The notes under the pieces: model-generated
What the model saw: the letters and a program-made list of their open reading frames with translations, nothing else
What the model was told of the DNA's origin: nothing
The model's database searches: none
NCBI RefSeq assembly: GCF_000011805.1
Contig: NC_006840.2
Strand: one strand, 5' to 3'
From: Aliivibrio fischeri ES114
Lineage (GTDB): Bacteria; Pseudomonadota; Gammaproteobacteria; Enterobacterales; Vibrionaceae
DNA length: 32,000 bases
Part shown: piece by piece, positions 1 through 32,000 of the stretch
How positions within the stretch are numbered: the first letter of the stretch is position 1
Layout of the letters: each line of letters starts with the position of its first letter
Made by a program: the position numbers and the translations under genes

Positions 1-238
1 GTAATAGTTCTTCTGATTTTGTTTCGTCAAGGCAACTTATACAGTTTTTATCAATCGTTACTAACTTTCCATGAATCTGAACAACTACTTTTGCATCATA
101 ACCAGTAAATAAAATGTCATCCGCATTCATAGATTGACCAACATTTACTTTTGTTGGCACACCTGACTTATTGAGTGTGTAGGCATCACCTTCTATATTT
201 TTGATTTCTACTTTTGAAGGTATCAATGTCTCTTTCAT
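1..238 (-). CDS. 5' part (79 codons) of a gene continuing past the left edge. The N-terminus is reminiscent of retention-module N-termini of giant type-1-secreted adhesins (tentative).
   Basis: Own reverse-strand translation. ATG at 238-236 is preceded by AGGTGG (complement of 243-248). Product MKETLIPSKVEIKNIEGDAYTLNKSGVPTKVNVGQSMNADDILFTGYDAKVVVQIHGKLVTIDKNCISCLDETKSEELL stays open to position 1. Absent from the ORF track because it is truncated. Confidence 0.55.
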   Translation of the reverse strand, partial: MKETLIPSKVEIKNIEGDAYTLNKSGVPTKVNVGQSMNADDILFTGYDAKVVVQIHGKLVTIDKNCISCLDETKSEELL

Positions 239-459
239 GTAACCACCTAAAATCCATTTAACAGCATCAACAAATTAATTTTCACTTAGTCTTTTTAATC
301 ATAGGACAAAAATGATTATCCCCCCAAAAACCAATGGTTAATTTGTTGTTATAAAAATATTAACTGATAGTTTTATAACATAAAATCATATAAATTTAAG
401 TACCAATATTCTCATATTCCTTTATTATTCGTTCTGTTTATCCTAAAAGAGACATTGTC

Positions 460-810
460 ATGAGCAAATTAACGTCAGATACTCAAGCAAACTTAGAACT
501 TTTCATTTCAGAGACAAAAGAAACACAACTAGTGTGGAGTCTTTATAATGAAGACGGTTGGATTTCAGTAGAATCAACAGAATTTGAAAACTCTGAAGTA
601 ATGCCATTCTGGTCTAATAAAGAAGATGCTGCTTTTCACAACGTTGAAGAATGGGCTGACTTTGAAGTAACAGAAATCCCACTAGATATTTTTGTTGAAG
701 ATTGGTTAATCACTCTTTCTGAAGATGGTGTTTTAGTTGGTACTAACTGGAATCAACAACTAGAAGGTAAAGAAGTAGAAGCAAGCGATTTAGCTAAGCT
801 TTACTTATAA
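460..810 (+). CDS. DUF2750 family protein (function unknown)
   Basis: 116-aa ORF. Acidic, with MPFWS and LVGTNWN motifs that I recall from DUF2750 proteins of Vibrio/Shewanella. Followed directly by a strong terminator. Confidence 0.75.
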   Translation: MSKLTSDTQANLELFISETKETQLVWSLYNEDGWISVESTEFENSEVMPFWSNKEDAAFHNVEEWADFEVTEIPLDIFVEDWLITLSEDGVLVGTNWNQQLEGKEVEASDLAKLYL

Positions 811-835
811 GGTTTATTTTATCTTTAATGATAAA

Positions 836-872
836 AATAAAGGTGGTCAATTATGACCACCTTTTTGTTTTT
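836..872. terminator. Bidirectional rho-independent terminator (DUF2750 gene / DcuC-family gene)
   Basis: AAAGGTGGTCA (839-849), loop ATTA, TGACCACCTTT (854-864). A-run upstream and T-run downstream. Confidence 0.85.
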
Positions 873-885
873 AATGTCTATTAAG

Positions 886-2346
886 TTACTGAGTCAATTG
901 TGTTCTATTATTCTTTCTCTTCATTATCCAACCGACACCAACAGAAAGAACTAATATTACAATCAAAAATGGCATTAATTGCTCTAATTGTCCTCCCTTA
1001 GAAAAAGTTAAAATTAGCATTAATAACCAACCACTTACCATTGGTATCAAAGTTCGACGAACTATATCAAATGGAGACAAACCTGAAATACCGGCAACAG
1101 CAATGATAACACCTGCAATCGGAGATATTGTTCTACCAAAACCTGCAGATAATTGAATTGGTAAGATCATATCTACAGTATTCGCACCTATTTTATGAGC
1201 AATTTGGGGCACCATTGGAGCAAAAGAGAAAAAGGCCGCATTCCCTGATCCCATTAATGCAGAAATAATGAAAGTTAATAGAGCCATAAACAAAATAATA
1301 ACAGCAGCAGAAAGCCCAACGCTACTTGCCATATGTAACATTGAATCAATAGCTCCTATTGACTTTAATCCCATAGAAAAAGTCTGGCCTGCTATAATTA
1401 AAGTTACAACAGAAGCAAAAACTTTTCCCATATCATCAAATACTCCTTGTAGTTTTTCAAATACAGGTTTTACTTCTCTTTCTCGAATAAATTCAAATAC
1501 AAGGCTAATAAAAATACTCAAAATGATAGCAGTTGCCATACCCACATTAATTGTCTTCACGCCAAGGCTACTAAATGTAAGCATAAAAAATAATGGTAAC
1601 ATTGGAAGTATTACATAATAGAAGGGAGCACTTTGTTCCGATTCAATATCTTCATAATTTATTGGCTCTAATGTCTGATTTTTTTCGTCATTACGGTCAA
1701 AAAAACGTTGTGTAATTGCATGCATAATTGCCACAACTATAATCAATACGCTAATAATTGGTAATTGTTCCCCAACAAAGTATTCCGTAATCTCTAGACC
1801 AGCGGTTTGAGCAGCTAAAATTGAGTTTCCTGAACCAGGACCAAACTCAATAGCGCAAGTACTCGCTAATACAGAAGCAACACCCGCTTTACTACAGCCC
1901 AGTCTAATCAATACAGGATAAAGTGTTGCCATCAACAATAAACCAAGTCCCGTTGCGCTTGAGATAAAGAGTGATAACATCTGACCAAGAATAAAGGCAA
2001 GTGCTAGCATCAAGTAAGGTGAATTTAGCTTCATTAATGGCTTAGCTGTTAACTTTACCATTACTTGGCTTGCTCCTATAGCTGACATTAATAAGGCAAA
2101 CCCTCCTATAAGCATTATTTTTAAACCTAAACCACCGGATTGTTTGCCAAAAACCATGCTTATATATTCAAAAACATCAAACCCTATCCAACCCGTCGAT
2201 TTATCGACAAAAGTAGCATTGTTAGTAAAGATTGATATGGTCATCATAACGATACCAACAAAGAAGAGTACGCCTTGGGGGTTATAGTTTTTTAAAATTA
2301 ATCTTCCCGCAAGAATCAACCCACATAATGCAATAAATAAACTCAT
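886..2346 (-). CDS. DcuC-family (C4-dicarboxylate anaerobic carrier-like) membrane transporter
   Basis: Polytopic hydrophobic ORF with DcuC-type sequence (GLGLKIML, SSATGLGLLLMATLYP, IEFGPGSGN). The track start at 2364 is a TTG. The ATG at 2346-2344 has AAGGGA (complement of 2353-2358) 6 nt upstream and lies 10 nt after the iadA stop, so I prefer it. Confidence 0.85.
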   Translation of the reverse strand: MSLFIALCGLILAGRLILKNYNPQGVLFFVGIVMMTISIFTNNATFVDKSTGWIGFDVFEYISMVFGKQSGGLGLKIMLIGGFALLMSAIGASQVMVKLTAKPLMKLNSPYLMLALAFILGQMLSLFISSATGLGLLLMATLYPVLIRLGCSKAGVASVLASTCAIEFGPGSGNSILAAQTAGLEITEYFVGEQLPIISVLIIVVAIMHAITQRFFDRNDEKNQTLEPINYEDIESEQSAPFYYVILPMLPLFFMLTFSSLGVKTINVGMATAIILSIFISLVFEFIREREVKPVFEKLQGVFDDMGKVFASVVTLIIAGQTFSMGLKSIGAIDSMLHMASSVGLSAAVIILFMALLTFIISALMGSGNAAFFSFAPMVPQIAHKIGANTVDMILPIQLSAGFGRTISPIAGVIIAVAGISGLSPFDIVRRTLIPMVSGWLLMLILTFSKGGQLEQLMPFLIVILVLSVGVGWIMKRKNNRTQLTQ

Positions 2347-2356
2347 ATCTAATCCC

Positions 2357-3496
2357 TTATTCAAAGTTTCCAGTTACAAGTAATTCATTATCAAGCAGTA
2401 CTGTTTTACCTTTTGCTACTACCCCATAAAGTGTAAAGTCATCGTTAAATATGCATAAATCAGCTTCTTGACCAAGCTGTAATCGACCTTTATTAATGCC
2501 CAGAGAATCTGCAACATTTGATGTTAACATTGCAATAGCTATTTCGGGGCTAATACCTGATTCAATCAATTTAGGTAATAACAATAAGTTTCCATCAACA
2601 TTTGCAGCAGTTAACGCAACCATATTTCCATCAATATCAAACTTTGGCAGACTACCATTCCCATCTGAACTTACTGTTATATGTTTCGGATCTATACCAG
2701 ATTCTATCGCTTGTTTAATCGCAAGCTCAGGGGCAATAAATTGACTACCTCCAGATGTGATATCAATATAACCACCTCGGCGAGCAAATTGCATAGCTTC
2801 ACTAAATAAAGATTCAGTTCGAGCAACATGGGTTGGTGAAAAATGGCTAATGGGTATCCCCATATTTAATAACTCAAAAACAGAAGCAAAAGGATCAGAT
2901 AGAGCCCCCATATGCATGTGCAACACCCCTCGTTTTTTAGCTAATAAGCTAGCAATACGTATATCGGAAACAATACGACTCAATTCTTGTAACGTTGGAA
3001 ATGAGCACCTATGATCTGCTAGTGCTATCTTTACACCGAGAACTGAAGGTAAAAAAGAGATATCATCCCGAATGGATGTAGTTATCGTTTTTGTTGGCAC
3101 CTCATACGACCCAGTATGCATATAAGCTGTAATCCCTTCTTCTGTAAGTGCTGCAGCTTTTGCATATAAATCGCGTGGTGAACGAGAAATGCCATCTGTT
3201 CCCAATACCCCAACGACACTTGTTGTTCCTGCTTGAATTAACTTAGAAAATGTAACTTGTGGTGTTCGACTAGAAAAACCTCCCTCACCACCTCCTCCAA
3301 TCAGATGTACATGTTGATCTATTAAGCCTGGAGTGACTGTTTTCCCTTTACAATCAATAATCGAAATATCACCAATGCCTTGAACATTCAAATCAGATTC
3401 AATAGAAATTACCTTTCCACAACCAATCAACACATTAACTTTTCCTAAGTGCTGAGGAGCGTATACATTTGCATTCTTTAATAAAATAAACATCAT
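2357..3496 (-). CDS. iadA: Isoaspartyl (beta-aspartyl) dipeptidase
   Basis: 379 aa, collinear with E. coli IadA as I remember it: GLIDQHVHLIGGGGEGGFSSRTPQ, GVLGTDGISR, ALADHR, SSDGNGSLP. Confidence 0.92.
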   Translation of the reverse strand: MMFILLKNANVYAPQHLGKVNVLIGCGKVISIESDLNVQGIGDISIIDCKGKTVTPGLIDQHVHLIGGGGEGGFSSRTPQVTFSKLIQAGTTSVVGVLGTDGISRSPRDLYAKAAALTEEGITAYMHTGSYEVPTKTITTSIRDDISFLPSVLGVKIALADHRCSFPTLQELSRIVSDIRIASLLAKKRGVLHMHMGALSDPFASVFELLNMGIPISHFSPTHVARTESLFSEAMQFARRGGYIDITSGGSQFIAPELAIKQAIESGIDPKHITVSSDGNGSLPKFDIDGNMVALTAANVDGNLLLLPKLIESGISPEIAIAMLTSNVADSLGINKGRLQLGQEADLCIFNDDFTLYGVVAKGKTVLLDNELLVTGNFE

Positions 3497-3686
3497 TCCC
3501 TCTACTTCATATATTATTTATACATTCCACCTCTCTTATATCCTGATATTTATCTCGATGAATATTTGAGAACTAGAACTATCAAAACAATAATAACCAT
3601 ATAAAAAATGTGAGTATCTCGATTTCTATTGCTAATTTTGAATGATAGTATTCTTATAAATCATAATGATAAAGATGAGTTGTTAA

Positions 3687-4586
3687 GTGTTTGAATTTAA
3701 ATGGTTAGAAGACTTTATGAGTCTAATTGAACTAGGGAATTTCTCTGCTGCTGCTAAATCAAGATACGTAACACAATCTGCATTTAGCCGTCGAATTCAA
3801 GCCTTGGAGCTTTGGGTTGGTGTTCCATTGTTTGATCGTAGTTCTTACCCTATAGGCTTAACCGAGCACGGAAATAAATTTGTCCCTTATGCTGAAAACC
3901 TACTTAACCAAATCAAAGTAACAAAAGAGGATTTTTCATTAGCTTCATTAAAAACAGACAATACGGTACGAATTGTTTGTTTACATTCCTTTGCGATTAA
4001 TCTATTACCAAATCTTTTGGCGCAATTTAATAACCAACTAAGTCATCTCAACATATCTATTAATCCTTCTGTTCAAGGTATCGATAATCACTTTCAAACT
4101 CTATTAGATGATTCAAGTGACCTTTTATTTACTTATAATATGATCGGAATGAGACCATCTATTTCCTTAGAAAATAAATTAGAAAAACATATTTTATTTA
4201 AGGAAAAAATTATTCCTGTTATCTCTCCGGATTTATTAAAAAATCATGAAGATAATACTCCATGGCCATTACTCTCTTATTCAGAACATACATTTCTCTA
4301 CAAAGTAGTAAATCAACTTACAAAATCTATTTCAGTACCTTTCAGTCAAGTCTTTGAAACAACGTTAAGCGAATCTCTCATTGAAATGGCGATTAATGGT
4401 ATCGGGGTTGCTTGGGTTCCAATGCATGCGGTTGAAAAAGAATTAATTAAGGGGACATTAGTGACAGCCTTTACAGAATACTCTGATTGGACTATTCAGT
4501 TAGATGTTGTTTGCTATCATTCGAAAGCTAATAGTCGTCCTGCTGTACTGCAATTTTTAGAAGAAATACATAGCTTGAAAAATTAA
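3687..4586 (+). CDS. LysR-family transcriptional regulator, divergent from iadA
   Basis: GTG start with an in-frame TAA immediately upstream. N-terminal HTH FMSLIELGNFSAAAKSRYVTQSAFSRRIQALE plus a ~200-aa substrate-binding-type C-terminal region. Confidence 0.9.
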   Translation: MFEFKWLEDFMSLIELGNFSAAAKSRYVTQSAFSRRIQALELWVGVPLFDRSSYPIGLTEHGNKFVPYAENLLNQIKVTKEDFSLASLKTDNTVRIVCLHSFAINLLPNLLAQFNNQLSHLNISINPSVQGIDNHFQTLLDDSSDLLFTYNMIGMRPSISLENKLEKHILFKEKIIPVISPDLLKNHEDNTPWPLLSYSEHTFLYKVVNQLTKSISVPFSQVFETTLSESLIEMAINGIGVAWVPMHAVEKELIKGTLVTAFTEYSDWTIQLDVVCYHSKANSRPAVLQFLEEIHSLKN

Positions 4587-4614
4587 AGGTGGCCAATCTA
4601 AGCCACCTTTTTTG
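4585..4614. terminator. Bidirectional rho-independent terminator (LysR gene / nucleotidase gene)
   Basis: AAAGGTGGC (4585-4593), 8-nt loop, GCCACCTTT (4602-4610), then a T-run. The reverse orientation is also followed by T-rich sequence. Confidence 0.85.
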
Positions 4615-4617
4615 TTT

Positions 4618-6522
4618 TTAATTCAGCGCCTTTGCAATTACCATATCACGATGAATTCGTGCTTTTTCAACCTCAGTTGTTGCCTTATCTAAAGATTGTT
4701 CAAGTTTACTTAAATAAGTCGTTAATTCAGCTTCCGTTGAAAATATCTTATCTTTTACATTAATAGATTCAACATTGGTATATCGGCCATCTTTGCTTTT
4801 TGGTACGTCTATTTTGCCACTGTTAATTAACGCCTTTACTATTTCTCGTTCTTTCTCATAACCTTCAAGACCAATCAATGTCCAGCGACTCATTGGCTTA
4901 CCTTCGTATTTACCTTTTTTTACCTCATCTAGGTAGTGAATAGTTAAGTTCCGAATTGTTCCATCTTCTTCTCCAAACTCTTCTTCGGTATCAAACAATA
5001 CTGGGAAATGTCTACCTTCAAGCACACCACCATCTTTGGTTAAATGCCCCATTCGATAGCTGTTCATTCCGATACGAATTGGCGTTTTATTCGTAATATC
5101 TCTACCATCGGCAAATTTAAGATCGGTAATACGTTCACCAGTCGGCTTTGTTAGATCTATTACATAAGTCACACCAGCAAAGAAATCATTGGTTGAATAT
5201 TTTGATGAGCGACGATCAAGGTTAAAACTGTATGTCACATCCCCTTCTTTTACGCTATTGAAATAACCTGCTGACCACTCCATATATGTTTTCAGCTCTT
5301 TACCTGTCATTTCATAAACAGTAATTTCACCACCTGCATACTGATAATTATATGCAATATCTTTGGCTTTGATTTTACCTACATTAAGCTCTGCCATATC
5401 GTTATCAATTTGCAAAGCAATCACGTTTGCTAAGGGAGCATAATGCATACTGGCTTCTTGGAACAAAGCACTGATCCCTGTATCCTGAATATGAACTTGT
5501 GGGATACCTTTAATTTCATTTTCAGGTACTAAATCAACACCGAGTAATTCTGCGACGACACGGTTTGCATTTTCACGCAGACGTTTATGATATGGAGCAT
5601 ACAGTTGTTCCATTTTCTCGTCTGATTCAACCCCTTTTATCTTGTACGTAAAACTGTCTTTATTAACTAGAGTGAACTGTCCATTCTTCTCTTCAAATTG
5701 TAAATCGATACGAGAAAGCGCACGGCCATACTTATCTGGTTCCGTTATAATCACACCATTTACTGTCGCTTTATCAATACGGGTATGCATGTGACCGGCA
5801 ACAATAGCATCAATTTCAGGGTTATCATTAGCGATATCCGTAACCCCTGTGGCTTCAATGTTATTCTCATTATCAAGCCCCATATGAACAACTAGCACAA
5901 TCGCATCTACTTTATCATCTATTTCTTTAATGACTTTTTTCACTTCAAGGGACGGATTGGTAAAAGTCATACCTTCAAGACGATTCGTACCTTCAGCAAA
6001 TACTTGTGTCATTGGTGTATCCATACCAATCACACCAATTTTAATTCCATTTTTCTCAATAATTTTATAAGCAGGTAAGAATGGATTGCCATCTTTTCGC
6101 TTTATATTCCCACCTAATGATGCCCCTTTAAACTGAGTCAATGAACGATTAAGTACATTCAAGCCAAAATCAAATTCATGATTACCTAACACCCAAATAT
6201 CATATTTCATTTCGTTGAAACCAAGCATCATAGGATCTGTAGGCTCATCCTTAAAAGTTTCAACAAAATTGCCTTGAATCGTATCACCGGCATCTACCAA
6301 TATTACATTTTCTTGTTCATCACGAATCGTTTTCACTTTAGTAGCAATTTGACTCAAACTGCCTTTCGTATTGAGCTTGTCGCTCGCATAATCCCAGGGC
6401 ATAAAATGACCATGAATATCAGATGTACCAAGGATCGTAACATCAACAATATCGCCATCTGCCGCTGCTGCATAACCACTTAATGAAAGTAAAATGGCTG
6501 AAGTTAATATATGTTTTTTCAT
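4618..6522 (-). CDS. Secreted bifunctional metallophosphoesterase/nucleotidase (5'-nucleotidase / 2',3'-cyclic-nucleotide phosphodiesterase-3'-nucleotidase family)
   Basis: Sec signal MKKHILTSAILLSLSGYAAAA. Calcineurin-like motifs GTSDIHGH, DAGDTIQG, GNHEFDFG, VVHMG and GHMH, plus a 5'-nucleotidase-type C-terminal substrate domain. Confidence 0.88.
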   Translation of the reverse strand: MKKHILTSAILLSLSGYAAAADGDIVDVTILGTSDIHGHFMPWDYASDKLNTKGSLSQIATKVKTIRDEQENVILVDAGDTIQGNFVETFKDEPTDPMMLGFNEMKYDIWVLGNHEFDFGLNVLNRSLTQFKGASLGGNIKRKDGNPFLPAYKIIEKNGIKIGVIGMDTPMTQVFAEGTNRLEGMTFTNPSLEVKKVIKEIDDKVDAIVLVVHMGLDNENNIEATGVTDIANDNPEIDAIVAGHMHTRIDKATVNGVIITEPDKYGRALSRIDLQFEEKNGQFTLVNKDSFTYKIKGVESDEKMEQLYAPYHKRLRENANRVVAELLGVDLVPENEIKGIPQVHIQDTGISALFQEASMHYAPLANVIALQIDNDMAELNVGKIKAKDIAYNYQYAGGEITVYEMTGKELKTYMEWSAGYFNSVKEGDVTYSFNLDRRSSKYSTNDFFAGVTYVIDLTKPTGERITDLKFADGRDITNKTPIRIGMNSYRMGHLTKDGGVLEGRHFPVLFDTEEEFGEEDGTIRNLTIHYLDEVKKGKYEGKPMSRWTLIGLEGYEKEREIVKALINSGKIDVPKSKDGRYTNVESINVKDKIFSTEAELTTYLSKLEQSLDKATTEVEKARIHRDMVIAKALN

Positions 6523-6651
6523 TATTATCTTTATTTTTTATGTAGGGAAACTCGATCATAAATCGTTATCTCCCCTCATAAAGAAATATCGATCACATTT
6601 GAAATGTAACAAGAAAAGGCAAATTACAAATTTATGATGCGTAACTCATTA

Positions 6652-6688
6652 ACAACAAAAAAGGCCATCAAACAAACTTGATAGCCTT
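6652..6688 (-). terminator. Rho-independent terminator of tpm
   Basis: On the minus strand AAGGCTATCAA / TTGATGGCCTT (11-bp stem, one mismatch, 6-nt loop) followed by TTTTTTGTTGTT. Confidence 0.75.
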
Positions 6689-6715
6689 CTTACATAATCA
6701 CTTCATTTTTATTGA

Positions 6716-7357
6716 CTAACTTTCAATTAACCACACTTCTTCAGCAAAACGAGATAATCCTTTTTTAATTTTAGGGTGTTCTGCATCAGCTTCATCTCGT
6801 TGTAATCGTGTAATTTTCATTCCCGAGAACAACGCTTGCACCTCATTTTCAGGTACAGAGAACGGAGGTCCAGCCATTTCATTTTGGTCGTAATCTAGCG
6901 TTACTAATAATATACGCCCACCTTCTTTTAATCGACTACGTAACACTTGAACGTATTCTTCACGCATCTCTTTTGGTAGAGCAACTAATGCGGCGCGATC
7001 ATAAATTAAATCAGCGGCTTCAATAGGAGCAACAAAGTAATCACCTGAATAAATAGTGAACTCATCAAACTCATAAAGTTCTAGGGTGCTACTTAATTGT
7101 GTCACTGTCGGTGTATACAAACGTTCAGCAAAGAAAGCACGAACGGCTATCTGACTCAGCTCTACCCCTGTTACTGAATTATGACGTTCAGCTAACCAAT
7201 CAAGATCCATTGATTTACCACACAATGGAACAAAAACAGTTTCATTTCTTTTTGGCTCTAGAGCTGACCAATATTGAGTTAAAATTGGATTAGTATCAGG
7301 CAGGTGGAAACCAATGACATTACTTGCCCATTTTTTTTGCCAAAACTCATGTTCCAT
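6716..7357 (-). CDS. tpm: Thiopurine S-methyltransferase (Se/Te methylation type)
   Basis: 213 aa. FWQKKW N-terminus, SAM-binding [16 protein letters not shown], and [10 protein letters not shown], typical of bacterial TPMT. Confidence 0.9.
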
Positions 7358-7464
7358 TTACTTTCCTTTATTTAGCTTATTTTTATGCTGAAATGGTACC
7401 GCATCACATACTTTTGTTCTAGGTGTTAAACGATAACGACAATATCTATAACTTAATACAAACC

Positions 7465-7494
7465 AGTTATTCCATTTAGTTATATGGAATAACT
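7465..7494 (+). promoter_or_regulatory. Perfect 11-bp inverted repeat followed by TTTT in the tcyP upstream region (operator or leader hairpin)
   Basis: AGTTATTCCAT (7465-7475), 8-nt spacer, ATGGAATAACT (7484-7494), then TTTTATC. Lies about 110 nt upstream of the tcyP ATG, just after a TATAAC -10-like box. Confidence 0.3.
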
Positions 7495-7601
7495 TTTATC
7501 AATTACCCTCCTAACCAACGAATCGTTATTATCCTTACTAAATCAAAGCGCTTTGCGTCTTACCCCTTACAAATGGGCGCATTTATGAACAGGAATGCAG
7601 T

Positions 7602-8972
7602 ATGTCATTAGCCGTTATCATCAATTTAGCCGTATTTATCGGTCTTATCTTTTTTATTAATACACAGCAACGTAAAGAATACACATTATCAAGACTGGTT
7701 CTGATCGGACTTGTTGCTGGTAGCTTATATGGCTTAGGACTTCACCTAGTATACGGTGGAGGCAGCGACGTAATTAGCACAACACTTGATTGGGTCAATA
7801 TTGTAGGCAGTGGTTACGTTGGTCTACTTAAGATGGTAATAATGCCTCTAGTACTTGTATCTATGTTTGCTGCAGTGGTGAAACTTGATAAATCAGGCTC
7901 TTTAGGAAAAATCAGTGGTGTTACTATCAGCGTATTACTTGTTACGACCATGATTGCAGCTCTTATTGGTATCACTGTTACTCATACTTTCGGCTTAACA
8001 GCTGAGGGGCTAACTGAAGGTGCTCGTGAAACAGCCCGTGTTGCTGTACTTGAATCTCGTATTGGTAGCGTAAGTGATTTAAGTATTCCTCAAATGCTAG
8101 TTAGCTTTATCCCAACCAATCCATTTGCTGATTTAACAGGAACTCGCTCAACATCTATCATTGCAGTTGTTATTTTTGCCATTCTATCTGGTATTGCTGC
8201 TCGTAAAGTAAGCCAAGAAAAGGAAGAGTTAGCTGCTCCTATTAATACTTTTGTTGACGTTGCACAATCAATCGTGATGCGATTAGTTAAAATGATTATG
8301 GCTCTAACTCCTTACGGTATTTTAGCGCTATTAACTAAAGTGGTTGCCACATCGAATGCGGCCGACATTTTAAATCTACTTGGTTTCATCGTAGCTTCAT
8401 ATATCGCCATTTTATTAATGTTCGTTGTTCACGGTTTATTGGTATCACTGGTTGGTGTTAGCCCTATCGATTACTTTAAAAAGATTTGGCCTGTACTCAC
8501 ATTTGCATTCAGCTCTCGTAGCTCAGCAGCAACGATTCCACTAAATGTTGAAGCACAAATTACAAAATTACGAGTGCCACCAGCAATTGCCAATTTATCA
8601 GCAACCTTTGGTGCGACAATTGGACAAAATGGCTGTGCTGGTATCTACCCTGCAATGCTTGCTGTAATGGTTGCTCCAACAATGGGGATCCCAATTGATG
8701 GACACTTCATTTTATCTCTAGTTGCTATTATCACAGTAAGTTCATTTGGTATTGCTGGTGTTGGTGGCGGAGCAACATTCGCAGCGTTAATCGTATTACC
8801 TGCGATGGGCTTACCCGTAACTATCGCTGCACTGCTTATTTCTATCGAACCATTGATTGATATGGCTCGTACTGCACTAAATGTAAGCGGAGCAATGACA
8901 GCCGGTACGATTACAAGTCGCGTATTAGGACAGAAAAGTACTGATGAACAGGTAGAAAGCGCACAAGCTTAA
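7602..8972 (+). CDS. tcyP: L-cystine transporter, DAACS family (YdjN/TcyP)
   Basis: 456 aa, near-collinear with E. coli YdjN as recalled: [93 protein letters not shown] 7 nt upstream. Confidence 0.92.
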
Positions 8973-8989
8973 TAAAATATCTTGAAACT

Positions 8990-9022
8990 AAAAAGGAAGC
9001 CAGATTGGCTTCCTTTTTTATT
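8990..9022 (+). terminator. Rho-independent terminator of tcyP
   Basis: GGAAGCC (8995-9001), 5-nt loop, GGCTTCC (9007-9013), then TTTTTTATTT. Confidence 0.85.
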
Positions 9023-9197
9023 TGAGATTTTAATAACCAACTTTTTTATATTCACTCTTAAGATAACACTAATTACATTAGGAAAACTAATCTGAAAATA
9101 CAATTTTACTAGCTAGAAATTATTAAATTAATATCTATAATGCGCGCCATACAAAGACGAAATATCTCGTTTATTTATCAGATTAAAAGGTGGCGCT

Positions 9198-9278
9198 ATG
9201 GCTAAAAATATCATGACTAAAATCGCAAATGCTTATCAGCGTTCATTCACTGAACTATACAAACGCGATAACAAGTAA
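9198..9278 (+). CDS. Unannotated 26-codon small protein gene (MAKNIMTKIANAYQRSFTELYKRDNK)
   Basis: Below the ORF-track size cutoff. AAAAGGTGG SD 5-6 nt before the ATG at 9198, TATAAT at 9136-9141, TAA at 9276-9278, and a strong terminator 25 nt downstream. Basic, non-hydrophobic, helix-prone peptide. Confidence 0.5.
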   Translation: MAKNIMTKIANAYQRSFTELYKRDNK

Positions 9279-9302
9279 TACGAGTTTAGTATCAACAGAT
9301 AC

Positions 9303-9335
9303 AAAAAAGGAGCCCATTGGCTCCTTTTTTATTTT
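9303..9335. terminator. Bidirectional rho-independent terminator (small ORF / exonuclease gene)
   Basis: A-run, GGAGCC (9309-9314), loop CATT, GGCTCC (9319-9324), then TTTTTTATTTTT. Confidence 0.85.
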
Positions 9336-9342
9336 TAAGTTT

Positions 9343-9873
9343 TTACAATATTTTCAATGCTAACTGGGCTAGGTTATACGCATCAACATATCCTGAATGC
9401 TGACGGCCTTCCCATTCGATATTCAATTCTTCCATTGCCCTACGTTGCCCCATTCGTTCATTTTTCTTACGAGAACGAATTCGATAGATAGTGGCAAGAT
9501 TCAAAAACTCATTAAACGGAACTTCAATTCCTTTTGCTTTACATTCCGCTTCAAGGATTTGCTCATCATGTCCCCACGCAGCATAAATTTTATTCGTTCC
9601 GCCAAAGTTTTTAACCATTGATTTCAATACATCAGCTAATGGGCGACCTTGCTTTTCAATTTTACGTGGAGATATACCAGTGAGATCGACACAAAATAGA
9701 GAGATTTCATCTTTCTCTGGTTTTACATAATATTGCGCACGCTTAACAACTTCACCTTTTGTAAGATCAATCTCAGCCAAACCAACCTCAATGATCTCCC
9801 CTGTTCTACCTTTGCCATTTTCATTCCAACAGCACATTTCTAAATCAAAACAGACGATACGATTAAAGTTCAT
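9343..9873 (-). CDS. DEDDh-type 3'-5' exonuclease (ERI-1/KapD-like single-domain)
   Basis: 176 aa. Exo I CFDLEMCC, Exo II AAWGHDEQIL, Exo III HSGYVDAYNLA (H-x4-D). Confidence 0.85.
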   Translation of the reverse strand: MNFNRIVCFDLEMCCWNENGKGRTGEIIEVGLAEIDLTKGEVVKRAQYYVKPEKDEISLFCVDLTGISPRKIEKQGRPLADVLKSMVKNFGGTNKIYAAWGHDEQILEAECKAKGIEVPFNEFLNLATIYRIRSRKKNERMGQRRAMEELNIEWEGRQHSGYVDAYNLAQLALKIL

Positions 9874-9963
9874 GAAGATCCTTGGTACACAATAAAAGGC
9901 GAAGCGCTATTCTACCTAAACTCAGCGCTAAGCGCGACACTATGAGATTTGATTGCTGAAAAT

Positions 9964-11481
9964 TCAGCCTCGAATGGTAACTTGATTACGCCCCATCGTT
10001 TTACTTTGATATAACGCTTGATCAGCAGCCTTCAACAACTCTTCAAGTGTTTCTCCTTGCCAAAGGACAGCACCAAGACTGATTGTTTGAGCAATTTCGA
10101 AATCATTAAACACCGTTGGGGATGTAGCGACGAGATCATGAATTTGTTCTGAAATTAACGTTAATTCATCAATATTGTTCAGTTTCAACACAATAGAGAA
10201 TTCATCTCCTCCAAGACGTGAAACGTGGACATTATTTCCTAATGTTTCAGACATTAGGTGCCCAATATGTCGCAATACTTCATCCCCTTCGGGATGGCCA
10301 TATGTATCGTTGATTTGTTTAAACTTATCGATATCAAAACACAATAAAGCAAACGGCTTTTCAGCTTCTATGTAACGAGTAATAACATCTCGTATAGCAC
10401 GTCTGTTTAATAATCCTGTAAGATCATCATGCATTGCCATGTAACGTAATTCTTTGGTTCTAATTTCGAGTAAATTTTCAATTCGTTGTTTATCTCGAGT
10501 AACAACTGAAGTGAGTGCCGCAATAAGCATTGAAATGGTTAAGATACCGAAAAACAACCAAATCAACGTAAGTCTTTGATATTCATTTAATTTATTATCA
10601 GACTTATATTCTATTTTCCAAAGGCGATTTTCGATTTTTACGCTAGTAGTGTAATCCACTCCTTTGAAATTATTCCACGTACTGCTTTGATACATAATAG
10701 GATCATCACCAGCATCAAATCCCGTATCAATAATGCGTACAACCAACTCTTCACCTAATGAGGTGGAATTAACTAAACGGTCAAAATAACTGGTAATTCT
10801 TACGACACCAACCATTACCCCTTTTAACGCTGTTTTATCTGAAGTAAATACAGGATGATAAACTAGCATGCCTGTTTTTTGTGCGCTTTGATCAAGGCTA
10901 TCTTGCAATAAACGAATTTTATCTGAAACACTCGGGCGGCCCGTAGTTAAAAACTCTTCAACTACGAGGTTAAAACGCTCTCTTGATGAATAAAATCCAA
11001 TTAAAGGCGTGTTCTTCTCATCTCTTGGATAAATATCGGTTGCGATATAAATAGGCTCATGATTTTTCATCACATAACCATAGGTTTTAGGTTGGTCTTT
11101 TGGAACCGTATATAATTTAGCTAAAGGGTAGTTTTTATGTATTTGTTGAAAATGTTCATCAATGTCTTTTTCTTCAACTTTCTCCATCCATTGAAGTGAA
11201 ATAAGACTATTAGAACGATGCAATAATGAATCCGCAAACAAAGGAAACTGAGACCAATCCTTTTTACTGCCAACTTGATAGAAGTTTGCCCCTGCACCTA
11301 TAAAATCAATATCTTTCTCTATTAACATTGAAAGCAGTGCTGACTGTCTATCTGCTTCTTTATAGAAATTCTTTTGATTATTATCCAAATCGGATAGATA
11401 AACGAACCTCATACTTAATAGACCTAGAGATAGAGCTAACAAAAAACTGGTCATTACATAAAAGTAATTACTCTTAAACAC
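9964..11481 (-). CDS. Membrane diguanylate cyclase: TM, periplasmic CHASE-like sensor, TM, GGDEF
   Basis: C-terminal GGDEF domain with an intact RLGGDEFSIV. No RxxD I-site 5 residues upstream. Two hydrophobic segments flank a ~270-aa periplasmic region. The track start at 11493 is TTG; the GTG at 11481 has GGAG 6 nt upstream; the ATG at 11454 is also possible. Confidence 0.85.
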   Translation of the reverse strand: MFKSNYFYVMTSFLLALSLGLLSMRFVYLSDLDNNQKNFYKEADRQSALLSMLIEKDIDFIGAGANFYQVGSKKDWSQFPLFADSLLHRSNSLISLQWMEKVEEKDIDEHFQQIHKNYPLAKLYTVPKDQPKTYGYVMKNHEPIYIATDIYPRDEKNTPLIGFYSSRERFNLVVEEFLTTGRPSVSDKIRLLQDSLDQSAQKTGMLVYHPVFTSDKTALKGVMVGVVRITSYFDRLVNSTSLGEELVVRIIDTGFDAGDDPIMYQSSTWNNFKGVDYTTSVKIENRLWKIEYKSDNKLNEYQRLTLIWLFFGILTISMLIAALTSVVTRDKQRIENLLEIRTKELRYMAMHDDLTGLLNRRAIRDVITRYIEAEKPFALLCFDIDKFKQINDTYGHPEGDEVLRHIGHLMSETLGNNVHVSRLGGDEFSIVLKLNNIDELTLISEQIHDLVATSPTVFNDFEIAQTISLGAVLWQGETLEELLKAADQALYQSKTMGRNQVTIRG

Positions 11482-11648
11482 TCTGCTCTCCAACGGTTGA
11501 TAACCCTTTAATTCTAATAAAATTTTGAAATTTTCGAAACCAAAAGCCTATATTTAATTTTTATTACTCAGATTTGATTCATTCTGTTCAAAATTACATC
11601 ATTCAGCATATATAAGTCGCTTTGATTGCCCTTCTTTTTATCTCTTAT

Positions 11649-11680
11649 CCCTTGAATATGCTACTATTAGCCACAATTTA
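11649..11680 (+). promoter_or_regulatory. Sigma-32 (heat-shock)-like promoter candidate for the DUF2760/Hsp70 operon
   Basis: CCCTTGAA (11649-11656), 14 nt, then CCACAATTTA (11671-11680). Compare the E. coli RpoH consensus CCCTTGAA-N13-15-CCCCATNTA: -35 exact, -10 has 2-3 mismatches. Lies 48 nt upstream of the ATG. Confidence 0.35.
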
Positions 11681-11727
11681 GTTAGAAACGTTTGGTGCTA
11701 AGCACCCTAGAATATAGAGAATGAATT

Positions 11728-12360
11728 ATGAATTTTGACTTGAATGCTATTCCTTCTACCTTTGATTTAGGACACATTGTCCTGTTCGGTACATCTGCTC
11801 TATTTGCATTATTGTACATAACGAAGAAAGGTAAAGCGGTAGAGATCGAAAAAACGGTTGAAGTCGAAAAAATCGTCGAAGTTGAGAAACCTGTAGAAAA
11901 AATCGTCGAAATCGAAAAAGTTGTTGAAGTTGAAAAGATCATTGAGAAAATCATCGAAGTTGAACCAAAAGTAAAAGCATCAACGCCTGAATCTGCTTTA
12001 CAACTATTAGCTTTATTACAAAAAGAAGCACGTTTTATTGACTTTATGCAAGAAGACCTAAAAGGCTTCGCAGATGCAGAAGTTGGCGCTGCAGCTCGTG
12101 TTATTCATGAAGGCGGTCAGAAAGTATTATCTGACTACTTTACTCTTACTCCAGTTCGTACAGAGGAAGAAGAGTCTCGTTTATCTATTCCTGCTGGTTT
12201 TAACCCATCGGAAATTCGTCTAACGGGTAATGTTGTTGGTGAAGCACCATTTAATGGCACATTAATTCACCGTGGTTGGAAAGTAGCAGAAGTGAAGCTA
12301 CCAAAGCTGGCTGAAGGTTATGACGCAACAATCGTTGCTCCAGCAGAGGTTGAACTGTAA
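11728..12360 (+). CDS. DUF2760 family protein: N-terminal TM anchor, VE[VI]EKx repeat linker, conserved C-terminal domain
   Basis: 210 aa. TM segment LGHIVLFGTSALFALLYIT. Repeat at residues 38-80. C-terminal ALQLLALLQKEARFIDF...TLIHRGWKV matches my memory of DUF2760 (PF10816). The stop overlaps the next ATG (TAATG). Confidence 0.85.
   Translation: MNFDLNAIPSTFDLGHIVLFGTSALFALLYITKKGKAVEIEKTVEVEKIVEVEKPVEKIVEIEKVVEVEKIIEKIIEVEPKVKASTPESALQLLALLQKEARFIDFMQEDLKGFADAEVGAAARVIHEGGQKVLSDYFTLTPVRTEEEESRLSIPAGFNPSEIRLTGNVVGEAPFNGTLIHRGWKVAEVKLPKLAEGYDATIVAPAEVEL
11839..11967 (+). repeat. In-frame 18-nt (occasionally 12-nt) tandem repeat encoding VEIEKT VEVEKI VEVEKP VEKI VEIEKV VEVEKI IEKI IEVEP
   Basis: Read directly: GTNGAARTNGARAAANNN units repeated about 8 times inside the DUF2760 gene. 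Confidence 0.9.
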
Positions 12361-14180
12361 TGGAACAAGCTAAATACAGCATTGGTATCGATTTAGGTAC
12401 AACTCACTGTGTACTTTCATACGTTGATTTACATGATGAAGACGCAAGCGTTCAAGTAATGCCAATCCCTCAACTCACCGCTCCAGGTCAAGTTGAAGAG
12501 AAATCGCAGCTGCCTTCTTTCATGTATCAAGCACATGAAGCTGAACTATTAGAAGGTGATACAAGCCTTCCTTGGACAACCAAGCCAAACGCAATTGTTG
12601 GTAGTATTGCCCGCAACCTTGGTAGTAAAACGCCAATTCGTTTGATTGCAAGTGCGAAAAGCTGGTTATGTCACGGTGGCGTAAACCGTCGTGAAGCATT
12701 CTTACCACTAAACAGCCCAGAAGAAGTGATCAAAGCATCGCCTCTTGAAGTAACAAAACGTTATTTAGAGCATTTACAAAACGCTTGGGATCACCAAAAT
12801 CCAGAGCACCCTCTAAATGAACAAGACATTACAATTACGGTACCTGCATCATTTGACCCTGCTGCTCGTGATTTAACAGCAGAAGCGGCAAATAATCTTG
12901 GTTTCCGTAACTTAACGCTTTTAGAAGAACCACAAGCAGCAGTATACAGCTGGATCAAAAATAACGATGATTCATGGCGTGACCAAGTATCGGTTGGTGA
13001 TGTTATTTTAGTTGTTGATATTGGTGGTGGTACAACGGATTTATCATTAGTTGCTGTTACTGAAGAAGAAGGTAATTTAAGCCTAAACCGTGTTGCGGTA
13101 GGCGACCATATTCTTCTTGGTGGTGACAACATGGATTTAGCCCTAGCTTATCGCTTAAAAATGAAGCTAGCGCAAGAAGGTAAGCAGTTACAACCTTGGC
13201 AAATTCAAGTGATGACACACGCTTGTCGTGATGCAAAAGAAGCACTATTAAATGACTCAGAATTACGAGCAGTACCGATTGTGGTTCCTAGCCGTGGTTC
13301 TAAATTGTTAGGTGGCACGCTACAAACGGAATTAACTCAAGAAGAAGTACAACAAACATTAGTTGAAGGCTTCTTCCCTGTAGTTCCTGTGACTGAGCAC
13401 CCAGTTCAATCTGCACGTGGTGCATTAACTCAAATGGGTCTTCCTTATGCACAAGATGCAGCGGTAACTCGTCACCTTGCTAGCTTCTTAACTCGTCAAC
13501 AAGCAGCAACTGATGAAGTATTTGGTCAGCAAAACGAATCTGATTTTATTAAACCAACAGCCATTCTTTTAAATGGTGGTGTTCTAAAATCAAACCTACT
13601 TGCAGAACGTCTACTTGGTATTATTAATCAGTGGTTAATCGATGGCGAAGCGGAAGATGCAAAACTTCTTGAAGGTCTTGACCTTGATTTAGCTGTTGCG
13701 GCTGGTGCTTCTTACTACGGCTCTGTTCGTACCGGTAAAGGTGTTCGTATCCGTGGTGGTATTGCATCAAGCTACTATGTTGGTATCGAAAGCTCTATGC
13801 CTGCGATTCCTGGAATGGAACCACCAATGGAAGCATTATGTGTTGCTCCATTTGGTATGGAAGAAGGCTCGCACGCCGATGTACCTAGCCAACAATTTGG
13901 TTTGGTGATTGGCCAACCGGTGCAATTTAAGTTCTATGGTTCAACGACTCGTCGTGATGACCAAGCCGGTACACATTTGGATTTCTGGATGCCTGAAGAG
14001 CTAGAAGAATTACCTACAATTCAAGTAACTCTACCTGTAACGGAAGGACGTACCGCAGGTGAAGTGGTTCCTGTTCGTTTAGCGTCTAAAGTAACAGAGC
14101 TTGGTACTCTATATCTTGAAGCGATTGCTGCAGATAGTGGTGAGAAATGGCACGTTGAGTTTGATGTTCGTGAAGCGTAA
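12360..14180 (+). CDS. Non-canonical Hsp70-family ATPase (606 aa): NBD plus beta-rich C-terminal domain, no helical lid
   Basis: IGIDLGTTHCV, ITVPASFD, LLEEPQAAVY, VVDIGGGTTDLSLV, GDHILLGGDNMDLALA, LLNGGVLKS, DLAVAAGASYYG. Ends KWHVEFDVREA. ATG overlaps the upstream TAA. Confidence 0.9.
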   Translation: MEQAKYSIGIDLGTTHCVLSYVDLHDEDASVQVMPIPQLTAPGQVEEKSQLPSFMYQAHEAELLEGDTSLPWTTKPNAIVGSIARNLGSKTPIRLIASAKSWLCHGGVNRREAFLPLNSPEEVIKASPLEVTKRYLEHLQNAWDHQNPEHPLNEQDITITVPASFDPAARDLTAEAANNLGFRNLTLLEEPQAAVYSWIKNNDDSWRDQVSVGDVILVVDIGGGTTDLSLVAVTEEEGNLSLNRVAVGDHILLGGDNMDLALAYRLKMKLAQEGKQLQPWQIQVMTHACRDAKEALLNDSELRAVPIVVPSRGSKLLGGTLQTELTQEEVQQTLVEGFFPVVPVTEHPVQSARGALTQMGLPYAQDAAVTRHLASFLTRQQAATDEVFGQQNESDFIKPTAILLNGGVLKSNLLAERLLGIINQWLIDGEAEDAKLLEGLDLDLAVAAGASYYGSVRTGKGVRIRGGIASSYYVGIESSMPAIPGMEPPMEALCVAPFGMEEGSHADVPSQQFGLVIGQPVQFKFYGSTTRRDDQAGTHLDFWMPEELEELPTIQVTLPVTEGRTAGEVVPVRLASKVTELGTLYLEAIAADSGEKWHVEFDVREA

Positions 14181-14213
14181 TTTGGATATTATTCTTCGCT
14201 AGTTACGTATCTT

Positions 14214-14252
14214 AAGAGTTCAGTCACCGTTATGGAGTCTGAACTCTTTTAC
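14214..14252 (+). terminator. Intergenic hairpin plus short T-run between the two Hsp70 paralogues (partial terminator/attenuator candidate)
   Basis: AAGAGTTCAG (14214-14223), 15-nt loop, CTGAACTCTT (14239-14248), then TTTACT. Confidence 0.45.
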
Positions 14253-14368
14253 TATATATCCTTTGTATTTTTGCTGTTGCCTTCTTATACCAATGTAACT
14301 AATTAGATGTTCATTATTAATATTGATATTACTAACAGCTACAAGACTAACATTACGTCGGGGTTTTT

Positions 14369-17185
14369 ATGAGTTCTTCTAATCGCTATTTAATTGGTAT
14401 CGATCTTGGTACTACTCACACCGTTGTTGCTTATACTGATATTTCTCTTGGTATTGAAACTAGCCCAATTGAAATCTTCAATATCGACCAATTAATTGGA
14501 CCGGGTGAAGTGGCTCGTAAACCCCTACTTCCATCATTTCGTTACCATGCATCACAAAGTCAAATCACTGAAAATGATCTGACACTGCCTTGGAATGTAA
14601 AAGCAATTGAAGGTGAGATAAAGAACGCCATTATTGGTGAGTGGGCTCGTGAATTAGGGTCAAAAGTAGAAGGTCGCCAAGTCGTAAGTGCTAAGAGTTG
14701 GTTATCTCATACTAAAGTTGATCGCACCTCCAATATTCTTCCTTGGGCTGGCGCTGATGATGTCGAAAAAGTCTCACCTATTGTTGCCAGTGCTAGTTAT
14801 TTAAACCATGTACGCCAATCGTGGAATTACCACCACCCAGATGCCCCAATGGAGCTTCAGGAAGTGGTTGTTACCGTACCGGCATCTTTTGATGAAAGTG
14901 CACGCTCATTTACGATTGAGGCTGCAAAACTGGCAGGCCTTGATAAAATCATCCTATTAGAAGAGCCACAAGCGGTGTGTTACGACTGGTATCATCATCA
15001 TCAAGATACGGCAAAAGAGATTTTAAAAACCATCCCACTAATGGTGGTATGCGATGTTGGCGGTGGTACAACCGATTTAAGCTTAATTCAAGCGCGTTTT
15101 AATAAAGACGAATTAGCACTTGATCGCATTGGCGTGGGCGATCACTTAATGCTAGGTGGCGATAACATTGATTTAGCGCTAGCACATTTAGCTGAACAGC
15201 GCTTAGATAGCGGTAAAAAAATGACGGCAGCCGCGTTAACCAAGCTTATTCAACAAACACGTAAAACAAAAGAGCGTTTGTTATCTGCTAATGCTCCCGA
15301 ATCAGGCCACATTACCCTACTTGGATCTGGTTCTAAATTATTAGGTGGCAGTCGTAAAGTCGAGTTGACCAAAGAAGAAGTTCATCAAATTGCACTGGAT
15401 GGATTCTTACCACTGACTGACTTTAATGACCGTCCAAATCAACGTCAAACTGCTGTTGTTGAATTTGGCTTACCTTACGCTTCAGATCCTGCTATCAGTA
15501 AACACTTAGCTCAGTTCTTAGATAATCATAAAGAAGTATCAGCAAAAGCATTAGGTTGGGATGATGCTGAATTGGCTAATCACGAGGACCGTGCAATACC
15601 TGTAGGTTTGCTGCTTAATGGCGGTGTTTTTAATAGCCCATTATTGGCTGAACGTTCTCTTCAACTACTTAACAACTGGAAAGGTGACACTGTCACTCAA
15701 CTATCAAACCCTCATCCAGATCTAGCGGTTGCTTATGGCGCAGTTGCTTATGGCAAGGCACGTCATGGTGCACAATTAAAGATCGGTGGAGGCTCCGCTC
15801 GTTCATTCTATTTACAGCTAGAAGAGAAAAACAAACAACCTCAAGGTCTGTGTTTATTGGCTAAAGGCAGTGAGGAAGGTGAAGAGATCCGCATGACGAG
15901 TCGTCGTTTCTCGTTAACCTTGGGAGAACCTGTTCGTTTTAATCTACTTTCTACAACAAAAGATCAACTTGCAACCTCGGGTATGATCACTGAATTAGCT
16001 GATTCTAGCTTTGTTAGCCTACCTCCTTATGTGGTAACACTAGAATCTAGTAAATCAAAAGATGAACTGCATGCAAACCAAAAAGATCGCGTTGAAGTAA
16101 CCTTAGCTTGCCAATTTACAGAAGTCGGCACCATTAAAATTGAATGTGTTTCTGTTGAGGACGATTCACAGCGTTGGTTGGTTGAATTTGAAGTACGTAA
16201 TCAGGCGTCTAATAAAAGCGCTAACCTTGCGGATCAAGTTAGCCTTCCCCCTCGCCTACCTAATGCTATAGCAAGCATTAAAGAGGCTTATGGTGGCAGC
16301 AAACAAAATCCAAATGCCATCAAAGCTTTTAATAAAAATATTGAAAAGCTAATTGGTAAGCGTGAATCATGGGATCTTATTACGTCTCGTGAACTTGCAA
16401 CAGCATTACTTGATAGTAAAAAACGTCGTCGTCGCTCTGACAAACACGAACAAAATTGGTTAAAAATGACGGGGTTCGCTTTACGCCCCGGTTTTGGCTA
16501 CCCTGCTGATGAATGGAAGATATCTCAAGCATGGGAAACCTATCAACAAGGTATTCAATTTGAATCGAAACAATCTTGGAACGATTGGTGGACATTCTGG
16601 CGTCGGATCTCTGGTGGTTTAAATCAAGAGCAACAAGAAACCATTTTAGCTGATATGGCGAAATACCTGCATCCTGGTTCTTTACGTAACCCAAAAACAT
16701 TAGAAGAAGCCAGTAACAAAAGTTATGAAGCTATGGTACGACTTGCCGCAGCACTCGAACATTTGGACGTAGAAGATAAAATGCTGATTGCATCTTGGGT
16801 ATTAGGTCATGCTAAAAATGGAAATCAACCGCAAGTACATTGGTGGGCATTAGGCCGAATTTGTTCACGTTCACCATTCTATGGAAGCCAGCATAATTTA
16901 GTTCCACCAAGCCAAATATCTCAATGGCTACCAACATTATTAGAGCAAGATTGGAAAGAACAGCCCATGGCTGGTTTTGCCGCAGTAATGATGGCTCGCT
17001 TAACCGGTGATAGAACCCTTGATGTTTCAGATGAATATCGAGAAAAAATCATCGAAAAATTGAAAAAAGATCGCTGCCCACAAAGCTGGATTGAATTAGT
17101 ATCAAGCCAACAAGCATTAACAGAAGCAGACTCTAAACGCTTATTTGGTGACGCATTACCCGCAGGCTTACGTTTAATTAATTAG
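14369..17185 (+). CDS. Non-canonical Hsp70-family ATPase, long form (938 aa): NBD, beta-rich domain, ~330-aa Trp-rich helical C-terminal extension
   Basis: IGIDLGTTHTV, VTVPASFD, LLEEPQAVCY, VCDVGGGTTDLSLI, GDHLMLGGDNIDLALA, LLLNGGVFNS, DLAVAYGAVAYG. The beta domain ends RWLVEFEVRN. Then KKRRRRSDKHEQNWLKMTGFALRPGFGYPADEW... to the end. Confidence 0.9.
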   Translation: MSSSNRYLIGIDLGTTHTVVAYTDISLGIETSPIEIFNIDQLIGPGEVARKPLLPSFRYHASQSQITENDLTLPWNVKAIEGEIKNAIIGEWARELGSKVEGRQVVSAKSWLSHTKVDRTSNILPWAGADDVEKVSPIVASASYLNHVRQSWNYHHPDAPMELQEVVVTVPASFDESARSFTIEAAKLAGLDKIILLEEPQAVCYDWYHHHQDTAKEILKTIPLMVVCDVGGGTTDLSLIQARFNKDELALDRIGVGDHLMLGGDNIDLALAHLAEQRLDSGKKMTAAALTKLIQQTRKTKERLLSANAPESGHITLLGSGSKLLGGSRKVELTKEEVHQIALDGFLPLTDFNDRPNQRQTAVVEFGLPYASDPAISKHLAQFLDNHKEVSAKALGWDDAELANHEDRAIPVGLLLNGGVFNSPLLAERSLQLLNNWKGDTVTQLSNPHPDLAVAYGAVAYGKARHGAQLKIGGGSARSFYLQLEEKNKQPQGLCLLAKGSEEGEEIRMTSRRFSLTLGEPVRFNLLSTTKDQLATSGMITELADSSFVSLPPYVVTLESSKSKDELHANQKDRVEVTLACQFTEVGTIKIECVSVEDDSQRWLVEFEVRNQASNKSANLADQVSLPPRLPNAIASIKEAYGGSKQNPNAIKAFNKNIEKLIGKRESWDLITSRELATALLDSKKRRRRSDKHEQNWLKMTGFALRPGFGYPADEWKISQAWETYQQGIQFESKQSWNDWWTFWRRISGGLNQEQQETILADMAKYLHPGSLRNPKTLEEASNKSYEAMVRLAAALEHLDVEDKMLIASWVLGHAKNGNQPQVHWWALGRICSRSPFYGSQHNLVPPSQISQWLPTLLEQDWKEQPMAGFAAVMMARLTGDRTLDVSDEYREKIIEKLKKDRCPQSWIELVSSQQALTEADSKRLFGDALPAGLRLIN

Positions 17186-17345
17186 ACAGATTCTCATTAA
17201 TGCTTTAATTAGTTATATGAGAAATGAATATCTCTGATGAAAAATTGCGCACCTCTGTCAAAGGTGTGCAAACAACATCTTATTCGTCTTCTAATTGTAT
17301 TTGATTCAAGTATACTGAAATCATCACATTTTAAAGGTAACTTTT

Positions 17346-17648
17346 ATGATTGAAAGCGCCACGTTGGCGATCATAGTGTTACTTTATTTTGTTGGTTGGT
17401 CCCGTTTCGGTACTCGAGAATTACGCAATGCAGCTAAGAGGATGAGTGATATCGCCTCTGTTCCACAAGAGCTGATTATTGAATGGATTATGTATAATAA
17501 ACAGATATTGGATATCAATGAGTTTCAACGTTTTATCATCCATTTAAATAAAGCCGACACCGAAAACTTAAAGCATGAACTAGATAGCTTTTCTCATTAT
17601 CTTGAAATTCACGCTCCCGAACACATAATTTCAATTAATCGGGTATGA
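17346..17648 (+). CDS. Hypothetical small protein with one N-terminal TM helix
   Basis: 100-aa ORF. AAAGGT 8 nt upstream of the ATG, hydrophobic ATLAIIVLLYFVGW, strong terminator directly downstream. No family recognised. Confidence 0.55.
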   Translation: MIESATLAIIVLLYFVGWSRFGTRELRNAAKRMSDIASVPQELIIEWIMYNKQILDINEFQRFIIHLNKADTENLKHELDSFSHYLEIHAPEHIISINRV

Positions 17649-17653
17649 CATAT

Positions 17654-17690
17654 AAAAAAGCTCATTGCTTTCACAATGAGCTTTTCTTTT
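17654..17690. terminator. Bidirectional rho-independent terminator
   Basis: AAAAGCTCATTG (17656-17667), 6-nt loop, CAATGAGCTTTT (17674-17685), then TCTTTT. Confidence 0.85.
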
Positions 17691-17711
17691 ACATAAAATG
17701 GCGAATCTAGC

Positions 17712-18185
17712 CTAACTTCTTGTTCCTAATTTCACTTTACCTTTAGAGTTAAACCATAAGACTTGTGATTTCTTCTTACCAATTAATAATGGTAAATCAT
17801 CATAAAATAAGAAGTTCTTCCATGTTTTCTTAAACGTTCCCCATGAAGTTTCAATTAAGTTATATTTCTCATAACAAAAATAAACGGTTACTTCATCAGA
17901 CCAATCGATAAATTCCAACACTTCTTCAGGTAATGATTCATTATCGCTGTCCCAACGATGTTGCCAATCAATTTCATTTGTCCACGAACTTTTCTTCATT
18001 GGCCACTCTTTCGAGCCAAAATGATCCGCGGTTGGGCTATTGCTGCTGATAAAGTCATTCCAAACTTGAGCTGATTTTGCTTGAGTGAATGGTTTTATTA
18101 ATGGTAGCAAGGCATCATCAACCGGCATTGATTGATGAGTAAAAATCCACTTGCGATTGTATTCATCTAAAGGTAAATAGCTCAT
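17712..18185 (-). CDS. DUF2947 family protein (Trp-rich, function unknown)
   Basis: 157 aa. The N-terminus YLPLDEYNRKWIFTH and overall Trp-rich composition match my recollection of DUF2947 in Vibrionaceae. Confidence 0.7.
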   Translation of the reverse strand: MSYLPLDEYNRKWIFTHQSMPVDDALLPLIKPFTQAKSAQVWNDFISSNSPTADHFGSKEWPMKKSSWTNEIDWQHRWDSDNESLPEEVLEFIDWSDEVTVYFCYEKYNLIETSWGTFKKTWKNFLFYDDLPLLIGKKKSQVLWFNSKGKVKLGTRS

Positions 18186-18343
18186 AAACTCTTTCTATAG
18201 TAAGGCATGTAGCTCTATTCTATCGTCTTTTTTTATTAAGCCCAAATAAGAATATCTAACAATAGCTTGATTTTTATCATCCTCCCCCTCATAACAGTAG
18301 TATTGAATAGTCAAAATTATTCAAAACCATAAATATAACGAAA

Positions 18344-18414
18344 GATTACACATGCCTTCTTGCTTCCATTTATGTGTAATCGCCATTACAAGGATTATTA
18401 AATGATTACGCATG
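18344..18414 (+). promoter_or_regulatory. Three copies of GATTACRCAT (direct, inverted, direct) spanning the leader and start codon of the CARF-nuclease gene
   Basis: A = GATTACACAT (18344-18353). B = ATGTGTAATC (18372-18381), the perfect complement of A. C = GATTACGCAT (18404-18413), overlapping the ATG at 18402-18404. The AAGGA SD lies between B and C. Confidence 0.4.
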
Positions 18415-19553
18415 TTGGCATTTTAGATCAAGACCCCGTACGTCTTATCACCCCCCTTTTAGACTTATCTGTTAAAGGGGAACACATGGTATTTATCGGC
18501 GATGAAACTCAAAAAGAGATGTTTCATCGACTCGAGTCAATTCTAAAATATAAAGGGATCAGTTCTGATTTTTTTGAAATCCCAAATATTGTTGATACCC
18601 ATGCAATCAAACAATCATTACAAGCACTTGCTGCTGAAATGAAACTTCACTTTAGTGATATCAAATTAAATGCGAGTTGTGGTCTTCGTCACCGTCTTCT
18701 TTCTGCCTATGAAGTGTTCCGTTCATATCATTGGCCAATCTTTGTTGTAGAGCCATACAGTGATAAATTATGCTGGTTATACCCAGATGGTCGCAAACAA
18801 AAACACGTTGCTGATAATATTCGCTTGAGTGATTATCTTGCTATTTTTGGGGCTCGTTGTGAGTTTTCAGAAACTGAATTACCAGAAAGTATCGATAAGC
18901 GCTTAAGAGAACTATGCCAACGCTGGGCAAGCAACGCATTAGAGTTAGGCCCGGGCTTAGCAACATTAAACTACTTAGCAACCACCTGTCGTAAAGAACA
19001 ACGTTTAGATGTTGAAGTAACAGAGAAACAACAGAGCTATAAAGAACTTAATATGCTACTAACTGACCTTGTAGAAACAGGGTTAGCTACCTATGAAAAC
19101 GGCATATTAACATTCGATTGTGAAGAAGCTCGTCGTTTAGCTAATGGGGAATGGCTTGAAATATTGGTTCACAATACCGTTGTCGATATTCAACAATATT
19201 TACCAACACTGCAAGACCACTCTTTAAATGTACAAGTGCATCGTGAGATTGGTGAAAAAGACGTTCGTAATGAACTTGATGTGGTTAGTATTGTAAATAA
19301 CAAACTGCATATCATTGAATGTAAAACAAAAGGTATGCGTGATGATGGTGATGATACACTTTACAAATTAGAATCATTACGTGACTTACTTGGTGGGCTT
19401 CAAGCTCGTGCAATGTTAGTCAGTTTCCGTCCTTTACGTAATAACGACATTATGCGCGCACAGGATTTAGGCTTAGCTATTATCGGCCCTGATGAATTAG
19501 GCGATCTTAAAAAACACCTTCTTAACTGGTTCTTAGCGGCCGGTGGTCATTAA
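18402..19553 (+). CDS. Stand-alone CARF, winged-helix and PD-(D/E)xK nuclease protein (DUF1887 / VC1899-like, Card1/Can2 architecture)
   Basis: 383 aa. N-terminal Rossmann-like domain with N90-A-S-C-G-L-R96 fitting the CARF signature [DN]x[ST]xxx[RK]. Mid-region LNMLLTDLVETGLATYENGILTF is wHTH-like. C-terminal GEWLE...ELD293VVSIVNNKLHIIE306CK308TKG gives the D...ExK nuclease motif. Confidence 0.8.
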   Translation: MITHVGILDQDPVRLITPLLDLSVKGEHMVFIGDETQKEMFHRLESILKYKGISSDFFEIPNIVDTHAIKQSLQALAAEMKLHFSDIKLNASCGLRHRLLSAYEVFRSYHWPIFVVEPYSDKLCWLYPDGRKQKHVADNIRLSDYLAIFGARCEFSETELPESIDKRLRELCQRWASNALELGPGLATLNYLATTCRKEQRLDVEVTEKQQSYKELNMLLTDLVETGLATYENGILTFDCEEARRLANGEWLEILVHNTVVDIQQYLPTLQDHSLNVQVHREIGEKDVRNELDVVSIVNNKLHIIECKTKGMRDDGDDTLYKLESLRDLLGGLQARAMLVSFRPLRNNDIMRAQDLGLAIIGPDELGDLKKHLLNWFLAAGGH

Positions 19554-19627
19554 TATTTTCAATTAAGATCCTCTCTGATACTAAAAAGATCCTGCTGTGG
19601 GCCTTTTTTAATGCTTTTCAATTCATA

Positions 19628-19661
19628 TAAAAATGCCGCTGATTCACTATGAACCAGCGGC
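19628..19661 (-). terminator. Rho-independent terminator of udp
   Basis: On the minus strand GCCGCTG, 13-nt loop, CAGCGGC, followed by ATTTTTAT. Confidence 0.7.
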
Positions 19662-19688
19662 ACTCTATATTTCTTTGTGCTCTTCCTA

Positions 19689-20447
19689 TTATAGAAGATT
19701 TCGAGCAGCTTCAATTACCACTTTAATTGAACGCGCTTCTGTTTCTTTTAGCGTTGCGTGATCTGGGATTTCTTTTTGAGTACGGTTAATAATTACACCC
19801 GCAACACAACCTGCACGTAAACCAGAGCTTGCACACATAGTTAATAACGTCGCTGATTCCATTTCAAAGTTCAGTACGCCCATGTCTTGCCATTCTTGCA
19901 TAGAGCCTTGGAAACGCTTAACAACACGACCAGAGAACGTGTCGTAACGCTCTTGACCCGGGTAGAAGGTATCACTTGATGCTGTTACACCTGTGTGTAC
20001 ATTTGCACCTTGGTCAACTACCGCTTTACGCATTGCTGTTGCAACGTCAAAGTCAGCAACTGCTGGGAATTCCATTGGAGCAAAATGAAGACTCGCACCA
20101 TCTAAACGAACTGAACCTGTAGTAACAATCATATCACCTACATTCACATGAGGTTGAATTGCACCAGTTGTACCTACACGTAGGAAAGTACGAACACCTA
20201 ATTGAGCAAGTTCTTCAACCGCAATAGATGTTGATGGACCACCAATACCTGTAGAACATACCACAATCTTCTTGCCATCTAGCTCAGCTAAGTACACTGT
20301 GTATTCACGGTGGCTTGCTAAAAACTTAGGGTTTTCCATTTGTTCTGCGATTTTCTGAACGCGTGCTGGATCACCAGGGATGATCGCCATTTCTGCACCT
20401 TGAAGATCTTCTTTTGTTACGCCTAAATGGAATACTGCTGCTGTCAT
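19689..20447 (-). CDS. udp: Uridine phosphorylase
   Basis: 252 aa, collinear with E. coli Udp as recalled: [57 protein letters not shown] 6 nt upstream. Confidence 0.95.
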
Positions 20448-20512
20448 GGTTAGCTCCTTGCGGTTTGTAGGGCCGCGTTAATTAAATTAGTTATATTTGA
20501 TTTGATGTAGCT

Positions 20513-20607
20513 ACTCTACCCAATTAAATGACAGCTTTATGTGACAAATGCCTCAAATGGTATGCTTTCATATTACATTCTTGCAAAGAAAATCGATTGG
20601 CATCACA
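20513..20607 (-). promoter_or_regulatory. CRP/CytR-type udp promoter: two CRP-like sites 52 bp apart, a TTGCAA core between them, TAGAGT -10
   Basis: Site 1 (plus strand) TGTGA-CAAATG-CCTCA at 20540-20555. Site 2 ATCGA-TTGGCA-TCACA at 20592-20607. TTGCAA at 20581-20586. The minus-strand TAGAGT (20518-20513) puts site 1 near -41.5 and site 2 near -93.5. Confidence 0.5.
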
Positions 20608-20640
20608 TAAAAATAGAAAAGCGCTCATAATACGAGCGCT
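20608..20640 (-). terminator. Rho-independent terminator of zntA
   Basis: On the minus strand AGCGCTC, 7-nt loop, GAGCGCT, followed by TTTTCTATTTTT. Confidence 0.8.
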
Positions 20641-20677
20641 TTAATTTGAGTTACTTCACTAATTTATTTCGTTCTTA

Positions 20678-22993
20678 TCACTCTTTTTCTTTAAAACGTA
20701 ATAAGCGAAGTGCATTTAAAGTCACGAGAGCCGTTGCACCACTATCAGCTAACACAGCAACCCATAAACCTGTGATACCAAATAAGCTAGTCACTAAGAA
20801 GACGGCTTTTAAACCAAGCGCTAATGTAATGTTCTGGTGAATATTACTTAGTGTTGCTTTTGATAGTGCCACCATTGGTGCAAGCTCTTCTAAACGGTTA
20901 TGCGTTAACGCAGCGTCTGCAGTTTCCAGTGCCACATCGGTTCCGCCTCCCATCGCAATACCAATTGAAGCCGTTTTCATAGCTGGTGCATCATTAATAC
21001 CATCACCTACCATCGCAGTTTTCGCATTAGCGGTTAATTGCTCAACATATTTCACTTTATCAGAAGGTAATAAACCCGCTTTGTAGTCAATATTTAACTC
21101 TGCTGCTATGGCTTTTGCTGCTCTCTCATTATCACCAGTAAGCATGATTGGTTTAATTCCTAATTTAACCAACTTCTCTACAGCCATTTTAGCATCAGGA
21201 CGAAGTTCATCACGCCATGCTAATAATCCAGAGATCTGCTCATTAATCAGCACCAAAACAACCGTTTTACCTTGCTGCTCTAAGAAAGCGATTTGGCTTT
21301 CAATCTCAGGAATTACTTCGCCATCAAATTGTTGAGGTGCATATAATTCAATATGTTGCTCGTTAACCGTTCCTTTAATACCTTTACCAACAACCGTCTC
21401 ACGATTATCTGCCTCAATAACAGTTAGTCCCTGCTCTTGTGCTTTAACTACAACGGCTCTTGCTAATGGATGCGATGAGCCCATCTCTACCGCTGCTGAT
21501 TGAAGTAAAATACTCTCTTCCGTTTCGGTTTCAGTTAATACTCGAATATCGGTTAAAACAGGTTTTCCTTGCGTCAATGTACCTGTTTTATCAAAAGCGA
21601 TATTTTGAATATGGCCTAACTCTTCTAAAGCAGCGCCACCTTTAATTAATGCACCACGCTTTGCAGCCGTTGCTAAGCCAGAAGTAATCGCTGCTGGTGT
21701 AGAAATTACTAATGCACATGGACAAGCAATCAATAACATAGCTAAACCACGGTAAATCCATGTATCCCATGACTGACCAAACATTAATGGTGGAATAATG
21801 ATAACCAATAACGACAGCACCATCATTGCCGGAGTATACCAACGGCTAAATTTATCAAGGAAACGCTCTAATGGTGCTTTACGTGATTCTGCTTCTTCTA
21901 TTAGGTGAAGAATACGATCAATGGCATTTTCACCTTGAGCTGAAGTGATCTGGATTTCAATAACACGATCATTAACAATAGAACCTGCCATCAATGGATC
22001 GTTTGCCTTTTTATCAACAGGTACAGATTCCCCTGTTAAAGCACTTTCATCAAACGATGCAAACTCAGAAAGTAAAATTGCATCCGCCGCTAATCGGTCA
22101 CCAGGGCTCACCTGCACACGATCACCTACATTCAATTCAGAGGCTGCAACTTCTTCTTTGGTTCCATCACTATTAATTCGTAGAGCGGTATCTGGCACTA
22201 AATCCATTAATGCTTTAACACCACTTCTCGCTTTTGCTGATGCATAGCCTTCTAACTGTTCACCTAACATAAACAATAAGATAACCATTGCCGCTTCAAC
22301 GGTTTCACCTAGATACACTGCACCAATAGCAGCAACCGTCATTAGCGTTTCAATTGAGAATGGTGAACCATTTTTTGCCAAACGAATGGCTTTACGGCCA
22401 ATCGGAATCAAACCAAACAGCCCTGCAACGGTAAATGCAATAGTACCAAGTTCTTTGTTTACTATATTAATGCCTGTAGCAATCACTAAAAAAGCAACCA
22501 ATAGCAATAATAATGCGTTCTTTTTCCAAAATGGCTGAGCTGCATTTTCTGATGTCTTTTTAGTATTAATATCGGTCAGCGGAAAACCCGTTGTTCTAGC
22601 AACGCTTTCAACAACATCAAATACTAATTCATCATTTGTTCGTACAGTAAGTTTTTCTGTTGCAAAAACGACGTTAGCATCAACAACATCTGGAATGGCA
22701 AGAATTGCTTTTTTTAGTTTTGCCGCACAACTTGGGCAATCCATATCAGAAATAAGCCAACTACGAGATAACGTACCTTTCTCGGATGCTTGAGGAATGA
22801 CAACTAAGGGGTCTGATTCTCCAGGATCTGAACCACAACATGAATCAGAACTCGTTGGTTTATCAACACTACTACAACAATCCGCAACGGCACTTTCCGC
22901 TTTGATAGTTGATATTTTTGGCTTCGCACAGCATGAGCTTGATGGATTGTGCTTATGATCATGACAGTGCGTCGATTTATGAGTAGTACACAT
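20678..22993 (-). CDS. zntA: Zn/Cd/Pb-translocating P1B-type ATPase
   Basis: 771 aa. Cys/His-rich N-terminus, HMA domain (DMDCPSCAAKLKKA), CPC (ACPCALVISTP), DKTGTLT, GDGINDAP. Confidence 0.93.
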   Translation of the reverse strand: MCTTHKSTHCHDHKHNPSSSCCAKPKISTIKAESAVADCCSSVDKPTSSDSCCGSDPGESDPLVVIPQASEKGTLSRSWLISDMDCPSCAAKLKKAILAIPDVVDANVVFATEKLTVRTNDELVFDVVESVARTTGFPLTDINTKKTSENAAQPFWKKNALLLLLVAFLVIATGINIVNKELGTIAFTVAGLFGLIPIGRKAIRLAKNGSPFSIETLMTVAAIGAVYLGETVEAAMVILLFMLGEQLEGYASAKARSGVKALMDLVPDTALRINSDGTKEEVAASELNVGDRVQVSPGDRLAADAILLSEFASFDESALTGESVPVDKKANDPLMAGSIVNDRVIEIQITSAQGENAIDRILHLIEEAESRKAPLERFLDKFSRWYTPAMMVLSLLVIIIPPLMFGQSWDTWIYRGLAMLLIACPCALVISTPAAITSGLATAAKRGALIKGGAALEELGHIQNIAFDKTGTLTQGKPVLTDIRVLTETETEESILLQSAAVEMGSSHPLARAVVVKAQEQGLTVIEADNRETVVGKGIKGTVNEQHIELYAPQQFDGEVIPEIESQIAFLEQQGKTVVLVLINEQISGLLAWRDELRPDAKMAVEKLVKLGIKPIMLTGDNERAAKAIAAELNIDYKAGLLPSDKVKYVEQLTANAKTAMVGDGINDAPAMKTASIGIAMGGGTDVALETADAALTHNRLEELAPMVALSKATLSNIHQNITLALGLKAVFLVTSLFGITGLWVAVLADSGATALVTLNALRLLRFKEKE

Positions 22994-23041
22994 GAGATAT
23001 TCCTTTGTTAGATGTTAGGTTTGAATTCACTCTCACCATTA

Positions 23042-23073
23042 ACTATAAACCTTAGAGTTAACTCCAAGGTCAA
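23042..23073 (-). promoter_or_regulatory. MerR/ZntR-type zntA promoter with 20-bp spacer and dyad operator
   Basis: Minus strand reads TTGACC-TTGGAGTTAACTCTAAGGTT-TATAGT. The 20-nt spacer contains the dyad CTTGGAGTTAACTCTAAG. Very close to the E. coli zntA promoter layout (TTGACT-CTGGAGTCGACTCCAGAG...). Confidence 0.75.
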
Positions 23074-23088
23074 GAATATTTTTTATTT

Positions 23089-23120
23089 GAAACAAAAAAA
23101 GACACCGAAGTGTCTTTTTA
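23089..23120 (-). terminator. Rho-independent terminator of the CBS-domain gene
   Basis: AAGACAC / GTGTCTT stem with a 4-nt loop (23099-23116). The minus strand is followed by TTTTTTTGTTTC. Confidence 0.8.
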
Positions 23121-23139
23121 TAAGAAGAGATGATGAAAA

Positions 23140-23556
23140 TTAAACCGGGTGTTTAAAACAGTGACCTATTGATTCACTAATAGCCTGAAGAACATTACGT
23201 CGAGTAATGATCCCAACCAGCTTACCATCTTCAACCACTGGGTAAATTTTAGGTTTATTGTCTGTCATTGTCTGTGCCAAATCAACAATCGCATCATCAG
23301 GTGTAACAGTTAACACTTCTGTCTTCATCACATCTGCTACAACGTGCGTATCTTGACAATGATAACTCACCCCTAGCAAAGACTTAATTAAATCTTGCTC
23401 AGAAATAAACCCAATAACTTCACGTTGCTCATTAACAACTGGACCACCAATATGTTGTGAAGTAATAAATTGATCTAACGCCGCTGCTAATGACATATCC
23501 GCTGTCAAATATAGAGGTCGTACACTCATGTATTGTTTTACTTTTTTATTTTCCAT
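23140..23556 (-). CDS. Stand-alone CBS-pair domain protein
   Basis: 138 aa with two CBS repeats (YMSVRPLYLTADMSL...VVNEQREVIGFISEQDL; VMKTEVLTVTPDDAI...VVEDGKLVGIITRRNVL). Confidence 0.88.
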   Translation of the reverse strand: MENKKVKQYMSVRPLYLTADMSLAAALDQFITSQHIGGPVVNEQREVIGFISEQDLIKSLLGVSYHCQDTHVVADVMKTEVLTVTPDDAIVDLAQTMTDNKPKIYPVVEDGKLVGIITRRNVLQAISESIGHCFKHPV

Positions 23557-23684
23557 TATAGCCCCCTAACGTGCTATCGCTTACTTCGATAACTTAAGTG
23601 TGGACTATTTTTGAAAAATTGCTAAATCGCTCTTTCCTATCTCTGTGATGGATAAAACCTATTGAGCATAAAAGAAGTAAAAAA

Positions 23685-25277
23685 TTATGCACTACCTAAC
23701 AAAACGTCGATCAATATTTTCTTATTTTGTTCAACAGAAGACATTACGTTTTCATACCCAGCAGTGTTATTTGTGCGCTCCATTCTATGAATAATAGCTA
23801 GACACTGTTTAATATTCTCTGGGTTTTTCATTAAATTCTTACCTTTCAGCGTTAAAGTAAGAAGCATATAGTTTAAATCTGATGAATACGGATACGTCTG
23901 TCCTATCTTGATCAACTGAAGTCTGTTTTCATCTGCAGATTTTTGAGCTCTAAGCCATTGGTACACTTTATTTAGTTTTTGAAAATGCACCATCGACTGT
24001 TGTAGTAACTGTGGCGAATTCTTTTTGAGGTTCGCTTGATCAAACACTTTATATAAAGCAACACACAACTTCACTTCGCCAGCCATAGCTAAAACACCAA
24101 ATGTAGCAACACGAAATTCATCTGAAGCCACTTTACGCTCAGATAAGAATCGATGATAACAAGTTGCTGCAATTGCTTTTGCTTTATAACGCTTACCTTG
24201 TTTAAACAATTGTCGCGCTATAAAGATATTAATATAACCTTGCAATTCATCACGCTTATCCATTGATACACGTTTTTTCAACGTTATAACTAATTGACCA
24301 AAAAAGCGTCGATATTTTTCTTTATTAAACTGATGATTCGATTTATATACCGTATCAGCAATATCCAAAATCATTTTGTTTAATGTTACTGGTGTAATAC
24401 CAATATGATAAAAACGTTTCATTATCATATTATGAATAAGAGAATGCTCATTATTCTCAATAATAAATGTTAAATACGAATAAAAAGCACTATCACTTTT
24501 TGGATTATTCTCAAACGCTTTTGATAACGACGCTTGCTGCTTACTTTTTTGTTTTGCTTCTTCATATATTTCCGCCAACATTAAATTAGCTTTAAATAAA
24601 TACTTCTTAGAACGCAATAACAACTCAAGAACAGGTATTGCTTTTGGCTTTTCAACCATTTGGCAATACGCCATTAAGTTTTGTGGCATGATTTCGCTTT
24701 TATCATGACGTTGATAAACCTTTTTGAACGTCATAAAGTCTTTTGCTTTATACAGTTCTTCCAACGTCATGTTTAACAGCATTCTATTTTTATATGTGCC
24801 AGTAAACGTTTGTGCTCGCTTGATAAAAGCAGCTTGTGACCCTTTTACTTCCGCAATGAGTTTTTCGATCAATAATGTTAAGTTAAATGACTTTTTAATT
24901 AATTCATCAATATATCCATAATTGATAGGACTATTAACAATAAAATCAGGAAATAACTCCCTAGCATTTAAATCATCAACTTGAGAATCTTCATTTTCAA
25001 TATCAACAATAAAAATAGGTCGCTTACCAAACTTAGCATTCGCTCGTGCGTTATCTACAATTTCAGCAATTACTTCATGCGAAGAGTAATGATATTCAAT
25101 AAAATAATAATCATAGACAGGTAGATCTGATGCTTTCATGCCAAGATTAAAATTATCCGCGCTTTTAAAACCCGCTTTTTGAAAAAATTGACGAATTTGA
25201 GTACTGCGTTCACGTTTTTCAGTAAACACTAAAACATTCATTTGCGGAATACGTCTAATTAATTCGGCACTGCTCAT
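23685..25277 (-). CDS. Hypothetical 530-aa protein: degenerate receiver-like N-terminal domain plus long helical-repeat (TPR-like) region
   Basis: Long uninterrupted ORF. Residues ~13-125 follow a beta-alpha alternation like CheY (NVLVFTEK / YDYYFIEYH / PIFIVDIE / DFIVNSPI) but lack the DD-D-T-K set. The rest is helix-rich with K/L/Y repeats. No family recognised. Confidence 0.65.
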   Translation of the reverse strand: MSSAELIRRIPQMNVLVFTEKRERSTQIRQFFQKAGFKSADNFNLGMKASDLPVYDYYFIEYHYSSHEVIAEIVDNARANAKFGKRPIFIVDIENEDSQVDDLNARELFPDFIVNSPINYGYIDELIKKSFNLTLLIEKLIAEVKGSQAAFIKRAQTFTGTYKNRMLLNMTLEELYKAKDFMTFKKVYQRHDKSEIMPQNLMAYCQMVEKPKAIPVLELLLRSKKYLFKANLMLAEIYEEAKQKSKQQASLSKAFENNPKSDSAFYSYLTFIIENNEHSLIHNMIMKRFYHIGITPVTLNKMILDIADTVYKSNHQFNKEKYRRFFGQLVITLKKRVSMDKRDELQGYINIFIARQLFKQGKRYKAKAIAATCYHRFLSERKVASDEFRVATFGVLAMAGEVKLCVALYKVFDQANLKKNSPQLLQQSMVHFQKLNKVYQWLRAQKSADENRLQLIKIGQTYPYSSDLNYMLLTLTLKGKNLMKNPENIKQCLAIIHRMERTNNTAGYENVMSSVEQNKKILIDVLLGSA

Positions 25278-25396
25278 TTATATTACAACTCTAATGAAAA
25301 CAACAAACACAATATACCAACCTGTAAAAATCAAATTACAATAGTTTTAACAAACACAACACAGTCCGTTTGCATTTAACTCGTTACAGGAATTTC

Positions 25397-25421
25397 GCGC
25401 TACTTTACCACAAAGTAGCGC
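25397..25421. other. Perfect 10-bp stem / 5-nt loop hairpin just downstream of ydiJ, no U-tract on either strand
   Basis: GCGCTACTTT (25397-25406), ACCAC, AAAGTAGCGC (25412-25421). Confidence 0.5.
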
Positions 25422-25433
25422 AAAGTTAGATCA

Positions 25434-28400
25434 TTATATGTTAGTCAGTAGCGCTTGTAATGGATGCTTTAACTGCTGTCCTTCAAATCGCTTAACCTGA
25501 CTACGGCATGAATAACCTGTAATCAAGCAACGTTCCTTATCCAAACTAGCTAGATTTCCTTTCCAACTTAATTCATAAATCGCTTTGGATGAGGCTAATT
25601 TTTCTGCCTCATGCCCATACGTTCCTGCCATGCCACAACAGCCAACTGGAACCGTATTTAATTGTAAACCAAAATGACTAAAAATTGCCCTCCACTCCTT
25701 CTCCGCGTTCGGCAATTTCGTTTTTTCCGTACAATGGGCAAATAATTGCCAAGCTCTAGTATCAAATACTGTCGCTTTATCAAATGAGGATAATCGAGGA
25801 TATAGCCATTCATGAACGGTTAACACAGCAAAATCACCACGCTTATCAGCTAAAATCTCATTATACTCATCTCGGTAACAAAGAACTAAAGCAGGATCCA
25901 CGCCAACCATTGGAATATTCAACATAGCGACTTGATTTAAAAATTCACCGCTTGTTTTTGCAGTAGAAGCAAACTGCTTTAAAAACCCTTTAATATGTTG
26001 CGCTTTTCCATTTGGTTTAAATGGAAGTAACATTGGTTTCAAGCCTAAACGTTGAATTAATTCAATAAAATCACTGACCACTTCAGCATCGTAATAGCTC
26101 GTAAATGGGTCTTGAACGATGAGTACATGCTTCTGACGCTCTTTCTCTGAAAGTTCTGATAGCTGTTTCAAGTTAAACTCTGCAATATCATTTGTTCTAC
26201 AACGCTCTTTCAATGTCGGTATAGACAGAAGAGGCATATCGACATAACCGAGTGTTTTCTTCGTAATACTTTTTGTTATTGATTGCTTTAAAACACCATT
26301 AATCAGTTTTGGCGCTTTAGCCATTAACGGCAACATAGTCTCAATATTTGCAACCATATAATCTTTCATCGGACGTTGATAACGACTGTAATAGATATTT
26401 AAGAATCGTGACCTAAAACTTGGCACATCCACTTTTATTGGACATTGGCTCGCACACGCTTTACAAGCTAAGCACCCCATCATGGCTTCATGAACTTCGT
26501 GAGAATAATCGTATTCTCTTTCTTTATTAAACGTGTTTTTAAGGCGATCTATGATCTGTTTAATTGATGGGCGCTTGGTTAATAACTCTTTTTCCAACTC
26601 AATGGGATCGATACCCTGCTCTGAGAGTTGACGTAACCATTCTCGAACTAAACCTGCTCGTCCTTTTGGTGAATGACGTCGATCAGCCGTCACTTTCATT
26701 GATGGACACATTGGCGAACTGGTTTCATAGTTAAAACAGAGACCATTACCATTACATTCCATTGCTTGATTAAAACTGTCTCTTACTTCTACAGGTATTT
26801 GGCGATCATAAAATCCACGCTTAGTGCCACTTACTTTAACCAATTCATCATTACTGTCTAATGGTGTACAGATTTTTCCTGGGTTCATCTTATTGTATGG
26901 GTCAAACGCCGTTTTTACTCGACGCAATTCCGTGAATAGTTCTTCACCAAAGAACTCTGGACCATATTCAGATCGGAAACCCTTACCGTGCTCTCCCCAC
27001 ATTAAACCGCCATATTTAGAGACCAAAGCCACAACTTGATCTGAAATAGTATGCATCAATGCTTCTTGTTCAGGATCACACATATCCAACGCTGGACGCA
27101 CATGCAGAACCCCTGCATCTACATGACCAAACATGCCATAATTTAATTTGTGTGAGTCGAGCAATTCTCTAAACTCTTGGATAAAGTCCGCTAAATTTTC
27201 AGGTGGCACACAAGTATCTTCTGCGAAAGCGACTGGTTTTGCCGCTCCCTTTGTCGCCCCAAGCAGTCCTACCGCTTTTTTGCGCATCGTATATATTTTT
27301 CCGATACTTGCTACATCACTTGTTACTTGATAACCAATGATTCCTGCCGTTCCCGAATGCTGCAATGCTTCTAATTTTTCAATTAAAGTATTAACTTGCT
27401 GCTGTACCTCATCAAGATTAGCTCCGGCAAATTCCACCATATTTAGACCAAGCATTTCTTTATCTGGAACATCGGTGATCAGATCACTCACCGTATGCCA
27501 AACAATATCCTGCTTTGCAAAATTAAGAACACGTGAATCAATGGTTTCTACAGAAAGCGCATTCGCATCTACCATAAATGGGGCATTTCTTAATGCCGCA
27601 TCAAAGCTGTCATATTTAACATTAATTAACGTTCGAGCTTTAGGTATAGGGGTAATATTCACCTTCGCTTCTGTTAAAAAAGCAAGCGAGCCCTCTGCTC
27701 CACATAAAACACGAGTAATATCGAATTCATCATTAGTGGTATCTAAGGCATTTTTTAAATCATACCCAGTCAAGAATCGATTTAATGGCGGAAATTTATC
27801 TTCTATTTTCTGGCGATTATCTCGACACACTTTAGCCGTAACATCTAAAACCTTACGTATTTTCTCCGGCTGCTGATCATAAGATAACTCTGTATTTAAG
27901 CATTCTCCGTTTGCTAAAATAGCAATAACTGCCAAAATATGATCAGATGTCTTGCCGTATTTAAGCGAACCTTGACCTGATGCATCGGTATTGATCATTC
28001 CACCAATCGTTGCTCGGTTACTGGTTGATAAATCAGGAGAGAAGAAAAAGCCATGAGGTCGAAGCGCATCATTTAATTGATCTTTAATTAAACCAGTTTG
28101 AACTCTCGCCCACCCTTCCTCAATATTAATCTCTAATACCTGATTCATATGACGAGAGAGATCAACAACAATTCCTTGCGTTAAAGATTGTCCATTTGTC
28201 CCCGTACCTCCACCACGTGGAGAAAACTGAATAGTTCGATACTCTTCTTTACTTGCCAAGGTCGTTAGACACTCGACATCTTTTGTTGTCTTTGGAAGTA
28301 AAACGGCTTGCGGCAATTGTTGGTAAACACTGTTATCTGTTGCAACAGCTAAACGACTCGAATATGTCGTTTCTATATCACCACTAAAATCAGTACGGCT

Positions 28401-28466
28401 TAATTGCTCTAAATAATCTACAACTTTTGGATCAATCGTAGATTGAAATTGTAACGCTGGTAACAT
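25434..28466 (-). CDS. ydiJ: FAD-binding and Fe-S-binding oxidoreductase YdiJ (D-2-hydroxyglutarate dehydrogenase type)
   Basis: 1010 aa, collinear with E. coli YdiJ (about 1018 aa) as recalled: PRGGGTGTNGQSL, STSNRATIGGMINTDASGQGS, MFGHVDAGVLHVRPALDMCDP, CLACKACASQCPIKVDVP, VGCCGMAGTYGHE. Confidence 0.93.
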   Translation of the reverse strand: MLPALQFQSTIDPKVVDYLEQLSRTDFSGDIETTYSSRLAVATDNSVYQQLPQAVLLPKTTKDVECLTTLASKEEYRTIQFSPRGGGTGTNGQSLTQGIVVDLSRHMNQVLEINIEEGWARVQTGLIKDQLNDALRPHGFFFSPDLSTSNRATIGGMINTDASGQGSLKYGKTSDHILAVIAILANGECLNTELSYDQQPEKIRKVLDVTAKVCRDNRQKIEDKFPPLNRFLTGYDLKNALDTTNDEFDITRVLCGAEGSLAFLTEAKVNITPIPKARTLINVKYDSFDAALRNAPFMVDANALSVETIDSRVLNFAKQDIVWHTVSDLITDVPDKEMLGLNMVEFAGANLDEVQQQVNTLIEKLEALQHSGTAGIIGYQVTSDVASIGKIYTMRKKAVGLLGATKGAAKPVAFAEDTCVPPENLADFIQEFRELLDSHKLNYGMFGHVDAGVLHVRPALDMCDPEQEALMHTISDQVVALVSKYGGLMWGEHGKGFRSEYGPEFFGEELFTELRRVKTAFDPYNKMNPGKICTPLDSNDELVKVSGTKRGFYDRQIPVEVRDSFNQAMECNGNGLCFNYETSSPMCPSMKVTADRRHSPKGRAGLVREWLRQLSEQGIDPIELEKELLTKRPSIKQIIDRLKNTFNKEREYDYSHEVHEAMMGCLACKACASQCPIKVDVPSFRSRFLNIYYSRYQRPMKDYMVANIETMLPLMAKAPKLINGVLKQSITKSITKKTLGYVDMPLLSIPTLKERCRTNDIAEFNLKQLSELSEKERQKHVLIVQDPFTSYYDAEVVSDFIELIQRLGLKPMLLPFKPNGKAQHIKGFLKQFASTAKTSGEFLNQVAMLNIPMVGVDPALVLCYRDEYNEILADKRGDFAVLTVHEWLYPRLSSFDKATVFDTRAWQLFAHCTEKTKLPNAEKEWRAIFSHFGLQLNTVPVGCCGMAGTYGHEAEKLASSKAIYELSWKGNLASLDKERCLITGYSCRSQVKRFEGQQLKHPLQALLTNI

Positions 28467-28647
28467 TGCTCCATGCTCCTTAACTCGCTGATCCCTCAGC
28501 CCTATAATGTTGTTCTATACACACTTTACAGCATCTCGATTGGATAAAACATCCGGTATATGCTATATCCGATAAATATTTGCCGCTTTAAAGGCACATA
28601 TTTTGCTTTGATAATTATTATCTGTGACATTTTTAATAGAGAACGCT

Positions 28648-29337
28648 ATGAAACCAGCAATAAGAAAATCAAAAATAATTACGACGGACGATATCCTATT
28701 AACCTTATGTCGCTCAATGTCAGGAGTGTTAAGTAAAGCTACTCAAAGCTCTGTGACATACTCAGCAATGGTACAAAAGATCACTAAAACAAGTTTAAAA
28801 CCAGATTTTGGCTGTTTTGTTTTATTTGATGGTGGTTTTTCTGGCCTTGTTGTAACTAACTTCACTAAAGACGCTGCATTAGAACTATATACAAAATACA
28901 TGCGCAATATGGGCATGCCAGCTGAAGAATTAGCGATTTTACATACTTCTGATGAAGTGGGTGACGTGCTAGGTGAGCTAATGAACCAAATCGTAGGTGA
29001 TTTCACAGGTCAGATCCGTAAAACACTGCAAACGACGATTTCTCAAAACCAACCTAAGATGCTGTCATTAAATAAACAAGTGATCTTATCGGTTGATACT
29101 AACCTAGATCGCCCACAAGCTCGTCGTGTCACCTTCACGACTGAAAATAATCACATTTTCTATCTTGAACTTGCTATGGATAAAACCGAATTTATTCAAT
29201 TAGAAGAATTTGAACAAGAAGATGAATTCGATGCTGACGATCTATTAGACCAACATCGTTCCGCTAAGAAAGAAGAGAAAAAAACAGAGCCTAATCAAGA
29301 TTTCGATGACTCTTTATTTGATGAGTTAGGTATTTAA
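28648..29337 (+). CDS. DUF3334 family protein with a CheC/CheX/FliY-type phosphatase signature and acidic C-terminal tail
   Basis: The ORF track starts at GTG 28624. The ATG at 28648 (MKPAIRK...) follows AGAGAA and fits family N-termini better. Contains D-VLG-E-LM-N-(22 aa)-P at nt 28963-29055. Confidence 0.8.
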   Translation: MKPAIRKSKIITTDDILLTLCRSMSGVLSKATQSSVTYSAMVQKITKTSLKPDFGCFVLFDGGFSGLVVTNFTKDAALELYTKYMRNMGMPAEELAILHTSDEVGDVLGELMNQIVGDFTGQIRKTLQTTISQNQPKMLSLNKQVILSVDTNLDRPQARRVTFTTENNHIFYLELAMDKTEFIQLEEFEQEDEFDADDLLDQHRSAKKEEKKTEPNQDFDDSLFDELGI

Positions 29338-29371
29338 TACCAACCTACATAAACATTTCATCCTTCCAAAT

Positions 29372-29408
29372 AAAAAAACAGCCAATAATTAATATTGGCT
29401 GTTTTTTT
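29372..29408. terminator. Bidirectional rho-independent terminator (DUF3334 gene / ansB)
   Basis: AAAAAAA, CAGCCAATA (29379-29387), ATTAA, TATTGGCTG (29393-29401), TTTTTTT. Confidence 0.9.
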
Positions 29409-29433
29409 ATTTAAAATACGAAACTATATGCTT

Positions 29434-30495
29434 CTAGTAATACTGAAACATCTTTTGAATTTCTTTGTAGTTTTCCGTTTCAGTTAACGACAACATCAAT
29501 AAAATTCGAGCTTTTTGAGGGTTTAATGTACCCGACGCAACAAAACCGTATTTCGCATCATCTATTTCAGCATCAAGCGTTGTTGAACCTGAACCAGTGC
29601 GAGCACTACGTACAACCACCACCCCTTCTTTGCTTGCTTTAGCTAACTCATCAAATACCGAGTGATAAATATTACCATTACCTACACCCGCACTCACGAT
29701 ACCATCATATTTTGCATCAACCATTGCTGTTACAGGTAATGCTGATGCATTCGCATAGTTGTACACAATACCAACCTTAGGTAAGGTTTTTAACTTTGAT
29801 ACATCAAATTCAGCTTCAGTTGTATGCTTACGTTCAGGGCTACGTTGATATTGAACATCACCATTGTGAATATAGCCTAGAGGCCCAAAATTTGGTGACT
29901 GAAACGTATTTACAGACGTTGTATTGGTTTTGGTTACATCACGAGCATCAAATACCGTATCATTCATTGCAACCAATACACCACGCCCTACAGAATCTTC
30001 ATCCGTTGCCGCAACAACCGCATTATATAAATTGACCGGACCATCGGCACTCATTGCTGTTGATGGTCGCATTGCACCAACCAAAATTACAGGTTTATCA
30101 CTTTTAACAGTAAGGTCTAGGAAATAAGCAGTTTCTTCCATCGTATCTGTGCCATGAGTAATCACAACACCATCAACATCATCTTGAGCTAATAATTCAT
30201 TTACACGCTTTGATAATGTTAGCCATACCTCATCATTCATATCTTGAGAACCGATACTTACGACTTGTTCACCACTAATATCCGCAATTTCTGTCATTTG
30301 AGGTACAGCATGAATCAAAGAATCGACTCCAACTTTACCAGATGTATAGCTAGAACCTGTTGCGGATTGACCTGCGCCAGCAATAGTACCGCCAGTCGCT
30401 AAGATTTTAATATTTGGTAAATCATCAGCAAGACTGATTGAGCTAAAGCAAAGACCAGAAAGCAACATACCTACTGCAATGGCATTCTTTTTCAT
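29434..30495 (-). CDS. ansB: Periplasmic L-asparaginase II
   Basis: 353 aa. Signal peptide MKKNAIAVGMLLSGLCFSSISLA, then ATGGTIAGAG, HGTDTMEETAYFL and GAMRPSTAMSADGP. GGAG SD. Confidence 0.93.
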   Translation of the reverse strand: MKKNAIAVGMLLSGLCFSSISLADDLPNIKILATGGTIAGAGQSATGSSYTSGKVGVDSLIHAVPQMTEIADISGEQVVSIGSQDMNDEVWLTLSKRVNELLAQDDVDGVVITHGTDTMEETAYFLDLTVKSDKPVILVGAMRPSTAMSADGPVNLYNAVVAATDEDSVGRGVLVAMNDTVFDARDVTKTNTTSVNTFQSPNFGPLGYIHNGDVQYQRSPERKHTTEAEFDVSKLKTLPKVGIVYNYANASALPVTAMVDAKYDGIVSAGVGNGNIYHSVFDELAKASKEGVVVVRSARTGSGSTTLDAEIDDAKYGFVASGTLNPQKARILLMLSLTETENYKEIQKMFQYY

Positions 30496-30548
30496 GTTAG
30501 TACTCCATTATAAAAACAATTAATTACGAGAAAATAAAATTACATATT

Positions 30549-30602
30549 TTGATTTAATTCATCATATTTGCTTTTAATTAATGTACCGTGATAACAATCA
30601 CA
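30549..30602 (-). promoter_or_regulatory. CRP-like site and weaker FNR-like site upstream of ansB
   Basis: cGTGA-TAACAA-TCACA at 30587-30602 is a near-consensus CRP site. TTGAT-TTAA-TTCAT at 30549-30562 has a perfect FNR left half and a 3/5 right half. E. coli ansB is known to be CRP/FNR co-activated. Confidence 0.4.
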
Positions 30603-30833
30603 ACTATCATATCCACACAGAACAATATTAGATTTAATTTTTGAAAATCAACAATTTACAAACATAATAAACCACAAACCACACATTCAGAAACATGGTA
30701 ATTACATAGTGATCTGCATCATTAAAATACACATTAACGCCTGAACTTTCCTACTCATCATTTCACTCTATTTCTTTCAAAACCTAGCAGAGAAAGGTAG
30801 AATATCGCCCCCGAAAAAAAGAAAGGTAAAGTC

Positions 30834-31523
30834 ATGTCATCAACAAAGCAAAAGGCCCTTAAAAAGATAGCTAAATGTCTTGAGCTCGGTAATTCAGCAA
30901 ATGTGAATGAAGCCGCTCAAGCCATAAAAATGGCTCATCGCCTTATGCTTAAGTATGGCCTTGAAAAAGATGACATCGAATTTATCAAGATGGGTAAGAC
31001 ACAAAGTATCCATCTGCTTCCTGCTAATGTAGGCAGTAATATATTAAAAATCATCCGTGGTATTAATACCCGCTTTGGTGTCGAAGCCGTATTACTTAAT
31101 CATAAAGGCTTAAAGAAAGTTGAATTCATCGGTTCGGCAGATCGTGCTATTTTTGCAGCTTTCGCATTTGACATTGTTTATCGTGAAATGAATGAACAAA
31201 CGGGACAATTTAAAAACAGCTTTGCAGGAACGGGCACAGGACAGTTAGAAGTCACTAAACGTGTAAATTCATTTTTAGCAGGCTGGATTGAGGGTGCATT
31301 AGAAAAATTACCTGTGATCGCCCCTGATGAAGACTCAGCAAACAAAATTAATGACTACATTGATAAAGAATTCAAAAATATAGACCGCGAAACCTTTAAA
31401 CAGCAATTAAAAGAGGCAATGGCTAATATTACTGCTGATTACGAAAAAGGTTTAAAGAAAGGTCGAACTATTTCAGTTAACCGCCCTGTCGCAGGTGCGC
31501 AAGCGCCAAAACTTCTGAAGTAA
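30834..31523 (+). CDS. DUF2786 domain protein (family common on phage, plasmid and island DNA)
   Basis: 229 aa. The N-terminus KALKKIAKCLELGNSANVNEAAQAIKMAHRLMLKYGL is the DUF2786 signature as I recall it. Confidence 0.75.
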   Translation: MSSTKQKALKKIAKCLELGNSANVNEAAQAIKMAHRLMLKYGLEKDDIEFIKMGKTQSIHLLPANVGSNILKIIRGINTRFGVEAVLLNHKGLKKVEFIGSADRAIFAAFAFDIVYREMNEQTGQFKNSFAGTGTGQLEVTKRVNSFLAGWIEGALEKLPVIAPDEDSANKINDYIDKEFKNIDRETFKQQLKEAMANITADYEKGLKKGRTISVNRPVAGAQAPKLLK

Positions 31524-31636
31524 TACTTTGGTAGCATGTTTGTTAAAAAATTGATGTTACTTTGATTTAAATCAAACGAATGCTCTAGATTGCACGATAC
31601 CTTTAAGTTGTTAAACAAATGTTGCAAGGAGCAATT

Positions 31637-31819
31637 ATGACATTACTAAGAAACCCAAAATGCTATACGGATGTGTGTATTGATGGAAAGTGGTACCACT
31701 ATGATCACTGTGGTACCCAAGTTTATATGCTAAAAGGCGGAGCTGAAGCGTTTTTTGAATTAGATTCAGAGCCCGTAACTGAAAATGAATTAATTGAACA
31801 AATTAAGCAGTTTGGCTAA
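31637..31819 (+). CDS. Hypothetical 60-aa protein
   Basis: The ORF track starts at 31619. The ATG at 31637 is preceded by AAGGAG (31626-31631) with a 5-nt spacer, so it is preferred. Product MTLLRNPKCYTDVCIDGKWYHYDHCG... No family recognised. Confidence 0.5.
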   Translation: MTLLRNPKCYTDVCIDGKWYHYDHCGTQVYMLKGGAEAFFELDSEPVTENELIEQIKQFG

Positions 31820-32000
31820 TTTTCAAATTAATCGCATCATGGCAACAACGAATTGTCTGTAATAGAAAAGGAGTCTGACTTTTGTTACAGGCAACTTGAT
31901 TGATCGATAACAACATACTTCCAGAACTTAAATTCAACGCATCAGATTCGAGCTGAGATGCAGGAATAATCCCTACCTCTATCTCATGTTTTTCCGAATC
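31803..32000 (-). CDS. 3' end (65 codons plus stop) of a gene entering from the right edge, unassigned (possibly the C-terminus of a regulator)
   Basis: Own reverse-strand translation, open from 32000: DSEKHEIEVGIIPASQLESDALNLSSGSMLLSINQVACNKSQTPFLLQTIRCCHDAINLKISQTA, then a stop (TAA, complement of 31803-31805). Overlaps the convergent 60-aa ORF by 17 nt. Confidence 0.35.
   Translation of the reverse strand, partial: DSEKHEIEVGIIPASQLESDALNLSSGSMLLSINQVACNKSQTPFLLQTIRCCHDAINLKISQTA

Follow-up and report, generated by a model that had tools for sequence, protein, structure and literature searches.

Among the atypical Hsp70 proteins of Escherichia coli, HscC has a membrane-anchored J-protein of its own. 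In Myxococcus xanthus, the Stk locus encodes StkA (540 aa) together with the SCP2-like StkB (141 aa) and StkC (89 aa) (PMC4319316). Another protein of this organism, MXAN_5323 (925 aa), was found to be dispensable, its mutant showing less sporulation and less survival of H2O2, and was unable to substitute for E. coli dnaK (PMC8265645). In Vibrio cholerae, the quorum-sensing regulator HapR was shown both in vivo and in vitro to bind and activate the VC1375 promoter, at a site in the VC1375<>VC1376 intergenic region (PMC10328515), and the VC1375-VC1373 operon is among the in-biofilm repressed genes (PMC9201469). Bacterial DnaK derivatives were flagged as unexplored in a 2026 review (PMC13580251).

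Here, a three-gene locus of Aliivibrio fischeri ES114 is described, which lies in a stretch of 32,000 nucleotides of contig NC_006840.2 that was analysed as a whole (the window). It comprises a gene for a membrane-anchored DUF2760 protein (g1) and two genes for atypical Hsp70s (g2 and g3). Based on annotation, gene order or length, VC1375-VC1373 is the probable orthologous operon of g1-g3, the HapR site lying in the equivalent of the region upstream of g1, and MXAN_5323 is the probable orthologue of g3. A literature search found no paper describing the module or naming DUF2760 or the DUF3731 domain of g3, in agreement with the original prediction that no function had been described. To call the locus the best candidate for a novel system was an overstatement: the domains are catalogued Pfam families, and annotations of the genes exist in thousands of genomes, as "DUF2760 domain-containing protein", "Hsp70 family protein" and "DnaK-related protein".

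Gene Organization and Conservation

The coordinates of the three open reading frames proved exact, all on the + strand, and in the predicted overlap the TAA of g1 and the ATG of g2 have one base in common (Table 1). Within codons of the conserved g1 tail, 10 nt ahead of the g2 ATG, there is a GAGG. The best sigma-70-like match upstream of g1 (TTGAAA-18-TATATT, 11525-11554, + strand) rests on the consensus only, the match count being not above that of shuffled sequences. The gap between g2 and g3 is 188 nt long in Aliivibrio and contains a hairpin with stems invariant across four Aliivibrio species, which could be a candidate partial terminator or a processing or stability element; most lineages outside Vibrionaceae have no such spacer. 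Of the proposed three-gene operon, only the g1-g2 part is proven; in Aliivibrio, g3 is set apart by the spacer and hairpin.

Table 1. Features of the DUF2760-Hsp70 locus (positions in the window).
Feature	Coordinates	Strand	Description
Intergenic region	11494..11727	.	Between g1 and the divergent CHASE-GGDEF gene VF_1515; presumably contains the g1 promoter
g1	11728..12360	+	210 aa; N-terminal membrane anchor, VEKxVE-repeat linker, C-terminal DUF2760 domain
TM-like anchor LGHIVLFGTSALFALLYIT	11767..11823	+	g1 residues 14-32; Kyte-Doolittle 19-residue mean 1.78
VE[VI]EK repeat spacer	11836..11985	+	g1 residues 37-86; low-complexity, acidic/basic
DUF2760 domain (PF10816)	11986..12354	+	g1 residues 87-209; Pfam
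APAEVEL-COOH tail	12337..12357	+	Extreme C-terminus of g1; near-invariant, candidate docking peptide
g1/g2 stop/start overlap TAATG	12358..12362	+	g1 TAA and g2 ATG
g2	12360..14180	+	606 aa; atypical Hsp70; NBD ~residues 1-460, short beta domain ~463-606, KWHVEFDVREA end, no lid
g2-g3 spacer	14181..14368	+	Vibrionaceae-specific; gene-order comparison
Hairpin AAGAGTTCAG-N15-CTGAACTCTT, then TTTAC	14214..14248	+	z = -2.3
g3	14369..17185	+	938 aa; atypical Hsp70; NBD, SBD-beta-like domain and DUF3731 helical domain
g3 beta sandwich	15803..16183	+	Residues ~479-605; SBD-like fold (AF2 and Foldseek)
g3 all-helical domain	16217..17176	+	Residues ~617-936; AF2
Polybasic KKRRRRSDK	16418..16444	+	g3 residues 684-692

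Gene order was compared in 80 loci from Vibrionaceae, other Gammaproteobacteria, Betaproteobacteria and Myxococcota. All 80 have a g2-type gene directly downstream of g1; in 76 of them the two genes overlap at stop and start, by 1 or 4 nt. A g3-type (DUF3731-bearing) gene comes next in 66 of the 68 loci that have at least 3 kb beyond g2. Co-conservation as neighbours, on which the original prediction hung, thus extends over three phyla-level groups. The two Hsp70 types are distinct in every lineage, each sequence always scoring higher with its own type. In Methylococcales (L054, L062) g3 is non-adjacent, so its co-expression is not obligatory. Neither another conserved neighbour gene nor linkage to dnaK, dnaJ or grpE was found across the 80 loci. 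DUF2760 forms 1806 clusters at 50% identity, and the three-gene set is present in at least several hundred bacterial species.

The Membrane-Anchored DUF2760 Protein

The Pfam DUF2760 match of g1 (E 4e-55) scores 185 bits, the cut-off being 25, and g1 is 99% identical to an A. fischeri protein annotated with this domain. A TM-like N-terminal segment and the C-terminal domain are present, as predicted. The anchor is preceded by an acidic side and followed by KKGK, which suggests an N-out/C-in topology with DUF2760 in the cytoplasm like the ATPases. Of 147 family representatives, 79 have a TM-like segment flanked by equally asymmetric charges; in about half of the family the N-terminus carries just a short amphipathic stretch and no clear TM helix. 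The spacer is Ala/Pro-rich in other lineages.

At the other end, E[VI]E[LIVM] occurs at most two residues from the C-terminus in 135 of 150 g1-family representatives. The AF2 model of g1 is poor (pLDDT 59), and the tail is unstructured in it (pLDDT below 50). Searches by sequence and by fold, the latter made on this poor model, matched DUF2760 to none of the known co-chaperone domains (J, GrpE, BAG and others), and no similarity to Tim44 or Sec63 was detected.

The Two Hsp70 Paralogues

The predicted paralogy of g2 and g3 was confirmed, the proteins being collinear and 38% identical over 619 columns (E 3e-136). Their translations contain the motifs IGIDLGTTH, TVPASFD, LLEEPQA, D[IV]GGGTTDLSL, GDHxxLGGDNxDLALA, LLNGGV and DLAVAxGA as well as the signature endings KWHVEFDVR and RWLVEFEVR, as originally reported. 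Pfam HSP70 matches are confined to the nucleotide-binding domain (NBD) in both, and PDB sequence matches are to Hsp70 NBDs only. The top NCBIfam match of both is HscA (E ~1e-24, 86 bits vs a cut-off of 708), with YegD (PRK11678) among the weak ones.

In an alignment of 76 g2-type and 60 g3-type sequences, numbered on a validated DnaK sequence, D8, K70, E171, D194, T199 and D201 are invariant in every aligned sequence of both types. It is predicted that g2 is an ATP-hydrolysis-competent Hsp70; its paralogue g3 diverged long ago and combines the same ATPase and beta domain with DUF3731. The J-contact residue R167 is T in g2 and variable in g3, N170 and T173 are replaced by E and Q in both types, and the VLLLD interdomain linker is deleted in all aligned sequences. 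Judged from this alignment, g2 and g3 are without the hydrophobic linker and the NBD contact residues by which J-domains act on canonical Hsp70s. The claimed absence of a J-domain or GrpE partner was borne out for linked genes: phmmer searches of the window with unvalidated query sequences (the J-domains of E. coli DnaJ, HscB and CbpA and the C-terminal part of GrpE) detected no such open reading frame. A partner J-protein or nucleotide exchange factor (NEF) may be encoded elsewhere, or the housekeeping DnaJ and GrpE may serve.

Sequence profiles found no match between the g3 beta domain and the Hsp70 substrate-binding domain (SBD). An AF2 model of residues 470-938 (pLDDT 87) was searched with Foldseek, and the best 50 PDB matches were all Hsp70-family chains with an SBD (DnaK, HscA, BiP, HSP70 and mortalin; best E 1.4e-4, probability 0.98-1.00); the TM-scores are low because the query comprises two domains. 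In this one model, the beta domain matches the Hsp70 SBD by fold. The predicted absence of a DnaK-type lid applies to g2, which ends directly after its beta domain; in g3 a helical domain begins at the lid position.

The C-terminal extension of g3 had been treated as unclassified, but its residues 690-936 belong to Pfam PF12531 (DUF3731, "DNA-K related protein"; E 1e-101). Its Trp richness (14 Trp in 328 residues, 4.3% vs 1.5% in the remainder) and the polybasic motif starting at residue 684 were found as described. DUF3731 has invariant Arg, Trp, His and Asp residues in RRRRS-x2-HE-x2-W, RPGFG-x-P-x-D-x-WR and WW-x2-WRR-x2-GGL, and the R-R-S and subsequent H-E in and after the polybasic motif are invariant or nearly so across phyla. 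A specific ligand is suggested by these many invariant polar residues. By sequence, DUF3731 has no relative of solved structure, and it matched no known co-chaperone domain (J, GrpE, BAG or other) in sequence or fold. Hence neither DUF2760, within the quality of its model, nor DUF3731 turned out to be a known J-like or NEF domain, an identity that would have spoken against the original prediction.

Proposed Function and Alternative Explanations

We consider it somewhat probable that g1-g3 specify a specialised Hsp70 machine, complete in itself, on the cytoplasmic side of the inner membrane. The g1 protein, co-produced with g2 through the overlapping stop and start codons, would be the membrane tether or adaptor of the Hsp70 pair, or alternatively its dedicated client, as IscU is for HscA. 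Its APAEVEL peptide could dock on the open beta domain of g2 or on DUF3731, which may provide a specific substrate- or ligand-binding surface. By analogy with Hsp110-Hsp70 or Ssz1-Ssb, g2 and g3 might pair up as a heterodimer, one partner controlling how the other exchanges nucleotide or lets go of its substrate. Rather than in bulk protein folding, the module probably acts in stationary phase or at high density on a membrane-proximal client, which it would remodel or subject to quality control.

It is unlikely that g2 and g3 instead assist the housekeeping DnaK as auxiliary co-chaperones that, like Hsp110, are NEF-like or boost disaggregation, with g1 merely localising them to the membrane. 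Such a role was proposed in general for NBD-containing DnaK derivatives, and canonical DnaK is always retained in genomes that have them (PMC13580251); in addition, the NBD is complete while the J-contact residues and linker are lost, as in Hsp110s, and the putative orthologue MXAN_5323 has only mild stress phenotypes. However, two distinct paralogues kept and coupled to g1 in three phyla exceed the needs of a NEF, the catalytic residues are all invariant, DUF3731 appears adapted to a specific ligand, and dnaK, dnaJ and grpE are unlinked at every locus compared.

A regulatory Hsp70 device that holds and releases a membrane signalling protein, as was proposed for Myxococcus StkA and yeast Ssz1, is equally doubtful, and so is its Vibrionaceae form, weighed jointly with it, in which the module would influence decisions on quorum sensing, c-di-GMP, biofilm or motility. 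Non-chaperone Hsp70 regulators have precedent (PMC4319316), HapR activation of VC1375 (PMC10328515) and repression of VC1373-1375 in biofilms (PMC9201469) would fit, and the module is divergent from a CHASE-GGDEF diguanylate cyclase gene in 20 loci. However, 18 of these 20 are from Vibrionaceae and the module is far wider, the LitR ChIP-seq supplement of V. fischeri has no peak at VF_1513-VF_1517, and the Stk locus differs in composition.

An anti-phage or conflict system, with the NTPase pair and the membrane protein as sensor and effector, was among the options of the original prediction and is now highly improbable. The module is compact and patchily spread over distant phyla, its g1 anchor is conceivable as an effector, and a Card1-like CARF nuclease gene lies two genes downstream in Aliivibrio, but that adjacency is confined to Aliivibrio, and the module has no nuclease, protease, TIR, pore or other effector domain. 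The weak PADLOC match to the candidate PDC-M61B (E ~2e-6) covers ~100 residues of the common actin-like fold, and PHROG matches are just to generic Hsp70/ParM-like families. The flanks are syntenic Vibrionaceae housekeeping genes, mobile-element genes are absent from the window, and DUF2760 is absent from 2.9 million viral contigs; this core-genome context, the lack of a real PADLOC match and the DUF2760-free viral contigs make a defence role unlikely.

Most improbable, by a hair, is that g2 and g3 are not chaperones but g1-anchored actin-like filaments or scaffolds of the MreB/ParM type. In favour of it are the Pfam MreB_Mbl match of g2 (28.6 bits vs a 27-bit cut-off), weak NCBIfam MreB and BeeR matches and the resemblance of the g1 tether to the membrane-targeting helices of MreB and FtsA. 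However, the MreB_Mbl match is limited to profile positions 71-186 of 327 and is half as strong as the HSP70 match, the PDB matches are exclusively to Hsp70 NBDs, a domain of Hsp70 substrate-binding fold comes after the NBD, and no residue of the Hsp70-specific catalytic set, K70 among them, varies.

Comparison With Known Hsp70 Systems

The specialised machine proposed here resembles the M. xanthus Stk locus in that an Hsp70-like gene with a regulatory, non-heat-shock role lies in a three-gene cluster; the Stk locus has no DUF2760, second Hsp70 or DUF3731 and is therefore a different system. E. coli HscC (YbeW), which works with DjlC, and YegD are likewise atypical, non-housekeeping bacterial Hsp70s with a short or absent lid, but YegD is an NBD only, and neither HscC nor YegD comes with a paralogue, DUF2760 or DUF3731. 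As in Tim44-mtHsp70 and Sec63-BiP, a small membrane-associated protein would keep an Hsp70 ATPase at the membrane; those systems use J-domains (Pam18, Sec63), whereas the module has neither a linked J-domain nor linked translocon genes, and DUF2760 is not detectably similar to Tim44 or Sec63.

The Hsp70-Hsp110 (Sse1/Grp170) and Ssb-Ssz1 (RAC) pairs share with g2 and g3 the combination of two diverged paralogues, one with a large C-terminal extension, and their partners no longer have the canonical linker or respond to J-proteins (PMC13580251). From them, by analogy only, comes the notion of one Hsp70 as regulator of the other. The module differs in being bacterial and of independent origin, in keeping all catalytic residues in both paralogues, in carrying DUF3731 in place of an Hsp110-type extended lid, and in its obligatory third, membrane-anchored component.

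In contrast to HscA-HscB-IscU, the module has two paralogous Hsp70s and neither an HscB-type J-protein nor Fe-S genes, and it is further separated from HscA by its score far under the family cut-off, the missing VLLLD linker, the lidless g2 and the membrane-anchored partner. The likenesses are that HscA is a non-heat-shock Hsp70 whose gene adjoins that of its partner, that it is the best NCBIfam match of g2 and g3, with its SBD (1u00) among the fold matches of g3, and that it binds a short invariant client peptide, LPPVK, which offers a model for the APAEVEL tail of g1.

Conservation of the three-gene module

The module consists of g1, encoding a DUF2760 protein, g2, encoding an Hsp70, and g3, encoding an Hsp70 that also carries a DUF3731 domain. 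The ORF positions, the strand and all the motifs quoted in the original prediction were found in the translations as described. The g1 product shows 99% identity to an A. fischeri protein annotated as 'DUF2760 domain-containing protein', and g2 and g3 are collinear paralogues with 38% identity across the full length of g2 (E 3e-136). NCBIfam has a specific model for none of the three genes, and its best matches, the HscA and DnaK models, score about one tenth of their cut-offs. The stop codon of g1 overlaps the start codon of g2 (TAATG), and a GAGG is located 10 nt 5' of the g2 ATG, inside the codons of the conserved g1 tail.

Features of the module and its surroundings in the window
Feature	Position	Strand	Remarks
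CHASE-GGDEF diguanylate cyclase VF_1515	9964-11493	-	Divergent from the module; primer 1515_R matches 9964-9985 exactly
g1	11728-12360	+	210 aa
g2	12360-14180	+	606 aa
g2-g3 spacer	14181-14368	+	Contains the hairpin 14214-14248
Hairpin AAGAGTTCAG-N15-CTGAACTCTT, then TTTAC	14214-14248		In the g2-g3 spacer; 10-bp stem
g3	14369-17185	+	938 aa
100-aa ORF	17346-17648	+	No family match; conserved in Aliivibrio only
DUF2947 protein gene	17712-18185	-	Downstream of g3; recurs downstream of the module
Card1-like CARF + PD-(D/E)xK nuclease gene	18402-19553	+	Pfam Card1_endonuc E 1e-65; PADLOC Csx1 E 3e-145
530-aa ORF	23685-25277	-	No Pfam match at E <= 1e-5

The DUF2760 family comprises 1806 clusters at 50% identity (E <= 1e-3), and the domain is nearly always found at the extreme C-terminus of host proteins of 170-270 aa. 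At least 569 confirmed relatives (569 of 600 among the matches listed) were recovered when a DUF2760 profile built from 9 domain-only sequences was run against a single genome of each species, and the best 80 of these were used for a neighborhood census. These best 80 loci are from Gammaproteobacteria (Vibrionaceae, Psychromonas, Motiliproteus, Hahella, Methylococcales, Competibacteraceae, and Ectothiorhodospiraceae), Betaproteobacteria (Massilia, Duganella, Thauera, Paraburkholderia, and Herbaspirillum), and Myxococcota. A g2-type gene follows g1 on the same strand in all 80, with a stop-start overlap of 1 nt in 34 and 4 nt in 42, and a DUF3731-bearing g3-type gene comes next in 66 of the 68 loci that have at least 3 kb past g2, the two exceptions being the Methylococcales loci L054 and L062. 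Clustering of all flanking ORFs in the best 80 loci revealed no other gene kept across lineages. The conserved unit comprises these three genes and no others, and the duplication behind g2 and g3 is older than the spread of the module. Co-conservation of the three families as neighbors, the lack of which the original prediction had named among its possible refutations, therefore holds. Four Methylococcales loci (L048, L054, L062, and L074) show two features of their own: g2 has an acidic low-complexity N-terminal extension of 40-80 residues, and a conserved signal-peptide protein of 125-130 aa (…EWDG…TI.KIQ…Y.YK.C…) is encoded immediately 5' of g1.

Beyond Vibrionaceae, g3 usually abuts or overlaps g2, and most lineages have no spacer; in Vibrionaceae, the two genes are separated by about 50-220 nt. 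The stems of the spacer hairpin are identical in four Aliivibrio species, and over its 3' half the spacer is divergent and differs in length. The hairpin may function as a partial terminator or, as a processing site, set the ratio of g2 to g3. The base composition of the region also varies: G+C is 0.41-0.43 over the module genes (12001-17000) versus mostly 0.31-0.39 around them, with exceptions of 0.40-0.41 at 8-9 kb and 20-23 kb, and GC skew is slightly positive over the module genes and negative in the flanks.

The paired Hsp70 ATPases

The prevailing view is that Hsp70s require J-domain proteins, with GrpE as a further requirement in bacteria. The original prediction stated that the module has no J-domain or GrpE partner; as a statement on gene linkage this is confirmed, since none is linked to the module. 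Searches with phmmer, using approximate query sequences for the J-domains of E. coli DnaJ, HscB and CbpA and for the C-terminal part of GrpE, detected no J-domain or GrpE ORF in the window. A J-domain ORF is present within 10 kb of the module in 3 of the 80 census loci, in each case combining PF12339 with PF00226: two are in Competibacteraceae (L044, 2844-3455; L058, about 8485-9114) and one is in Photobacterium (L007, 170-796). The distance 5' of g1 is 0.65 kb in Competibacter and 5.8 kb in Photobacterium, and at the two Competibacter loci the J-protein gene and g1 are separated by a response-regulator gene on the opposite strand. The labels 'DNA-J related' and 'DNA-K related' in Pfam hint at a link, which the reverse neighborhood census did not reveal: g1, g2 or g3 was found beside PF12339 J-proteins in none of 80 metagenome loci, about 15 of which had 10-kb flanks. 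With these counts in both directions, the PF12339 'DNA-J related protein' was rejected as a linked partner.

Both ATPases exceed the cut-off of Pfam HSP70 (PF00012; E 4e-16 for g2 and 1.5e-16 for g3) over the nucleotide-binding domain (NBD) only, and all their PDB sequence matches are Hsp70 NBDs. Assignment to HscA (TIGR01991/PRK05183) was rejected at 86.7 and 86.1 bits versus a cut-off of 708.55; isc genes are absent from the window. To compare key residues, 76 g2-type and 60 g3-type sequences were aligned with E. coli DnaK, the sequence of which was validated against PDB chains. Residues D8, K70, E171, D194, T199, and D201 (DnaK numbering) are invariant in all aligned sequences of both types, and g2 and g3 are therefore predicted to be catalytically competent and to hydrolyse ATP. 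The columns of the VLLLD interdomain linker are gaps in all 136 homologues, and a conserved [RK]-I-G-G-G-S-A-R segment occupies the junction between the NBD and the beta domain in its place. R167 is replaced by Thr in g2, and g3 has no fixed residue there. Glu invariably takes the place of N170 in both types. T173 is Gln. Judged from the alignment, the features coupling canonical Hsp70s to J-domains are lost in g2 and g3.

Domains beyond the NBD

An AlphaFold2 model of g3 residues 470-938, built with 105 homologues of 37-93% identity (pLDDT 87), contains a beta sandwich at model residues 10-136 and about 19 helices at model residues 148-457. The top 50 Foldseek matches of this model in the PDB are all Hsp70-family chains with a substrate-binding domain, including DnaK, HscA, BiP, human HSP70, and mortalin (best E 1.4e-4, probability 0.98-1.00), by which the modeled beta domain of g3 is identified, at the level of fold, as an Hsp70 substrate-binding beta domain (SBD-beta). 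The g2 protein is collinear with g3 through this domain. At the sequence level, SBD-beta was not detected by Pfam searches of the isolated domains to E 10, hhalign of the g3 C-terminal profile gave no match to the DnaK substrate-binding domain, and the beta plus DUF3731 region had no significant match among PDB sequences. The MAFFT alignment to DnaK is unreliable past the NBD, and peptide-cleft columns were not used.

The two paralogues differ after the beta domain. The g2 protein ends 2 residues past the last beta strand (KWHVEFDVREA*), so it has no helical lid. In g3, helices begin straight after the beta domain; they are included in Foldseek alignments of about 260 columns, with an rmsd of at least 17 Å, and the first of them may act as a lid in the modeled structure. 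Residues 690-936 of g3 match Pfam DUF3731 (PF12531), 'DNA-K related protein', over the complete profile (E 1e-101; 340.2 bits versus 25; positions 1-248 of 248), and all full-length g3 homologues contain both PF12531 and PF00012. The 'Trp-rich extension' of the original prediction thus belongs to a catalogued family and is no new domain. Its helical part has the conserved motifs RRRRS-x2-HE-x2-W, RPGFG-x-P-x-D-x-WR, WW-x2-WRR-x2-GGL, and D-R-x2-D, a pattern more suggestive of a specific site for binding or catalysis than of a passive lid.

The DUF2760 protein

Residues 87-209 of g1 constitute the DUF2760 domain (PF10816, E 4e-55; 185.3 bits versus 25; profile positions 2-124 of 124). In A. fischeri, it is preceded by an acidic N-terminus, a 19-residue hydrophobic segment (Kyte-Doolittle mean 1.78), KKGK, and a spacer of VE[VI]EK repeats. 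A transmembrane-like segment with negative charge before and positive charge after it was found in 79 of 147 family representatives, and from this bias g1 is predicted to be oriented N-out/C-in with the DUF2760 domain in the cytoplasm. Most of the remaining representatives have a shorter aromatic amphipathic segment (FFxRLxLAFxxFF). The spacers of the family are rich in Ala, Pro and Glu, and their median length is 45 residues.

Within the DUF2760 family, conservation is highest at the extreme C-terminus. E[VI]E[LIVM] occurs at most 2 residues from the C-terminus in 135 of 150 representatives, and the typical ending is (I/V)(L/I/V)APAEVEL-COOH. AlphaFold2 modeled the domain poorly (pLDDT 59; tail below 50), which made the fold search uninformative, and DUF2760 had no significant match among PDB sequences. 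The tail, probably unstructured, free, and made alongside a co-translated lidless Hsp70, would resemble a docking or recognition peptide.

Flanking genes, regulation and alternative roles

The rest of the window is occupied by housekeeping genes (transporters, TPMT, 5'-nucleotidase, udp, a P-type ATPase, and asparaginase), and it contains no mobile-element genes. The left flank, with an RNase T-like exonuclease and the CHASE-GGDEF gene, is syntenic within Vibrionaceae, and on the right the DUF2947 gene recurs in eight loci of Vibrionaceae, from Aliivibrio and several Vibrio, and not beyond. The CARF nuclease gene adjoins the module only in Aliivibrio loci, so that it looks like an orphan cyclic-oligoadenylate-type effector; a Pfam scan of window ORFs from 140 aa upward revealed no cas gene. 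In PADLOC, the description of a weaker-matching model, PDLC01131, refers to PDB 1XMX for the CARF-fused PD-(D/E)xK family.

The diguanylate cyclase gene was identified as VF_1515 by the exact published reverse primer sequence at its end; its annotated start (MRFVYLSD) is internal to a longer ORF that starts with TTG. VF_1200, which would bring LitR regulation, was rejected as this neighbor, as its primers have no match in the window. In V. cholerae, VC1373 and VC1374 are annotated as 'DnaK-related proteins' and the operon VC1373-1375 adjoins VC1376, a gene order that fits the V. metoecus locus; on annotation and gene order, VC1373-1375 are very likely the module orthologues. VC1376 is the V. 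cholerae counterpart of VF_1515. In the intergenic region that it shares with VC1375 (VC1375<>VC1376), HapR binding, with activation of the VC1375 promoter, was seen both in vivo and in vitro (PMC10328515). The operon changed slightly in two transcriptome studies and is among the in-biofilm repressed genes (PMC9201469). A regulatory Hsp70 linked to quorum sensing or c-di-GMP in Vibrionaceae is an unlikely explanation of the module; VF_1513-1517 do not appear in the LitR ChIP supplement. The sequence ATATTGATAT at about 14322-14331, just 5' of g3, equals the left half of the HapR site in the VC1375 promoter (atattgatatatcacacatctt), and it could be a LitR half-site or a chance occurrence in AT-rich DNA.

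No paper was found in literature searches for DUF2760, DUF3731, PF10816, PF12531, or VF_1512-1518. The 925-aa cd10170 Hsp70 MXAN_5323 of M. xanthus is probably a g3 orthologue, judged by its length and by the occurrence of the module among Myxococcota. Its deletion is viable and lowers sporulation and H2O2 survival, and it does not complement E. coli dnaK (PMC8265645). The Myxococcus Stk locus was rejected as the same system on its composition (StkA, 540 aa; StkB, SCP2-like; StkC, 89 aa). Bacterial DnaK derivatives were described as unexplored in a 2026 review, in which Hsp110-like co-chaperone roles were proposed for them (PMC13580251). That proposal favors g2 and g3 being auxiliary co-chaperones of DnaK, a role which we consider improbable here.

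A defence function is very unlikely. In PADLOC-DB 2.0, g1 has no match and g2/g3 match only PDC-M61B, at E about 2e-6 over some 100 residues of common fold; the PHROGs matches of the module are restricted to generic Hsp70/ParM-like families, and DUF2760 was not found in 2.9 million viral contigs. An actin-like scaffold is scarcely credible; the MreB/Mbl assignment (PF06723) was rejected for g2, at 28.6 bits (cut-off 27) yet just over profile positions 71-186 of 327, and for g3, below the cut-off at 20.1 bits.

Proposed function and relation to known Hsp70 systems

The best-supported reading is that g1, g2 and g3 form a dedicated Hsp70 machine at the inner membrane. In this machine, g1 would serve as a tether, an adaptor or a dedicated client, g2 and g3 would be a paralogous ATPase pair, putatively a heterodimer, whose cycle would not run via the canonical J/linker mechanism, and DUF3731 would supply specificity. 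The contacts among these proteins, the direction of regulation and a cellular client are presumed in this scheme. What it builds on is the linkage of the genes, the catalytic competence read from their sequences, the lost linker and J-contacts, the SBD-beta fold, the anchor and tail of g1, and the absence of a linked J-protein or nucleotide-exchange factor. The observations of the original prediction are confirmed, and its interpretation as a membrane-tethered two-ATPase machine is supported in part. The module is a real and strongly conserved Hsp70 variant of uncharacterised function; it is made of catalogued families and is no new type of system.

A more far-reaching form of the machine is possible, and we put it forward tentatively. 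The module could represent an undescribed J-/GrpE-free class of Hsp70, in which g1, as a membrane-anchored adaptor, recruits or activates the Hsp70 by its invariant C-terminal peptide, the paralogue is a built-in exchange factor, DUF3731 is a new ligand- or substrate-binding, even catalytic, domain, and the membrane-proximal task is one unassigned to any chaperone. If so, such a machine would be present in several hundred or more species of proteobacteria and myxobacteria, V. cholerae and V. fischeri among them. By combining two Hsp70 paralogues of intact catalytic residues with a partner anchored in the membrane, and with no J-protein or exchange factor linked to them, this widespread and strictly conserved module tests the rule of Hsp70 dependence, and it is a concrete system, amenable to genetics, in which to ask if an Hsp70 cycle can be powered in another way. 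Genetics, host-colonisation models and quorum-sensing tools are available in V. cholerae (probably VC1373-1375) and V. fischeri. Once solved, the module would provide functions for two Pfam DUFs, of which DUF2760 alone accounts for about 1800 clusters at 50% identity.

Known Hsp70 systems provide several points of comparison. DnaK-DnaJ-GrpE, HscA-HscB and HscC-DjlC each include a dedicated J-protein and/or GrpE, whereas the module has no linked one. The Hsp110-type nucleotide-exchange Hsp70s have only the loss of the linker and of the J-contacts in common with the module paralogues. For the APAEVEL tail of g1, the comparisons are the LPPVK peptide in the HscA-IscU system and the EEVD in the Hsp70 EEVD-TPR system.

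Follow-up and report, generated by a model that had tools for sequence, protein, structure and literature searches.

A widely conserved orphan CARF nuclease of Aliivibrio fischeri, orthologous to VC1899, with a remodeled CARF pocket and a 5'-leader hairpin

The gene at 18402..19553 (+) in a 32-kb stretch of Aliivibrio fischeri DNA (the window, analyzed at its full length) is the A. fischeri orthologue of VC1899. It belongs to the Can2/Card1 (DUF1887) family and encodes a CARF domain, a helical winged-helix-like insertion and a PD-(D/E)xK nuclease. It is transcribed alone from a core chromosomal position. Patterns of conservation suggest that the protein is functional rather than a relic, and we hold with moderate confidence that it is a nuclease gated by a ligand other than cA4, with a Ter-type nucleoside-like metabolite as the best lead. 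CARF effectors are understood almost wholly as receivers of cyclic oligoadenylates (cOAs) made by Cas10. For VC1899, Zhu et al. (2021; PMC7969007) already described an orphan CARF protein that lacks the cA4-contacting residues and is not activated by cA4, the only ligand tested, so the observation as such is not new. In their in vitro assays VC1899 did not nick DNA and had a weak, cA4-independent RNase activity, which was lost in a nuclease-site variant; the authors suggested that the protein is a degenerate relic. Beyond that study, we found no function assigned to VC1899 or DUF1887 in the literature that we searched. New here are the evidence against a relic, the absence of a conserved operon partner, the relatives linked to type III and Ter loci, and a covarying hairpin in the 5' leader.

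The ORF starts with ATG and encodes 383 aa, as the sequence-only reading had described and as a check of the translation confirmed. The exact protein is also encoded on chromosome I of A. fischeri MJ11. It aligns without gaps, at 69% identity over 383 aa, with VC1899 of V. cholerae, the founding member of DUF1887/PF09002. A PDB search returned the VC1899 structure, solved in 2004 (1XMX; E=6e-182, aa 1-383), together with Can2 (7BDV; E=3e-27, aa 73-377), Card1 (6WXW; E=1.6e-9, aa 83-368) and Cdn1 (8Z4I; E=2e-6). Two PADLOC profiles also matched, Csx1 over the full length (E=3e-145) and CARF4--CARF_PDDEXK over aa 1-377 (E=5e-140). Because the full-length matches include PADLOC CARF4 profiles as well as 1XMX, Can2 and Card1, we assign the N-terminal, Rossmann-like sensor domain (~aa 1-150, 18402..18851, +) to the CARF4 clade, with limits set by analogy with Can2. 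The Pfam N-terminal model PF23400 gave no match to the A. fischeri protein at E≤1; it is precomputed on some orthologues. The kinship with Card1, Can2 and 1XMX and the CARF plus PD-(D/E)xK architecture, both proposed from the letters, were thus recovered by the PDB, PADLOC and Pfam searches, and VC1899, named at that stage as a solved CARF exemplar, proved to be the orthologue. Pocket, catalytic residues and orphan status are common to the two proteins; host genus and neighboring genes differ.

Pfam PF09002 (Card1_endonuc) covers aa 240-379 (19119..19538, +) at E=1.1e-65, scoring 219.7 bits against a cutoff of 26.4, which identifies a Card1-like PD-(D/E)xK domain. Its core has the E...ExD...ExK arrangement. 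E253 is the conserved Glu carried by the G249-E-W-L-E253 helix (19146..19160, +); E291 and D293 are the catalytic acidic residues of E291-L-D293 (19272..19280, +), the positions changed in the E291A/D293A variant of VC1899 (Zhu et al.); and E306 and K308 belong to the ExK catalytic motif E306-C-K308 (19317..19325, +), invariant in all listed homologues. No listed homologue departs from E291, D293, E306 or K308, and in core orthologues E253 is invariant as well. The conservation of catalytic residues, named earlier as a point to check, extends in the orthologue alignment to G249, W251, E291, D293, E306 and K308, every one of them 100% conserved.

The middle of the protein is less clear-cut. The segment from aa 151 to 245 had no Pfam match. 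AlphaFold models aa 160-245 (pLDDT 76) as helix-helix-strand-helix-helix-strand-strand, and a Foldseek search with this model gave, 1XMX aside, weak matches (E 0.09-0.8, TM 0.40-0.47), nearly all to winged-HTH domains of the CRP/FNR/NtcA/GntR type. Zhu et al. described a four-helix plus two-strand motif in the region of aa ~160-240. The insertion (~aa 160-240, 18879..19121, +) contains an invariant stretch, E181-LGPGLATLNYLATTCRKEQ-200. Modeled topology and structural matches therefore hint at the central winged helix that had been proposed, the Pfam search and the E-values do not bear it out, and we use the label winged-helix-like with that reservation. With a complete nuclease domain and an insertion that is weakly wHTH-like, the protein does not have the Csa3-like CARF-wHTH design, in which a wHTH output stands without an enzymatic effector.

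Conservation of the gene is broad and strict. A scan of species genomes found at least 280 Vibrionaceae stretches encoding a relative. From these we kept 80 loci, which show 69-100% identity and are all assigned to Aliivibrio, Vibrio or Vibrionaceae; Photobacterium, Grimontia, Enterovibrio and Salinivibrio have orthologues too. The dN/dS of the VC1899 orthologue within Aliivibrio is 0.016-0.024, against 0.018-0.028 for udp and about 0.05 for zntA. In a set of 41 sequences with pairwise identities below 93%, 185 of the 383 alignment columns do not vary. The A. fischeri protein falls in a core clade with 98% bootstrap support in a neighbor-joining tree.

The gene lies between a DUF2947 gene (17712-18185, -) and udp (19689-20447, -), flanks that were first read from the sequence and on which the Pfam scan agrees. 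Downstream, udp-zntA-CBS is found in Aliivibrio and many Vibrio. The upstream side is lineage-specific: in Aliivibrio the neighbor is DUF2947 on the opposite strand, and in Vibrio it is an MCP gene on the same strand, within a block that we take to be thiK-lpoB-ycfL-ycfM-hinT-MCP. In the V. cholerae group (here V. metoecus and V. mimicus), fadR-nhaB-dsbB stands downstream instead of udp-zntA. The core-chromosome position is conserved, and the early impression of a core-genome gene rather than an island gene is upheld by the shared downstream genes and by the number of species genomes. There is no conserved operon partner across lineages. Functional links to CHASE-GGDEF, DUF2947, orf100 or an Hsp70-like cluster were considered and rejected, as these are neighbors only in Aliivibrio and a few relatives; CHASE-GGDEF itself is a neighbor of the gene in the Aliivibrio lineage only, which justifies the doubt originally expressed about such a link. 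Some Aliivibrio strains carry insertions of their own between the gene and udp; these were also discarded as candidate defense islands, since they hold cytochrome c/copper-chaperone and MCP genes.

No type III context was found. The 32-kb window holds no cas genes and no CRISPR array, and neither occurs within 10 kb at 84 genome loci. A Pfam scan of 20 of the long ORFs in the window returned transport, metabolism, chaperone-like and regulator families plus one CHASE-GGDEF protein, which is the only cyclase in the window; no CD-NTase or SMODS gene, the expected neighbor of a CBASS effector, is present there. PADLOC reported no defense matches in the window beyond weak, partial Hsp70-like ones, the sole repeat is an 18-nt coding repeat (11845-11940), and no Rfam family matched. 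Together, the ORF scan, the repeat search and PADLOC sustain the claim that the window lacks a CRISPR-Cas or cyclase partner. Searches of PLSDB, INPHARED and IMG/VR returned no homologues on plasmids or phages. Type III systems are found in only 15 Vibrionaceae species, on mobile elements, and McDonald (2019) does not regard them as ancestral in the family; one such system, on a mobile element of V. metoecus, pairs with a NucC effector.

The 5' leader of the gene carries a hairpin at 18344..18381 (+), formed by the stem GATTACACATG / TATGTGTAATC around a pyrimidine-rich 16-nt loop, CCTTCTTGCTTCCATT, and ending 20 nt before the ATG. A putative -10-like box, TATAAC (18334..18339, +), was read from the sequence a few nt 5' of the hairpin, and the position of the transcription start is inferred; a simple promoter scan did not report this box. 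The same alignment position holds TATAAT in other Aliivibrio and TTATATGG in Vibrio. A Shine–Dalgarno element, AAGGA (18390..18394, +), was likewise read from the sequence, and 65 of the 66 orthologue leaders carry either AAGGA or GAGGA. Taken alone, the folding energy in A. fischeri (-11.5 kcal/mol, z=-1.68) lends the hairpin weak support. In most Vibrio and Aliivibrio orthologues the position of the hairpin is kept and its stems are lineage-specific. RNAalifold on the orthologue leaders gave six pairs, five with compensatory changes. Pairing held in 94.9% of cells, versus 84.8% in shuffles (none of 500 reached the observed value) and 21-45% in slid controls. Across these leaders the loops are 81% C+U. 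The hairpin matched no Rfam family. A DNA operator palindrome was rejected as an explanation, since the stems contain G-U pairs and differ between lineages through compensatory changes, features that favor an RNA structure on the + strand. The CU-rich loop was also tried as an anti-Shine–Dalgarno element and set aside: the loop-SD duplex (-5.0 kcal/mol) is no better than that of shuffled loops (-5.7 kcal/mol). Through this hairpin and its pyrimidine-rich loop, expression would probably be controlled or stabilized after transcription has started.

We then compared the CARF pocket with those of cA4-binding relatives. Zhu et al. listed ten pocket residues around modeled cA4, namely D9, Q10, D11, R14, D34, L95, R96, V115, P118 and Q334. 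All ten are identical in the A. fischeri protein and VC1899; across orthologues eight are invariant, with Q10 conserved at 98% and D34 at 59%. Pocket-lining residues are invariant at 7 of 9 positions, compared with 37% for the whole CARF domain. The residues that contact cA4 in SthCan2 (Ser19, Thr42, Lys99 and Tyr118) are replaced by D9, D34, R96 and V115; at the pocket positions, canonical Can2 reads S9/Q11/P14/T92-G-G-T-K96/Y115/H117. The loop after strand 1, D9-Q-D11-P-V-R14 (18426..18443, +), corresponds to S-x-Q-x-x-P in canonical Can2, and none of D9, D11 and R14 varies among 41 non-redundant orthologues. The CARF signature loop, N90-A-S-C-G-L-R96-H-R98 (18669..18695, +), corresponds to N-x-T-G-G-T-K-P and is invariant in core orthologues. 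The N-x-S-xxx-R motif noticed at the outset is thus present where it was placed (N90-A-S92-C-G-L-R96, nt 18669-18689 on the translation), but as a divergent form of the N-x-T-G-G-T-K loop of cA4-binding Can2 and Card1. D9 and D11 are also found in some type III-linked relatives, so an acidic pocket alone does not exclude a Cas10 product. Invariance of the pocket could also reflect a dimer-interface or folding constraint rather than ligand binding.

Two groups of relatives bear on what this pocket may recognize. Relatives at about 35% identity (P0126, P0127 and P0129) are part of type III loci that also hold RT-Cas1, Cas2 and RAMP genes and Cas10 or ring-nuclease genes. They share D11, S92, R96 and in part D9; G6, L15, G33, C93, W111 and other core residues are missing from them. 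The second group, at 38-41% overall identity, is linked to Ter genes and forms one clade with the core orthologues (100% bootstrap). The tree was made by neighbor-joining, a fast distance method, so its deep branching order is not reliable. Four distinct Ter-linked paralogues were found at five loci (V. owensii CP025796.1, Photobacterium leiognathi and two metagenomic paralogues), all on islands and with one shared architecture. A terD-terC-terB-terD-terD block (a second terD is present in four loci, and L091 stops short of it) is divergent from a biosynthetic operon that encodes, in order, PRTase_2+TRSP, a HAD-like protein, StiP+PELOTA, a C-C lyase, DUF4236 (missing in L091) and, last, the CARF nuclease. 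VC1899-family genes in Ter-containing clusters were already noted by Makarova et al. (2014), who cite a case in Delftia, and published work on the Ter-associated module predicts that it makes a nucleoside or nucleotide derivative acting as a signal.

The Ter-linked paralogues keep eight of the ten pocket residues. Residues common to the core and Ter-linked clades are G6, D9, L15, G33, C93, L99, W111 and C124, and the two share a pocket signature (G6, D9, [DE]11, R14, G33, N-A-S-C-G-x-R, W111, E117) that is rare elsewhere. In the nuclease domain, by contrast with the core orthologues, K replaces E291 and both E250 and E253 are lost, so the Ter-linked paralogues may be inactive nucleases and their role in the operon may differ. 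The leader hairpin was not found in them. The Ter link comes from these paralogues and not from the core gene: PRTase_2/TRSP, HAD, StiP/PELOTA, C-C lyase and ter genes are absent from the window and, to a distance of 10 kb, from every core locus. Across Vibrionaceae the PRTase module turns up sporadically, with none in Aliivibrio among the best 120 homologues. The PRTase_2-TRSP gene is carried by 2552 plasmids and a VC1899-like gene by no PLSDB plasmid, so the Ter system generally does not need such a protein. JGI metagenomes yielded no further members of the Ter-linked clade; the 68 loci there are core-type or distant relatives.

Taking Can2 and Card1 as models, we propose that the protein works as a homodimer. 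A composite CARF pocket would lie on the dimer axis, and a small molecule binding there would move the two metal-dependent nuclease domains into a position that allows them to cut RNA and/or DNA. Can2 (SthCan2/TsuCan2), Card1 and Cdn1, the cOA-activated ancillary nucleases of type III systems, share the CARF4 plus PD-(D/E)xK architecture and the nuclease core residues, and the mechanism of Can2 and Card1, a dimer with nuclease domains repositioned by ligand, is likely shared as well. Unlike these enzymes, the A. fischeri gene is vertically inherited in the core genome and has no type III locus, the Ser, Thr, Lys and Tyr that contact cA4 are replaced, and its orthologue VC1899 is not activated by cA4. 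The ligand is most likely not cA4, because the residues that contact cA4 have given way to another set, D9, D11, R14, S92-C-G-L-R96, V115 and E117-P118, which is itself invariant. As a lead to its class, we favor a metabolite resembling a nucleoside or nucleotide, such as the Ter-associated PRTase/HAD/C-C-lyase module is predicted to make, because the operon of that module ends with the gene of the sister clade, whose pocket is the same. In Vibrionaceae without a Ter module, which are the majority, the core protein may sense a related endogenous or invader-derived compound. A narrower version, in which the VC1899-type pocket receives a nucleoside-like messenger derived from the PRTase and not a cOA, this messenger being the long-predicted product of the Ter-associated biosynthetic module, and the core protein is a chromosomally fixed nuclease gated by that messenger or a related endogenous compound, is tentative, and we place it on the unlikely side. 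The sister clade, about 40% identical, has the pocket signature in common with the core protein and differs from it in its island location, its changed nuclease residues and its lack of the hairpin.

Could the nuclease work without any ligand? A constitutive, low-activity RNase or DNase serving RNA turnover, repair or recombination, with the CARF domain as a dimerization scaffold only, would account for the weak ligand-free RNase of VC1899, which disappears in the active-site variant, and would suit a core-genome site among metabolic genes. There is also a precedent outside the CRISPR context. H. pylori is not known to have CRISPR-Cas. Its TieA (HP0986), reported as a secreted or host-interacting factor, has a DUF1887 domain (InterPro) and non-specific DNase activity; it is a distant relative of the A. 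fischeri protein, likened here by description. Yet a mere scaffold does not call for a pocket kept more strictly than the rest of the CARF domain, or for a pocket signature retained in paralogues recruited to a small-molecule operon, and without gating, a non-specific nuclease that is always active would be toxic. We consider a ligand-independent enzyme unlikely.

Alternatively, the protein could be a standing receptor for other cyclic oligonucleotides, such as cA3, cA6, SAM-AMP or a CBASS product, supplied by type III or CBASS systems on mobile elements. That cA4 alone was tried on VC1899 leaves room for this, as do the pocket residues shared with relatives in type III loci, the mobility of Vibrio type III systems, including the NucC-paired one of V. 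metoecus, and the ability of family members to bind several cOAs (Cdn1). However, with type III in only 15 Vibrionaceae species, the strong selection would have to come from a rarely present partner, and the residues that mark the core clade are the ones that type III-linked relatives lack. This makes a cyclic-oligonucleotide receptor quite improbable.

A non-catalytic regulator is a further possibility. RtcR and Csa3 use a CARF domain for sensing where no Cas10 is involved. For CARF domains of the RtcR type, distinct ligands are probable (Makarova et al. 2014). The output of RtcR and Csa3 is transcriptional, through an AAA+ sigma-54 activator or a wHTH and not through a fused nuclease, and they belong to other CARF clades. 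Like Csa3, the A. fischeri protein might bind DNA or RNA in response to a ligand through its winged-helix-like insertion, and might regulate itself through its own leader. The insertion's topology and its weak structural matches to CRP/FNR/GntR DNA-binding domains, the invariant 'LATTCRK' helix, the very weak nuclease activity in vitro and the presence of a conserved hairpin that could be a binding site are all compatible with this. But a protein without catalysis would hardly keep every catalytic residue invariant across the clade, none of the structural matches reaches significance (E>0.05), and a stem that varies by lineage while the protein helix stays invariant speaks against sequence-specific recognition of the stem. 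Such a role is very doubtful.

The suggestion of Zhu et al. that VC1899 is a former type III effector 'cast adrift', its function lost, draws on the missing cA4 contacts, the failure of cA4 to activate, the absence of DNA nicking, the weak RNase and the want of a CRISPR partner (here, in the window), but it is already contradicted by the selection data and is hardly credible for a gene that at least 280 species genomes retain at a stable chromosomal site, with dN/dS of about 0.02, as low as that of housekeeping udp, 185 of 383 residues invariant, catalytic and CARF pocket residues frozen, and a conserved leader structure of its own.

These data place the VC1899 group under housekeeping-grade selection across Vibrionaceae, with a pocket that was remodeled and then frozen and a sister clade wired into a Ter operon. 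The question thereby moves from why a relic persists to which non-cOA molecule a VC1899-type protein senses, and extracts of cells in which the Ter biosynthetic operon of V. owensii or P. leiognathi is expressed offer a concrete source of candidate ligand. If the Ter lead is true, it would link two poorly understood stress or defense systems, orphan CARF nucleases and Ter, and would provide a practical assay, or protein 'handle', for the Ter metabolite. If it fails, there is still a well-conserved orphan nuclease in genetically tractable models, A. fischeri and V. cholerae. And should the pocket prove to receive a PRTase-derived messenger, the protein would be the first demonstrated case of a CARF effector rewired from Cas10 signaling to a different signaling chemistry.

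The VC1899-like ORF (18402–19553, + strand; ATG start, 383 aa) is preceded by a Shine–Dalgarno element, AAGGA, at 18390–18394 (+). An identical protein is encoded by chromosome I of A. fischeri MJ11 (CP001139.1), and the V. cholerae orthologue aligns gap-free at 69% identity. In a search of the sequences of solved structures, all 383 residues matched 1XMX, which is VC1899 itself (E = 6e-182); other matches were Can2 (7BDV, 3e-27), Card1 (6WXW, 1.6e-9) and the dual-activated Cdn1 (8Z4I, 2e-6). Pfam family PF09002 (Card1_endonuc) covered aa 240–379 (E = 1.1e-65), and two PADLOC profiles, Csx1 (E = 3e-145) and CARF4--CARF_PDDEXK (E = 5e-140), matched at full length. These profile and sequence matches leave no doubt about family membership, and they bear out the CARF plus PD-(D/E)xK, Card1/Can2/VC1899-like architecture proposed in the sequence-only reading. 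The motifs N90-A-S92-C-G-L-R96, G249-E-W-L-E253, E291-x-D293 and E306-C-K308 all lie where that reading had put them.

VC1899, the founding member of DUF1887, has been purified; it did not nick supercoiled DNA, and its RNase activity was very low and not regulated by cA4, the sole ligand assayed (Zhu et al. 2021, PMC7969007). The four cA4 contacts conserved in Can1 and Can2 correspond to D9, D34, R96 and V115 of VC1899 (PMC7969007), and Makarova et al. 2014 had earlier noted some genes of the VC1899 family in Ter-containing clusters. Since these papers precede it, the sequence-only observation is correct but not new; the questions it left open were well posed, and the A. fischeri gene is an orthologue within a known, uncharacterised group.

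Using HMMER, we found 1244 relatives among 1.84 billion representative proteins. The nuclease residues are invariant in the homologues listed, save for an altered site in the Ter-linked paralogues, whereas the CARF pocket divides into types. The canonical cA4 type reads S9-x-Q11...P14, V33-S34, N-x-T-G-G-T-K-P and Y115-x-H117; the VC1899 type reads G6...D9-x-D11...R14, G33-D34, N-A-S-C-G-L-R-H and V115-x-E117-P. Three relatives with ∼35% identity (P0126, P0127 and P0129, the last from Alteromonas gilva) lie within type III loci that carry RT-Cas1, Cas2, RAMP genes, Cas10 and a STIV_B116-type ring nuclease. At three RT-Cas1 loci (L085 10001–11143, L089 10001–11140 and L090 684–1862), of which two also carry STIV_B116-type ring nuclease genes, the type III-linked Can2 relatives show a non-canonical CARF pocket, with D11, S92, R96 and sometimes D9 and without the T-G-G-T-K loop; in the literature searched, no protein of this pocket type is biochemically characterised. 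Other relatives, those of Shewanella gelidii and Paraphotobacterium marinum and P0124, are orphans in housekeeping contexts. The P. marinum orthologue (L088 10001–12245), kept on a reduced 1.4-Mb chromosome, adjoins a CBS-domain gene and tfoX. Neighbor-joining bootstraps supported the core Vibrionaceae clade (98%), a sister clade of four paralogues (100%) and the union of both with Paraphotobacterium (100%), the type III-linked group lying outside. The gene's ancestry lies inside a group with type III-linked nucleases among its members.

The sister clade resides in a Ter region flanked by tyrosine recombinases, and its loci, which come from V. owensii CP025796.1, Photobacterium leiognathi and three metagenomic contigs, share one architecture in 5/5 cases. 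A terD-terC-terB-terD-terD block lies on one side, and 4/5 loci carry a second terD at the far end of the block (L091 stops short of it). On the other, divergent and tightly spaced, are PRTase_2+TRSP, a HAD-like hydrolase, StiP+PELOTA, a TIM-barrel C-C lyase, DUF4236 (missing from L091) and, last, the CARF nuclease. Such island-borne loci span 4855–11185 in L162, 4838–11170 in L163, 4828–11176 in L164 and 3831–8981 in L091. The PRTase/HAD/StiP-PELOTA/C-C-lyase operon is the Ter biosynthetic module, predicted in the literature to make a nucleoside or nucleotide derivative signalling threat. Its PRTase_2-TRSP gene is on 2552 plasmids; no VC1899-like gene was found on PLSDB plasmids at E ≤ 1e-10. 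In Ter loci of enterobacterial plasmids (L166), the corresponding position is taken by a CopG-family gene, as after DUF4236 in a Klebsiella plasmid. The module thus occurs elsewhere without a VC1899-like gene, and the CARF nuclease is therefore a Vibrionaceae-specific addition. The paralogues are only ∼40% identical to the core protein yet keep 8/10 of the pocket residues placed by Zhu et al. around modelled cA4, and both share the clade-specific CARF-domain residues G6, D9, L15, G33, C93, L99, W111 and C124. They differ in the nuclease site, where E291 is K in 4/4 and E250 and E253 are lost, with D293, E306 and K308 kept. Among the best 120 homologues, the PRTase module is sporadic in Vibrionaceae (V. 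owensii and three Photobacterium species), then found in Enterobacterales, and absent from Aliivibrio; it is near none of the core loci.

The window encodes, among others, transporters, metabolic enzymes, a LysR regulator, CHASE-GGDEF, DUF2947, udp, zntA, a CBS protein and a DUF2760/Hsp70/Hsp70-DUF3731 trio. Scans of the window found no cas genes, CD-NTase/SMODS gene, CRISPR-like repeats or Rfam families and, weak partial Hsp70-like matches excepted, no PADLOC defence proteins, in agreement with the earlier claim that it holds no CRISPR-Cas or cyclase partner. In Aliivibrio, the gene has DUF2947 on one side, on the opposite strand, and a convergent udp on the other. In Vibrio, an upstream block that we take from its sequences to be thiK-lpoB-ycfL-ycfM-hinT is followed by a same-strand MCP gene, directly before the VC1899-like gene; the gap, 130–200 nt in most loci, contains the MCP terminator. 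Downstream is either udp-zntA or fadR-nhaB-dsbB-ftsK-lrp. Proximity to the GGDEF gene, to DUF2947 and to the Hsp70-like trio is restricted to the Aliivibrio lineage, which vindicates the doubt about a link to CHASE-GGDEF. The neighbors depend on lineage and no partner is conserved; the gene is therefore an independent transcription unit of the core chromosome, where it occurs family-wide, as expected of a core-genome rather than an island gene.

The gene–udp and udp–zntA intervals (19554–20677 region) are strain-variable insertion points in Aliivibrio. L003 carries an HD_5-domain (HD-GYP-like) gene there, L011 has an MCP gene, and in L012 the insert is a 7.6-kb cytochrome c/SCO1/PCuAC/porin/LysR cluster; this cargo is metabolic, not defence. 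The cluster at 11728–17185 (DUF2760, 210 aa; Hsp70-like, 606 aa; Hsp70-like with DUF3731, 938 aa) is conserved across Aliivibrio; both Hsp70-like proteins weakly and partially match the PADLOC candidate PDC-M61B, and a tandem repeat of 18 nt (6 codons) occupies 11845–11940 in the DUF2760 gene. A 100-aa ORF without a Pfam family (17346–17648), with a terminator-like hairpin 3' of it (17656–17685), evolves much faster than its neighbors (dN/dS 0.15–0.21 within Aliivibrio). A 530-aa ORF (23685–25277, –) has no Pfam or PADLOC match and is conserved in Aliivibrio (85–100% identity).

A leader hairpin (18344–18381, +) lies upstream of the VC1899-like ORF; its 11-bp stem, GATTACACATG/TATGTGTAATC, closes a 16-nt loop, and the structure ends 20 nt before the ATG. 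A conserved –10-like box (18334–18339, +) lies just upstream, so the hairpin is probably at the mRNA 5' end. Most Vibrio and Aliivibrio orthologues have a hairpin ending 16–20 nt before the ATG, with lineage-specific stems (GGCTTGC/GCAAGCC, GGGTAC/GTACCC, TGGCCG/CGGCCG and ACTTGCTG/CAGCAGGT, the last with a G-U pair). RNAalifold on a plain MAFFT alignment gave 6 pairs, 5 with compensatory changes. Paired cells amounted to 94.9%, versus 84.8% when shuffled (0/500 shuffles as high) and 21–45% in slid controls, and the covariation score was 0.376, versus 0.183 shuffled. Loops are 81% pyrimidine, against a background of 48%. The loop paired with the SD no better than shuffled loops did, and an anti-SD element was rejected. 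The hairpin matched no Rfam family and is missing from Ter-linked paralogues and type III-linked relatives.

How might the protein work? By analogy with Can2 and Card1, it would act as a dimer, with ligand binding at the CARF dyad gating the nuclease domains. That ligand would be other than cA4, and may be similar to the Ter module product. We have moderate confidence that the protein is a functional nuclease controlled by a ligand other than cA4; that this ligand is specifically of Ter type is doubtful. A housekeeping nuclease acting independently of any ligand is likewise unlikely. Less likely again is a sensor of other cOAs made by mobile type III or CBASS systems, as type III systems are present in just 15 species of Vibrionaceae, where mobile elements carry them (McDonald 2019), and cannot account for a family-wide gene. 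A mainly regulatory role is improbable. The earlier reading of the central segment as winged-helix-like is weakly supported: an AlphaFold single-sequence model (pLDDT 76) has a consistent topology, but there was no Pfam match, and Foldseek matches, 1XMX aside, were non-significant, though nearly all were CRP/FNR/NtcA/GntR wHTH domains.

Conservation bears on the remaining possibility, a relic. Scanning one genome per species, we found relatives in 280 genomes and kept 80 loci, all Aliivibrio, Vibrio or Vibrionaceae (69–100% identity); orthologues are also present in Photobacterium, Grimontia, Enterovibrio and Salinivibrio. Pairwise dN/dS within Aliivibrio, approximate because dS > 1, is 0.016–0.024, as low as for udp (0.018–0.028) and lower than for zntA (∼0.05). 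Across 41 orthologues mutually <93% identical, 185/383 columns are invariant, including every catalytic residue, the helical insertion stretch E181-LGPGLATLNYLATTCRKEQ-200 and 8/10 pocket residues (exceptions: Q10, 98% conserved, and D34, 59%). The protein thus combines intact catalytic residues with a remodelled yet invariant pocket, under strong purifying selection. A relic would fit the feeble, cA4-indifferent activity of VC1899, but this wide retention, low dN/dS and invariance are incompatible with decay and make it very improbable.

The sequence-only finding is accurate, but the literature already contains its core; the value of the A. fischeri gene lies in the open question it poses. 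These data sharpen that question, of the ligand, by ruling out both decay and a syntenic partner and by indicating a concrete source of candidate ligands.
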